Shown: piece after piece, positions 1 to 64,000 of the stretch
Layout of the letters: the number at the start of each line of letters is the position of its first letter
Position numbering within the stretch: position 1 is the first letter of the stretch
The notes under the pieces: generated by a model
Databases searched by the model: none
What the model was told of the DNA's origin: nothing
Seen by the model: only the letters and a program-made list of their open reading frames with translations
Assembly (NCBI GenBank): GCA_951804945.1
Contig: OX638158.1
Span: forward strand, 7,068,001-7,132,000
Length of the DNA stretch: 64,000 nucleotides
Direction of reading: 5' to 3'
Origin: Podarcis cretensis
Taxonomy: Eukaryota
Translations under genes and position numbers: made by a program

Positions 1-443
1 ATAAGGCAGGCTAAAAATGTTTAAAATAAATAAATGGTGCTCTAGAGCGTCATTATTACACTTATCAACCATTAGGACAATAAGATGTAACCTAGTGAAG
101 TCACATGTTGTCATATGAATAGTTATACTTCTGCTGATGCCAAACAGAGTTTGGACAAATAATTCTTCATAGCACGTTTGCATAATCCATGCTATTTGCA
201 TAATTAATCCCCGCTTGCTGTGGATATGCAGAAATGAGAATCACTGTTGCAGACTTTTGGTTTGTTTTGATTTGCAACAAAACTCACATACCTCTCTACA
301 GCCAACCTACTGTTCTGAGTAAAAACTCAGCATAGCGTAATTGGGGATGTACAAATGCAATGCCCATCAGCAATGGCTCAAGAATGTGCACTGGTTTGCA
401 ATACTTGCAATTCCTCATCCTGTCCAGCATGGTCCACTCAATT

Positions 444-698
444 GAGAGCCAGTGTGGTGTAGTGGTTAAGAGCGGTAGACTTGTAATCTGGGGAACCGGG
501 TTCGCGTCTCCGCTCCTCCACATGCAGCTGCTGGGTGACCTTGGGCCAGTCACACTTCCTTGAAGTCTCTCAGCCTCACTCACCTCACAGAGTGTTTGTT
601 GTGGGGGAGGAAGGGAAAGGAGAATGTTAGCCGCTTTGAGACTCCTTAAAGGGAGTGAAAGGCGGGATATCAAATCCAAACTCTTCTTCTTCTTCTTC
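444..698 (+). mobile_element. tRNA-derived SINE (Squam3-like)
   Basis: A-box TGGTGTAGTGG, B-box GGTTCG, CORE-like gtgaccttgggc, L2-like 3' end and (TTC)n tail. Confidence 0.85.
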
Positions 699-2785
699 TA
701 AAACTAAACAAAAACCCAAGGAGGATTTCTATGGCAGCCAGGAAACAAGAAGATTCCTTATATTAAATTTGTCCATCTAGCCAAGTATTGCCTACTCTGA
801 TTGGCAACATCTCTCCAGTATCCCATTGAGTCTCTTTCATCACCTGCTAATGGTTCTTTAACTAGAGAGTTCAGTGATTGACCTGGGAAAACTTCCACAA
901 GCAAAAGAAGTTTTCTACCTGAGTGATTTTCCGTTCTCAACTTGCTAATTGCTTTATTCCAAGAACAGAGGGAAATGCCTCTGCCATTCTTGATCAAAAC
1001 CTTAAGGGATTTGTGTATGCCACAGTTCCAGTGGAGTACAGAAAACCAGAACAGTGTGGTACTGCACTGGGAGAAGAATGTGTTGCAGCTTTCAGTTAAA
1101 AAAAAGGTTTCCAGCTGATATGGAAGGTGGGAAGGGGGTTATTGGTTGGATTAGTTTCTCTTCTTGTTCTTAACTTGTATTTTTATGCTGTGAACTGCCC
1201 TGGGATCTATGGATGAATGCAGAGATGCAGAGAGTTAGCTGAACAAGACTTCCAATAATTGGGGGTAGAGCTTCAGAGTCATGCCTAAGCCCTTGTCCTT
1301 CATCGTGACTAGCAAAATTAGATATTTGCCAAATGCTGTACATAATAAAGCACCATCCACAAAGTAAGAACCATTATACAATTCTGCATAATTCATAGAG
1401 GTGACAGAATTTCAAGGACAGACCATTGGTCCATCTAACCCATGAATGTCTGGCAGAAAATGGCTCTTCAACTCAACTTTTCCTACCTAATATCCTTTTC
1501 AGCTGGCAATTCCTGGGAGTGACCTGGAACCTTTTTGAATGCAAAACAGATAATCTGAGTTACAGCCCTTCTCCACATAACTCAGCTGGGAAATCATGCC
1601 CTAAAATTTTCTCATGACTCCGACTGAAAACCAAAATGTTTTCATATATAATATGTATATTTACCATTAAAACAACAGGCCACTGAAGGGTTACCTGTCT
1701 GTTGGTCTCATTTATGCTTAATTTATTTTATTCTTCTATTACTTTGGGGGCTGGGGGCGCGAGATACCTTTACAGACTGGATTCTAAGCACAGACAATGG
1801 TGATTAGAAGTGATGGAAAAATGAGTAGGTTGCAAACCTGTATTAACTTGTCTCTGTTTTATATAATTACTTGCAAGGTTTTTTAAAAGACATTTGCGAC
1901 TCACAGGGGAGTCTATGAATTTATTGTCTTCCACCATCTAATAAGGCTGGCAGCCATGAGCATTCCCTATTTATTGATGTGACAGCAATTTATCTCCAGT
2001 GGATAAAATGCAGCTATTTCAACTTGTTAAACACACACACACAAGGTTTGGGCAAGCAGAGCCTTCAAGCTCCAAAAAAGAATAAATTACTCAAAGGAAA
2101 CAAAACAACCTTTCTAACAGCAGCAGAGCGCTCAGCACTCGGAGGACGAACACTGTTACCTGGCAGATGTGAAACACACAACGCAGCAGGAGACGTAATG
2201 GCTCAAAACTCTCAGGAGGAGGCAGCACAGCTGAGTTGATGGACAAGGACGAAATGCCTGGCCCAAAGTTGGTTGTTGGCACCGCAAGTTCCAATGCTAA
2301 CTGTGCTCTCGGCTATTCACTTAGCATAGAGATCAATGGGAGGCTGGACTGGCTGTTGTAAATCAAAGTATGCCACCACAGAAATCTTCTCCTCTCCTAG
2401 ATATCCTCTCCAGATGCTGCTGGAAAACCATAACCATCATCCCTGACCACTGACTATGACAACTGGAGCTGCAGGGCATTGATGTTCAGAAAAACCTGGC
2501 GGGCATTAGGTTGGTTCACAGCCCACTGGCACCCCTGCTCTCTTCATCTCTTGGTCCTTTTCCCATTAGTCAGTTCTTAGTTCCTTTGCACTAGGCAACC
2601 TAGAGTTTTTAGTTTATCTTCACCCACTTTTCTTGCCAACGCACACAATCTAAAAATCGAAGGAATGCCCTGCTGGGTCACTCTAAGAATTCATCTATTC
2701 TCATGTTAACCTGTGCCCATTACATGCCTCTGGAAGGCCCACCAAGAGAGAATGAAGCCAATAGTTTTCAACAGATCATTTACAG

Positions 2786-3235
2786 CAGGGGTTGGCAACC
2801 TAAGGCCTATGGGCCACAAGCGGCCCACCGGGGCCGTTTTACAGGCCCACGAGCTTCCCCCGAATCGAGCTGCCCACTCGGCAAGTCCCCGCGCGCTGGG
2901 ATAAACCGGCATGGCACGGGGACTCACTTTTGTGGTGACGGAAATCACGTCTGTGTAGACGCAGACACCGGAAATCGCAGGTGTGGGCGCTCACATGCAC
3001 CTGCAATCTGGCCCAAGGACTGGCAGTGAACTGGCCCAGGCAAGGTACCGTATTTTTCGCTCTATAACACGCACCCGACCATAACACGCACGTAGTTTTT
3101 AGAGGAGGAAAATCCGTAGGCATGCCACCCGTAGGCATTCCCTCCATAACACGCACAGACATTTCCCCTTACTTCCTAGGAGGAAAAAAGTGAGTGTTAT
3201 GGTGCAAAAAATACGGTAAGTCTTGCCGACCCCTG
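2786..3235. mobile_element. hAT-type MITE
   Basis: CAGGGGT.GGCAA TIRs; 8-bp near-TSD ATTTACAG/ATTTACAA. Confidence 0.85.
3048..3216. mobile_element. Tc1/mariner MITE nested in the hAT MITE
   Basis: TIR CCGTATTTTT.GC..(C/T)ATAACAC, TA TSD. Confidence 0.85.
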
Positions 3236-4162
3236 ATTTACAACACCTGTGATTCCTAGATATACTGCATCTGAATTTATAGGATCTATATCAAAACCCT
3301 TTGTGAGGTGGCCGTAGCCTTCCCATACAGTAGCAGCTGCACCTTTTGTTAACACGTCAAATTCCTTCATCAGTAATCAAAATGTTCATGAGCATTCTAT
3401 AGGATATCCCAACAGCACAGCCTAAATGCAGAAGTTACTGTCCCAGACAGCAATCAGGTTTTTTTAAATTAACCCTATTTCAAGAAAGAGTCCACCCAAC
3501 CCACATTATTTTCAATTGCTTGACAAGCAGCAGCATTTTTGCCTGAGAAAAAGAAAACGGACACATTTTCAATCTTAGCTATACCTCAAACAAATCACTG
3601 TCAGCATGAACCATCATTTTTTGAATGCTTCTCTATTCTCTATTCATTTCCATTAAAGCTCGAAGCACTTCACTCCACCGCCCATCCTATCAATCATAAG
3701 TTAAGAAATTTCCGGTGTTTGTGTGATGCATTCTAAATGCATCAAACATGAAACAAAATTATTTACAGAACAAAATGTGGTCTGGCAGCATTCTACTAAA
3801 ATGAAGATGGTCAGCAAGCTGGCAGGCTGTGTGTGTCTTCAGATCTTTCCTCTTCTGAATTTTCACTGTCTCCTCCATCCCTGGACTTCCAAAGGACTTG
3901 CAAAGGAGAGTGGAATCGCCATTCTCACTCACAGTTCAGCTACTTTCTTCTACAGCCTTTAAGGAAGGAGCTGGGGAAGGCAAATATCACATATTTCCTT
4001 ATTCCACCCCTTCCTCAAAAGAGCTGTGGACAGTGCACATGGTCCCACCTTCCTCACAACAATATTAGGGCTGAGAGACCATGAGTGGCCAAAGGGCATT
4101 CTGTATGCTTTGGGGAATACCAGGATTCTAAATCCCACAGTTTAAGTCCATCATTGTAACTA

Positions 4163-4404
4163 CAGTGGTACCTCGGGTTAAGTACTTAATTCATTCCGGA
4201 GGTCCGTTCTTAACCTGAAACTGTTCTTAACCTGAAGCACCACTTCAGCTAATGGGGCCTCCTGCTGCTGCCGCGCTGCTCGAGCACGATTTCTGTTCTC
4301 ATCCTGAAGCAAAGTTCTTAACCCGAGGTACTATTTCTGGGTTAGCGGAGTCTGTAACCTGAAGTGTCTGTAACCTGAAGCATATGTAACCCGAGGTACC
4401 ACTG
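4163..4404. mobile_element. Tc1/mariner-pogo-type MITE, family A
   Basis: TIR CAGTGGTACCTCGGGTTA, TA TSD, internal TAACCTGAAG repeats. Confidence 0.9.
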
Positions 4405-5593
4405 TACTACATCACAGCCTAGCACAGAACTCTTCTCTTCTGAGTGTTAATAGTTCGGCTTGCATCTCTGTCTCTGTCTCTCTCTGAGAGGCAGAACATG
4501 GGAAGCACAGAGACAGGTCACCTGATTGCCCCCAAGTAAGGGCACCGGTGCAATGAAGGCAAAAAAAGGCCCTTGCGTCTTTGAATACCTCAGTTGTCTG
4601 TGCCTGCCAACATGGATCCACAAGAGGGCACACCCTGGCATACTAGTTTTTCCACAGGCAGGGAGATTTATCATCTGGGAAAGTAGAAAACATGTGACGT
4701 CGCCATGCACCTTCTCAAGTGATTTGATCACAGGAAACCTAAGCACGACATTTCTGGGAGTATCGCTTTGCTCTGTTCCACAGCCTCTTCTACGCCCGTT
4801 GACACTGGCTCCTGCCTCTCTCCCTGATACACAGCAGCTCCACTTGATGTCACTGAGCAGTGTCAAAAAGAGGCAGCCCCCGCCAGGGCTGTGGTTCCTG
4901 CTTCCACTATGTGGAATATATGATTGCCTTGGGGCACTAGCTCAGGTGTGGGCAAGCTTACCCTAAAATATATTGAAGTATGCATTGACTAGGATGGCAG
5001 CCAACCTACAGGAAAAAAAAGAAATGATTGTGCCAAGAAATGATGGATTTGGTCTAGATGAAGTTCATTTCCACTTGCAATTCTTCATCCCTTCCTGTAG
5101 AGCCTTTTATTGCTTTTTGCTCAGCCATCCCACTCTTATGTTAACCCTTGGCCATCCACCGCCAGAAGCACATTGCTTCATAATTAATTTATTCCCCATT
5201 GACTGAAATTAAAAATAATTTGCAAAATAGTTAATTCCCCCTCCTCAAAAAAAGAAAAAAACTTTGATAAATGCACATTTAATTCTCACCCAGGCAGAAA
5301 CGCTCTCCCTCTTCCCCACCTCCACTGTCTGTAACACAATTAAGAGCACCTTAGATTTTATTTAATTTTATTATTTATTCAATTTCTATGTCGCCCTTCA
5401 TTCTAGGATCACAGGACTGTTTACAATATAAAAACACAAACATATATAACATAGTAAGAAAAACAATACCCCTCACACACAAACAAAGTTTAAAAAGCCA
5501 CAGATTATTTCATTAGCCAAAGGCCTGGGAGGAGGAAAATGTTCTTGCCTGGCATCTTCTGTTTCCTTTCTCATCATCATCAAATTCTAATGT

Positions 5594-5798
5594 CAGATAG
5601 GTAGCCGTGTTGGTCTGCCATAGTCAAAACAAAATAAAAAAATTCCTTCCAGTAGCACCTTAAAGACCAACTAAGTTAGTTCTTGGTATGAGCTTTCGTG
5701 TGTATCTGAAGAAGTTGCATGCACACGAAAGCTCATACCAAGAACTAACTTAGTTGATCTTTAAGGTGCTACTGGAAGGAATTTTTTTATTTTGTTTT
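5594..5798 (+). mobile_element. Penelope-like foldback fragment with minimal hammerhead ribozyme
   Basis: 77-bp inverted arms (5626-5702 / 5722-5798). Core CTGAAGA...GAAAGCTC. 12-bp TSD AAATTCTAATGT at 5582-5593 and 5799-5810. Confidence 0.8.
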
Positions 5799-5822
5799 AA
5801 ATTCTAATGTGTTATCTATGGG

Positions 5823-6184
5823 TAAAGGTAAAGGTAAAGGGACCCCTGACCATTAGGTCCAGTCGTGGCCGACTCTGGGGTTGCGGCTCTCATCTCGCTT
5901 TATTGGCCAAGGGAGGCGGCGTACAGCTTCCGGGTCATGTGGCCAGCATGACTAAGCCGCTTCTGGCGAATCAGAGCAGCGCACGGAAACGCCGTTTACC
6001 TTCCTGCTGGAGCGGTAGCTATTTATCTACTCGCACTTTGACATGCTTTCGAACTGCTAGGTTGGCAGGAACAGAGACCGAGCAACGGGAGCTCACCCCG
6101 TCGTGGGGATTCGAACCGCTGACCTTCTGATTGGCAAGTCCTAGGCTCTGTGTTTTAACCCACAGCGCGACCCAATAACGTCCC
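5823..6184 (-). mobile_element. Sauria SINE
   Basis: Same head and (ACCTTT)n tail. TSD TATCTATGGG at 5813-5822 and 6185-6194. Confidence 0.92.
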
Positions 6185-7177
6185 TATCTATGGGCAGAAT
6201 GACACAATTACAAGCAGTAAAACTTATTTGGGGTCTTGGGGTCCTCCATTTTTGTGTCATAGTCCCCCGTTTTTGCCAGCAGCAGCAGCCAATGGTGGGA
6301 TAACAAAAGGACAGAGGCAATGTTGTCCTACAAATCACCTCTTAAACACACAAATGTTGTTTTCTCCAGCAGCCCCAGATTCCAAGTGATGTGTTATTCC
6401 ACCCTTTAAATATATATATGTTTGCAAAGACCCACACCACGTTTGGGTTTCTCCATTTCTATTATTAATATTCTACTCTGTTCAACAGAATATGTTTGAG
6501 ATATATTTGCAGGAGGGAATTCATTGTTCATGTTAAAGTCTTTTGTTAAACTTGTCTTATTTCCTTTTCTTTCTTTCTTTCTTTCTTTCTTTTTTAAAGG
6601 CAGTCAAAGGAGGATTTTTCCTACTGCTCCCTGAACGTGTCAGGTCAGCCTGTCATCTTATCTCCAGTTTTATTAGAAGGAACGTGTCTTCTGTCTTCTT
6701 TAATTGCTACTTACATTCCAGTGCACAATCTTGGCAAAATACTCATTTCAGTCATTTTACTTCAGCTTATGATATGCTCAAAGTCAGTCTCGTTTTTAAA
6801 AAGAGAGAGAGAGAGAGAGAAGTTGGGGGGGGGGAGCACTTTTTGAAATGTGTCAAACTAGCTCAGCGCAGCCGGGAGGAGACCCAATAACCTCAGTGTT
6901 CTGAAAATGTTTTATTTGCAGAGAGAACAGTGTTCTATTTTTAAATTATCATTAATAGCAATATTTTTTTAACAAAGAACAGAGTGTTTGACTGATGAAC
7001 ACTTAATATTCCACAGCCAAAGGTGCAAGCCACTCCTACCTACAGGGATGGGTGGAGACGAAGCAAAGACCAGTGTTGTCTCTCTGTCTACGGCAGGAAA
7101 ACCAGAGTTTGGCAGTTTTGAAGGAAATGGAAGCCTGATATGCTGCATGCTGTTGTTTTCGAAGAACTGGTTCTACT

Positions 7178-7540
7178 TTGAAAAACTTGCAATATATCTC
7201 TCTGGTTTGCTGACTTACTTCCCTCCCCAATTTGTAGGCATGTAAAAAAACAAACAAAACCCCCATGATATAACAAAAATATAATGGGCTCAATCCAGTC
7301 AACACTGGGCTCTTTCGGGTCCCACTTAATTCAATGAGACAATTGCAACTGTGCGTAGTTGAAAAACTTGCAATATATCTCTCTGGTTTGCTGACTTGCT
7401 TCCCTCCCCAATTTGTAGGCATGTAAAAAAAACACAAAAAAACCCCATGATATAACAAAAATATAATGGGCTCAATCCAGTCAACACTGGGCTCTTTTGG
7501 GTCCCACTTAATTCAATGAGACAATTGCAACTGTGCGTAG
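7178..7540. repeat. Tandem duplication of a ~181-bp unit
   Basis: 7178-7358 and 7359-7540 are near-identical; TT microhomology at the junction. Confidence 0.92.
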
Positions 7541-7821
7541 TTCTTACGTTGAAAGCCATTGCACTTAAGAAGTGCATGATTTGTACTGGATTGTGCTCCT
7601 TGTGCTTCTGGTAATGACCCTGGGAAAAGCGGCCCTTGAAATGCCCCACCACTTGGGGAAGCAGGAAGAATGAGACAGCAGGACCCTTTCGGGCCCCTTC
7701 CCTTGTCTCCCCACACTGGCTTTGGAGATGCAATCCTGGTCTGCTTGAACCAGGGTGCTCCATTAAATGCGAAGTAGAGAACTCTGGTTTAATATTTATT
7801 TCCTAACCAGGAACTTATATA

Positions 7822-8033
7822 CAGTGGTACGTCAGGTTACATACGCTTCAGATTACATACGCTTCAGGTTACAGACTACACTAACCCAGAAATAGTGCTT
7901 CAGGTTAAGAACTTTGCTTCAGGATGAGAACAGAAATTGTGCTCCGGCTAAAGTGGTGCTTCAGGTTAAGAACAGTTTCAGGTTAAGTACAGACCTCCGG
8001 AACGAATTAAGTACTTAACCTGAGGTACCGCTG
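7822..8033. mobile_element. MITE family A (opposite orientation, internal deletion)
   Basis: Same TIRs, TA TSD. Confidence 0.88.
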
Positions 8034-8864
8034 TATTTGGCTTTAGGCCAGGCCAAGATGAGATGAAACAATTTAAGGTGCAACTTTGTAAAATTCAGGT
8101 ACAGTATTTAACATTTATGTTAAAATGTATAAAGAGACTGTGCACAGCACTTTCCTTCAGCACCAAGAAACCAAATCCAGCATCTACATATCTCAGATTA
8201 AGGATCTTCCAGGTCAGATGCTCTGATTTCCAGGCAGGTTTGAGTCTCAGTGCCAAATATTTTTCATCACGAACAACCACAGGGAAATAGTTCTTGAAAA
8301 GGAAATAGATTATGTGGACCAAGCCAGTTCTAATCATTATTTTCCTGTGCTGCCTGCATGAGGGATATTCGAACAACACTCTTGCACTTGAGATTTTAAA
8401 AACATTCCACCTCTCAGTTTGTCTTGATTGGTTGGGCTTACATCTACCACACACTCAATCAAATATGAATCTACATTTGTATAAAAATTACCCTTTTGCA
8501 CTGACCTGGTGCAGATAATTGTGCACAGCCGCACTATACAAATGATGAAAACAATCAGTGAGATTGGCTGGGTCATTGCTTGTGCTGCCATCATATGAAA
8601 AATAATTTGCACAAATTATTTTTTGCCTCAAATTGACGCTTTCCTTGTAAAGTCAACCCTCCATGCTGTGCCAAGAGCTGACATTTGGCAGGTGGTAAAT
8701 ATTTGATATTCCTACATGCAAAAAATAAAAATAAATCTTATAATGCCAGCAATCAACATAAAGAGCAGCATAATCAGACCTTCCTATCTGCATCTGGGGG
8801 GTGCAGCCATTAAATGAAAGTACTGAAAGAGAACAAGGTATGTTGGAAACCTCTAACCCATGTA

Positions 8865-9252
8865 CAGTGGTGCCTCGCAAGACGAAAAGAATCCGTTCCG
8901 CGAGTCTCTTCGTCTTGCGGTTTTTTCGTCTTGCGAAGCAAGCCCATTAGCGGATTAGCGGATTAGCGCTACTAGTGGCTTAGCGGGTCAGCTGATAAGC
9001 GGCTTAGCGGATCAGCTGATAAGCAGCTTAGCGGATCAGCTGTTAAGCGGCTTAGCGGATCAGCTGATAAGCGGATTAGCGGCTTAGAAAAAGGGGGGGA
9101 GGGAAAAAAACCCGCAGGAACTCGCAAGACATTTTCGTCTTGCGAAGCAAGCCCATAGGTAATTTGTTTTGCGAAGCACCTCCAAAACGGAAAACCCTTT
9201 CGTCTAGCGGGTTTTCCGTCTTGCGAGGCATTCGTCTTGCGGGGCACCACTG
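8865..9252. mobile_element. Tc1/mariner-pogo-type MITE, family B, with internal minisatellite
   Basis: TIR CAGTGGTGCC(T/C)CGCAAGACGAA, TA TSD; 24-bp tandem unit GCGGCTTAGCGGATCAGCTGATAA about 4 times. Confidence 0.9.
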
Positions 9253-9970
9253 TACAGAGTGCACACATCAATCAACATCTACAAAACCAAGCCCAGACTG
9301 GTAGAGAGATGCACAAATGTGCATACTTAACACCACACCTGTTCACAGAACCAAGATAATGGTTGCCTGCTGGTTCATTCAGATTAAATACCTGCATTTC
9401 TTGTGACTATTCAAATTAAACATGGGTGTTACTTCCATTGAATGCTGAATAAACATGTTCCACAAGTTGTAATAAAAAGCACCACAAATGCACTCTTAGC
9501 ATCTGTTGCTGAATGAAGCCTGCTAGTCCACAGCACACTTATTCAGACTGAGGTTGTCAGAGAGCACAATACACACTAGCTTTTTACACTTCCCCTGCAA
9601 AAGAAAGCCACAAGAATGTGTTTCACTTAAAGAATTCTTTCAACAAACCAGCCCAGATCATCAGGAAAGCTTCCATTCTCATTTGGAGAACCAAGCCACA
9701 AAATGACAAATAGTCAAAGGACATCCTTTTCTTACATAAAAGTAAATGTTAAAAAAGAACATCAACGGTGCATGAAACTGAAAGTTCATCTGTATTTTAC
9801 GTAGTGTATATTATTATCGGTGCTTAAAAACCAGACTATTTTGTTAACCCTCAAGAAGCAGGGAAAACCCCGAGAACTGGGATTCAACACCTCTCCAAGA
9901 ATGCAACTGGTGGCTTTGGCCCACCAGTAATGCTACAGATAAGCAAAAGCCTCCTCTTCTGCTTAGACTG

Positions 9971-10221
9971 CAGGGGTCAGCAAACTTTTTCAGCAGAGGG
10001 CCGGTCCAATGACCCTCAGACCTTGTGGATGACCGGACTATATTTTGGAAAAAAAATATGAACAAATTCCTTTGCCCCTCAAATAACCCAGAGATGCATT
10101 TTAAATAAAAGCACACATTCTACTCATGTAAAAACACGCTGATTCCTGGACCATCTGCGGGCCGGATTGAGAAGGCGATTGGGCCGGATCCGGCCCCCGG
10201 GCCTTAGTTTGCCTACCCATG
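9971..10221. mobile_element. hAT-type MITE
   Basis: CAGGGGTCAGCAAACT / AGTTTGCCTACCCATG ends; GCTTAGA present on both flanks. Confidence 0.8.
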
Positions 10222-10916
10222 GCTTAGAGTACTTCGAGCAGTCTCTTGGTGCAAGGAGGACCCTGAGCCTTGACAAATAGGAAAATTGTGTGACTTGCAG
10301 ACATAGGGTAGTAATATCATATTGTTGCTCTCTTGATATTTTTTTTAAAAAAACCACTTTGACACCCAGCAGTACCTCTCCGGTGCCAAAATGTTAGGGA
10401 CTCCACCACTTCTGCAAGTTTTTGTTAACATATTTTTTAAAGGCATACATACACATATAACTGATTAGCCAATGATACAATCGACCTATATTTACAGATA
10501 TTGAAATCACTTGCTAAGAATGTAACTTATCATAGTTGAATATCTAAATACAACTGATCGCACATCTCCAAGGTACACATTGGTGACAGCCTATCATGTT
10601 TAGTACAGAACACGACACATCAGTTTTGCTCATAGACTGTTTTATCCTGAAATGAATTATTATCTGATACAAGTTAGAATGGCACTGATAAGCAACAGCC
10701 AGCACATCTTGTGCTTATCTGTACCAGCTTTTACCTTTGCCTAGGCTATAAGGTTTCCAACTCCTACAACATTCAAAATATTTTGAAATTAAGCCTTCTA
10801 AGCATATTCTTGAGATGCTTAAATAGCCCAAGGCCTGCTGAAAGTTTGCAGTTTCTTACTTAGAATCATAGAGTTGGAAGAGACCACAGGGGCCATCGAG
10901 TACTTACACTTTAATA

Positions 10917-11158
10917 CAGTGGTACCTCAGGTTAAGTACTTAATTTGTTCCGGAGGTCAGTACTTAACCTGAAACTGTTCTTAATCTGAAGCACCACTTT
11001 AGCTAATGGGGCCTCCTGCTGCTACCATGCCGCTGGAGCACGATTTCTGTTCTCATCATGGAGCAAAGTTCTTAACCTGAAGCACTATTTCTGGGTTAGC
11101 GGAGTCTGTAACCTGAAGCGTATGTAACCTGAAGCATATGTAACCCGGGGTACCACTG
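10917..11158. mobile_element. MITE family A
   Basis: Same TIRs, TA TSD. Confidence 0.9.
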
Positions 11159-11330
11159 TAATCTTTTAGAACCAAGCAAACCCCATTTTTTCAGTATTGT
11201 ACCGTCAGGCTCCTTAAATTCCATGTCTAGCTAAAACTGAGAAGAGCATTCTTTGTATCTTGTTGTGAGATGCCAGTGTTGTTGACCTGGGAACAACGAA
11301 CACAGTATTCAGTAAATATGTAACAGGACA

Positions 11331-11680
11331 ATTGCCAAGACAAAATAAAGTAGTTCTTCACACAGCGCATAGTAAACGATGGAATTCGCTCCCACAAGAG
11401 GAAGTAATGGCTAGCGACTTGAGCAGCTTTGAAAGAGGATTATCTAAATTCATGGAGGATTGGGCTATCAGGGGCTACTAGCCATGATGGATATGCTTTG
11501 CTTTCATTGTCAGTGTAAGCCTCTGAATACCAGTTGCTAGGAATCACAAGTATGGACAGCTGGGTATGGACACACAGGTTCTGCTTGCTGGCTTCCCATA
11601 GGAATCTGGTTGAACACTGAGAGAACTGGATGCTTGACTAGATGGGTCACTGGCCTGACCCAGCAAGAGTTTATGTTCTT
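11331..11680 (+). mobile_element. Old CR1 3' fragment
   Basis: Degenerate FTQRIV..WNSLP / FERGL.KFMED motifs and CR1 3'UTR; similar tails at ~40490-40700, ~48420-49150 and ~53790-53980. Confidence 0.65.
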
Positions 11681-13209
11681 AAACACTGTTCTCTACTGAA
11701 CTCTGTTAAATAGCAATGAAGCTCTGCTTGCAAGCACCAACAAATTCTCCGGCACTTACAGTGATCCGTGTGTGCCTGTGTGTTAAATTTATGGAGTGCT
11801 CTAGGATGAGAAATAGAAATTCCGGGGATTATTAATGTGTCAGGGATGTGACGCATCAGGAGTAAATAGATCATCGTGTAATCTAAAGGACATGATGAAT
11901 ACCCAATTGGAGGACCAGATTCCATAGCTTCAGTTAATACGTATGAATCTATCGGCCAGATCTTTAAGGGGGTTGTTAATTACACTGTCAGTGGAAAAGC
12001 CCTAACACAAAGGATAGAGAAAATGTTCAACGAGACCTCCAACCTGTAACCAATGGCCTTCATTGTTGTTTTTCAAGAGCGTGAACAGAAAAACGCAATC
12101 CTACTGTTTTCTATATAAACAGTCCAATATTGCCAGAAGCAAAACAACAGCTTTGGGGTACAACCTGTGTATATGATGGTATTTTCCCCTCCTGTTGACC
12201 ATGCACACAGGCGCAAGCAATGTCTCCTGCATTTGCTCCTCTGAAATAAAATTAGAGAATTGCAAGAGCACAAACCTTGTTCTTCCTCAACTCATTCATT
12301 TCATCAGTTTGTGTGGGAGACATTCCCAGTATGCTCCCACTACTTTCCAAAGCTAATTATGGCAGGTAAGTACTCTGAGTTACTCTTTTAAAGACTAGGT
12401 GACCCTTGTGGACTAGATGCCCCTTGGGGTCCCTTCCAACTCTAAGATTCTATGATATACATAATTCAGGGTAAAGGTGCTTAGTTATGGAAATGATTCA
12501 TTCCATCACTAATTATGCACTACTTTGCATGGATAATGCTTCACTTTGTTTGCTTCAGAGGCGCTTGAGGCTTACAGAGGAAGCAAATATCATCTAATGA
12601 AGACAGATAAAGGTCAGGCAAGGAAGCAAGGTCAGATGAAGCAAGGAAAGTCTGAACGCAAGCAAAGTCAACTCAAAGCCAGAAGTCAAAAAAGTGAAAG
12701 GTGGACAAAGCCAAGCCAAAACTCTCTTAAACAGAGTGCAGACAAGAAAAGGACTTTCAACAACTCCAAGTGGACCTTGATAGCTTAAGTCCTCGCCTCT
12801 TAAGACAGATGTAGGAAGATGCTGTCTCAGCAAGGAGCGCGAGCCAATTGAAACATTATGTAAACTAAGCAACATGAACTAGAAATTGGGTGGTTCCACC
12901 TTCTGAGAAGCTATCTAGGTTGTTAAAGGCTCATCACCTGAATTTGCAATCTTTGACTTTTATGAGGCTGGAGAAATAAAAATATTGCAGGGGACTCATC
13001 CTTGAAATCTGATAGTGGTTATAGAGCCGTGTCTGCAGTAAGATGTCCCCAATTAAGATATTGATGGTTCTACCAATAAAAAATCAACCTGAGCCCTGTT
13101 CTCATCAATCGTACACCATAATGAGTCATGATACATTTAGGATACCATGCTCCATTTTGAGCATTCTGTGCTAGGCATCTCTAGTAGTAGCTCCCTGCCA
13201 GAGGTGGTC

Positions 13210-14258
13210 CAGTGGTACCTCGGGTTAAGTACTTAATTTGTTCCGGAGGTCCGTTCTTAACCTGAAACTGTTCTTAACCTGAAGCACCACTTTAGCTAAT
13301 GGGGCCTCCTGCTGCTGCCATGCCACCGGAGTACGATTTCTGTTCTCATCCTGAAGCAAAGTTCTTAACCCGAGGTACTATTTCTGGGTTAGCGGACTGA
13401 CCAGTCTGTAACCTGAAGCGTATGTGTCAGAGCTGCCTCTAGGTCCCAGCTCACAGAGGACCAACGCTAGGCTGTCATAATGTACAAAAGTCTTTATTGA
13501 AGTTCAATTTCCATTTCAAAGCCGCAGCGCGCAGCCCTACGTCTTAAACCCTAGATCGGCGAAGTCCCGTCTGAGTCTCCTCCCCTCTGACACCAGTTTA
13601 AGATCCTAGCCCTGCTCCACCTTTTCCGCTGCTCTCTTCTCCTCTGGGTCCTCCTGCCCGCTGGGGCATTCCCCTTTCTGGACTCCTCTGACGCTGAGTC
13701 GCTTAGCTCCTCCCCCTGCCTCCGGCGGGCTTTAGGACCCGGTTCCCAATCCTCATTCTCTGCTGTCCCACGCTCCTGTACATTTGAACTTGCCTCTCGC
13801 GCCAACCCAGTGACCTTCCTCCTGACCGTTACACTACTTCTGTCACTGCTTCCCTCTTCCGGGATACTGGCCGGATCTGACCTCCCCTCCGTTGTCTGAC
13901 TCTCCGATGGAGGCGTGGTCAGCCCTGACTCCTCTCCTCTCCCTGCTGGGGGAGACGCTACTCCCGATACCTGTGACTCTTCCCCCCCACTATGCCCTGG
14001 TGGGGAAGCTGGTCCTGATTTCCAACTGCTGCTCTGGGAGTCCCTGCTGGCCCCTTGCTTCTGGGGTGTCCCCCTTGGGACCCCCCTTGCCCTGGCCACC
14101 GGCGCCCCCTTCTGTGAATCTTCCGATTCGCTGGAGAGGCTCATGGAATCCCTCGGTCCACTGTCCTCTTCTCCTACGCTCCCCTCGGATTCTTCCCCTT
14201 CGCTCTCCATCTCCTCTCTTCCCTGTGCCTCTGCTCCTGAGCCCCTGAGGTACCACTG
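13210..14258. mobile_element. MITE family A interrupted by a solo LTR
   Basis: MITE body 13210-13424; terminal ggtaccactg at 14249-14258. Confidence 0.85.
13425..14248 (-). mobile_element. Solo LTR (~820 bp) of a more distant Gypsy family, nested in a MITE
   Basis: Begins tgtcag and ends cccctga (terminal CA and TSD apparently lost by a cctga microhomology deletion). Splits a MITE. AATAAA on minus near 13493-13498. Carries a long acidic/Ser/Arg ORF. Confidence 0.75.
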
Positions 14259-15311
14259 TAATGCCAATTGGCTCTCTGCTATTTGTTAGAACCAACACTG
14301 GAGCTGGCCAGAAAAGGGTTTGATCTCATTCCATAAAACAGGAAGTTACCAATCTGTAGCAGACTTAGAAAAACGGTTAATTCTGGCCTCCTTGTTATGT
14401 GTCCAGGAAACTGTAACCTTCCTTGTAACTGTGCATTACCACAGGCAAAATCTGAACCACGCTGGTATAAGTAATGTCTGTGGCTTCAATATGGCCATTA
14501 CTGAGATGGCTGAGTTAGCTAGTTGTACTGGTCAGTCCAGAAAGCTCCAAGGGGGCCTATGGATGGAACATCACATTTGACATTACACATACCTTTTTCA
14601 AGAACCAAGAGCAACACTTGTGTGACCTTAGAGATAAGTCTCCTAATCTGCTCAGAATCTTGGCCACGTGCAGGTGCCTTTGCTCCAGCATGCGATGTTA
14701 GGATTTTCATCCAAATGACTCCACAAGGAACATCAATATGTGTTTAAATTGACTGTAAGAAATCGTTATCCTTTTTCACTGCCACTGGAGCACACAGAAT
14801 AAATTTAATCTGCTATTGCAGGGCCACAGATTGTATCTGGAGTGTACAGCAAAAACTCTCCCAACAAGTGTAAGCAATTTGCAATTGAATGCATAGCTTA
14901 GATTTACAGTACATGCCTCATCCAAGCAGGGGTGCTTCTTTTGCCAATCAGTGCATTCCTATAACATGTTATTAACCTACAAGGTGACATCCTATTCAAC
15001 AGGACCTAATATTTGTCCCAAAACAGCTTTGAGGAGCTGTTTCAAGATCCACACTTTATCCTGGCAACCCCTGTGTAAAGAAGACTCATTCTGAAGATCA
15101 TTCTACAGAGATTTAGTTAAAATGCTGACAGACTTATGTGGATAAAACTATGCTAAGGATTTTCACCTCCTTGAATCAGAAGATATGACTGCAAAGGCAG
15201 CTTGGAGTAATTCATCCAGGATGCACTTTATCAAAGATGGCAAGAAAGAAGGTTCAATTGATATACCTGATTTTCTATTTCCAAAGTGAAACCCACACAT
15301 TAACTACTACA

Positions 15312-15460
15312 TTGGATAGCCCAGTCAGTAGTAGAGCATGAGACTCTTAATCTCAGGATTGTAGGTTCGAGACCCACGCAGGGCAAATGATTCCTGCATT
15401 GTAGGAGGTTGGACTAGATGATCCACGAGGTTCCTTCCAACTCTACAATTCTATGATTCT
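15312..15460 (+). mobile_element. tRNA-Lys-derived SINE with CR1 tail (POM/Squam2-like)
   Basis: gtagagcatgagactcttaatctcagg (CTT anticodon arm) + gttcga, followed by CR1-type ccttccaactct...attctatgattcta tail. Confidence 0.8.
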
Positions 15461-17377
15461 ATTTAAGTGCCTCAATAAAGTAATACATCTGAAATCATTC
15501 CTTATAGATTGGGGGGGGGCTGATGTTGCACAATTAAGGTTGGAATTCTACAAACACATGGACACTGAAGTTTAATTACTCACTCTCTTTGCCACAATAT
15601 TTTTCCATGCAATATTTCATTTCTAAAAGTGAATTGTTGCATAAAAATTACCGCAATCAGTAACATGCTGAAACAACTCTATGGCCCCAAACCTGATGCC
15701 AAGTGGTAGTGGTAGTAGGGAATGACTTTGTGGGTCAAACTGGAAGCCAGGCTAAGCCTAATTTCATCCACAATCTAACAGTTCCCAACTCCTAGTTTAA
15801 AGCATTTTAAAGTACTGTATTCCCAAAAACTAAATTTCCAGATAAAGCTTTGATTGAAATAGCAATTAAACCACTTTAAGTGACCCCCCCCCACATCAAA
15901 TACTTCAGTTTAGCCTATAAAGTCATGTAAGCCTGCTAAATCAGATTAGGCCCTATTGAAATTTCAAGGACACAGGAAAGAAATTTGGAAAAACTCCACA
16001 ACACATGCCACAGAAAGCCTTGAATGTGGAACTTATGCCATAACGTAAACTATGTCTCCTAGTGCAAATTTATAACATCCTAATCATATTAAAATTGCAT
16101 AAGCATGTTTAAGAATAAGCATCTTGATCACATGACATCACTTTTTGGCAAACCAGGCCCATCTGCAGAAATAATGTTTAAACAGTTATCACACAACTAT
16201 AAATGGGACAAAATAAATGGGGGAAGGCAACAGAATCATTGGTTCATTAATCAATTTTTGATCAAATAGAATTCAGCCCTGATTCAAGTAGCAGATTTTA
16301 AAAACATATTAATAGATGAATCTGAATATATGTACTTGCCAAAAGCCACGAAAAGAAGGGGCCATCATAGAAGGCTCCATTTTTTTCTTATTTATACCTC
16401 TATAAGTAAATAGCAATTAAAAAGAAAAGTTAGAAAGCTAAGAATTCAGGAAGGAACCTAGAATCTCTGAATAGGATTTGAACAGCATATGACAGCACAG
16501 GTTGAGAAGCCTCTCATTCCCCACAACCCAAGACAAGCAGCAGCCAAAATGCACTCATTCCATTTTAAGCAATAAAGCTGTATGTGGCCCCAAATTATGA
16601 GAGCCTATTCAACAACAGGACACCCTGGCTGGAAGGAAAAGACATCACTACCAATAAAGGTAAGCTATCATGAGTAGCTCGCAAGGGAGAATAATTCCAA
16701 GTGTGCACCGCCATTTATCACTTTGGCAGCTAATGCGAGTGGGAAACGCAATTTTTCTAACAGGGTATCAGACATGTGACATTCTGATTAAACGGCAAGG
16801 AAATGCAGCACCAAATCACTGTAATAAAGTGAGATCATCCATTTATTGTGTCCCAGCTAATCATTTGTAAATCTGCTGGTTCATTTTTTACGGCCCTTTG
16901 TGAGCAATAGGGGAAGGCTGGGAATATTATGCTTAAGGGAGGAGAATGATTTATCTATTTACCAACCTGCTGGGAAGCTTTATCTGATTTGGATAATACA
17001 AATGTTCCATATGCAGAAGCCCTTCCGCAGTTTAAGGCAAGAGGGCAAATATGCTGACACAGATTAAACCTGTGACAACAAAATCAGTTGTCCAGATTCC
17101 GGCTGCTTTCACCTTTGTTGCCCTCCCCCATCTCTTCTGCTGCTTACAAGTCACTTTAATTAGGGTGTTTTGTTAATTTTTCTTCAGAGACCCATCCAGT
17201 AACGATGTTTCAGACTAAAAACATAAGAAGAGCCTGCTGGATCAGGCCAGCAGCTGATCTGTTCAAGTACCCTATCCTCATTATGGCCCAACAAGGCACC
17301 TCTGAGAAACCCGTAAGCACAAGAGCCCTCTCCCGTCCTGTGGTTTCCAGCAACTGGTATAAAGAAACGTTCCTGCC

Positions 17378-17646
17378 TCCAGAGAAGCGGACACGGAGCA
17401 ATGGTTCCAAACTACAAGAAAGAAGATTCCACCTAAACATTAGGAAGAACTTCCTGACAGTAAGAGCTGTTCGACAGTGGAATTTGCTGCCAAGGAGTGT
17501 GGCAGAGTCTCCTTCTTTGGAGGTCTTTAAGCAGAGGCTTGACAACCATATGTCAGGAGTGCTCTGATGGTGTTTGCTGCTTGGCAGGGGGTTGGACTCG
17601 ATGGCCCTTGTGGTCTCTTCCAACTCTATGATTCTATGATTCTATG
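17378..17646 (+). mobile_element. Young CR1 LINE 3' end, nested in an older CR1 tail
   Basis: [32 protein letters not shown]...[10 protein letters not shown] followed by (ATTCTATG)n tail. Confidence 0.92.
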
Positions 17647-17939
17647 TGGAGGAAGAATAGTCATCATGGCCAGTAGCCATTGACAGCCTGAATTTGGCCA
17701 GAGAGAAGTAACTGAATTTAATTAGGAAAAGTTCTAAGTAAGTGAAATCACTGGGGCCAAGGCAACAGACTGAAAGGTAAAGAGATGTAACAAAAACAAA
17801 CAGATCGAAACAGTGCCCTGGATCATGATGATGATGATGATCATATCCTGGGTATTTTTTTGAAACATTTAAACCTCCTGAGATGCAGCACAACTTCCAT
17901 TACAATGACAATTAATAGTGTTTGGCCAACTCTTTCCAG

Positions 17940-19410
17940 CTCACTATTTCACGGATGCTTACCAAGATTGGTTGGCATCTGTCTATCTTGGGAGACAGTG
18001 AAAGAGTGTGACTTCAGGTGTAAAGTCAAACCATTGGAGAGTTACAGCATCTGCTGCAGCTGTAGAGGCTGATAAGGGAGAGAAATGTTTTGTTGCAGCT
18101 GGGGAAGATGAAGGCATCTGGTTGTGCTGATGCAGGTGCACCATGGCATTTCCTCTCTCTGAGCTCTTCCCAGCGGTCATTCCTCCTCTAGTCACTGCTA
18201 TGGACACACGTCTTGACTGGCCGTCTCCAGGCAATGCGTTTGTCTGTAAGGCTGATGTTGCCAGCCTTCATGTCATGTTTGCAGACATCTTTGTAACACA
18301 GAGCTGGTCTGCCAATGGGCCTGGGTGCCTGAAGCCAGCTCCCTATAGAGAATGTCCTTGGGGATCCAGCCATCTTCCATTCTGTAGACATGACCCACCC
18401 AGCTTAGACAATCACTGAGACAGCAGTGTGAACATGCTGGGAAGATGGGCTTTGGAAAGCACATCTTTGTTTGAGACTCTGTCCTGTCATGTGATGCCCA
18501 AAATCTTCCTGACACAGGGCACATGGAAGGCGTTGAGGTGTTGCTCCTGGCTGGTGTAAGCCGCCCACGTCTCACTACCATAAAGCAGTGTGGTCAACAC
18601 GCAAGCCTGGTACACCTTCATCTTGGTATTGGATGTTAGCATTACATTCTCCCATATCCTTTTGGAGACGTGAGACGTTGCCGTAGCTGCCTTGCCAATA
18701 CACTTGTCCAACTTAGCGTTGATGGAATGGTTGCTGGTTACGGTGGAGCCCAGGGTCTACCACTTCAAGTATGTGGCCACCAATGCTGATGCACGGAGTG
18801 TTGGTGATGTCCTCATCCAGGAAGCCAGTCTTCCTCAGGCTGATGGTAAGGCCAAACTCTATGCAGCCTTGCAAGATTCTGTAGAGCTTCCTCATAATGC
18901 GCTGTCAAGACTGCAACATGTGCAAACAGCACCTCCTGGATAAGTACCCACTGCACTTTTGTCCTGGAATGGAGATGTGCCAGATTGAACAGAACCCTGC
19001 ACTTCTTGAACGGGTGTACACACAGTCTTCAGTCAAGCTAAAGGCATATAAGAGCACTGAGAAGAATATGCCAAAGAGAGCTGGGGCAAGAACATAGCCC
19101 TGTTTCACACCACTCTTTATAGGTAAGGCATCCAAGGATGAGCTGCCATACTAGACGGTGGCACACAAGTTATTGTGGAAGAAAACGATCATCTTGTGCA
19201 GCTTAGGTGGGCATCCTATCTCACTGAGCAGTGTGAAGAGTCCTTTTGGCTGGTGAGGTCAAACACCTTCATCAGGTCTATGAAAGTGATGTACAAGGGG
19301 CGTCTCTGCTCTCAGAATTTTCCTGCAGCTGACTCAGTGAAAAAAATCATGTCAACTGTTGACCTCTGAGCTCTAGAGCTGTATTGTGACTTGGGAGAGA
19401 CCCTGCTGCC
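17940..19410 (-). mobile_element. Degenerate RTE-clade LINE
   Basis: Fragments IKSGVKQGYVLAPALF, TKMKVYQACVLTTLLYGSETW and WVGHVYRMEDGWIPKDILY in shifting frames. Ends approximate. Confidence 0.85.
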
Positions 19411-19638
19411 AATAAATTAGGCTGTCCCACCATCTTTCCTGGTAACCCTGGACCTCAAAAGAGCTTTGCAAGTCATTTAATTATACCAGTGACAGCATAC
19501 AGTTCACTTTAATTAACTAATTCCCTACGCACCCATCGCCTTTGGGTGAAACAACATCCAGTGTAGCTCTCATTACAAGCACTGTGATTGTCCTCTCCCA
19601 AAGTTATTTGCCTTAAAAATAACAGTAATATAAATGTT

Positions 19639-19967
19639 CAATAATAATAATAATAAATTTTATTTATATCCCGCCCTCCCCAGCCGAAGCCGGGCTCAGG
19701 GCAGCTAACAACACTAAAACAGTGCAACATAATAAAAACATTATAAAAATTAATTAAAATCAAAATTGATGGCAACCATAAACTAAAGTTTTGTAAAGAT
19801 TGCCAAAGGAGGGAGTCAGGCTGCGCCCTGACCAAAGGCCTGGTGGAATAGCTCTGTCTTGCAGGCCCTGCGGAAAGATGTCAAGTCCTGCAGGGCCCTT
19901 GTCTCTTGTGACAGAGCGTTCCACCAGGTTGGAGCCGCAGCCGAAAAAGCCCTGGCTCTAGTTGAGC
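19639..19967 (-). mobile_element. L2 LINE 3' end
   Basis: RAFSAAAPTWWNAL...FRRACKTELFHQAF; gggcgggatataaataaa + (TAT)n tail. Confidence 0.85.
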
Positions 19968-22456
19968 AGCTATTAAAACACACTGTCAAAAACGCTGAAA
20001 AAACACACTAGGATGTTTCGAGTAAATGGAAAAAACCAAGACTGCTTATACACATCAGATTAAAAAAATGACTGGTTAAAAAAAAAGTGGCTTTATTTTC
20101 GGAAAGCTGAGGCTATAAATCCAGAAAGGATGAGTGAGTCAAGCCAAAGTACAACTTGGTGCTAAATAATTGAACCAACTGCCTGGTCTCCATACTCCCC
20201 TTCCTCATACTCTTCCATTCATTTGTTTACTTCTTCAACACAAACCAGAGTTTGCCAGTACATGTGAACTAGCAAAGTATGTTTCCATCTTGCCTTGTAA
20301 GCCAGGATTACAAACCATGGTTCAAGGCTGGTGTCCCAACATGGTTTGTGGAGCTATGCAAACCACATTTTGCCAGTTCACATACATCAGCAAATGATTT
20401 GCACACAAGAGGAAGAGACTAGTTGACCTGGAGTTAGCAAGTACAAGGCTCATTTCCATCACGCCAAACCATAGTTTGGCCATTCATGTGTGATAATTGT
20501 ACACTGCACCCAATAAGAGGAGGAGAAGAACATGGTTACACATCAGAGCTGAGGAAACTATAAGACACTTGGTTTCGTTTTGAAAAGATGCTAACCTGAG
20601 TTCATTTTATATTACATGTGTGACAATAAGTATATTGTAGAAATGCCTGTTACACATTTCCCTGAAAAATTCTGAGCATTAATGAAGAATAAAGAAGTTC
20701 TGGTGTCCCTCTTTGGGCTTGGTTCCAAACTGACATAAAGGTCTGGTCCCATCTTTGATCAGAGTGAGGTGATCCACTCTTGTGCATTTGAGTTTTTCCT
20801 TATCATCTTTCCCCCACCACCTTTTGACACTAGTGAGACACAGTCTCACTGCACTTCTGACTGTACTCCCTTTTGCCATCTCACTTCACTGCTTTGCTCT
20901 GGTCTATTAGAGAGTTCTTTGGACTTTCTGACCAGCTACAATGAAATATCTATGAATTTATATTGAACAATGCTAAAATGTGATGCAGTTTCAACAGCTA
21001 GCAAATGTAGCATGCTTTGAATTAGAGGGTTGGAGGACGTTTTAGTAGGAACATTAAGTGTAGGGCTGACAATACAGAGATTGATTATATTCTCACTGTT
21101 TTTTTAAAGTAGCTTTGTTTTGTGTTCTTATTCCATTATTAAAATGATTTCTTTGTTCACGTTGCTATAGTATTAGTTCTTCATTTATTCACTGTTCCAC
21201 GATGCTGTTGATTATCACATTGTACTGCCTGGATGGATTTTCTCTTCTGTTCTTGTGTGGTCACATTTACGGTAAGTTCTGTTCCTGAATTAAGCATTGT
21301 GTATCAATAAATCATTTAATTTGCCTCAATTATTACCTTGAGACTGAAATAATTGTCCTTGGTTGAGTGTTACACATTCGAATTGAAACTCTCAGTTAAT
21401 AGTGTGAACCAGCCCACCATGTTGCAGATGATGAAAGTTGATATGAAAGTTATATTCATGGTGTATGGTTTGTGCTGGCTCACTCCTACATGTAAGAAAT
21501 CCCTTGAAAATATGCATGTGTGAACTAAACCATTCTCTGCTGTGTGGGGCAGGGAGAAAGCTGTATATCAGTGTCCTGCAATAGTTCAAAAAAGCAGACT
21601 AGCTGCCACAGCCTTGCCAATTTTATTCCACTCTACAGTTCATATCAACTTTTGCAAACCCAATCCTTGAAGCCAACAACCTTCCTCTGCAATTTAATAG
21701 ATACATTATAATTTCTATAGGCTCCTTGTGAGATAAAGAGTATTTCCTAAATTCCTAAATACCATTCCCCTTTTAGGCCAGAGTAGCTAAAATAATCAAC
21801 ATGAAGGGTCACAATGCTAGAAATTCATCACCGCTTAGAGATTTGGAGGTTTGATAAGTCATATGTAATTCATGTAGGTTGGACAAATATAGCACATACT
21901 GCCAGGGTGGACACAAGATGTTGGGGATTAGAGAGCTAGCAGCCACCTGGAATACAAGAAGAGGTGAGAGAACAATGGCCAAACATGGGGAAGAAGCAAG
22001 ACAGTGATGGGATAATACAAAGTTTCCCTATTTTGGGGAACAAAAACAGCTGCCTGTACAGCTCTGGTGATAGAGATTCAATGGGCATTGTGCCCACATG
22101 GTCAGCTGCCCAGATAGGCTGACAGCAACATGGAAAAGGCCAGGCAAAATCATTTCTCCATCTGCAGTGATGCCGGGAAGTGTAGGTCTCATCACCTCGT
22201 AATCTAATCACCAGCAGCCTAAACATGAATTAGCTCAGACCATCAAAATGACTGAGATTTTATGATCCTAATAAACCCTGACCACAAATGCTGATTAATT
22301 GCTCAATGCCTTGCCTAATTTGTTTTCTGACAGTCAAAGGAGGCTGATAAACTGGAAAACAAGGAGACTTCTCAGACTGGCAAGGGGGGGGGGGAGAACC
22401 TCTTTAAGGAAACAGAATTACACTCTTCTTCAGATTCCAGCTCCAATCTTTGCAGC

Positions 22457-22742
22457 TGAAATATACTCGGAGTCAAGAGTGGATTTCATGCTCTTTATTC
22501 AGCTGATAGTGGTGAGGAGGAATGGAAGTTCCCCCAGGACGTCTGCTTTATACACATTATTTACACAATGGGCCCCACATGATTGGCTAATTCCGGGTTT
22601 CTCTTGTAGGCCAATCAGGTTGTGGATTCACTTCCACCTGGAGCTGGATTGGGTGGCTCCTACGGACCAATCATACTGCTGCATTGTTCTAGGACCAATC
22701 AGACTGCTGCATTTTGGATCCTATTCAACTCAGTACATAACA
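22457..22742 (-). mobile_element. Solo LTR (286 bp)
   Basis: TG...CA ends; near-TSD GCAGC/GCAGT; several CCAAT boxes; TATAAA (~22547-22552) then AATAAA (~22494-22499) in minus-strand order. Confidence 0.7.
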
Positions 22743-22811
22743 GCAGTCAATAAAAGCTCTGGATTATAATGTAAAGAGAATAAAGCTGTGGCTTTGTACA
22801 TTTTTCATGTA

Positions 22812-23041
22812 CGGTAATACCTCCGCAAAAGTCCTCCTTGTATAGCGTCCATTCTGGTGAACGTCTACGGCAAACCTGGAAGTACCGGAATGGGTTACTT
22901 CCGGGTTTGCCGCTCACACATGCGCAGAACCTGATGCAGGTGCACCATGGCGTGTGCAGACGCAGAGCTTTGCCCTGCTTCCTTTTCGGCTAGTGGCCAG
23001 GGCTCCAGAACAGATCCCGGATGCAAAACAAGATACCACTG
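22812..23041. mobile_element. Degenerate Tigger-like MITE
   Basis: TA-flanked imperfect C(A/G)GT..TA termini; internal ccggaa/ttccgg palindromes. Confidence 0.55.
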
Positions 23042-24612
23042 TATGCAGAAAAAATGCAAGTGTGAAATTGAAGTCAAGGAAACCTGTTGCCTGTTAAAAT
23101 TTGAGAGCTACTATACAATACTGGCCTCATTGGCACATAACTCTAAGCCAGACAATGGCTAAGAGTGAACAAGCTGGCACACTGCTGCATGGAGCAAAAG
23201 CTGTGGCTACTTCACTCCTACCCTACATCCACTGCTGTCACACTACCACAAGCTAAGCCATGGTTTGGTTTAACGTTATGTGCTAACCCACATTTGTGGT
23301 TTCTCTCCCCCAAACCACAAGAAGTAAGTCAAGAAGAGTTCCCAAATTGCAACTTGAGTGAATTATGCACACTTGCCATAGTAGTGAACTTTGCAGAATA
23401 TAGTCTTATTTCTTCAAGCAATAAGGAAGGACAAGCACTGAAGGCCCACCCAATGAGCGTTGGAAGTCCTACTTGACCTTTAAGAGTTCATTGGTTAACA
23501 TTTATAATCCCCCTTTATCCCATGAATTCAAGGCTCCATTGTGGCAGATACTGACCGCACAAGACTACTGCAACGTTAAAGGGATGGAAGCGTGCTCTTA
23601 AAAAATAAAGCTGAGTACTGCAACCAGCACTGAATTTCAAGCACAGCATTTTCTGCAGAAAACACACAACCCAGAGAAAGAGTAACAAAGTTGATTCAAT
23701 TGACCAGAACTATTTTTCCCATTACCAGACGAACAGCCCTTTCCCCCTCCACTATAAACCTGTATTTTCCTTTAATACTGCAAACTCTACAGGAAGAAAA
23801 GTATTTCTTACTGCATGCTTGTACAGCCTTGATCTCAGATGAGAGTTGTAGGCACAACAGCAATATAAATGAACTTCAATTTACAAGGACAGAAACAGAC
23901 ACATTTTGATGGAGACTTTTCCCTAAACAAAACAAAGAAGAACTCCATTATTTGTGCTACTCTCCTGAACCTTGAAATTAAAAAAAATCCCTTACTAATT
24001 TAGTCCCTTCCCATTTGATGAACATCTTTCTCTTCCTCCTTGCATCTCTAATGGAGCTTAAAATTAATATGACTTTTGCGTTCAATGCATAGATGGTACA
24101 CTGACGCCCTCGTGATGAGAGAGAGGTTCTACAAATGGACAAAAAAGTTAATCATTTTGTAGCTATGCTGGCTTTTCAAATGAAAAGGAACCAGAGGCTT
24201 CTATTATTATCAATCATTTATATAGCACTCATAATGTGCAAAAAGCTTTTTCCATATTTACTTTCTCATCCTCACTTTTGTAAAAAGGGAAACAGATACT
24301 AGAATAAATAATGGATTGGAATATCTCGCTGACACCATAGGTTGACAACGGGATTTGTTGCATTTTACTGCTTTTTGCTTGCTTTCTGTCTGTTTTTTTT
24401 TTTTGCCTTTGCAATAATGTTTTTATTGCAGAATATGTTAGACTAGCAATGCTACAATTTGTAGAACTTGAATTTAGTTAATATGCACACCACTTTCAGG
24501 CAATAGCCAGCTGCTGAATCATCACTGCAGGGACTCCGAATTTGGTAAGTGGAGAGACAGCCTAAGATGTCTGTTAGTTAAATTGCACCACTATAATATT
24601 CTTCCCTTTATC

Positions 24613-27508
24613 TTTTTTTTTTTTAATAATATTTATTAAATTTTTGTATAACCAATAAAAAACATACATATTAACATAATATTTTCCATTATCCACATTT
24701 CATTCTCAACTTTGGACTTCCTCACATCTCTTGTTCCTGCTTTCTAAACATAAATTTTACCAGCAAATTATTAACTTAGTTTAATTCGTATAATATAATT
24801 TTCCAATATTTAATGTCTCAAATTCTGGGATTTAACATACTCTTATTGAAGCTTAATCATAAAATATTACTTATCCAAAATTTAGCTTTTCATCTTCCAA
24901 TTAAATTTAAATTTATATTCTTTATAACTAGTTTGTTGGAGCCGTGTTTTTGCTAATCTTACATCTTTCTTAACATTCATGCAATTTACAATATTTTTGT
25001 AGATAGTCCTTAAATTTCTTCCAGTCCTCCTCCACCAGTTCTTCTCCCAGGTCTCGGATTCTGCCAGTCATCTCCGCCAGTTCCATATAGTCTATCAGTT
25101 GCATCTGCCATTCTTCCAGTGTGGGTAATTCTTGAGTTTTCCAGCTTTTAGCGATGAGTATCCTTGCTGCTGTTGTAGCGTACATAAAAAAGGTTCGATC
25201 CTTCTTTTGCACACTCTGACCAACAATGCCCAAGAGAAAGGCCTATGGTTTCTTAAGGAAGGTATACTCAAATACCTTTTTCAGTTCATTATAAATCATT
25301 TCCCAGAAAACCTTCACTCTAGGGCAAGTCCACCAGAGGTGAAAGAATGTTCCTTCAGCTTCTTTACACTTCCAATATTTATTATCAGACACATGGTATA
25401 TCTTTGCAAGCTTGACTGGAGTCATGTACCACCTGTATATCATTTTCATAATGTTCTCTTTCAAGGCATTACATGCCGTAAATCTCAAACCTGTGGTCCA
25501 TAACTTTTCCCAGTCAGCAAACATGATGTTATACCCTATATCCTGTGCCCATTTTATCATGGCTGATTTGACCGTTTCATCCTGTGTATTCCATTTTAAC
25601 AGCAAGTTATACATTCTTGAAAGTATCTTAGAGCTGGGTTCTAACAATTCTGTTTCTAACTTTGATTTTTCCACCTGGAATCCTATCTTTTTATCCAACT
25701 TAAAAACTTCTTTAATCTGAGCATAATGTAGCCAGTCTCGCACTTTATCTTTTATTTTCTCCATACTCTGCAACCTCCAGTTATCTCCATCTTTTTCTAT
25801 TATTTCCCAATATTTCGGCCATTTGGCCTCCATATTAAGTTTTTTCAGGGCCTTAGCCTCCATTGGTGATAACCACCTTGGGGTCTTGTTTTCCAATAAG
25901 TCTTTATATTTCAACCAGACATTAAATATTGCTTTTCTGACAACATGGTTCTTAAAATTCTTATGTATTTTAGCCTTGTCATACCACAGATATGCATGCC
26001 ACCCAAATGCATTGTTGAATCCTTCCAAATCTAAAACATCAGTGTTCTCAAGAAGTAGCCAGTCTTTCAACCAGCAGAAAGCTGCTGATTCATAATACAA
26101 CTTTAGGTCTGGCAAGGCAAATCCCCCTCTTTCTTTAGCATCAGTTAATATCTTAAACTTAATTCTGGGCTTTTTGCCCTGCCAGACAAATCTTGAAATA
26201 TCTCTCTGCCACCTCCCAAAACACTCCATTTTGTCCACAATCTGCAAAGTTTGAAACAAAAATAACATTTTTGGCAATACATTCATCTTAATAGCAGCAA
26301 TACGTCCTGTCAAGGAAAATTTCAGTCTTGACCAAACATCTAAGGTAAAGGTAAAGGTACCCCTGCCCGTACGGGCCAGTCTTGACAGACTCTGGGGTTG
26401 TGCGCCCATCTCACTCAAGAGGCCGGGGGCCAGCGCTGTCCGGAGACACTTCCGGGTCACGTGGCCAGCGTGACATCGCTGCTCTGGCGAGCCAGAGTCG
26501 CACACGGAAACGCCGTTTACCTTCCCGCTGGTAAGCGGTCCCTATTTATCTACTTGAACCCGGGGTGCTTTCGAACTGCTAGGTTGGCAGGCGCTGGGAC
26601 CGAGCAGCGGGAGCGCACCCCGCCGCGGGGATTCGAACCGCCGACCTTTCGATCGGCAAGCCCTAGGCGCTGAGGCTTTTACCCACAGCGCCACCCGCGT
26701 CCCGACCAAACATCTAGATCCCTTTTAATTTCAGACCAACATTTTTCATAATTATCTTTAAATAAATTCCTGTTCTTCGCTGTTATATTTACCCCTAGGT
26801 ATCTCACTTTTTTAACCACATTTAATTCTGTCTCTTTCTGAAACCTTTCTGATTCTGAAGAAGTCAAATTTTTTCTAAAACCTTGGTTTTTTGCTTATTA
26901 AGTTTAAATCCCACCACTCGACCAAACTCATAAATCAGTTGTAATACCCTTTTAGTACTAGGCTCTGGCTCCTGTAGGGTCAAAACTAGGTCATCTGCAA
27001 ATGCTTTCAGTTTATATTGTTTCGCTCCGACCTGGATACCTTCCACCAACCGGTCTCCTCTGATCATATTCAAGAGCACTTCTAGGACCGATATAAATAA
27101 CAAAGGGGATATAGGGCAACCTTGTCGTGTTCCTTTTTCAATTCTAAACTCTTCTGTCACCACATTGTTGACTATCAATTTTGCCTTTTGCTCTGAATAA
27201 ATTGCCTCTATCCCATTGTAAAACCCCCGCCCCACTCCCATTCCTTCCAAATTTTTCTTCATAAACTTCCAGGAGATATTATCAAAGGCCTTCTCCGCGT
27301 CTATAAATATCAAGACTGCTTTTGTATTAATGTTTGTTTGCAAGAGTTCCAAAATATCAATAATGTTCCTTGTGTTTGCAAACAAATGTCTACCTGGGAG
27401 AAAGCCTGCCTGGTCCTTATGAATTACTTCATTTAAGACTTTTTTAAATCTACTTGCTAAAATGTCTGCAAATATTTTGTAATCCACATTTAGGAGGGAG
27501 ATGGGGCG
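24613..27508 (-). mobile_element. 5'-truncated L1-clade LINE (ORF2 RT to C-terminus, 3'UTR, polyA)
   Basis: RPISLLNVDYKI, DAEKAFD, GTRQGCPISP, FADD, GGFALPDL and a C-terminal Cys/His motif. AATAAA + polyA at 24613-24640. 18-bp TSD AATATTCTTCCCTTTATC at 24595-24612 and 27509-27526. Frameshifts near 26870 and 25245. Confidence 0.95.
26343..26703 (-). mobile_element. Sauria SINE nested in the L1
   Basis: GGGACGCGGGTGGCGCTGTGGG head, B-box GGTTCGAATCC, (ACCTTT)n tail. 13-bp TSD GACCAAACATCTA at 26330-26342 and 26704-26716. Confidence 0.93.
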
Positions 27509-28374
27509 AATATTCTTCCCTTTATCCAACTAATTTTTAGTTACCAAATAGTTCCTGGTTCACCACAGGGGCATCTTTCTTTCTCACAGCCCAGAAGAAT
27601 TTGTCTCAAGTATTTCAGGTAACAACTCACAATACTATATTCTGTATAAGCCACATTGACCAACAACATCCTTTATAGTCCATTGCCAAATTGTTGTTTT
27701 CGTTGTTAATCTATACTCCGCCTTTTTCCCTGACAGGGGCTCAAGACAACTTACAGATAAAAATAAGAACCACTAAAAACATAGAAAAACTGATCATTAA
27801 AAAAACAACTAAACATTGGCCAAATTCAGCATTGTTCAGGTACTCTTAGGAAGCCTTAAGAACACTTCACTTCTACATCATGCAACTAATCCTGCATCAA
27901 CTCGGATTCAGGTTAGGGAGGGAATTTTAAGAAATACTAATCCTATAAACAGGGAACAAAGCAGCAGTTGGAAATGATACTTACACAATATTTCTGAATA
28001 AAAAGCCATTGATCCATCTATCCTCGTCCTCACACAGCCAGGCTCAGCTCTTACTTTCGTCAATTAAATGTGTGTTGAGGTTACGTTTACTATTCCTTAA
28101 ACCTTGGGATTCAACATGAAACATGGTATATACATAAAATATAAAAACAGAAAAACAACTGCTGCATGAAACAGAGGTTGACCGAGAAGCAGAGAGTTTC
28201 ACCTTGATAGGCCTCTGAAAATCAAAGCTATTCCATCTGAATTGGGAGGGCTTATATTAGGACATTTGAAATATATGAAGCTGTCTTGTACTGAGACCAC
28301 TAAGTCCACCTATTCCAGTGCTCAACTGGTAGCAATTCTCCGAAGTCTCCTGCAGGTTTTTCCTATAAACTGCT

Positions 28375-28784
28375 TGTGGTGGGATAATGAGCTGCTTGTG
28401 CGTTAAAGCTTGATCCCTCAGAGCTCACTCAGTGTAGTGAAGCCCTGCCTTGAGCGGAGCCCTTCGGGGTGGCTCCGTCAGTCGCTGGTAGAATCTGACA
28501 GTGGGCGTTTGCGGAAACGTTTCCAACATAAAAGCTGTTTCACGGACATGCGCCTCCTGGATTCCCTGCGTGACAGTTTCCGGCGAGGGGTGGGGGTCCT
28601 TAAAGGATGTCCTGATACCTCCTCACTGTTCTCACTGGAAGTATCCCAGAGCCTCCCCTCCGACTCCCTTTCCTTTGGAGCTCCCGCACTCCCCCTACTG
28701 GTTCCCTCTTCTGCTGAAGAAGTGTCTCTCCTATTCTCCTGGAGCCTTCTCACCACCTGTCCTTCCGATGGCAGTTCCCTGACA
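28375..28784 (-). repeat. 3' LTR of the Gypsy element
   Basis: Direct repeat of 33475-33884; preceded in element sense by purine tract GGGGGGGAGGTGGA. Confidence 0.96.
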
Positions 28785-31700
28785 TCCACCTCCCCCCCAG
28801 GGCCCCCTTCACCCCCTCCCGCCTCTTCTCTTACTGGCGGCGAGGACGGAAATCCCTGGAAGGAACTCCCCTCATCCTCCGAGGATTCAAACACTTCTAA
28901 CCACGGCCTTCCGTCTCTTTCCCCATCTTCCTCTCCTTCGTCGGAATCTGTTTCCACCTCCACCCCCGACTCTGGGAACCCTTCAAACTCCCCTTCCTCA
29001 TCTGTAGTACCGAAGTGTTCCCTCCTAAATCTTGCCACTGGTTGTGGTTTTCTTGGGAAACGCCGATGAAACGTTTCTATTAAAATCTCGTCTTTGACTT
29101 CCTCTGCCGGTACCCATGTGTTTTCTGACTCTTCCTCCCCCTCCCATTCTACCAAGTATTCCACCTGATTTCCCTTCCACCTGGAATCAATGATCCCTGC
29201 CACATCCATGTTGCGTTCTCTCTCTTCTATGACGGGTGTCCGGGTGACCTCCCTCTCATGTTCCCCCCACTCACGTCCCTCTCTGTACGGCGACAATAAT
29301 GACCTGTGAAATACTGGGTGCAATTTCATGTGACTGGGCAATCGGAGTTTGAATGCTACTGGGTTGACCTGCTGTATGACCTCAAAGGGTCCCAACCGTT
29401 TGGGTCTCAATTTCTTACACCCTCCCTTGAACGGCAGTCCTTGGGTGGATAGCCACACCCGGTTACCCACCCTTATGGTTTCGCCTTCCCTCCTATTTCT
29501 GTCTGCTTGCTTCTTATATTCTTCTTTGGCTTTCTCTAAGTTGAGTTGGAGCTGACGGTGGATCGCTTCCATCTCTTCAACAAAATTTTCCGCTGCAGGT
29601 ACACTCCACCTCCCCCCTCCTTCTCCTGGAAACGCCCGAGGATGACACCCATAATTGGCTAGAAAGGGACTCATCCCTGTGGACACGTTCTCCGCGTTGT
29701 TGTAGGCAAATTCTGCCAGAGGTAACCTGTCTACCCAATCAGTTTCTCTGTCCTTTACATAACACCTCAGATATTGTTGCAAAACCCCGTTTGCCCTTTC
29801 TGCTTGCCCATTTGTTTCTGGGTGCCTGGCGGTGGAAAAACTTACCTCCACATGCAACATGCTCATTAGTTTCCTCCAGAACCTGGAAGTAAATTGTTTT
29901 CCTCTGTCGCTCAAAACCCTCAAGGGGGCGCCATGCAACCTAAAAATGTGCTTCACAAACAACCTTGCGGTTTCTTCCGCTGTCACTGCATGTGAACAAG
30001 CTATAAAGTGGCACATCTTAGTTAGTAGATCTACCACCACCATGACCGCGGTTTTCCCTTTGGATCTCGGTAGATCGGTCATGAAGTCTATGGATACCAT
30101 CTCCCATGGCCTTTCTGGGGTGGGTAAGGGTTCTAATAACCCTGCTGGCGCCAACCTCTCTCCCTTTGCTCTTTGGCACCTGTCGCATCCCCTGACATAC
30201 TCCCGCACGTCTTCCCGTACCTTGGGCCACCAAAACTCCCTGGTAACCAACCACATGGTCTTGTGCTGCCCGAAGTGCCCCGCCGTGGGGCTGTCATGCA
30301 ACTGTTTGAGCACCCGCCCTCTTAGTTCCCCATCTGGTATGTAGAGTGCCCCTTTGTAATATAGTTTTCCGTTCTTTTCCTCAAAACCCCCTGCGTTCTC
30401 ACCTGTCTCCCTCAGTTCCCTAAGTTTTTCTTGGGCATATTCATCGTTCTCAATACCCTCTACCAGTTCTCTTTGCCCCACCAATGCCGCCCCACAAACC
30501 CAGTGGTCCTCCGAGATGATATGTCTTTCTTCCGCCCCTCCTTCCCCCTCCAAGTACTCAGGTTTTCTGGAGAGAGCGTCCGCCCTGACATTCTCAGCCC
30601 CTGGCACGTAGCGAATTTCAAAATTGAACTTGGAGAACTCTTGCGCCCATCTTACTTGTCTCTGGTTCAATACTCGGGCTGTCCTCCAGTATTCTAGATT
30701 TTTGTGGTCTGTCCGCACTTGAACCTTGTGTTGCGCCCCAATCAACAGGTGTCTCCATCTCTTGAACGCTTCGTGGACGGCGAGTAATTCTCTGTCGTAC
30801 ACTGTATAATTCCTCTCAGATTTGTTCAATTTCCTCGAGAAGAAGGCACACGGTCTCCATTCTGACGTATTCGGTCCTGGCTGCAGGAGCACGGCGCCCA
30901 CCGCTCTGTCAGACGCGTCGGTTTCCACCCTCATCGGCTGCTGCAGATCCACGTGTAAGAGTTGTTCTTCCGAAGCAAACGCCCTCTTTAAACTTTCGAA
31001 AGCTCGCTGCGCTTCTTCCGTCCAGACAAATTTCTTCTTACTGCTGAGACAATCCGTGATGGGGGCTGTTAAGTGGGCGAAGTTCTTGATGAACTTCCGA
31101 TAGAAGTTTCCGAACCCCAAAAACCTCTGCACATCTTTCTTAGTTTTCGGTGGCCTCCATTCCAGCACCGCTTGCACCTTGCTAGGATCCATGGCCAGCC
31201 CCTTGTCCGACAACCGGTATCCTAGGAATTCCACCTCCCTGGTGTGAAACTGACACTTCTCCAGTTTCACCCACAGCTGGTTTTCTTGCAGTTTCCTCAG
31301 TACCTCTTGTACATCTCGCACATGCTGCTCTTCATCCTCTGAGTACACCAGTACATCATCCAAGAACGCAGCGCAGTTCTTGTACAGCAATGGTCCTAGT
31401 ACGTGATTCATGAATGATTGAAATACTGCCGATCCCGCCTGGAGGCCGAAAGGCATAACGCAGTACTCAAATGCTCCCAAGGGGGTGAACATAGTGGTTT
31501 TCCACTCATCTCCCTTTCTCATACGTATCAGGTTATACGCCCCCCTCAGGTCCAGCTTGGTAAAAATCTTCCCTTTTCTCACCCGGGTCAGAATGTCATC
31601 GATTCTGGGCATAGGGAAAGTCACGGGTTCGGACACTGCGTTTAGGGCCCGGAAGTCCACAATTAATCTCGGTTTGTCCGAATTTTTTTTGTCCACAAAG

Positions 31701-32476
31701 AACACTGGGCTACCCCCCACCGCTCGTGACTCTCTGATGAACCCACGCTTGAGGTTTTTGTCAATAAACTCCCTTAGCTCCTGCATCTCCCTGTCAGACA
31801 TTGCATACACCTTGCCCACTGGCAATTGTGCTCCTGGGAGTAAGTTGATTTGGCAGTCAAAGGGTCTGTGCGGGGGTAGTTTATCTGCTTCCCTTTCGCT
31901 GAAGACGTCGGCAAAATCTGCATATTGTCGTGGTACCCTACCTTGATCCGTTGCTTCTATCTTTGCTAACGTGGCCTGAGTGCCTACTTGGCCCCCTTTT
32001 TCTGTGCAGTGTCCCATACAATGTGCTGACCCAAAGGAAACCACTCTCTGATGCCATCCCACAAGCGGATCATGCAGCGCTAGCCAGCTCATCCCCAAAA
32101 TGATGGGCGCTCCTCCCAAAGTGGCTATATTAAACGCTATCAGTTCCGTGTGTCTTGCCACCCTCATTGTCATGGGGACAGTCTGCTGGTTTACTTCTCC
32201 CCCCAACAGCGCCCTCCCATCAATCGTGGTCACCTGCAGGGGATTTTTTAAAGGGATGGTCTGTATCTGATGTGCGGCTGCAAACTCCTTACTCATAAAG
32301 TTGCAGGAGCTGCCTGAGTCTAATAGCGCCTTCACCTTTAGTGGGTGTCCGTTTGCCAGCTCCAGCAATACCTCTATTACAAGAGCTGGTCTTGGGGGTT
32401 CTGGCGTGGGCACATTTACTGTTCCTTGGCCTGGCTGCTGTGCCCCGTCGGTGGCAGCCAGGCGTTGGCTTTTACT
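28478..32476 (-). CDS. pol: Pol: protease-RT-RNase H-integrase-chromodomain plus acidic/LTR-encoded tail, reached by -1 frameshift
   Basis: ALLDSG protease, FLDD RT, VETDAS RNase H, HHCC + DDE integrase, GPF motif, chromodomain (~29046-29209). The frame is -1 relative to gag and open from a TAA at 32485-32483; the GTG at 32413 is only the ORF-finder start. Confidence 0.95.
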   Translation of the reverse strand, partial: SKSQRLAATDGAQQPGQGTVNVPTPEPPRPALVIEVLLELANGHPLKVKALLDSGSSCNFMSKEFAAAHQIQTIPLKNPLQVTTIDGRALLGGEVNQQTVPMTMRVARHTELIAFNIATLGGAPIILGMSWLALHDPLVGWHQRVVSFGSAHCMGHCTEKGGQVGTQATLAKIEATDQGRVPRQYADFADVFSEREADKLPPHRPFDCQINLLPGAQLPVGKVYAMSDREMQELREFIDKNLKRGFIRESRAVGGSPVFFVDKKNSDKPRLIVDFRALNAVSEPVTFPMPRIDDILTRVRKGKIFTKLDLRGAYNLIRMRKGDEWKTTMFTPLGAFEYCVMPFGLQAGSAVFQSFMNHVLGPLLYKNCAAFLDDVLVYSEDEEQHVRDVQEVLRKLQENQLWVKLEKCQFHTREVEFLGYRLSDKGLAMDPSKVQAVLEWRPPKTKKDVQRFLGFGNFYRKFIKNFAHLTAPITDCLSSKKKFVWTEEAQRAFESLKRAFASEEQLLHVDLQQPMRVETDASDRAVGAVLLQPGPNTSEWRPCAFFSRKLNKSERNYTVYDRELLAVHEAFKRWRHLLIGAQHKVQVRTDHKNLEYWRTARVLNQRQVRWAQEFSKFNFEIRYVPGAENVRADALSRKPEYLEGEGGAEERHIISEDHWVCGAALVGQRELVEGIENDEYAQEKLRELRETGENAGGFEEKNGKLYYKGALYIPDGELRGRVLKQLHDSPTAGHFGQHKTMWLVTREFWWPKVREDVREYVRGCDRCQRAKGERLAPAGLLEPLPTPERPWEMVSIDFMTDLPRSKGKTAVMVVVDLLTKMCHFIACSHAVTAEETARLFVKHIFRLHGAPLRVLSDRGKQFTSRFWRKLMSMLHVEVSFSTARHPETNGQAERANGVLQQYLRCYVKDRETDWVDRLPLAEFAYNNAENVSTGMSPFLANYGCHPRAFPGEGGGRWSVPAAENFVEEMEAIHRQLQLNLEKAKEEYKKQADRNRREGETIRVGNRVWLSTQGLPFKGGCKKLRPKRLGPFEVIQQVNPVAFKLRLPSHMKLHPVFHRSLLSPYREGREWGEHEREVTRTPVIEERERNMDVAGIIDSRWKGNQVEYLVEWEGEEESENTWVPAEEVKDEILIETFHRRFPRKPQPVARFRREHFGTTDEEGEFEGFPESGVEVETDSDEGEEDGERDGRPWLEVFESSEDEGSSFQGFPSSPPVREEAGGGEGGPGGEVDVRELPSEGQVVRRLQENRRDTSSAEEGTSRGSAGAPKERESEGRLWDTSSENSEEVSGHPLRTPTPRRKLSRRESRRRMSVKQLLCWKRFRKRPLSDSTSD
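32408..32476 (-). promoter_or_regulatory. -1 ribosomal frameshift signal with H-type pseudoknot
   Basis: Stem 1 GCCTGGCTGC/GCAGCCAGGC (32463-32454 / 32438-32429); stem 2 GGGCACA/TGTGCCC (32445-32439 / 32414-32408); 6-nt spacer after A_GTA_AAA. Confidence 0.8.
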
Positions 32477-33429
32477 TGCTCCTTAGCTCCTTCTCCCTCC
32501 TCCCCAACAGCTCCCGCCATTCCTTGCCATTCCTTTCTTTGCGGACAAACTCTGGCAAAATGACCTGGCTGTTGGCAGAGAAAACATTTCTTGGCGCCTT
32601 TTCCCTCCTTCTTCCGCCCTTCACTGGGGTTTGAAATTGCGCGCGCGCGCGCTGTTCCGATTTCCATCGGCTCTGCTGGCAGAGAAGGCTGCTCTGGAAT
32701 CTCTGGAATGCGGAAATCCCTCCAACGCTCCCCTTTCCCTTCCCGCTTCTCCAAGGCTCTGGCCTCCTGGCGTGATCCTATGGCCAGCGCTGATTTGGTC
32801 AGATGGTCCATAGACTCCGCCCTGGGCCCCCGGGAAAGTTCGTCTTTCACTGCCGAAGATAGTCCTTCTTCGAACAGCATTTGTATCGGTTCCGCTGACA
32901 AATCCCAACCTAATTTATGGATCAACATGGTGAACTCAGTCCAGTACTCACGGACAGATCGGTTCCCTTGTTTACACGCCATTAACTGCCTGCGCGCCAC
33001 TCCCTGCTCAATCTCGCTGGAAAACATCAGATCCATGGCGCGAAAAAACTTCCTTGTGTCCCTTAGGGCTTCATTATTGGCTGCCATTAGTGGCCTCACC
33101 CAATCTTTTGCCCCGCCTTCGAGATGCCCAATCACATAAGCAACCCTCGAATCCTCATCAGGAAAATCATCAAACTGCAGATTGAGGGCATATTGCATCT
33201 CTGTCCTGAAGGCTTGATAATTCCTGGGATCACCCCCAAACTTCTGCACCAGTCCAGGCACTTTCCTCGAGAGCTGGGCGGCTTTCCCCTTTTCTGCATC
33301 ATGAGCCCTCCTCTCCTCAAGCCTCGCCGTTTGCAGAGCTAACTGTACCTCCAACATCCTGTACCTTTCTTCCAGGCTAGGACCGGCTGCAGCTGCTCCC
33401 CCATCTCCGGCTCCGGCTGGGTTGCTCAT
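32416..33429 (-). CDS. gag: Gag (sushi/PEG10-like capsid + CCHC zinc knuckle), 337 aa
   Basis: Capsid motifs (KFGGD, QGNRSVREY, LFEEGLSSAVKDEL), EPMEIG motif and CFLCQQPGHFARVC knuckle. Confidence 0.95.
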   Translation of the reverse strand: MSNPAGAGDGGAAAAGPSLEERYRMLEVQLALQTARLEERRAHDAEKGKAAQLSRKVPGLVQKFGGDPRNYQAFRTEMQYALNLQFDDFPDEDSRVAYVIGHLEGGAKDWVRPLMAANNEALRDTRKFFRAMDLMFSSEIEQGVARRQLMACKQGNRSVREYWTEFTMLIHKLGWDLSAEPIQMLFEEGLSSAVKDELSRGPRAESMDHLTKSALAIGSRQEARALEKREGKGERWRDFRIPEIPEQPSLPAEPMEIGTARARAISNPSEGRKKEGKGAKKCFLCQQPGHFARVCPQRKEWQGMAGAVGEEGEGAKEQVKANAWLPPTGHSSQAKEQ

Positions 33430-33461
33430 GATGCCTCTCTTTGCACAAGCTGCTTTCAGGG

Positions 33462-33472
33462 ACTGTCAGATT
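33462..33472 (-). promoter_or_regulatory. Self-priming primer binding site (Tf1-type)
   Basis: AATCTGACAGT, 2 nt after the 5' LTR, is perfectly complementary to ACTGTCAGATT at 33602-33592 within the LTR. No TGG tRNA-type PBS. Confidence 0.85.
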
Positions 33473-33474
33473 GC

Positions 33475-33884
33475 TGTGGTGGGATAATGAGCTGCTTGTG
33501 CGTTAAAGCTTGATCCCTCAGAGCTCACTCAGTGTAGTGAAGCCCTGCCTTGAGCGGAGCCCTTCGGGGTGGCTCCGTCAGTCGCTGGTAGAATCTGACA
33601 GTGGGTGTTTGCGGAAACGTTTCCAACATAAAAGCTGTTTCACGGACATGCGCCTCCTGGATTCCCTGCGTGACAGTTTCCGGCGAGGGGTGGGGGTCCT
33701 TAAAGGATGTCCTGATACCTCCTCACTGTTCTCACTGGAAGTATCCCAGAGCCTCCCCTCCGACTCCCTTTCCTTTGGAGCTCCCGCACTCCCCCTACTG
33801 GTTCCCTCTTCTGCTGAAGAAGTGTCTCTCCTATTCTCCTGAAGCCTTCTCACCACCTGTCCTTCCGATGGCAGTTCCCTGACA
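33475..33884 (-). repeat. 5' LTR of the Gypsy element
   Basis: Direct repeat of 28375-28784; starts TGTCAG in element sense. Confidence 0.96.
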
Positions 33885-35109
33885 CTGCTGCTACTTCATC
33901 CTTTTTAATTAGAGAAGATTCCAGGCATTGAACCTGGGGACTTTGACATGCAGAGCATCTACTCTATCACTGAGTTACAGCCCTTCCTCATAGATCATGT
34001 ACCTTATGAACTTTCTCCAGGTGTCCAAAGCTAGGACATCAGGCAAATACAGGACACTCTTGGAAAATACAATCGTGATCCCCAAAGCAAAAGTCCACAA
34101 ATGAACTAATAGACCAACTATTTCTGAATTCAAGGTGCAGGACAAAAGAAGATGGAGAATCATTCTCTGTATACTGGAGCTTCAGAAGTTAATGAAAAAC
34201 ATTTTAGGAAGGGTCAAATTTTATTTTTAATCTTTCTCTAAAGGGAACTTGTATTCCTTAGATTCAAGAACGTCACACAATTCTTTAAAGGTCACTGTCT
34301 ATTTTAACTTTTTACAAAGAATAAAGTCACCCGATCTAAAGAAGCAGCCATTGTTTTAAGTATCACTGTTAGTTTGCTAAAGCAATAGGGGGGAAAAGCA
34401 AAGAAGCAAGTGTGTTCTTTTAAGAAATGAAATGAAAAATATCAAAGAGGCAAGGGCTGAAAGTTTGAAAGTCTCACTTTAAAGAGCCTAATAGCCTCAG
34501 GAGTATTATTTTGTTCTCAGCCGAGTCAAGCTTTTCTTCAGCAACATCCTTCAACCGCAGCAGCTGCCAATCACCATCCGCCAGCTATCCTCCAAATTAA
34601 ATGGAAGAACAATGTTAATGAGACCACTGCAATCAGAATTTCAAGGACATCGATGCAGCACACTTGAGGCCACATGGAAGGCAACAGGGAGGACAAACCC
34701 TTCAATTTTGGAGGAAACTGCAATGCCAGGGATTTTCGCGGCCTCTGGAAAAGGTTTGTGCTGATATTAAACCAACAGACCCTCATGGCATTAATCACAT
34801 TAACTGCACTGTTTTCAAGCTTAACACAGTCTGGGCATAAAATATTTCTAAACTCTTGGAATGCTGCAAAACCGTGCATTAGAATTTATACTAACATGTG
34901 CTTATGAGCAATAGTGGCTAGAGCCCCCACTCATTTTCAAAATTAGTGATGCCCAACTGCACCCACTCCCAGATCTTCCCACCAAGCAACTCACTCCCAT
35001 GTCACCCTTGTCTCCCGCTATCACCCTTCCCATATGTATCAAACATATTTTGTGGCCATATGTCCCGTGTGCATCAAACCTTTCATATCTGCAAAAAAAT
35101 TACTGAAGA

Positions 35110-35558
35110 TGTCAGTTGCTGTTGTGGTTGCTCGAGAGTAACCAGGCAGGACTCCGACCTGTCTTTTACAGGCTTTATTTTGGTGCAAACTATTTACAGT
35201 GCGGAGCGTCATAAGTTCATGTCTGGCTCAATTGCTAGCAGAATCCAGGAGTGGTCTGTTCTTGTACCTCCTCCAACATAAAAGTTACGTCACCCCCAGC
35301 CTTTTCCGCCCCTCCCTGCGCCTCTAGCTACTGCGCATGATGGGCAAAGTCAGGGGTGTGCTTCCCTCCTCTCTAGTTTGCTCAGGCGCGGTGTTAAGGC
35401 TCTTTCTAGCATCCTCTCATTCTTGCACCTCTTCTCCACTGGAGATGGGGGTTTCCTCCTCGCTGGAAGAGGAACTGCTTTGCAAGATTTTCAGAGGCTC
35501 CCTGTAACACAATTCCCCCTCTATCTCTCACCTCTGAGCCGATGGCAGTTCCCTGACA
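35110..35558 (-). mobile_element. Solo LTR related to the Gypsy element
   Basis: TGTCAG...CTGACA termini and GAAGA TSD (35105-35109, 35559-35563). Terminal 20 bp (ccgatggcagttccctgaca) and ccaacataaaag are shared with the full-length LTR. AATAAA on minus near 35174-35179. Confidence 0.9.
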
Positions 35559-36379
35559 GAAGAGAGTGTTGTGTAGTACACAGGGCGATTCACTGAGGCA
35601 GCCTAGAGCCTAAGCTCTCCAACAGAGATTTTGTAAAACTAGATTCTAGAGGAAAAGAAACAAATTGGATAGAATAAACCAGGCTATAAAAATCCAGGTC
35701 TCTAGCAGAATTTGACCATCTGGCCTGCAAAACTGAATGCCAAGGGGTTTCTGGGCATTTTGTCCTGAACCTATGATGAGCAATTTTTCCTGACTTGACG
35801 GTACAGACTTGGCAGTACAGAATCAGCCCCCCCCCCCCCCGGTAATATAACTTCGTATCGCTTTGCAATAGGTTTTTTTAATGCACAGCATGGGCAAAAG
35901 GGTGCTTGCAAATCGAACGTTTTAGCCAAGCTGCCACAACTCACCAATACCAAAAGCCCCATCACCCCACTGCAGGGAACTGAACCTGTACTCGAGTTAG
36001 AAAGGAGGGATTCCTTCAATGTGCAACTGTAAGACTCATCTGGAAATTGAATTAGGCATTGTCCTCTCCGCCTTAGATGCTGTTGACTCCTTTGTTCTTT
36101 TCCTACAGGTCTATTTTGTCCATATTCACAGAACTGATTCTACCAGGTACTTTGATATTTCAAGGGATCTTAACAAACAGTCATGTGAAAGCAGAGGAAA
36201 AGAAGAGGAATGAAATATACCATTCTCTGTTTTGGAAAGGAGAGAGCCATGATGTCTAATAGCACAGGGTTGTAACTCATTTCGGAGTTTTCTCCTGCCA
36301 CTAAAATATCATTATATGTGACCTAATGGACAGCAAGCTAAAGGCAAAATAAGGAGTTGGTTAAGAGTCATTTCACATT

Positions 36380-36620
36380 TTGTGGGCCTGGGCAAACACT
36401 GATAACTCCACAACTAGTCAGTCATAATTCACTGTATGTGGGGTTACTCTTATGCCTAGTTTGGAAACTGCAGTTAGTGCAAAATGCAGTTGGTGGAGTG
36501 CACAGTTGGATACCCAGGTTTACACATATACACCAAGGTTGAAAGTGCTGCACTGCCTGCCTATTACCTACTGAACTAAGTTCAAGCTTTTGTTGTTAAC
36601 AATGTAAACCCCTAAGCAAT
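36380..36620 (+). mobile_element. Old L2 fragment
   Basis: NSLYVGLLL..VWKLQLVQNA motif. Confidence 0.6.
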
Positions 36621-37214
36621 GAGGCACATAGCAACCCCCTCACCCTGCTGTAGACAAATCCAGATTCAGCAAGAAGCTGAGTCTGTGCTGCATCTGATCC
36701 TTCTTCCCCAAACAACACCTGAAACGGCAGTGCTTTCTGCAACTTGGCATGCAAAAAATTTCAGAGAAGCACCTTAATTGTGCCAAAAGAGCCTACAACT
36801 CCATTAATCATTTTATCCTGGAGTAGCTTATACGTGCTATTACATCTTTAACTGGAGGTGTCTTATTGTTCTTTTCAATCAAATATTTAGTACTGCAGTA
36901 ATTATGCTCTCAACGAACTGCTAAATTAAAGAACTAAATTAGTAACATGCCTAAAATGTCAGAGAGAGAAATCTAATGTCTCTGTTACTAGAGAGTGCAG
37001 ATGCAGGGATGCACCTGAGAGGCTGCTGCAAACACATAGGAATCAAAGGCAAGTTACTGCACCTTTTATTTTAATATTAAGCAAGGCAGAATATGTGATC
37101 TGGGGCAAATCACGGTGAAAACTCCAAGATAAATCTCTTCCAGGATGTGTTGCTCCTCCACCTCCTCCTTAGTTGCACAACAGTTGAGTCCCCTGTCCTT
37201 TCAGTTGTGCCACA

Positions 37215-37359
37215 TAGGGTTGCCATATGTCCTCTTTTTCCAGGACACATCCTCTTTTTCATAGGTATGTAAAATGAGAGTTGTCAAAGCAATCCATAGT
37301 TAAAACTAGAAGTTGGCAAATGTGTCCTCTTTTCTGCTCTTCAAAATATGGCAACCCTA
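37215..37359. mobile_element. Short MITE
   Basis: Perfect 14-bp TIR TAGGGTTGCCATAT / ATATGGCAACCCTA; internal repeat tgtcctcttt. Confidence 0.75.
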
Positions 37360-39296
37360 TCTGAACATACTTAAACCTTGAAATCAACCAGACTTAAAGG
37401 AGCTTAGATTTGATTAGCTTTTGCCCTAAATCCATCTGCCACTAGCTATAAAATAAAAATGTTTTCAGACAAACAAAAATAGACACACATCAAGAAGATC
37501 AGTTCTCATCTGCCTGCTTTTAAAAGAAAAGCTTCCCAAGCTTCCCAAGTCTCAATGATGAGGCACATCCAACATGCCTGCTCTGGAAAGCACTTAACCT
37601 AGTATTCTATAAAACAGAAAATCAAAAAAGAAGGATGGTCCCACAAACATTCCCTAGAAGGTAGAAAAAGAAAAGGAGAAAAAGAGAAGGGAGACAGAAA
37701 GGCTCCATTCATTTTTAACAGCATCAACACCTTGGTTTTCCTTTCCTTCATCCTAGGATTATTTCCATCTGTTAGTTACTCAGTTAAAACCTTCATTATT
37801 AATTTGATTTAAAGGCACTCTAAGGTTTCTTCCACTACTCAAAGCCCTCTGCTTAAAAACAGTTACAAAAATAAAATGGGTACTAATAGGTCAAGATATC
37901 ACTTGCAACAGACAATCTCTAAGCTGAAGGAACACAGCCATGAGGTAAAGCACACGGCACACCACGTAGGCGTGATTGCACTAATCTTGACAATTGCTTC
38001 TTCACCCAATTTCTGCCCACTACTCCCATCTGCTCACAAAATGCATCAACACATCAGTGTTTGGGAACGATTCAGACACCCACAAAACCAATCTCATATG
38101 TCTGAGCTATGCTTTACGGTACTCTCACTTTTAAAGGAGTTAAGGTTCTCCCTCAAATTATGAGCGTTCGAAACAAAGCTAACAGTTCTGCGTTAGAATA
38201 ATGTTAATAGCAGCAAGTTGTTTTGCTGCAAGAAATGATGTGCTATTCTAATGGTCTCTCTGGCTTCAGAGTAGACCTATCAAGGGGATAGGGCACTCAC
38301 CAAAAGTGCGTATACAGACTGTCCTCACGATCAAGATTCTGCAGTTCCGCTTTGTACTAGCTCTAGTATTGGAGAGTTTATGCCTCTGGTATCCATTTCA
38401 CTGCATATCTTTATAGCCACTGACCAGATATTTATGAAAGGAAGGAAAGGGGAAACTGTGCCCCTCCTAATTTTGTTGAACTCCCAACTTCCATCCGTCC
38501 CAGTCAGCACAGCCAGTGGTTGTGGCCACAATGAGAAAGGCCACAGATGTTATATTCTTGATGTAAAGCATATGAACAATGAGACCTATACAGGATATAA
38601 CCCATTGGGATATTTGGTTGTATGCCCCTTTGTTGTCTTGGTTCAGTTATGCACTTGTATTTAAGGAAAAGACTGGCCAGAACCAGACAGGCTCTCCGCA
38701 GGAACCATTTTGGAAAAGAGCCCAAATCAATTCTCCACTGGAAATCCCAGCAGGAATCTATCCAGCAGCTGTACCTGAGGCATGATGACAGAAAGAGACA
38801 GGTGTTTTTGAACTGCGGCATTTTTACAAGAGATAGAGGCAGTCCCACCTTCAAGTACAAGAAGGTTGAAATCTGCTTATGCAACATTTGATAACTTAAC
38901 AAGCATTTCCCTCATGCTCTTCAGATGTTAGGACAAAGCAAAGGAAGACATTGAGGGCATTAAAACACTTGGGACCTCAGTCAGTTTTAAAGAAGACAGA
39001 ACTCACCACATTCTAAACTTTATTTCAGAAAGACGTGCAAAAGACTTTGTGCACAGAATCCAAACCTGAACAGTGTCATCAAGGACAGTTTTCAACATTT
39101 AAGACTCCGGAAAACCTGAACATTGTCCCCCCCTACAACAGCTGCACAATTACAGTGCTTGGTGAACACAAGTTACATCATAGGAGGCATCACAGAGCAC
39201 ATACTCACATGTAAGATGGCATCTGCAATGCTCATTTAATTCCTATGGTCCAGACACACAGAGACTTGGGTCTACAAGGTGTCCGCTTGTAAATTA

Positions 39297-39538
39297 CAGT
39301 GGTACCTCTGGTTAAGTACTTAATTCGTTCCGGAGGTCCGTTCTTAACCTGAAACTGTTCTTAACCTGAAGCACCACTTTAGCTAATGGGGCCTCCTGCT
39401 GCCGCTGCGCCGCCGGAGCACAATTTCTGTTCTTATCCTGAAGCAAAGTTCTTAACCCGAGGTAATATTTCTGGGTTAGCGGAGTCTGTAACCTGAAGCA
39501 TATGTAACCTGAAGCGTATGTAACCCGAGGTACCACTG
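39297..39538. mobile_element. MITE family A
   Basis: Same TIRs, TA TSD. Confidence 0.9.
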
Positions 39539-41387
39539 TACGTGTGATTCCACAGTGCGACCCAGAATTGTATTTGGGAGTGTTCTAAGGGAAGCACTGC
39601 TTGAATGTTTTGATTTGCTCATACTGTACGCTTTGTTATCTTGCATATTCCATTCACCCCGGCGCAAAACAAGGACTGCCTGTACTTATACAAAAAAGCC
39701 CAGCATGCATCATTTTGGCCAGAACTTCCCATTGGTCTGTCGGGATATCAAGCCCTTTATCAGGAGGAACTGGCAACAATCCTAGGCACCCGGCTTGATT
39801 CCCTGTTGACCTCCCTGGCTGCATTCCCCAGCAGGCGCAGGCAAGGTCTCGATCGGCGATTCTTCTCAAACGTGAGAAGAACACACACCCTCTTCCCTGC
39901 CCCCCTGGGCAGGGGAAAGAGATAGACAGAAACGTATTTACATGCTTTGATTTATGTCTTTGCAGCATTACAAAAACGTGACTGCTCTCTTCAAGCTCCA
40001 GCAGTCTAGTGACAAACACTTCCTGGATAGGAATAAACGGAAGAGCTCATATTACACTCCGAGCTAATTCCGGTGCTTCGCACTGTGAATAGACTGTCCC
40101 TCTGATTCCCACGGGCAGTCCCAACATTCCCATCATGTTTACTTTTCAAGCTAGCACTTTGCAGCTGCATTGCATCCATATCGTAACATGGTCCACCTGC
40201 CAATGAAGGCACAGGTGGCAAATATCCAAGTACTACAGATAGCTCCTTTCCCTAGACCAATAACCAAGCGCCTCAAGCCCACAGATAAACACAGCATCAA
40301 AGCAAGCCTATTAGCATACATCAAATCGTGTGAACAAACATAGGTAAGCTTATTCATTCAGCAACTATCACTTAGTCTTGGGATTATCCTGACTACCAAG
40401 AATGTGACATCATCACATGGTTAAGTTTCCGTGTCTCCAACCAGCGGAATGGTGGCAGATATGTTCACAACCTAAAAGCACCAAAGCCATAGCACAAGGT
40501 GATCGATCGCTATGCTCTGCCACTACAGTTGGAGGCAGCAATGCTTCTGAATAGCAGTTGCTGGGAACTGCAGGAGGCAAAAGTGGTCTTGTGCTTGAAT
40601 CCTGCTTGCTGGTTTCCCACAGGCATCTGGTTGGCCACTGTGAGAACAGGATTCTGGACAAGATGGGCCACTGGCCTGATTCAGCAAGCTCCTTCTTACA
40701 TTTGTAGGTATTCCTAAACATTGCAGAGGGAGGGATTCACCACAAGGATGCTGGGTTTTTTTAAAGGCATCTCTGTGGCTTATATAGCTCAACCCTTCAT
40801 CTTCACTATTATTTAAAAACTAGTAAAATCCTGCTCTCGTACACTGGATTCCTGTCACTGGTCCACAAGGAAAGGCAGATGTGAAAATTCCAAAGAAGCA
40901 ATTCAGAAGAAAGAAGAAGCAGCTAAGCCAGCTGCTGCTGGCTGGAAAGCCAGACAGGATGTTTGTGACTGTTGCCATGGCAATAAAGGGGCAGTCCATT
41001 CTCCGTATTGAGCACCGGATGTGAGCTCAGTGTGTGTGTCATATGATCTGTACAGGATGTACATGGGTGGAGTCAGTTTGTGAGTTTCTCTGTTGTTCAA
41101 AGAGTGCAGACATCTTTATCTGTATGGCTGCTAGAGACAGAAATAAAGACATGTAAATACCTTTCTGTCTGAGTCTGATTCCCCTCCCTGGGGATATGCA
41201 GGGAGGAGGAGAAGCAGTGGTGTGTTTTTCTCACCGTCTGGGAAAAATCGCCGATACGGACCTCATCTGTTTTTCCTGCCGGGAGTCGCGGGAGGGAGGT
41301 CAAAAGGAATTCAGCCGGTGCCTGGAGACTGGCACATCCCTCTGACCGAGGCAGAAATCCAACAGTATACACATCTAAAGTTCTTAC

Positions 41388-41565
41388 CTGCAAGACATCC
41401 TGAATCTTTACCCACACATCCGCCATGTCATATAACTTGATATCGCCATCATACTGACTGGAGGGAGAAGTCACAGTCTGCTGAAGATGCCCCAGGACAA
41501 CAGCATGAGCAGCAGCAACGGCATTGAACTTCTCAAAGAGAAGCTCCAGAAGTTCCAGAAGTAAT
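41388..41565 (-). CDS. EXOC4: EXOC4 coding exon, probably exon 7 (178 bp)
   Basis: (R)[59 protein letters not shown]. ctttag| acceptor, |gtaag donor. I did not find the next exon in 1-41387, so this appears to be one long intron. Confidence 0.97.
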
Positions 41566-42203
41566 CTAAAGATCGTTTAGAGGGATGAGGAAAAACAGAT
41601 AATTCGTCACTTAATACTGTTCACATTTCAAGGGCACTAAATAAAGAAAGCGGCATTACGGAAGTCCTGCCATGACCCCCCAACTCCAAGCAGTGACCTG
41701 GGCATGGACACATAATGGTGAAAAGCCAACCAAAAACAAGATGGAATTTTTAATGGGGATATTCAGTGAAATTTTCTCTTTAGGTTTTTCATGTAACGCT
41801 TGAATGCACATGCTCATTAAACTTGAAGCCCTTAATATTAGATGGAGCCAACTGCATTGGAGAGCCTGACAAGTTGTGATGGAGTCAGTTTATGAGGCAA
41901 AATGCACCCTTCCAGCTCCTAGACCAGAGTCAGAAAAATAGGCACATGCACCAAACACAGACCATCACTGGCCATCATTGATTAAGGATGTCAAAAAACA
42001 ATGAATCGCATCAGTTATTTTAATAGCCAATTTCTCCTCTGCTGGCTCATCCTACATTGGAAGTTCTAGGTGTTCGCTAATAGACTTCAGCTGAAGGAAA
42101 TGAGAAGCTGTGCACGCTGCTAAAATGCAGTTTCTGTAGTATGGAGAAATTCTGAAGCCAGACTTTTTCTTCCTTTCCACTCCACCCACCCAGACAAAAC
42201 TGG

Positions 42204-42205
<2 letters not shown>

Positions 42206-42247
<42 letters not shown>
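42206..42247. repeat. (TG)n microsatellite
   Basis: About 21 perfect units. Confidence 0.95.
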
Positions 42248-42249
<2 letters not shown>

Positions 42250-44951
42250 ACGATATGCAATGTTTCTTTTCTGATCAAATCTAAATTTACTTTGCTACTT
42301 AAGGAATATAACACAAATGAATATAGTCGCCTTACTACACAGCTGTCTAATCATCCTGTCACATTATGTATAATTTGGCATACAAAAATGCACTCTTTGG
42401 TATATTTATGAACATTTCAAGTACATAAATGTCTTGAGTTCTTCCGACAGACTTCAGAGAACTGAAGGTTTGCACAGACCGAAATAAGCTGCTCTGCTCT
42501 TTCACATGTTTGTACATTTCAAGCACAGATTAATTTATTTTGAATGCTGCAGAAGATGGAAGAATCTAAAACCAGCAAGAGGATTTGAGAGTCATACATG
42601 CTGATAGTATATGGGAATTTTAGTTGCCTAACTTTAGATTGTTGCCAAACTTTAGATTGTTGTATGTAATTATTAGCAAGCAATTTGAAGGGCTAACAGA
42701 CAGCTAACAACAAATTTTAACACCTTGCCTTATGGAGCATTTCATTCATCATTCTTAAAGAGAGAGTAGCTCATAAGTGTAAGTATGTGTTTTCTTATAC
42801 CACGGACATTTTGAAACTGAGTTTTTAAGTTTAATTATTTGATGTGTGTAATTATGAATCTATCTACTTCAAACTATCTGTGCTTATTTATACAGTCTGA
42901 AGACTAATTCAATAAATCAGATTCAAAACTTTTTCTGTCCAACTTCCCATTTTTCATTAGAAAAAGTCCTCTCACACACGCAAAAAAACTCATCCCACCC
43001 TCCCACCCAAATAAAACATTTCCGGACCTTCATGTACACAGTTCTATGCATAACTTATTGTTGCTTCATACCACCTCAAAGCATTTTTAAATAACAGGAA
43101 ATGTTGGTCAAATGCAATAAATGTTATGCTTCAGGTTTATGAAGAGAGTTCAGTGTTTGAAAGTATATAACGTTCTTACACTGGAACTGAAGAAATCCCA
43201 TTTGCACTTTTATATGGTATCTCCACAGAAACATCTGGGGAGGAGCCTTAAAACCAAACCTGCAAATTCAAAAAACCTCAAGCCTCATCAACTGTACCAA
43301 TTACCAAGATATCCTATTATACATCAGGTGCTTATTGCTAGATTCTAATCAAAATGGCTCTCTCATTAACTGTCCCTATGCCTTTTTAATGGTCCAGTTA
43401 TTGTAACTAATGTACCATGACAAAACCCATAACTGTTCTGTGGCCAATGCAGCAACTTGCCACACTGAAAATTCAACATTACTTAGAAAACAGAAAATTT
43501 CCAGTGTCTGTTGCTGCTTACATTGTTAGATGGACAGATGTAAGATGCAAGGTAACAGAAATGGTTTTGATATCAATGACATACTAGACACCTGGCTTCA
43601 ATATTATTGTGGCTAACCATATAGACAGTGAATTGTGGGCATAAAGAAGAATTGCATCCAACATTAGTTCAGATGTTTCAATGTACATTTGTTTAGAGGT
43701 ACATAAATCACATAGGCCTTTGTTTTAATTGGCTGCAGTAATAAGAAGACAATTTGAGCAATCTGAACTGTAACTTTTACTTGCAAGGAACTGCTCCAAA
43801 TATTGTTTTGATTTACCAGCACAGCAGCCCTGCACTACCTGCCTCCTGCCTTCTCCCTCTGTTTGGTCCACTTTTGCTCAACTGAATTCCAGAAAATTAC
43901 TTAACGCTGATGAGATACCTCAACTCATTTTCAGCCTGCAAATACAACAGGCCTTCTGATGTCACATTAGACCCTTGTTACATTTGTAAGTGCTGCTCAA
44001 GTGTCACACCCCGATGCCATAAGCTTGTGTTGCCCAAACATTTATTACTCCAGACTTTAGAGCATAAATCCTGCAACTCTGAACTACGGCCAAGCTTATT
44101 ATTGTTATTGTTCTCACTTTATCCCAACGCTCTCCATAGGGAAATGCCCCTAAACCTCGTGGCTTAATTTTGCAGTCCCTTTTCTCTGGACCTTTTCTAA
44201 ATCTGTTATTCCATTTCTGAGACAAGGTGACCGAAGACCAAATACAGTTGGGGTGCAGAAGGGAACAAAAGGCTGCTGTAAAAAGCAGCATTTCCTCTTC
44301 TTTTGCCTACCCAGTGGCACTTGTTTGTTTCTTTTAAGGACGAGTGACCTCCACAGCACATCTGCCTACGCTGACAAAGGTCCACTTGGGCAGTTTGACA
44401 GTCCAAGTTCATAGCATCACCACAAAAACACAGTAAATATGTCGACAGAAAGTGACACAGGCCCCGAGGCCGCTCATGTTTGGGCAGTAAGTGGGCAAAG
44501 CATGATGCAGTATGACTGCTGATACTTGAACGAGGTCACCAGTGGTGATTCACGCACGCTGCATTCATCAACATGCTTTTCTGGATCAGGCTAACCTTCC
44601 TCAGCAAAAGTTGGAAAAGGGCACGTAACTCAAATTGACAAAGTAACAAAAAGTTGACACAGGTTGCAAAGAATTTGGTTGATGCATCTGGATAATGGTT
44701 ACCCTTTGAGCACAGGCTGGAATAACTGTCCCTCTTTAAAATGATGACCCTCTCAGGACTAAACTCAGGTGCCCCCAGAGCAGGGGACATGAGCAACTTA
44801 CATACTTTCCAACCCATTCAATCTCATAAAGTCATCCAGCCTCTCCAGGTTGCAAGGAACTAAATTATGGGGCACTCCGAACACTGCTTCTTCACGCACT
44901 ACATTCCCCCCCCACACACACACCAGATATATTCCTGAGATTTTTAAAACT

Positions 44952-45410
44952 GTCCTGGAGGAAGAACTGTGAGGGCGGAGACTCCATCAGGCAAGGCCTC
45001 TTTCCACCTGCCTTGTCCTACCATCTAGTCTCTGTTTCTCAATTTGTATTATATTATTTTATGTACTGTGGCTTGCCATTGTTTTATTGATTATAGTTTA
45101 GAAATTATTTATTGTGCTTAACTTTTATGTTATTATTATTATTTAATACTATTCTAATGATTGTTGAATGTTCCTTTTTTGATGTAGGTTGCCGATTTTA
45201 AAGTTATGTTTTATTATCACATTTTTGTATTGCATTAGATTGTTATAAGATGTACATTTCTTCAGCTTGTAAACCGACTTGAGTATTGTTAGATAAAAGA
45301 CGGTATACAAATTAAAAATGATGATGATGATGATGATGATGTTAAAAGATATAGGTGGAAAGCGGCCTTGCCTGATGGAGTCTCCGCCCTCACAGTTCTT
45401 CCTCCAGGAC
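44952..45410 (+). repeat. LINE-like 3' fragment with (ATG)n tail and 58-bp terminal foldback
   Basis: L2-like tail tgtaaaccgacttgag...cggtatacaaattaaaa(atg)8; arms 44952-45009 and 45353-45410 are reverse complements with 1 mismatch. Confidence 0.85.
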
Positions 45411-48400
45411 CAGCTCCCTTGTGAGGACTCCTAGGGCTGGAGGGATAAGTATACATGTGAATGTATACTTATCTCTACAACATCTACAGAGCCTTTCCCA
45501 TGAAATGTACATCCTGTAACTCTGAAACACAATATTGAAACTTAAAAAAACTTCTTTATAAACATTAATTTTGCTAAGGGTGGGGTCAATCTTTTGAACC
45601 CTGTCAGCAAAAGCCCTGCACTTGAACAATGGGGCTTTCCCCATTCCCCCCCCCCCAGCACCCCTCCCCAAAATTGAGAAATTTCTAAGGCAGAACAATG
45701 TCTTTGAGTAACTTCAGAAATTAATCAGCAGCCACAGTGAATTTTGCAAATTCTACACTTTTTCTGAAAGTTATTTAAATATGAGTCAACACCAAATCCA
45801 TATGGTATAAATATATTTGGCAAGTCAAAATTGATCTTATGGCTAATGGAGATGGATTGTTTTAATAACTGTTCTTAATAAGTATGTGGTACTGTGAAAT
45901 ATCTAAAGATATTACATTTGAAATTGCTTTTATTTCCTTTTTTTCTCTGCATTTTGGCTTCTCACTTTTGTATGCAAGAAGACCTCTACATTGTTCTTAA
46001 CTGGTAGAGGAGCAGAGGCGTGCAACTGATTTTCAACCATGTAAACTTTATAAACTACTGTCCCTTCACACTGAAAGCAAATAAAAAGGGAAGCTGGCCT
46101 CATAAAATGGTTTTAACACTTGCTAATGAGAACAATGAAAACCAAAGGTGAACTTACTTCCCGAAACCCAAAGTGACATAAACAATATAGATCCGGTGGG
46201 ACTGGACTTCAGACACAGAATTAGAGAACAGAAATGATCCAATTAAAAAGCATTCCATGCACATGCCCTACCACTATGGATTACACATTCCCTCAATATC
46301 CGTCTTCTTACACCCAACCAGATTGTATACTGCCCAAATGTATTGAAAGAAGTTAGACAAACACCCACCTACTAGTCTCGTACTGCATAATGGGAGAAGA
46401 CCATTGCTGTTTAAAAGTCCACAAACACATCGCAATAGGAGCTCATGCTTTATCTACTGAGGGGGCAGACAGGAGTTTCCCAACCATCAGCACAGACTGC
46501 CAAGAATGAGCCCAATGTTCAGAACCATGTACTCTTACCATCAGAGGGGTCTGCCACTACATCAGCATTTGCCCTACTAAGGTCAAGTTCACAAACCAAA
46601 CAGCATTTCCCCTCCACATCTCTATGCAGGGAAAGTATACTGCTGTAGCAGGAACAGGTCAGCGACATCCTTAAATGCCCTGGCCCCAGGGCAGTATGGC
46701 AGATTGTTTTCACAACCTTCTCAGGGGCAAAAGGTTGGTCATATCTGGAAGCCTTCCAGAAAGGTTTGCTGGGTACCAAAGAGATACTAACTATACTGAC
46801 CAGGCTGAAATACCATTAAGTACTCTTTTCACTGGAGCAAACTGAGCAGCGCTAACAAGCTGCCTGGATTTCAGCTCAGCAAGGTGATAAGACCCCTTTG
46901 GGTTTGTCACATTTTATTAGTCATTTTATTAGGCACCAATAATAATTTTACGGTTTTAAGTACAGTAGCAGAAAGCCAGACAGACAATGTGCTCACTGAC
47001 TATCAAAGACCTAGAGGCATTACACAGGGCGCTGGTTCACTGATGATCTAAAACTCAAACCCTGCCAAGTCTTGAGGTCATTAGCCACAAGGGCCAAAAA
47101 CCCAAACCCCTTGTTAAAAAATTCAAGGAGGGTGTTAGTTCACCCTGCTCAAGTTTTAACTTATCGAGTTTGAAACATTAACATATCAAATTCAGCTTTC
47201 ACTGGTGAAACAAAAAACCCTTAGCGTAAACTTGACACAACTGAGCTTTGATTCCAAGAGCAATTACTCTGCTTCTATTTGATGCAGTGATGCCTGCCCT
47301 AGAGATCTCTCTCTTGGCTCACAAACCTCGTCTCTTGCTGGAAACTCCTTCCAGTAGGATCAGAATTCCTCACTGGGACATAATCCTTTCAAATAGGAAT
47401 TCCCACTTTTATATCTTTTATCCAACCCTGCCCCTTCTAAACACATAGCCGACTCACATAATGCTAATAGGGTCCCAGGAGATCCCTATAGGTCAGATAC
47501 CTACATGACCTCACTACAGATACTTTCCCTTAACTATTCATAGGTGAGTCAAGGATGAGTGAGGCATTACCGAGTAGCTTGACTGTCACCCTCTGTTTGA
47601 GCATACAAGGATTAAACATATCTGGCCCTCTCTCCTGTTGACTGATTGTCTTGGAGGCCAAAGAAATATTGCCCCATTTGTCATGAGATTTTTGCTCTGT
47701 TAGGTGCTCATCTTTCACATTTTTAAAGCTTTTTTATCTAGCCGTGTTATCAAGGTTTTTTGTGGGCCCAAACTAGTAAGATATCAATTGCTAAAACATA
47801 TGCATACACAAAATATTCTGATTGTTTAAAGTTCTAAATAACTTTTCTCAAAACTGTTTTCTCACATGGTTCCCTATCTTGCATAGAAAACATTAACATA
47901 AGGGCAACGCACTTGTCACAGCTGCCTCTCCAAGCCCAAGCAGCTGTCCACTCCCCCCACCCCACCCCCGTGTTAGAACCATGAGACAATATTCTGCTCC
48001 AGGAAAGAGCAACACTGCAGCCGTCAGAAGGGTAGACAAATGGCAGGGGGGAATGTTTAAAAATCAGCACAAAAGCATGCATTTGCAAAGCTCTTGGCTA
48101 ACTTCAAACAGCTAAAAAATCTGAGCCTTTTACAGGCTCAAGCATTCAGAGTCAAGTTCCTCCTCTTCAAAATTCGAAGTTGTCAAAAATGTGAGATGGG
48201 GAAACAAGGCAGTTGCTAAACAGTAAAGAGACTATCCTTGGCATGTTATGATAACTTAGCCAATTCGCACTTCTCTACCAGGCTTTTCTGACTTCATTGT
48301 CAGAGGGGAATAACTTCCCCACCTGTGGAGCTTTTGGCTTCTTTCAATCCCAGTATTAATTGAAGCAGTCCTGTTCATCTGAACATCCACAAGTTAAATG

Positions 48401-49964
48401 TAAAGGGTATGAAAAGGGCAGCCAAAATGATCAAACAGGTGGAAGCACTTTCCCTGTGAGGAAATGCTAAAACATTTGGAGATTTATAAAGGTAAACAGG
48501 AGAGCACATAAAAAAAAAATGTTTTAAGAATTCTGCATGGAATGGAAAAAGTGGTTACAGATTGTTTTCTTCCACTCATATAATACCAGAGCTGGGGGTC
48601 ATCCTTTGAAACTTGGTGGGCAATATACTTAGGGCAGACAAAATAAAGTAGTTCATCACACAAAGCATAATTACGATCAACGCAGAGGGTTCCACCACCC
48701 TCACAAGTGCAGAGAATGGTGACCCAGCAGAAGTTTTATCTGTGCAACTCCTACCCTACAAAAGTGGGTCTAGCTTCTTCATTGGAAAAACACCCCGGTC
48801 ATTTATAGTTAAGGTATTTTGTTTCATGAAACCCACCTCTTCTGAAATCTTATTTATAAATAAAAAAGTTTGGTGATGGTCACGAGTGCATATGGCTTTT
48901 AAAGAGGATTAGACAAACCCACAGAGGAGGAAAGGTCTATCTGTGGTTTACTATTCACAATACCCCCAATGAAACCTTCATGTTCTCAAAAAGCCGACTG
49001 CTTGCAGGGCAGAAACAGCAAAGGAGGATTAGTGTCTTCATGTCCTGCTTGAGGATGCTCAAAGGCACCTGACTGGTCATGACAAGGAGGAGAACGCTGC
49101 AGTGGAGCAGGTGCACTTTTGGCATGTTCCAAAAACTGTGTTCTTTATGCAGCCTATAATGACTCAATGGGCCTTCCAAGTCTGAGAACTGCCCCTCCGC
49201 ATTGATACATGCTTTGGTGACAAGACAGACAGACAACAGAATCAACCCTTGAAAGTACCATCCTTGGTACCTAAAGAGGCATTTCTTGGAATGAATTGAG
49301 ACAGCCACCATTTCAGGGTCAACAGCTTCAGGCTACCCATTAACTCAGTCAGCCAGCTCCTCTTCTCTCACATTTTCTGTACAGAAAGATCTCTCTGCAA
49401 TATACTAGTTGCCTGTTCTTAAAAGGGGAAGGGAGAAACTGCAGACACTGAAACATTAACAGAAATTATACACATGACACAATGTGTGAAAAACAACTTG
49501 CATTACAGTATGTAATTAACTTAACTTGCATGTCATTTTCATGAACATGGCAGATACCGAACTATGATCAGTTGATGTGTTGCATTATTATTCAAAATAT
49601 TCTTATTCTGCAATTGTTGTCTTTGAATGTGAAAAAGTCGTGAGTTGAAAAGAGTTGAAATTTGACCTTCTTCCTTTCAATCACTTACTACCCATGCTAA
49701 CACTTTTTCAAATGTTTCTCTCACAATACTGAGAGTTAATTACATTTTATTTTAAAGATTTGGAATACATTTTGTTAAGATAGCTTGAGGCAATGATAAA
49801 GATATAGAATCTATATGCCCAGTCTACAACCATTCTTTATACAGGACATCATGAAATAATCAGCATAACCATCAATATTAAAATGAGTGGATGTGCAAAA
49901 CTGGTGTGAATTAACACCAGGAATGCTCTTTATTTTGAAGCCTTCTTTAATGCAATGCTCTTAC

Positions 49965-50208
49965 CTAGGCTGGTTTTCCTGGACTATGTTCTCTCCCCTC
50001 TGGTAGCCACTGTCTGCCACCTGAGTGGTAGATCTCTTGACGATTTGCTTCAGCTCCTGCTCCAGGCGATCCTGGATGGCCTTCACAGTCTCTGGAATCT
50101 TCCTCAGTTTGGCCAGGCCTTTGATGAGGATGCCCATAAAGACAGAGCTGTTCTCCTCAGGATCCATCTCTAAATCTTCCTTGATCTCCGTCAAGCTAAT
50201 ATCCCTCC
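49965..50208 (-). CDS. EXOC4: EXOC4 coding exon, probably exon 6 (244 bp)
   Basis: (G)[80 protein letters not shown](R). tttccag| acceptor, |gtaag donor. Confidence 0.97.
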
Positions 50209-50514
50209 CTGGAAAATATGGAGGTGAGGGAATTTCTAAAGAGGTGGTTATTACATGCCCAGGGCAGTGGTGCATCTAGGTCTAGACCTCAGGACCAATG
50301 TCCAGGGCCCTGCAGCCCAGGCCAGCCCCTCGCCCCATGACTTCCCAGAAAGTAGAAACAGCAAAGTGGCCTGAGCCCAACATCTTTTCGTTTTTCTCCT
50401 ATAACATTATTTTATGGTTGGGGGGGGTATGTGCTCATTTTATTTTATTTAAAATACATATTATCCTCTTCTGATAAATGGAGGATGGTGAGACAACTAT
50501 TTCCTGGAAGGACT

Positions 50515-50900
50515 CCTATATCTTTTAACATCATCATCATCATCATCATTTTTAATTTGTATACCGTCTTTTATCTAACAATACTCAAGTCGGTTTACAA
50601 GCTGAAGAAATGTACATCTTATACCAATCTAATGCAATACAAAAATGTGATAATAAAACATAACTTTAAAATCGGCAACCTACATCAAAAAAGGAACATT
50701 CAACAATCATTAGAATAGTATTAAATAATAATAATAACATAAAAGTTAAACACAATAAATAATTTCTAAACTATAATCAATAAAACAACGGCAAGCCACA
50801 GTACATAAAATAATATAATACAAATTGAGAAGCAGAGACTAGATGGTGGGACAAGGCAGGTGGAAAGAGGCCTTGCCTGATGGAGTCTCTCCCCTCACAG
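50515..50900 (-). repeat. Inverted copy of 44967-45355
   Basis: About 7 substitutions plus one ATG unit over ~385 bp by manual alignment. Confidence 0.9.
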
Positions 50901-51974
50901 ATGCACAACAGATGCATAACATGTTAGGAAAATGGGCACCTATTCAAAACGTTTCTGCCACCTGATATTCCCTTGCCTCTTTTCCCATCCCACCTGGCAA
51001 AATTTACTAACCTAGACAGGTATGTAGGGCACACTAGGGGTTTAATGGCACTCCAGAATTTAGAAAAATCCCCTGAACCATGCATGCATATTCCTGCTTC
51101 AATACAAGTTGGTTCAGGGGGAAAAATAACAGTCTTCACTACTTCAAAGCATAAACAAAACAAACCTGAACCAAGAGGTGTTTACAAAGAATTTTAACAC
51201 CCTAGCAATAGAAAGCATTGACCTCTGCAGATTAATCACCCTCTAACTAATGATTTCTCTAAGTCCTTTCCCAAGTCAATGATTCATCCCATAAAAACAA
51301 ACTTTCTAATTTGATGTCAGACTAATCTGTATGATGCACCATTTAGGCAAGGCAGCATTAAACCACCCGAGTCCCATCCCACTGCCCAAATCACCACAAA
51401 GAATATATCAGCTAAGGAACACCCTCTTGGGTCTTGTTTTTTTATGGTCATGTGAGTGATCAAATTTTGCTACTATTTATCAGTGTATTTCACTAGCTGC
51501 CTGCTTTTTACGAGCAGGCAGTAAAATTTTATGCCACACTGCATAATTTATGCTTCTCTGCATTATGCCCTGCTTCTACTGCATCTTTTTATCTCAAAGG
51601 ACAGAGGTTCATGGGGCCCCACTGGGCTACTTTGAGAGTTCGTGAAACTCCACCTCCAACAGAATTCCCATTGCTGAACTTTCCCTTGCACCAATTTGCA
51701 TCGCTAATAAGCAACTAGGCAGGAGCACTGGAAAGACTCTCAATAATTTCTTGTCTTTTCCCACTTCTACACAGTACTCTGCCCAATCATATACAAGGAC
51801 AATCTCTCAAAAATTCTGAATCATGGAATCAGCTCCATAATATTTACCTTATGCAAAATAGCAAAATGGAGAGGGAAATTCAATGGGGCAAGAACCCTAA
51901 ATTTCACACACAGAGATTGATGTGGTCAGATGTGGTAGTGATCAAGAAAGATATCTTAGGGCTGTGATTACTGT

Positions 51975-52575
51975 TGTTGTTGTTGTTATTAATTACATTT
52001 GTATACCACCCTTCATCTGAAGATCACAGGGTGGTCCAGAACATATAAATACAAACTGAGAAAACAAAAGGCATAATAAAACAAAAACAAACCTATATAA
52101 AGGGTTGTAGAATAATAATCACCCCAAAGCCTGGTTACAGAGAAACAATTTTGCCTGGTACCTAAAAATACAAAATGAAGGCAACAGGTGAACCTCCCTG
52201 GGGAGAGCATTCCAAAACGAGGAGCCACCAAAGAAAAGGCCCATTCTCGTGTTGTCACCCTCCAAACCTCTTGTGGAGGAGGCACATAAAGATGGGCCTC
52301 AGATGATGATTGAAGGGTCTGGGTTGGTTCATATGGGGAGAGGCGGTCCTTGGGGTATTGGGGTCGTGAGCTATTTAAGGCCTTATAGCTCAAAACCAGC
52401 ACTTTGAACTGGAACCAGAAACTAATTGACAGCCAGCGCAGTAGGGCCAAGATCAGTGTAATATGCTCAAACCATCTTGCCCTGGTGAGCCATCTGGCTG
52501 CCAAATTCTGCACCTGCTGAAGTTTCTGAACCATCTTCAGAGGCAGCCCTATGTAGAACACATTGCAGTAATCTA
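51975..52575 (-). mobile_element. Degenerate L2 LINE 3' part
   Basis: YIGLPLKMVQKLQQVQNLAAR...HITLIL..L.WL...FKVLVLSYKAL; L2-type tail. Confidence 0.85.
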
Positions 52576-52907
52576 TATAGAAAGATTATATATAGCTCAC
52601 TGAACACATCAAATCAATGTGAAGTGGCAAAGAAAAGAGGCAAAATCCATGCAAGGGATTATTAGGAAATCGATTGAAAATGAGCCAGTCAGTATCATCA
52701 TGTTTTAAGTAAACCTACAATGCTATGCTATACAATGCTGAATCCACATCTGATATACTGGATACAGTGCTGCTCATCCCACTGGTTGGGGGGGGGAGGT
52801 GTATTGTGGGGCTAGAAAAGGTGTAGAAAGGGACCAGCAAAATAATTGGGATGTGGCAGAGTTCTCCACTGTTATTTAAAACATCTCCAAAACAGATGCA
52901 AACTGGG

Positions 52908-52938
<31 letters not shown>
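52908..52938. repeat. (AC)n microsatellite
   Basis: About 15 perfect units. Confidence 0.95.
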
Positions 52939-52941
<3 letters not shown>

Positions 52942-53345
52942 GCACGTTCTACTCAGAAATTATGAATTCCACAATTTAAACTAAGGTTCTGTTCATTTCC
53001 CCCTCTCCACTACTGGTTCTCCATCTCACACACCCCTTCCCAAAAAAGGGTTTTCTAAAAACAACGAGTTGGGGGTGTAGCATTTGCACCTAATATGTAG
53101 CTGCTCCTGTTATATGCCTGCACTGGGGACAGCCTTGGAAGCACAACTGAATGTCACTGTAAGCAAACACATGAGATTAGAAAACTGCTGTCACAACCCC
53201 CTTATTACAGCTTGGCTCATCTCCGGACCTGGTATTCACACTTACTTCAACCATCTCCAAAATTTATCAGTGTGGTTGGAGAAAACCACACACATACTTA
53301 ACGAAAAAGGCATATGGAAAGGTCTTTTATTATTTTGCCACTCAC

Positions 53346-53455
53346 CACTGGAGCTTCCAGAAGTGCTGAACTGAGAGGAGTCAAGGTACTTGCGAGGAGT
53401 AGACAGGCTAGTCACATCGAGCAGAGACACAGGGGAGGCATCCTTCACATGCGAA
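53346..53455 (-). CDS. EXOC4: EXOC4 coding exon, probably exon 5 (110 bp)
   Basis: (S)[36 protein letters not shown], similar to human SLVKDASVPLIDVTNLPTPRKFLDTSHYSTAGSSS. ctacag| acceptor, |gtgag donor; phases 2/1 fit neighbours. Confidence 0.95.
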
Positions 53456-54914
53456 CTGTAGCAGAGAAAAATGAAACTTGAAATAACTCCTGAAGTAGAC
53501 ATAGTCAACAAGCGGAGGTGCAAATGGGAAGACTACTGCTCTTCACAAAGCAGATCCTTCACCCATGGATGCTCCCCACTCATGGTGGAATCAAAAGTAA
53601 AAGTGCCCAATTCAGGTACAGAACTAGTCTTACCATCAGGTGACATGAAGCAAATATTTCGGGCACCAGAATCTACAGAGTACCATTTTCCTGTCTCCCC
53701 TCACAATCCCATGACCATTAAAATATGGAGGGGGACTCTCACTTTGAAGCTTTCTTTCAGTGAAAATTGTCCAGTTCTGCACTGTCTATATTAACAAGGC
53801 TATCAAAGCTACTAGTCACAGTGGCTATTGGTCTACCTCCACGGTCAGAGGCGTTATGCGTTTGAATACCAGTCGCTGGGAATTGCAAATTGGCAGAAAG
53901 CTACTGTGCTCGTGACCAGTTTGCAGGCTTCCCAAAGGCATCTGGCTGATCACTGTGAGAACAGGATGCTGGACTAGATAACTGATCTTATAATCATAGA
54001 ATAGATACTAAAAACAGTAAAGAGAAACAGCTCAGTGGCAAAGCAGCTGGGGGAGGAGGAGAGGATAGAGGGTGAAGAAAGAGCTGTGAGTGGAGGGGGG
54101 CCCTCTTCCCATCCTTTGGACCCCCTGGAAAACTCAGCAAACCTGCTGTACCTGGAACTGGGTGGGGAGAGGATGCAGCTAAATGGAACACAGCTGTGGG
54201 GAGCCTGAGGCAGTGCCATCCACCTTGAGCCAGCCCATAAAAAGCAAGTCTAGAGTGAGAGACTAGGGTGATGTACACTGTTTCCAGGATGTCTTCTCAC
54301 TGTGAGACTTTTGTGAGTGAGCTGAGAGTTTGATGGACCCTGGGTGAGAACCCAGAGGCTGAGAGGGAGAGTGTGTCAGGGGGGAAATGAATTGATGTTG
54401 ATTTATACATATATTAGTAACTTTGTATTAATGTGTATTTTTATATGTAACTGTATTTTTGTAATATCTTCTTTAAGCTGTCTGTTGTTTCTTCAGTTTT
54501 CTGTACACCTCCTAGATATATTCTTAGTATATTAAGAGGAATAGAAATTAAATAACCAGTCAATCATAAGGTCCCAGCTTCATTCCCTGACATCTCAAAT
54601 AGAAGGATGAGAAAGTAAGTTTGCCCCAGACTCTGGAAGTCCTCTGCTGGTTTTCATAGACAGGACTAGGCTAGATGGACCAGTGTGTCAGTTTGGTATT
54701 AAATCATCTTCAAATATCTTACAGCTTAAAATGGTCCTAGAGCACTTGGCCAGCCATAAAAATGCTTTTCTACATTGCCTCTTGAAACCTGCAGCAAGCT
54801 CATGTTTCTCTCTGAGCAACTGAATATTTATTCAGGTTTGATTTAGTCTAGACAGCTCTTTTCCAAACAAAATCCAAGACCAAAGCCTTCTCTGCTGCAT
54901 CAGAACGGACTAAC

Positions 54915-55099
54915 CTTTTTGTCCATTTTTCTTTGTTCCGTTGTCCAACCCTATTGGTAGACTTAATGTAAAGATGGCGGTGCAGTTCGTCTATTAGCAC
55001 CAAGTGCATATTCATCTTCTTACTGTGAAGCTCCAGTCTCAGATCGCTAAGTCCCTCCACCTGAAGGAGAGGTCCCTCCAGGGAATCCACTGCTGAAAC
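54915..55099 (-). CDS. EXOC4: EXOC4 (Sec8) coding exon, probably exon 4 (185 bp)
   Basis: Translates [61 protein letters not shown], near-identical to remembered human EXOC4. Acceptor tcacag|, donor |gttag; ends in phase 2, matching the next exon. Confidence 0.97.
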
Positions 55100-57081
55100 C
55101 TGTGAAGAGAATCCATGATATATTTTAACTACTACTCAGAATTCTCAGTACCCAGTGTTCCAAGCTTCTCCCTTGGTCAAATTATTAAGCCAGCATTAAT
55201 GATTATATTGTAAAGAGAAGCAAGCAAAAATGCAGGACCCTGTCCCAAGGAGCAAGAAATGGATGTTCAAGTACAGGTACTTAGCCTTAATTTCAGTAAG
55301 TGGCAAGGAGTTCATGGGATAGGTGCACTTTGACAATATATTTATTTGCTTGTCATTGCAAGACAGGGTTGGGGAACCACCAGCCTGCAATATAATCTTG
55401 GACCCCCATGGGGTCCATGGGGGTCCAAGATGGCCCATAAGGCCATTTTCCCACTTGCCAATCAACTGTCATCACTGGGTGACACCAACTGATGGACGCA
55501 ATTCTACAATGGCTAAGCCTGCCCCACCAAGAACTGGCACACAGCCAAAGTAAAAGGACTTAACCTGGATCTCCTCCTCCAACTCAAAGCTATACTCAGA
55601 CCTCAGAGTCTCTTCCTGGGATCCCATCCCCTTATCCCCCAGCCCACTAGGACCCTCCCCAGGGTCTTCTACCTCCAGCTTCCCAATCTCCATCCTCTAT
55701 TCCTCAATATCTAAGCACCATCTCCATAACACCTCCACAGGACTCACGACAGAGGGGTAAGACCTGCTCATAGGCCTGCAAAGAGGACTGATAAGCAGAG
55801 ACGAATACATTGGTGAAGCAGACCCCTCCCCCTATCCCCATAGGTTAATTTTGAAAGACAGGCGTAACGGCCCACCTATCATTCATCTGACATCATCATG
55901 ATATCAGATGATTGATAGATGGTTGGTCCTGTGTTGGGGAGGTAAAGATCAAGCCTGCCAGGACAAAAGGACCCTCCCCCCCCAGTGTAGGCTTGCTCTT
56001 AACCTCTACACCAAGAGCAGCTACATGTGGCCTGCTAGATGTTCATGAATCACAACTCTTATCATCCTGACCACTGGCTGTGCTGGCTGCAGCTGATGGG
56101 AATGGCAGTCCAAGAGCACCTGTAGAGTCACAGGTTAGCCACTCCTGCCCTAGACGTATTTTTGCCATTGCTTCATGGCAATCAAAGACATCAAGAGGCA
56201 AAAGAGATTTGCTCACCAACTACAATCTATAGGAATTTCTACACACACCTTGGAAGTAAACAGAAATCTCAAGCCCAGAGAAGGGCCAAACCAGTGACTA
56301 CAATTACACTGCAAATGTACATTTGACACAATGTTTAAGGTGCCCTTCTATGAGACATGGTTTAATAAAGCCAATGGCTGATAAATGCTCCAGCAATTCT
56401 GTTTAATTTTATCAGTTCATGATTCCCCTGCAGCACTGGAAATACTTCATCACGAAGCAATTAAAACAAAGGTGACCGGCAACAAAAAAGAAAATCGCGT
56501 TTTTGCAGGAATTCAGTGCTCACGTCTTAAGAACTGCAAGAGGTAAGCAGAGAGCATAAATAGCTTGAAGCAAATTAAACAATATTTCATTTAAAAATCC
56601 AAGGCATCATTATATGAGAAATGGGCTTTGTTTTGACGCACAGGTTTTAAGTTCACTGAGCATCAACGATAAGACAATAATGGAGACAGATACCAAAACC
56701 TGAATTTGGAAGCATTTACCAAAACATAGACTGTAGTCTAGAGACTCATTTCTTCTTTTTTAAAAGAACTGTCAAGTCTACCTCTAAGCTGTGACCTTCT
56801 TGACAAAAATTCTTGCTCGCTAATTTCAGAGGTGTTGGGGCTGGCTGTGATTACTCATTTGGAAAGGAAATATGAGAATCCGCACATGCTCAGAGACAAT
56901 TCATTATTGCAACACAGATTCTGATTCAAGTCCTATTCAAACTAATTAATTATAGCATCATCAAGGAGTTCAAAGATGCCAGAGGCTCTTTCATCCTATG
57001 AAGTCTGATCTACAAGGCCTTACTAAGGGTTCCAACGACATTAAGTCCAGCCTTCTGTTTGGCCACAGATACCAATGCAAA

Positions 57082-57435
57082 TGAGGGGCGCAGGTGGTGC
57101 TGTGGGTTAAACCACAGAGCCTAGGACTTGCCAATCAGAAGGTCTGCAGTTCGAATCCCCACGACGGGATGAGCTCAAGTCACTCGGTCCCGGCTCCTGC
57201 CAACCTAGCAGTTCAAAAGCATGTCAAAGTGCAAGTAGATAAATAGGTACCGCTCCAGCGGGAAGGTAAACGCCGTTTCCGTGCGCTGCTCTGGTTCGCC
57301 AGAAGAGGCTTAGTCATGCTGGCCACATGACCCAGAAGCTGTACGCCGGCTCAGCCAATAAAGCAAGGTGAGCACCGCAACCCCAGAGTCGGCCACGACT
57401 GGACCTAATGGTCAGGGGTCCCTTTACCTTTACCT
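57082..57435 (+). mobile_element. Sauria SINE
   Basis: Same family. TSD TACCAATGCAAA at 57070-57081 and 57436-57447. Confidence 0.92.
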
Positions 57436-60261
57436 TACCAATGCAAAGCTTCCCCAGTCAGGATGGCCTTCGTGGACATTCTGGCTGGGAATGGGTTACT
57501 ATAGTGCCTGAACTCTTTCTTAGTGGCCCTGATTTGGAGGATCAAAAAGAATATGGCAAATCAGAGTTTAAAAGGCAGGTGAGGCTCTCGTGGTCTCCCA
57601 CAAAAGTGCTATTTAATGCCAACGCCCCATTTTTCACTTGCTTTTCCTGTTTTGAAAAGAATGACGATACACAAAGACTAAACTATTATATCAACATAAA
57701 GCTCTCAGGCAAGCCTTGATAAAAAGCAAACAGAAGTGTCAATCATTTACTGTAGTATTAAAATAGGGTGGGGAAGACGCCAATGGAGCTTTAATTTTCT
57801 CCCTTTGGTGAAAAACGCAGCCATCTTTTTTCTAAAAAATTGCCTATGTGACACTTCATATTTGTTGAGACACATGCTGGGGAGTTATGGCCTTGGAAAT
57901 GCCGCTTTTAAAGTGATTGAATTCTCGAGGTAAACAGTCAAGGTGCAATGTTACACAGGCTTAGAAGGCTTCTTAAGAATCAAAGCTACACTTCAGCAAA
58001 CCCCATTTAAACATCCTTTCTTCCCCCAGCCACATATTTCATTCTTCATTACTGCCCATTACCAAGACACTTATGTTTAAAGCAAAACAATTCTCTTGAG
58101 AAAACATAGATAGCCAGAAAAGGAAGCCAAGCCCACTTCGGGAACTCAGATCATCACACTGAAGTGGAATAATTTAGATCCACTTTTAAATATAGCTGTT
58201 TTGGAGCTGCTATAATACCTCCACTCAACATTTCCACAAATGTCATAAGGTATAAAATGGCCTCGTAACCCTGTTCTTCCCAATTATCACATGATGAAGG
58301 CATGGGTACTTGTATTTATTTATGGGTTTATGAAAATTAAAAAATCAGCTCAACATGCCACTTTGGGTACTGATTCCCCCAAGGTCCAGTGCAACATATC
58401 CAACTGGTCTGTGGCCATGTGAAGTTGGTCCTAAATATCTTGAAAGATTTCATCTGGATATTTATCTTATCCTGAGAACTTAGACAAAGGAATCCCATGT
58501 TCAACTCGTTTACCCTTCTCAGCAGGTGTCCCTATTAGAATAGCACTTCAAAGTTCACAGATGGGCACCAGGAATTAACATTATAGGAGCTTCTATCAGA
58601 ACTGACCTTTGGGCAATCAAGAGTGGCTCTGATAGCAGAATGGAGCATAATCTTCCATTACTGTCAGTGCATACACTTTAATTGCCTCTCTCCAGTGCAA
58701 AATCATTTGGCATATGTATTCAGTTACATGCCCACTTGTAATGGTGTAGGGATAACAAATGCAGCAGATTCTTGACCAAAGAATAATGTCCTGGACACAA
58801 GCATTCCCCCTTTGCACAGAATGGCAAGTGTTAAGAGCCAGCTGGCTGAGAGTAATCTGCTGTGCAAACATGGAGACACATTGACCAAATTCCATCAAGA
58901 TTGCTCTCAGGATACCCCATTCTTGTACCCAGAGTACCAAATTGTTCTATTCATCCTGTGAATTAGTTGAGACACAGGCTGTTCCGGAGCAGTGAAGCCA
59001 TGCATCAGCTGTCAAGGGAATGCTTCTGTTTGGCAGTAGCCCAGCTGTTTCACTGAATGTCTGGACATTTTGCTTAACTAGTCACTGAGTTAGAAGTCTA
59101 CAGAATGCTGAGTTTCCATTTCTTGAACTTCACCTTCCCACTCTCAAGATAAGACACTTTCAGGCCTGGAAGGAAGTATAAGGATTAGCAACAAGAGCAT
59201 GTGTCGTAGTCGTCGTCCCCACACCGTTTTAGGAAGCGTTTGCTGCTGCTGCTGCTGCTCCAAATACCAAAAACCAAGGGCACAATGTCAACAGGAAAGA
59301 TTGACATTCGCCTTCCCCAGCCTGGTGCCCTTCAGTTGTTTGGGAGACTACAACTGGGTTTTTGGGGTTGTAGCCCAAAACATTTGGAGGGCGCTGGGTT
59401 GGGGAAGGCCATCATTTGCCATGAAGGCAAGGTGCAGAGAATCCAAGGAAAAAAGATATGAACAGTATTCAGAGTGCATCAAGAGATCAGTTGGATATGG
59501 GAGATAAGCAAATGGAATGGTGCAGAAACCAGGATGGATAGAAGGGAGCAGGAGCAGGTGGGAAGGCAGGAAAGGTCCAGTAGAGAAAAAGAACCCTTAA
59601 GTGCAGTAGAACCTGTTGCATAGGCAACAGATAAGCAAACACAATTCAATTATTTTGAAAGGTACTAACCACCACATTGCTACAGTTGGTCAACAAGAAA
59701 TCACTTTTACTTTGGAGATCCAATGAACAAGCGTGGATAAGATTCTATACTAGGTAGAAAATAGAGGGTGGGTTTTTCTGTGAACTGGAAAAAGTAGTGC
59801 AGTTGAGACAGAAGACTGCTAAGATTTCCAGTTCCCAACTGACAGGTACTAACAACCTTACAGACCACATTCAGATTACTGTTTCTGCTGGACAGCTTCA
59901 GAGATGTCATATATCCCCACTCCAGAAGAAGGGGAAGAAGAGGTAGAATATTTCCCACAGATCGAAATCTAAAGGAAGACAGTCTTTCTAACAATCCTCC
60001 TCTCCTGAAAATCCAGAACCATTGCAAGAGTGAATGTTAAAAGGACCTTACAGATATGCAGAACTTAAGCAAAAACTACCTTCCACAATTCAACAAAGGA
60101 GTCTTTGTTTTGGGTACAATATAGTAATATTAAATGGAGTCAAGGTCATTATTTTTTCCAGTGTTTTCGAAGTGAAAATCTCAATGCCACAAGTGCATCC
60201 CACAGGGCAAGTATTTTTACTGAGAGATATCAAAGTAACACACGCTACTGAACAAGTAATA

Positions 60262-60613
60262 CAGTGGTGCCTCGCAAGACGAAAAGAATCCGTTCCGCGA
60301 TTCTCTTCGTCTAGCGGTTTTTTCGTCTTGCGAAGCAAGCCCATTGACGGATTAGCGGATTAGCGCTATTAGCGGCTTAGCGGCTTTTAGCGGCTTTTAG
60401 CGGCTTATCAGCTTAGTGGATAAGCAGATAAGTGGCTTAGCGGCTTAGAAAAGGGGGGGGAGGGGAAAAAAGTCGGAAAAACTCGCAAGACATTTTCGTC
60501 TTGTGAAGCAAGCCCATAGGAAATTTGTTTTGCGAAGCGCCTCCAAAACGGAAAACCCTTTCGTCTAGCGGGTTTTTCGTCTTGCGAGGCGTTTGTCTTG
60601 CGGGGCACCACTG
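60262..60613. mobile_element. MITE family B
   Basis: Same TIRs and body as 8865-9252, TA TSD. Confidence 0.9.
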
Positions 60614-63600
60614 TACTACTTTGCTCCAGAACACGTCAGTTGAAACATTCATGAAGGTTAGGAAGAACTAACAAGATCCTCATCACTTTTGGCAGCAGGC
60701 CAGACCTAAAACTGCGATTTGACTGAGCCAATGCAGCTCTAGCAAAAATATTACTTTATCATTATGTTTGCTTGCATGGGCATAATACATTATGGATCAG
60801 CCATTGGAGTTATTAGGATCAAATACAGCTGTCTTCCCCAAGTTGCCAACATAGAAGCAGAAGGAGTAGAATAACTTGTGCAGAATAAATTGTGGATGAA
60901 AACATTGTGGCTGTGCTCACAGGTCCCTTCCACACCCTCTTTGAAGTAGTTCCCCCGCAAAACTAGTTGCTGCTCAGGAGACCATCAGCATCCTGAGAAG
61001 TGGAAACAGGGTATATGCTCTTAGTACATATAAAACATTCATAAATAATAAACTCATCATAAGAGGTTGTAGAAATGAAGTAAACACAGACTTCAGCAGT
61101 TGAGTATAAGAGCTGTGGCTTTACCAAATTGAAGTAAGATTATCCTAGCCATTGGCTTAATTGCTCGTGTGTCATACCATTTTCATGAACTGTGCAGAAG
61201 CTTAACAAGTGAGCATGCAAGGCAATGGAACAGGAATACGGTGGGAATGCACCAACAGTGAGAATGGTTTACGCAGAGAAGAGCAGGTATAAGGGAATTT
61301 TGTAACTATAGCATGAAGCTGAGAGGGGGAAAGCGGGAATAGCCAAAAAGTCACTGCACACAAAAATATACATCTGGAAATGTGCTAAACTTTGGGAATT
61401 TCTTCATTACCATAAGAGTAGATCAGCACTGGAAGAAAACATAATGCCTCATTAGGGTGATGAGGCAATGGAATATTTGCTCATCAAATGATAAAATATT
61501 CCTTACTGTAAGAAGAGATTAAAACCAGGCATTTGCACAAGAAACTATCTGCAGTGCATTGGGGTGGGGTGACCCTGTTTTATGATAGGGCCCTGGAATA
61601 GATGACCCACAGAATCCTCCTTCCAACTGCGATTCTATACATGTTTTTAATCCAACTCTTACTATTTCTCCTGGTCCCTCTGGGGGTTATAAAAACTGTG
61701 CAACTTTACATTTAGAAATGCAATCTAGTTTCTCTGGCAGAATTTTGTACTTTGTTGCTCCATTATCCCCAAGATCATGAGCATTTCCTGTTCCTTTGTA
61801 AGAGTTTCATTAGTTTACTAGGGACTAAATTATAAGCCCGTAAATCAGAGCTTGAGAAACAATCAAAATAATATCAGAGTTCTAGAAAATGTTCTTTTTC
61901 GGCTGCACTCTAGGAGAAATTGAAGTAGTTACAAATGTGAAGATGTCTCATAACAGAAGCCTTAACAAATTAACCTCATAATAAAATCTCTCAGAAGTCC
62001 CTGTGGCAGAAGGTGGCTTTTCATTAAAAAAAATTCTTATGGATGATGCTGGCTAGCAATCTGACATCTTCCAGCTCAACTAAAATGCAAGTCATCAGCA
62101 GTGATGAACCATCCAGTCTGTTAGGAAAGCTTCAGTGCTATGATACCCAATCCTCTCCAGCATCTGGAATACAAAAACAGCCAAAGGAAGCTAGCTTCTG
62201 AACGATCCACATTTAGAAAACATTGCACAACATTTTTTCATATTGGTCTGAAGAATACCTGCGACACAATCCTAAGGTAAGATCCCCTGAGATGAGGTTT
62301 AGGATCCAGCAGATCTCCACCTGAATCAGGAGTACCCCAGCTGTGCTATGCCAGAGCAAACCCCCCCCCCCGCACCATTCTAGGTCTGTGGCATGGTGCG
62401 GCAAGAGGGGGGCTTTTGCTATATCCAAAGTTCTGCCTTTGGTATGACCAGCCTCTTCATTTAAAGGGGCCCAGGCCACTTTAGCAGTTGTCAGCTGACA
62501 GAGCAAGGGAGCTCATGATTCCACTAGAACTTCTGGGGTGGAGACCTCTGAGTCAGAGGAGAGTAATGGAAAGTCCTCAAGCTGAAGAGATACTAACACC
62601 ATGGACTCCTCTTCTGGATGGTTATGTACTCCTGTGGCTGCTCTGGAAGAAATTCCTTCTCCCACTTCATATGTCTAGCTTCAACCCTTGAAGAAAGGAA
62701 GCCTGGCCCCAGGGTCATAACATCACAACTTTATTTTCTGCCCCTCTCTCCATGGTGGCTTCTGCTGGAGGGTAGGTGAGCAGGAAACAGACTACTGACA
62801 CCTGTTTTACTTATAAAACCTCACAGGAAGAACTAGATGCAAGATTGCTGCTGGGGGGAGTAGTTTTGTGACAAGTTAATTAATCTTGATCTTGTCCCAG
62901 ACCCTAATAACACCTGCCTTTGAACGCCAAGACACCTCCACCAAACCCAGCACACTTTATGGAGAGACTGAATGCCCTCACCATAAAAAATGAGGATGCT
63001 AGCTACTGCTCCTCCACCACCTTCATTACCGCCCATTTTTATTTAATAAACCTCCATCAGCTTAAATGAATGGTTGTTATTAGTTGAGCTAACAGCCAAA
63101 TGATAATGCTCCAGAGAGATATCAGTGCTTGTTGATGCATTAACGAAAAGAGGAGAGGGGCCGAGGTCAAGCACGTGTCAATGCAAATGAGGCAATGGGA
63201 GGCACTAATGGTTTAATGCAACAAAATGCCTCAGATAATGGAATTTACAAGATTAAAAGGAAAGAGATGAAGTTATTGATAAGTATATTAAAGGAAGAAA
63301 AGGCGATAAGATGTTACAAAGGGAAAGAAATCCTCTCTCTGCTTGTGCGCTCCTGCTTTCAAAATATCTTTACATCTCGATGATGAAATTAGCAAAACAA
63401 AACTTGAACAGGATCAGAAAATGGGATTAGAAGCAATAATGAAAAATCTGGCTGAGTATAATGCTGAGCACTTTAAAGATATACATGCTCATAAAGTGTT
63501 GCTTGCTGTTCGTTATTTGAACATTTAGAGTGTCTCATTAAGAACTATCCCCATTCAGCATATGGGGAAAACTGAGGAAACCTATGGAAAGAGACGCTTG

Positions 63601-63887
63601 CATTAAAACAGCAGCAGAGGCAGAGGAGTTAAAGGCCCACTACCATGTTATTATTTCAACTACATATATCTCTCACACTGTGCTTGTTAAGATCCGTTAC
63701 AATCTCTTTTCAAACAGCTAAAAGAAATGCCACTTTCATATTATTTTCATTGCAGAAAGGTGGGAGGTGGCAGTGGCTATGTCCTATATATTTAAGCACA
63801 CAGCAGCACACAATAAGAAACCGTGCTGATTGCTTAGTTAAACAGGGTTCATCTCATGTTGCACCTCGTCATTGGGAGGTTTGGAAT

Positions 63888-64000
63888 GTGTTGTTTAGTC
63901 GTTTAGCCGTGTCCGACTCTTTGTGACCCCCTGGACCAGAGCACGCCAGGCACTCCTGTCTTCCACTGCCTCCCGCAGTTTGGTCAGGCTCATGTTTGTA
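63888..64000 (-). mobile_element. BovB-like RTE LINE 3' end (runs off window)
   Basis: agtcgtttagccgtgtccgactctttgtgacccc...gcacgccagg matches the remembered BovB 3' terminus. Confidence 0.8.

Follow-up and report, generated by a model that had tools for sequence, protein, structure and literature searches.

The pol gene of an intact, self-priming Ty3/Gypsy chromodomain element in Podarcis cretensis continues through its polypurine tract (PPT) and 307 bp of its 3' LTR, and this read-through is selected as protein, not accidental. Pol read-through is a trait of the lineage and was common at the DNA level to three lizard families, designated A (the family of the element described here), B and C.

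Structure of the element and its LTR-coded tail

The window (the whole stretch of 64,000 nucleotides that was analysed) contains the element on its minus strand, complete with both LTRs. Its features are as follows.

33475..33884, minus strand: 5' LTR, 410 bp, TG...CA, with the TSD AGCAG outside
33460..33472, minus strand: self-priming PBS (fold z = -3.39; primer/PBS co-variation among 67 copies)
32416..33465, minus strand: gag frame with Retrotrans_gag and a CCHC knuckle; its overlap with pol is 67 nt, in a -1 relation
28478..32482, minus strand: pol frame, 1334 codons, with protease, RT, RNase H, integrase, SH3, chromodomain and tail
29060..29206, minus strand: chromodomain, Pfam Chromo PF00385, residues 1094-1141, E 9e-10
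28850..29014, minus strand: two tandem FxGF units, each an aromatic residue, an acidic Ser/Thr linker and FxGF, upstream of the PPT
28785..28798, minus strand: polypurine tract, in-frame reading GGEVD
28375..28784, minus strand: 3' LTR, 410 bp, with U3 at 28784-28503 and R/U5 from 28502 (boundary inferred)
28598..28786, minus strand: acidic/Ser-rich spacer, LTR-coded, 63 residues, pN/pS 0.54, length changes in threes
28505..28597, minus strand: basic motif, LTR-coded, TPTPRRK...RRRMSVKQLLCWKRFRKR, pN/pS 0.25 (0.14-0.36), pS 0.65
28492..28502, minus strand: self-primer at the 5' end of R, translated within PLSDS
28478..28480, minus strand: pol stop TGA, inside R

The two LTRs differ by two mismatches and the 5-bp TSD flanks the element at both ends; the retrotransposon is young. 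The order PR-RT-RH-IN was recovered for pol in a Pfam scan, and the -1 overlap suggests that pol is reached by frameshifting from gag. The chromodomain lacks the first and third aromatics of the cage as defined in the accessible part of PMC3605345. The closest named proteins were from Podarcis muralis, with 83-87% identity. Contigs from two runs presumed to be RNA covered most of the element; strand, start and end are not readable from them. None of the signals AATAAA, ATTAAA and AATACA was found in the LTR of the window element.

The 11-nt self-primer forms an 11-bp duplex with the PBS in the window copy. Four primer variants were observed among the 67 copies with a readable 5' LTR, each with a matching PBS, and primer and PBS were fully paired in 62 of them when G-U pairs were allowed, with compensatory variants. 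Pairing of the PBS with R of the element itself puts the presumed transcription start site at 28502, and the statements that pol crosses the entire U3 and stops inside R depend on this position.

With U3 and R delimited in this way, the read-through was as described in an earlier note on this DNA, which had claimed that pol passes the PPT and all of U3 and stops in R after about 102 LTR codons. We counted 102 LTR-coded residues, including the codon that straddles the boundary. Among the first 63 of these are 14 D/E and 10 S, in agreement with the Ser/Glu-rich stretch reported there, and the peptide quoted after it was exact; the last 39 contain 14 K/R. The TGA occupies the positions 22 to 24 nt past the presumed start site, at the foot of a predicted hairpin in the window copy, where the earlier note had put it at about 24 nt. 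The order along the tail is chromodomain, two FxGF units, a Gly run coded by the PPT, acidic spacer and basic motif. The LL codons of the basic motif overlap a TATA-like run about 30 nt upstream of the start site, and the last residues of the tail share sequence with the self-primer.

Conservation of the open frame and selection on its amino acids

The 30 closest copies examined, out of 40 listed among 2351 candidates, were all open across U3; 29 shared the stop of the window element and one read 20 codons past it. Since these copies are 98-100% alike, they are weak proof, and a sample was therefore drawn blind to the tail. A 20-base pattern at the PPT/LTR junction had 673 exact matches in the genome, of which the first 80 among the 100 listed, all on C1 and C2, were taken. 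The LTRs of these copies were 69-99.5% identical to the window LTR, and the frame was open to the family stop in 73 of the 80. Four of the seven exceptions were open in their own 5' LTR, indicating that they were broken after or during insertion. Two were broken in both LTRs, suggesting that RNAs without the tail can be copied, presumably in trans, and the 5' LTR of the seventh was absent from the stretch examined.

The earlier note had suggested stop-codon avoidance, indels in multiples of three and dN/dS in the pol frame as checks of the coding function, and each of them came out in its favor. The first 94 LTR codons were free of stops in the pol frame in 74 of the 80 copies, compared with 9 and 2 copies for the other two sense frames, which had on average 2.0 and 3.5 stops, and with 0, 0 and 15 copies for the antisense frames. 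The open pol frame in the LTR exceeds chance. Among 78 anchored copies, 76 had a U3 length, from the LTR start to R, that differed by a multiple of three, as opposed to 48 of 66 copies for R/U5.

For the analysis of selection, clustering of the 73 open copies at 93% identity gave nine groups, with one real copy standing for each, and Nei-Gojobori pN/pS was pooled between the nine subfamily representatives with intervals from a codon bootstrap. These intervals are too narrow, because the pairs share ancestry and are not independent. The pN/pS was 0.15 for the integrase core, 0.22 for the chromodomain and 0.31 for the post-chromodomain region; within the LTR, the acidic spacer had 0.54 (0.41-0.70) and the basic motif, 31 codons long, had 0.25 (0.14-0.36). 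In the other sense frames the ratio was 1.09 (+1) and 1.79 (+2). The three antisense frames yielded 0.88, 2.34 and 0.39; the third of these values presumably arises because that frame shares third positions with pol. What is robust here is how the frames differ from one another. The pS of the basic motif equals that of the integrase core (both 0.65), and hence the DNA of the motif is not frozen as a promoter element.

An independent gene within the LTR was also considered and was rejected because the sole Met of the LTR frame is not conserved: 8 of the 9 representatives have V, I or L in its place.

The same data bear on the possibility that the frame stays open as a by-product, either of a stop-poor, purine-rich promoter U3 or of a late stop that shortens the 3' UTR against RNA decay, with an inert peptide as the outcome. 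The positions of the LL codons on the TATA-like run and of the last residues on the self-primer imply some constraint at the DNA level, and the acidic spacer is constrained weakly. However, the synonymous sites of the basic motif are as divergent as those of the integrase core while its amino acids are kept, no such signal appears in the other frames, synonymous changes are present even within the TATA-like LL codons, and the other sense frames are not stop-poor. This explanation is largely refuted by the pN/pS values, and we regard it as very improbable. The openness of the frame, its conservation and the selection on its amino acids are demonstrated results.

Long-tailed relatives and comparison with known systems

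The pol of family B is 54% identical to that of the window element and has 1556 codons, with an LTR of 784 bp. In all 8 full elements of this family, pol enters the LTR by 219 codons, and the stop lies about 20 nt past the family's own self-primer. In a second B subfamily, whose LTR is 63% alike, 24 of 30 loci were open over 211 codons, these loci being a sample biased by retrieval with a tail query; four of the remaining loci had early stops and two were not parsed. Comparison of the two B subfamilies gave a pN/pS of 0.48, and comparison within the second gave 0.31. The tails of A and B end in a common R-x-R-x6-L-x-W motif, in which the two Arg, the Leu and the Trp, together with a Ser, were invariant across 28 aligned sequences of both families, and the Trp codon lies 23 nt upstream of the likely primer start in both. 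Family B has no counterpart of the second basic cluster in the bipartite NLS pattern of family A. A profile of the A/B motif had five matches among 1.84 billion proteins; four were pieces of these elements (one from Podarcis lilfordi) and the fifth was repeat-like and due to chance. The window contains another B-type LTR, at about 13426-14250, whose frame is still open.

In family C, pol enters the LTR by 115-120 codons and ends in RRSARLKA. The read-through was complete in 14 of the 27 loci that could be parsed (29 given), whereas 11 slipped at a run of G upstream of the LTR and two had stops; the LTR frame taken alone was open in 21 of 24 parsed loci (28 given). At the protein level only, the ending RRSARIAAK, preceded by a similar acidic stretch, was seen in two Anolis proteins (P0078 and P0080). 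Another long-tailed protein (P0079) had no close family in this genome, where its best match was 47%, and twelve older distant loci (L192-L203) had no parsable LTR pair.

Long tails are not the rule among the homologues retrieved. Of 111 new homologues, 107 were parsed and 97 of these end no more than 180 residues past HPVFH, compared with about 270 in the window element. Short read-through may also occur in fish chromoviruses. A quick tree built from 31 RT-IN sequences placed all 14 long-tailed rows on one side of a branch with an SH-aLRT of 99, a grouping that may reflect only the squamate clade since the fish and frog rows were left out.

By all tested features, the window element is a Tf1/sushi-type chromovirus: it has TG...CA LTRs, a 5-bp TSD, self-priming, the domain order and a C-terminal chromodomain. 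These traits are shared with the Tf1/sushi group of fungi and vertebrates, to which Tf1, Tj1, sushi-ichi and the Amn elements belong and for which PMC6317226 and PMC4600332 describe self-priming. The tail sets the window element apart, as most of the homologues retrieved end soon after the chromodomain and here about 270 residues follow HPVFH.

The earlier note had loosely likened the tail to nef or sag. The 3' U3 DNA is indeed both promoter template and coding sequence in all these cases. However, HIV nef and MMTV sag are separate accessory genes that overlap U3, each an ORF with its own start, whereas the U3 frame here is the in-frame end of pol, and for this reason the comparison was wrong.

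A closer precedent exists in plants. According to the portions of PMC3059260 and PMC3605345 that were available, pol enters the 3' LTR in group A of the CRM elements, whose LTR encodes the CR motif, a putative centromere-targeting domain, and the coding region also crosses into the 3' LTR in the Tekay-clade Bingo elements of Beta vulgaris. Like the window element, both belong to the Ty3/Gypsy chromovirus lineage and have a coding region that crosses the PPT into the 3' LTR. Given this precedent in CRM group A and some Tekay elements, as those sources present it, the architecture is less unusual than the earlier note had assumed. That note had also overlooked that read-through is common to three lizard families and that the tail in the LTR comes after FxGF motifs. 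The same portions describe a tRNA-Met primer in CRM and a CR motif that replaces the chromodomain, whereas the window element has a self-primed PBS and retains a (degenerate) chromodomain before the PPT. It also differs from CRM in adding FxGF units and in reading through all of the inferred U3, a comparison made at the level of architecture. On the one chromosome sampled, family A is dispersed. The CRM and lizard tails are probably convergent. No vertebrate case of pol entering the LTR was found in the literature consulted, in so far as its text was available; this literature was weighted to open access, with the original Tf1/sushi and chromovirus surveys and the repeat databases outside it, and the accessible part of PMC3601003 added nothing on vertebrate read-through. 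The window case is apparently a vertebrate, convergent counterpart of the LTR-encoded integrase tail of CRM, with host-like motifs.

Candidate host-like motifs and the proposed role of the tail

Two parts of the tail resemble motifs of host proteins. Both FxGF motifs were present in all 68 family A copies open across that stretch. In the text available to us, PMC9987994 defines the TND-interacting motif as a helix, an acidic linker of 8-16 residues and FxGF, and PMC8022399 gives D/ExExFxGF as the TND/IBM consensus. The FxGF units fit the TND-interacting definition by sequence pattern: each has an aromatic helix residue, an acidic Ser/Thr linker of 8-9 residues and FxGF, here in tandem. Several subfamilies match D/E-x-E-x-F-x-G-F exactly, and in the window copy one position of the consensus is occupied by Gly. 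These candidate motifs lie upstream of the PPT, outside the LTR, and their binding to LEDGF/HRP2 is putative. HIV integrase also engages this host domain, with its folded core and not with such a motif. A PDB sequence search with the FxGF stretch found no match, and a PDB profile search returned one 8-residue Numb peptide (E 0.14) and did not retrieve the known TIM chains.

The second resemblance is at the basic end. In the part of PMC12487698 that was accessible, the HMGN/Dsup motif RRSARLSA binds the nucleosome acidic patch. The family C ending RRSARLKA matches it at 7 of 8 positions, the Anolis proteins have RRSARIAAK, and the Arg-rich tails are disordered as in HMGN. In contrast, the family of the window element has RRESRRR...LLCW and RRSARLSA is absent from it; binding of the acidic patch by any of these elements is putative.

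Structural searches with the family A tail gave little. A profile of the basic motif had no match below E 0.2 among solved structures, only chance-level ones with E of 0.23 or more, and ESM Atlas had no usable match for residues 1150-1334. The last 48 residues were predicted with low confidence (pLDDT 64, pTM 0.21), with one helix over VKQLLCWKRFR. A complex of the motif with the genome's own H2A-H2B scored 0.00 in a prediction that did not use the alignment, which counts neither for nor against binding, and AlphaFold 3 likewise fails on HMGN2 according to the available text of PMC12487698.

The family A tail contains a pattern that fits the bipartite NLS consensus. We take its Arg-rich part together with KRFRKR to be a putative bipartite NLS and the TPRR to be a putative CDK-type site. 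A possible likeness of the basic motif to the CENP-C motif, in having an Arg nine residues before a Trp, was set aside; the basic motif is without the Pro and the Tyr/Trp pair of CENP-C. The earlier note had proposed that promoter DNA doubles as coding sequence for a basic NLS/chromatin-binding tail. The coding part of this claim is supported by the selection at the protein level. A bipartite NLS pattern is present in family A, and nuclear import and chromatin binding are a matter of probability, as set out below.

From these sequence patterns, we propose that the tail likely gives nuclear import and chromatin tethering of the integration complex. The genomic RNA of an LTR element spans R to R with the 3' U3 included, so that translation of Gag-Pol can extend over the frame. 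After the shift from gag into pol, ribosomes would read to the stop in R, and the tail would remain on integrase after cleavage by the protease. This integrase tail would be long and disordered, with the acidic spacer distancing the basic motif from the chromodomain. The Arg-rich part and KRFRKR would serve as a bipartite NLS adjoining the CDK-type TPRR site, whereas the arginines and the short LLxW helix would touch nucleosomes or a host protein bound to chromatin. Placed in U3, the module would add no genome length, and both LTRs of each new copy would inherit it.

The insertion patterns differ between the sister families. Telomeric flanks were found for 0 of 77 family A copies, and 53 family A junctions were dispersed along C1. 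Family B was strongly enriched at chromosome ends, and of its clustered copies, the 20 that were picked all lay within TTAGGG-type arrays. Since A and B share the end motif but not the location, the motif cannot alone set the target, and specificity, if any, must reside in the parts not common to both.

This pattern would suit a tail that acts as a nuclear-import signal only, leaving the choice of target to the chromodomain and the upstream FxGF units. The bipartite NLS pattern of family A and the presence of the FxGF units in every open copy would also suit it. On the other hand, an NLS needs no invariant L-x-W, and L-x-W is kept in family B without the second basic cluster, suggesting a further docking role; family C and Anolis, moreover, carry the HMGN-like RRSAR at the same place. 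We therefore consider a role restricted to import unlikely.

Integrase C-termini have roles in packaging, priming and reverse-transcription steps, and the basic tail could instead bind the element's own RNA or cDNA in the particle, serving packaging, self-priming or reverse transcription and not targeting. The density of K/R in the last 39 residues would be in keeping with this, and a self-priming element may need a nucleic-acid chaperone. However, a CCHC knuckle is already supplied by Gag, close relatives mostly have short tails, and the host-like motifs RRSARL and FxGF point to host partners. Such a role is less probable still than one in import only. Import together with tethering is favored by the combination of the HMGN-like RRSARLKA in family C, the NLS pattern and the conserved L-x-W; the putative centromere-targeting domain that CRM carries at the corresponding place also speaks for it.

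A wider reading is that these elements form a squamate chromovirus lineage with modular, host-mimicking integrase tails, composed of FxGF units and either an HMGN-like or an R-x-R-x6-L-x-W motif in U3, and that the tails steer sister families to different chromatin, one of them to TTAGGG telomeres. We put this forward tentatively, as somewhat more doubtful than not.

To our knowledge, the choice of insertion sites by vertebrate LTR retrotransposons has been little studied and few young families are on hand. Family A has at least 673 PPT/LTR junctions, many of them in full-length elements with identical LTRs, and encodes a selected integrase tail in its own promoter region, while its sister family B accumulates in telomeric repeats with the same architecture. 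The candidate motifs are short and alignable, which makes targeting testable with peptides. One stretch of DNA serves as promoter, TATA-like run and self-primer and at the same time as protein-coding sequence, and annotation based on LTRs truncates such integrases. If the modular-tail reading is true, these elements would be a vertebrate counterpart of the targeting by plant CRM and yeast Ty5, and a retrotransposon would be using the host tether that HIV uses.

The FxGF units and the end of the pol frame

In the family A element, the self-priming Ty3/Gypsy chromovirus of the window, two short repeated units were observed upstream of the polypurine tract (PPT):

28850-29014, minus strand: a tandem pair of FxGF units that carry acidic linkers, located between the chromodomain and the PPT

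Judged from their sequence, these units match the description of LEDGF/HRP2-binding motifs in the literature. Both were kept in all 68 open family A copies, and one unit is retained in the sister family B.

In family C (L153-L177 and L184-L190), pol continues 115-120 codons into the LTR and ends in the motif RRSARLKA, with the stop preceding the TATA-like run of its own LTR rather than lying in R. The LTR frame was open in 21 of the 24 parsed loci, but in many copies a slip occurs within a G run upstream of the LTR. The Anolis proteins P0078 and P0080, listed with family C together with P0077, terminate in RRSARIAAK, and their LTR boundary was placed from the peptide only. A further LTR of the family B type is present in the window:

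13426-14250, minus strand: LTR of another family B subfamily, with no internal sequence in view

Its frame is still open over about 230 codons and ends in RKRWSRARILNWCQRGGDSDGTSPI. Elsewhere in the window, a 372-nt inverted pair was found whose arms (44967-45338 and 50529-50900) are 98% alike and 5190 nt apart, as well as an 80-nt near-perfect hairpin at 5626-5798.

Gag/pol overlap, 3' end and a deleted copy

The gag and pol frames of the family A element overlap as follows:

32416-32482, minus strand: gag/pol overlap of 67 nt in a -1 relation

No classic slippery heptamer was seen in this overlap. While family B carries an AATAAA about 55 nt past its own stop, an AATAAA-type signal is absent from R/U5 of family A (28375-28477, minus strand). 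About 850 bp from the 3' end of the element lie LINE ORF2 fragments (25243-27529, minus strand), identified as reverse transcriptase-like by reading the translated sequence. One family A copy, L097, has a large internal deletion which is identical in both LTRs and removes most of U3; this copy was probably copied in trans.

Family B in telomeric repeats

TTAGGG-type repeats flanked all 20 family B copies (L264-L283) taken from clusters at chromosome ends and on chromosomes C3 and C9, the flanks being degenerate in two. Cluster copies were inserted in the telomeric repeats in both orientations, with target-site duplications mostly of GTTAG/CTAAC. Among the matches listed, 38 of 110 young copies lay less than 100 kb from a chromosome end, compared with an expectation of 0.21. 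Of the 114 older copies, 79 lay within 1 Mb of an end, where 2.8 would be expected; both tallies cover contigs of known extent. For comparable insertion into telomeric repeats, a fungal non-LTR case was the sole match in one search of the literature.

The 77 family A target sites showed a weak palindromic preference, roughly G/C-T-N-A-C/G, and the telomeric duplication of family B agrees with it. Of eight further family B copies, a 186-bp satellite contained one, and the remaining seven lay in other DNA. Residence of family B in telomeric repeats is not exclusive.

What the first reader, a model, noticed from the sequence alone, without database searches (positions are those of the whole stretch)
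28850..29032. Retrotransposon integrase tail carries tandem LEDGF-binding-like (IBM/TIM) FxGF motifs: a candidate host-mimicry integration-targeting system
Seen: directly after the chromodomain, Pol reads RFRREHFGTTDEEGEFEGF (29032-28976) and WLEVFESSEDEGSSFQGF (28903-28850). Each has a Phe, then an acidic Ser/Thr linker with CK2-type sites, then FxGF. Established: this helix-F / acidic linker / FxGF layout is the IBD-binding or TND-interacting motif by which MLL1, JPO2/CDCA7L, POGZ and IWS1 bind LEDGF/p75, HRP2 and other TFIIS-N-terminal-domain proteins, with affinity raised by CK2 phosphorylation. From memory, MLL1 reads RRFRAVFG...EDEQFLGF, very like motif 1. HIV integrase uses the same LEDGF domain, via its catalytic core, to target transcribed genes. 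Inference: this lizard chromovirus may tether its intasome to elongation-associated chromatin by mimicking a host motif. This copy does sit in a gene body. I know of no description of such motifs in an LTR-retrotransposon integrase.
Basis: partly seen in the sequence, partly recalled or inferred. Interest (0 to 1): 0.92.

Follow-up and report, generated by a model that had tools for sequence, protein, structure and literature searches.

The report
Host-like FxGF motifs on retrotransposon integrase
A young lizard LTR retrotransposon carries, on the floppy tail of its integrase, two conserved copies of the short peptide pattern that host proteins use to dock onto the chromatin readers LEDGF/HRP2, so it may choose its insertion sites by mimicking a host motif; binding itself is untested.

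Summary
Pol (32413-28481, minus strand) of a 5,510-bp Ty3/gypsy chromovirus reads RFRREHFGTTDEEGEFEGF (29032-28976) and WLEVFESSEDEGSSFQGF (28903-28850), just after the chromodomain. AlphaFold2 gives this tail pLDDT below 50.

The motifs are not chance:
- Shuffling the tail gives two or more FxGF in 0.4% of trials, and 0.01% with the right context.
- None of 245 other gypsy/chromovirus proteins has such a unit after the integrase SH3 domain.
- Every tail-bearing relative keeps at least one unit: three Podarcis lineages at 52-82% integrase identity, and an Anolis family that has no chromodomain.
- Key F/W/G positions are 79% conserved; the rest of the tail is 32%.

All lineages with the unit have a broken or missing chromodomain aromatic cage. 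The cage-intact Anolis sister family has no unit.

The layout fits the published TIM/IBM definition: hydrophobic helix anchors, an 8-16-residue acidic Ser/Thr linker, then FxGF. The strict D/ExExFxGF consensus is met only in relatives, not in this copy.

Binding to LEDGF/HRP2, phosphorylation and insertion bias were not testable, and the gene-body claim is unverified. First readers noted the same motif on other copies in this genome. I found no paper describing it. I read it as a plausible new variant of integrase-tail tethering.

The parts
28375..33884 (-). Complete Ty3/gypsy chromovirus, 5,510 bp, flanked by the 5-bp target-site duplication AGCAG (28370-28374 and 33885-33889)
   Evidence: Direct repeat; base-by-base LTR comparison and TSD
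33475..33884 (-). 5' LTR, 410 bp, TG...CA
   Evidence: differs from the 3' LTR at 2 of 410 positions
28375..28784 (-). 3' LTR, 410 bp; its first ~101 codons are read by Pol
   Evidence: mismatches at 28506 and 28742; Pol stop at 28478-28480
32416..33429 (-). Gag ORF, 337 aa (Retrotrans_gag, CCHC zinc knuckle)
28478..32413 (-). Pol ORF, 1311 aa: PR, RT, RNase H, integrase (H2C2, rve, SH3), chromodomain, then a 193-aa tail
29060..29203 (-). Chromodomain (aa 1071-1118). Only the middle residue of the three-residue aromatic cage is kept (M-W-E at the HP1 Y24/W45/Y48 positions)
   Evidence: Pfam PF00385 E=8.7e-10; cage columns; cage definition from PMC3350952
28976..29032 (-). Unit 1 (aa 1128-1146): F1129/F1134 anchors, linker GTTDEEGE with CK2-type sites T1136/T1137, then F1143-E-G1145-F1146
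   Evidence: G1145 is invariant and F1129, F1134 and F1146 are each 91% conserved over 11 relatives
28904..28975 (-). Variable acidic spacer between the units (aa 1147-1170). Its length and sequence are not conserved
   Evidence: most columns 0-36% identical
28850..28903 (-). Unit 2 (aa 1171-1188): W1171/V1174/F1175 anchors, linker ESSEDEGSS with CK2-type sites S1177/S1178, then F1185-Q-G1187-F1188
   Evidence: W1171 is invariant in the alignment. The unit is kept in families A and B
28785..28815 (-). Polypurine tract, read in frame by Pol (GGEGGPGGEVD)
28481..28784 (-). LTR-encoded end of the Pol tail: a Ser/acidic stretch, then an Arg-rich stretch and a short predicted helix (LLCWKRF)
   Evidence: helix at model residues 317-326. 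The same ending is kept in P0001, P0003, P0007 and, diverged, in P0004

Best explanation
The integrase of this lizard chromovirus ends in an intrinsically disordered tail that carries two short linear motifs. Each motif has a pair of hydrophobic anchor residues, an 8-9-residue acidic Ser/Thr-rich linker with casein-kinase-2-type sites, and an FxGF turn. This is the architecture of the TND-interacting / IBD-binding motifs by which host transcription factors dock onto the TFIIS-N-terminal-type domain (the 'integrase-binding domain') of the H3K36me readers LEDGF/PSIP1 and HRP2/HDGFL2. The most likely mechanism is that the tail mimics these host motifs, possibly with phosphorylation raising affinity. 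That would tether the intasome to LEDGF/HRP2-marked, transcribed chromatin. In this clade the mimicry would have taken over the targeting role of the chromodomain, whose methyl-lysine cage is broken or which is lost altogether. Shown here: the motifs exist, lie in a predicted disordered region, are under protein-level constraint across diverged lineages, and co-occur with cage loss. Inferred: the binding partner, the phospho-regulation and the effect on insertion sites.
For: (1) The coordinates and layout are exact, and the linkers hold CK2-pattern sites. (2) The tail is predicted disordered: pLDDT is below 50 from about aa 1131 onward, while the SH3 and chromodomain score 70-90. (3) The layout fits the published definition: a helix with F/V/L/I anchors, an acidic 8-16-residue linker rich in E/D/G/S/T that CK2 phosphorylates, and FxGF, which is essential for the LEDGF and HRP2 TNDs. 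Several host proteins carry two or three such motifs, and LEDGF dimerises (PMC9987994). MLL1 uses helix residues F129/F133 plus F148-L-G-F151, with the consensus D/ExExFxGF (PMC8022399). Fly JIL-1 uses DFxGFDE to bind the LEDGF homologue JASPer, so this interaction mode is conserved across animals (PMC6877644). (4) Conservation: family A (window, P0001-3, P0007, P0160) keeps both units. Family B (P0004, 60% IN identity) keeps unit 2. Family C (P0009, P0154, P0155, P0161, P0162, P0166; about 50% identity) keeps FDDWLF-TPTLSAST-F[QH]GF aligned to unit 1. Anolis family D (P0239/P0240), which has no chromodomain, has LRDIF-A[EA]PSDE[DE]S-FEGF. Key positions are 79% identical against 32% for the rest of the tail, permutation p<1e-5. 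The strict consensus is met in P0160, P0007 and P0240. (5) Specificity: 0 units in 245 control proteins. The nearest tail-less relatives end a median of 15 aa after the chromodomain. (6) Phylogeny: A+B+C form a starred clade. A+B+C+D(+Gekko) as one clade is not rejected (p-AU 0.64). (7) Cage pattern: 181 of 237 controls have all three cage aromatics. Families A and B have x-W-E, C has N-R/K-T (P0162: N-K-F), and D has no chromodomain. The Anolis sister family E has a full cage and no FxGF.
Against: No binding evidence of any kind was obtained. A host TND/IBD sequence could not be brought in by reference, so no complex was modelled. Neither unit of this copy meets the strict D/E-x-E-x-F-x-G-F consensus (Gly1141 and Ser1183 at -2). 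In three family-A relatives the first Phe of unit 1 is Leu or Met. Family C has a Ser/Thr-rich linker rather than an acidic one. A profile of the two units finds no solved LEDGF-ligand chain at E<=10, and Pfam and the protein atlas give nothing. AlphaFold2 predicts only a three-residue helix before unit 1 and none before unit 2. The conserved lineages amount to about four, of which three share an ancestor, so the statistics overstate independence. All relatives with a named source come from two lizard genera. Insertion preference was not tested.
Confidence: 0.5

Rival explanations
1. The units are functional short linear motifs, but their partner is not LEDGF/HRP2. Candidates are another TND (TFIIS, Elongin A, IWS1, PPP1R10, MED26), or a reader of acidic-aromatic peptides such as Mediator, TFIIH or CBP, the targets of acidic activation domains. 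Tethering or another host interaction would still follow, but with a different chromatin target.
For: The helix and acidic linker are shared by all TIMs, and TND selectivity is subtle. The tail is rich in D/E plus W/F, as acidic activation domains are. The strict LEDGF consensus is missed in this copy.
Against: According to the review, FxGF is optional for other TNDs but present in all known LEDGF/HRP2 ligands and essential there. The Gly of unit 1's FxGF is invariant and its last Phe nearly so across families. That points to a shaped pocket rather than the loose composition that activation domains need.
Confidence: 0.25
2. The acidic, Phe-bearing segment acts within the element's own proteins. 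It could fold back on the Arg-rich C-terminal stretch, on the integrase DNA-binding surfaces or on the cage-less chromodomain, acting as an autoinhibitory or DNA-mimicking tail with no host partner.
For: The tail has an acidic half followed by an Arg-rich half. The units lie directly next to a chromodomain that has lost its usual ligand cage.
Against: AlphaFold2 docks the tail on nothing; pLDDT stays below 50 throughout. Anolis family D keeps the unit without any chromodomain. The spacer between the units varies freely in length and sequence, as expected for independent linear motifs.
Confidence: 0.1
3. The resemblance is chance in a low-complexity Glu/Gly/Phe-rich tail, or the conservation reflects nucleotide-level constraints near the polypurine tract and LTR rather than selection on the peptide.
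For: The coding strand is purine-rich, and the tail has 8 Phe and 16 Gly in 92 aa. A single FxGF arises in 10% of shuffles. An antisense ORF (28410-29069) overlaps the region.
Against: Two units in context arise in 0.01% of shuffles, and controls show none. The motif residues persist in tails that are otherwise unalignable, including families C and D. The units end 65 nt or more upstream of the LTR. The antisense ORF is what a purine-rich sense strand produces.
Confidence: 0.05

Closest known systems
Host TND-interacting / IBD-binding motifs (MLL1/KMT2A, JPO2/CDCA7L, POGZ, IWS1, ASK/DBF4, MED1; fly JIL-1)
   Same: A disordered segment with hydrophobic helix anchors, an 8-16-residue acidic Ser/Thr linker bearing CK2-type sites, and FxGF. 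Motifs often come in twos or threes.
   Different: Here the motif sits on a transposable-element integrase, not a host transcription factor. The strict D/ExExFxGF consensus is missed by one position in this copy. Binding is untested.
HIV-1 / lentiviral integrase binding to the LEDGF/p75 IBD
   Same: The same host domain is proposed as the tether, with the expected outcome of integration into transcribed gene bodies. The HIV integrase site on the IBD overlaps the FxGF (IBM2) site.
   Different: Lentiviral integrase binds through its folded catalytic core, not a linear motif. Here a disordered C-terminal peptide would copy the host ligands themselves.
Murine leukaemia virus integrase C-terminal tail binding the BET-protein ET domain
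   Same: A short peptide in the integrase C-terminal region engages a host chromatin reader and sets integration-site preference (PMC4027182, listed).
   Different: The host domain (ET, not TND/IBD), the motif and the chromatin target (promoters and enhancers) all differ.
Yeast Ty1 integrase targeting domain-AC40 and Ty5 integrase targeting domain-Sir4
   Same: Small C-terminal integrase segments of LTR retrotransposons that bind one host protein and direct integration (Ty1: PMC7459421). That Ty5's six-residue domain needs phosphorylation is from my own knowledge.
   Different: Unrelated motifs and partners (Pol III subunit; heterochromatin protein). Neither copies a known host ligand motif.
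Chromovirus chromodomain targeting (MAGGY chromodomain-H3K9me2/3)
   Same: The same element class and the same position at the integrase C-terminus. This is the ancestral targeting device of the class (PMC3350952).
   Different: In this clade the aromatic cage is incomplete or the domain is absent. The conserved feature is the linear motif after it.

Membership tests
TND-interacting motif / IBD-binding motif, LEDGF-HRP2 class | FxGF motif | tested here: met
   FEGF at aa 1143-1146 and FQGF at aa 1185-1188. Kept in relatives, with L/M replacing the first F of unit 1 in P0001-3.
TND-interacting motif / IBD-binding motif, LEDGF-HRP2 class | Flexible acidic linker of 8-16 residues rich in E/D/G/S/T before FxGF | tested here: met
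   GTTDEEGE (8 residues) and ESSEDEGSS (9 residues); definition. Family C has a Ser/Thr-rich, non-acidic linker.
TND-interacting motif / IBD-binding motif, LEDGF-HRP2 class | Short alpha-helix with conserved F/V/L/I anchors upstream of the linker | tested here: inconclusive
   F1129/F1134 and W1171/V1174/F1175 are conserved. AlphaFold2 shows only a 3-residue helix at about aa 1127-1129 and none before unit 2, at low confidence. The review describes TIMs as disordered sequences, so a free-state model cannot settle this.
TND-interacting motif / IBD-binding motif, LEDGF-HRP2 class | Published consensus D/E-x-E-x-F-x-G-F | tested here: not met
   In the window, unit 1 has Gly and unit 2 has Ser at -2. 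The consensus is met strictly in relatives P0160 and P0007 (unit 1) and Anolis P0240. Allowing D/S/T at -2, it is met by window unit 2, P0003, P0004 and P0239.
TND-interacting motif / IBD-binding motif, LEDGF-HRP2 class | Lies in an intrinsically disordered region | tested here: met
   pLDDT is below 50 across the tail, while the neighbouring SH3 and chromodomain fold confidently.
TND-interacting motif / IBD-binding motif, LEDGF-HRP2 class | CK2 phosphorylation of the linker raises affinity | not testable with these tools
   Only the S/T-x-x-D/E pattern is seen, at T1136, T1137, S1177 and S1178.
TND-interacting motif / IBD-binding motif, LEDGF-HRP2 class | Direct binding to a TND/IBD five-helix bundle | not testable with these tools
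   No host TND sequence was available by reference. Sequence searches of solved structures found nothing.
Chromovirus (Ty3/gypsy with integrase chromodomain) | LTRs, gag, pol in the order PR-RT-RH-IN, chromodomain at the integrase C-terminus | tested here: met
Chromovirus group I ('classical') chromodomain | Three-residue aromatic cage (HP1 Y24, W45, Y48) | tested here: not met
   The window has M-W-E, and families A-C lack one to three cage residues. 181 of 237 control elements have all three; definition.

The most novel reading that the evidence does not exclude
A clade of lepidosaur Ty3/gypsy elements replaced chromodomain reading of histone methylation with molecular mimicry of host TND-interacting motifs. 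Its integrase tail binds the IBD of LEDGF/HRP2, perhaps switched on by CK2 phosphorylation, and steers integration into H3K36-methylated transcribed chromatin. That would be a second, independent and mechanistically different capture of the same host tether that lentiviruses use.
Probability: 0.4. Interest if true: 0.85.

Novelty: new variant of a known kind. Interest (0 to 1): 0.72.

Why it matters
Integrase-tail tethering to host chromatin proteins is the main known way that retroviruses and LTR retrotransposons choose insertion sites. The TIM/IBM-TND code, separately, organises the host transcription-elongation machinery. If this tail binds LEDGF/HRP2, it would be the first LTR-retrotransposon integrase found to copy that host code. 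It would also show that the LEDGF tether was captured twice, by different interfaces. It offers a natural experiment as well: sister families with an intact chromodomain cage and no motif, against families with the motif and a broken or missing chromodomain. That comparison bears on how targeting mechanisms are swapped in evolution. Finally, the short motif could be tested as a portable peptide tag for LEDGF/HRP2 binding.

Tried and rejected
- Sequence search of the 91-aa tail against all PDB chains found nothing at E<=10. A profile of the two units also found nothing. One early attempt failed on a frame error.
- Pfam on the tail halves at E<=10 gave nothing.
- The protein-atlas feature search of the tail gave only sub-threshold unnamed clusters.
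- The primary IBM/TIM papers (Tesina 2015, Sharma 2018, Cermakova 2021) are not held. The motif definition therefore comes from two reviews and the JASPer paper.
As a result there is no DNA of relatives, no codon-level selection test, and no species for P0004 or P0007.
No expression or copy-variation data were obtained.
- Complex prediction was not run. Its references cover only bacteria, archaea and phages, and I did not type a host LEDGF sequence from memory.
- The gene-body claim could not be confirmed. Pfam on nine flanking ORFs found only another reverse transcriptase, and earlier scan notes name no host exon.
- DNA similarity between the two units is modest (z=3.1; 8 of 2000 shuffles reach it). 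An internal duplication is possible but not shown.
- The antisense ORF 28410-29069 was judged a by-product of the purine-rich sense strand.
- The consensus lines that the alignment tool prints by default were not used or carried forward.
Full report
**What is there.** The finding lies in a complete Ty3/gypsy chromovirus on the minus strand, at 28375-33884 (5,510 bp).
- The two 410-bp LTRs (28375-28784 and 33475-33884) begin TG and end CA. They differ at 2 positions and are flanked by the 5-bp duplication AGCAG.
- Gag (33429-32416, 337 aa) and Pol (32413-28481, 1311 aa) are both open.
- Pfam gives Pol the order protease, RT, RNase H, integrase zinc-binding and core domains, Tf2-type SH3, and chromodomain at aa 1071-1118.
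- After the chromodomain Pol continues for 193 residues. It reads through the polypurine tract and about 101 codons of the 3' LTR.

**The observation.** Residues 1128-1146 read RFRREHFGTTDEEGEFEGF (29032-28976). Residues 1171-1188 read WLEVFESSEDEGSSFQGF (28903-28850).
- Each unit has hydrophobic anchors (F1129/F1134; W1171/V1174/F1175).
- Each has an 8- or 9-residue linker made of D/E/S/T/G, with S/T-x-x-D/E sites at T1136, T1137, S1177 and S1178.
- Each ends in FxGF.
- The two units align to each other at 43% identity. Their DNA similarity is modest (z=3.1).

**Is it more than chance?**
- Composition-preserving shuffles of the 92-aa tail give one FxGF in 10% of trials and two in 0.41%. Two units with an acidic/Ser-Thr linker and an upstream hydrophobic residue arise in 0.011%.
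That set covers 32,488 residues, and 57 proteins have more than 110 aa after SH3.
- The only matches elsewhere (11 in 263,340 residues) are the structured FLGF/FVGF motifs of the RT/RNase H region.

**Relatives.** An exhaustive profile-free search with the integrase-to-end segment and three word-seeded searches show that the tail is confined to a small group. I labelled the lineages as follows.

| Family | Members | Integrase identity to window | What the tail keeps |
|---|---|---|---|
| A | window, Podarcis muralis P0001, P0002, P0003, P0160, unnamed P0007 | 64-82% | Both units |
| B | P0004 (source unnamed) | 60% | Unit 2 only (WKTVFESDENEDTDFLGF), plus the C-terminal LLCWKR ending |
| C | Podarcis P0009, P0154, P0155, P0161, P0162, P0166 | about 50% | FDDWLF-TPTLSAST-F[QH]GF, aligned with unit 1 |
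| D | Anolis carolinensis P0239/P0240 (clusters of 46 and 75 members) | 48% | No chromodomain, but LRDIF-A[EA]PSDE[DE]S-FEGF about 50 residues after the SH3 domain |
| E | Anolis P0163-P0165 | 48-49% | Chromodomain and a long tail, but no FxGF |

- In three family-A members the first Phe of unit 1 is Leu or Met.
- The next relatives (47% identity or less: frog, fish, fungi, many unnamed) end a median of 15 residues after the chromodomain.
- The Sphenodon and Gekko entries are truncated.

**Constraint.** In a 12-row alignment (A1), G1145 and W1171 are invariant and F1129, F1134 and F1146 nearly so.
- The eleven key positions are on average 79% identical to the window, against 32% for the other 69 tail positions. 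Permutation gives p<1e-5.
- The spacer between the units varies in both length and sequence.
- The rows represent only three lineages, so this p-value overstates independence.
- Families C and D have tails that are otherwise unalignable to family A, which makes a nucleotide-level explanation unlikely.

**Phylogeny.** In an integrase tree of 84 rows, A+B+C form a clade with SH-aLRT 99. They sit with D+Gekko, E and Sphenodon in a lepidosaur group with support 83-92. Holding A+B+C+D+Gekko together to the exclusion of E gives a slightly better likelihood and is not rejected (p-AU 0.64). One origin of the unit is therefore compatible with the data but not shown; two origins remain possible.

**Chromodomain cage.** I used the HP1 positions Y24/W45/Y48, which form the methyl-lysine cage (PMC3350952).
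- Of 237 control elements, 181 have all three aromatics.
- Families A and B have x-W-E (the window has M-W-E).
- Family C has N-R/K-T (P0162 has Phe at the third position).
- Family D has no chromodomain.
- Family E has F-W-F/Y.
- So every lineage with the FxGF unit has a defective or absent cage, and the cage-intact sister lineage lacks the unit. This rests on at most two evolutionary events, so it is suggestive only.

**Structure.** AlphaFold2 on SH3-chromodomain-tail, using the family alignment, folds the SH3 and chromodomain (block pLDDT 70-90). It leaves the tail from about aa 1131 at pLDDT below 50.
- It predicts a three-residue helix at about aa 1127-1129 and a short helix in the LTR-encoded LLCWKRF stretch.
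- Nothing docks back on the folded domains.
- This is the context expected for short linear motifs, and it is weak evidence against an intramolecular role.

**Comparison with what is known.**
- The review PMC9987994 defines TND-interacting motifs as an obligate short helix with F/V/L/I anchors, an acidic 8-16-residue linker enriched in E/D/G/S/T that CK2 phosphorylates, and an FxGF. FxGF is optional in general but present in all known LEDGF and HRP2 ligands and essential there.
- The same review notes that several proteins carry two or three motifs, and that LEDGF dimerises.
- PMC8022399 gives MLL1 as a helix with F129/F133 plus F148-L149-x-F151, and the consensus D/ExExFxGF. It also states that the HIV integrase site on the IBD overlaps the FxGF site.
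- PMC6877644 shows that fly JIL-1 uses DFxGFDE to bind the LEDGF homologue, so the interaction mode is old and widespread in animals.
- The window's units meet the FxGF, linker, disorder and CK2-pattern criteria.
- They miss the strict consensus at position -2 (Gly, Ser). Relatives P0160, P0007 and P0240 meet it.
- Sequence searches against solved structures, Pfam and the atlas give nothing, as expected for an 18-residue motif.

**Mechanism proposed.**
- Shown: conserved, disordered, tandem TIM-like units on an integrase tail, in a clade whose chromodomain has lost its cage.
- Inferred: the units bind the IBD/TND of LEDGF/HRP2. The linker Ser/Thr sites may raise affinity when phosphorylated. 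The multimeric intasome, with two units per integrase, would then be held on H3K36-methylated transcribed chromatin.
- Rivals: a different partner (another TND or an activation-domain target), an intramolecular regulatory tail, or chance.
- I put the LEDGF/HRP2 reading at 0.5.

**What could not be done.**
- No host TND sequence was available by reference, so no complex was modelled.
There is therefore no relatives' DNA, no codon-level test, no expression data and no species for P0004 or P0007.
- The claim that this copy lies in a gene body is unverified. The adjacent flank holds another reverse-transcriptase ORF.

**Literature and earlier scan notes.** Searches for FxGF/LEDGF, for retrotransposon integrase with LEDGF, for TND-interacting motifs with transposable elements, and for lizard chromoviruses found no description of such motifs on an LTR-retrotransposon integrase. 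First-stage readers of this scan noted the same motif on three other copies in this genome. Those are repeats of the same idea, not independent evidence.

**Verdict.** This is a real, conserved feature and a well-founded, testable hypothesis: a new variant of integrase-tail tethering that copies a host motif class. The partner is unproven.

Noticed in passing
window 28481-28784: Pol reads through the polypurine tract and about 101 codons of the 3' LTR. It ends in an Arg-rich stretch and a short predicted helix (LLCWKRF). The same ending is kept in P0001, P0003 and P0007 and, diverged, in family B (P0004), so the LTR-encoded part looks like real coding sequence. It might be a nuclear-localisation or chromatin/nucleic-acid-binding segment.
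   Followed up: partly
window 29060-29203: The chromodomain keeps only the middle aromatic cage residue (M-W-E). Related family C has lost all three in most members, and Anolis family D has lost the whole domain. 76% of other chromoviruses sampled keep the full cage.
   Followed up: yes
window 35231-35557: A weak translated match (38% over 109 aa, E=4e-6) to the LTR-encoded part of the Pol tail, about 1.3 kb beyond the 5' LTR. It is probably a fragment of a related LTR.
   Followed up: no
window 13551-14267: A 238-aa open frame on the minus strand with no Pfam match.
   Followed up: no
window 25243-27529: Just beside the 3' LTR lie a 221-aa ORF with a reverse-transcriptase domain (RVT_1, E=2.6e-35) and a 420-aa ORF without any Pfam match. 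This is probably another retroelement, so the chromovirus sits in a repeat-rich stretch.
   Followed up: partly
P0010 (Podarcis muralis XP_077774286.1): A gene model named vomeronasal type-2 receptor 26-like carries integrase and SH3 domains 80% identical to this family, together with receptor domains. This is probably a family copy annotated into a host gene model.
   Followed up: no
window 28410-29069 (+): A 219-aa antisense open frame overlaps the tail-coding region. It is most likely a by-product of the purine-rich sense strand.
   Followed up: partly
window 33440-33474: The sequence after the 5' LTR (GCAATCTGACAGTCCC...) includes TGACA, the reverse complement of the LTR's first bases TGTCA. 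I did not examine this.
   Followed up: no
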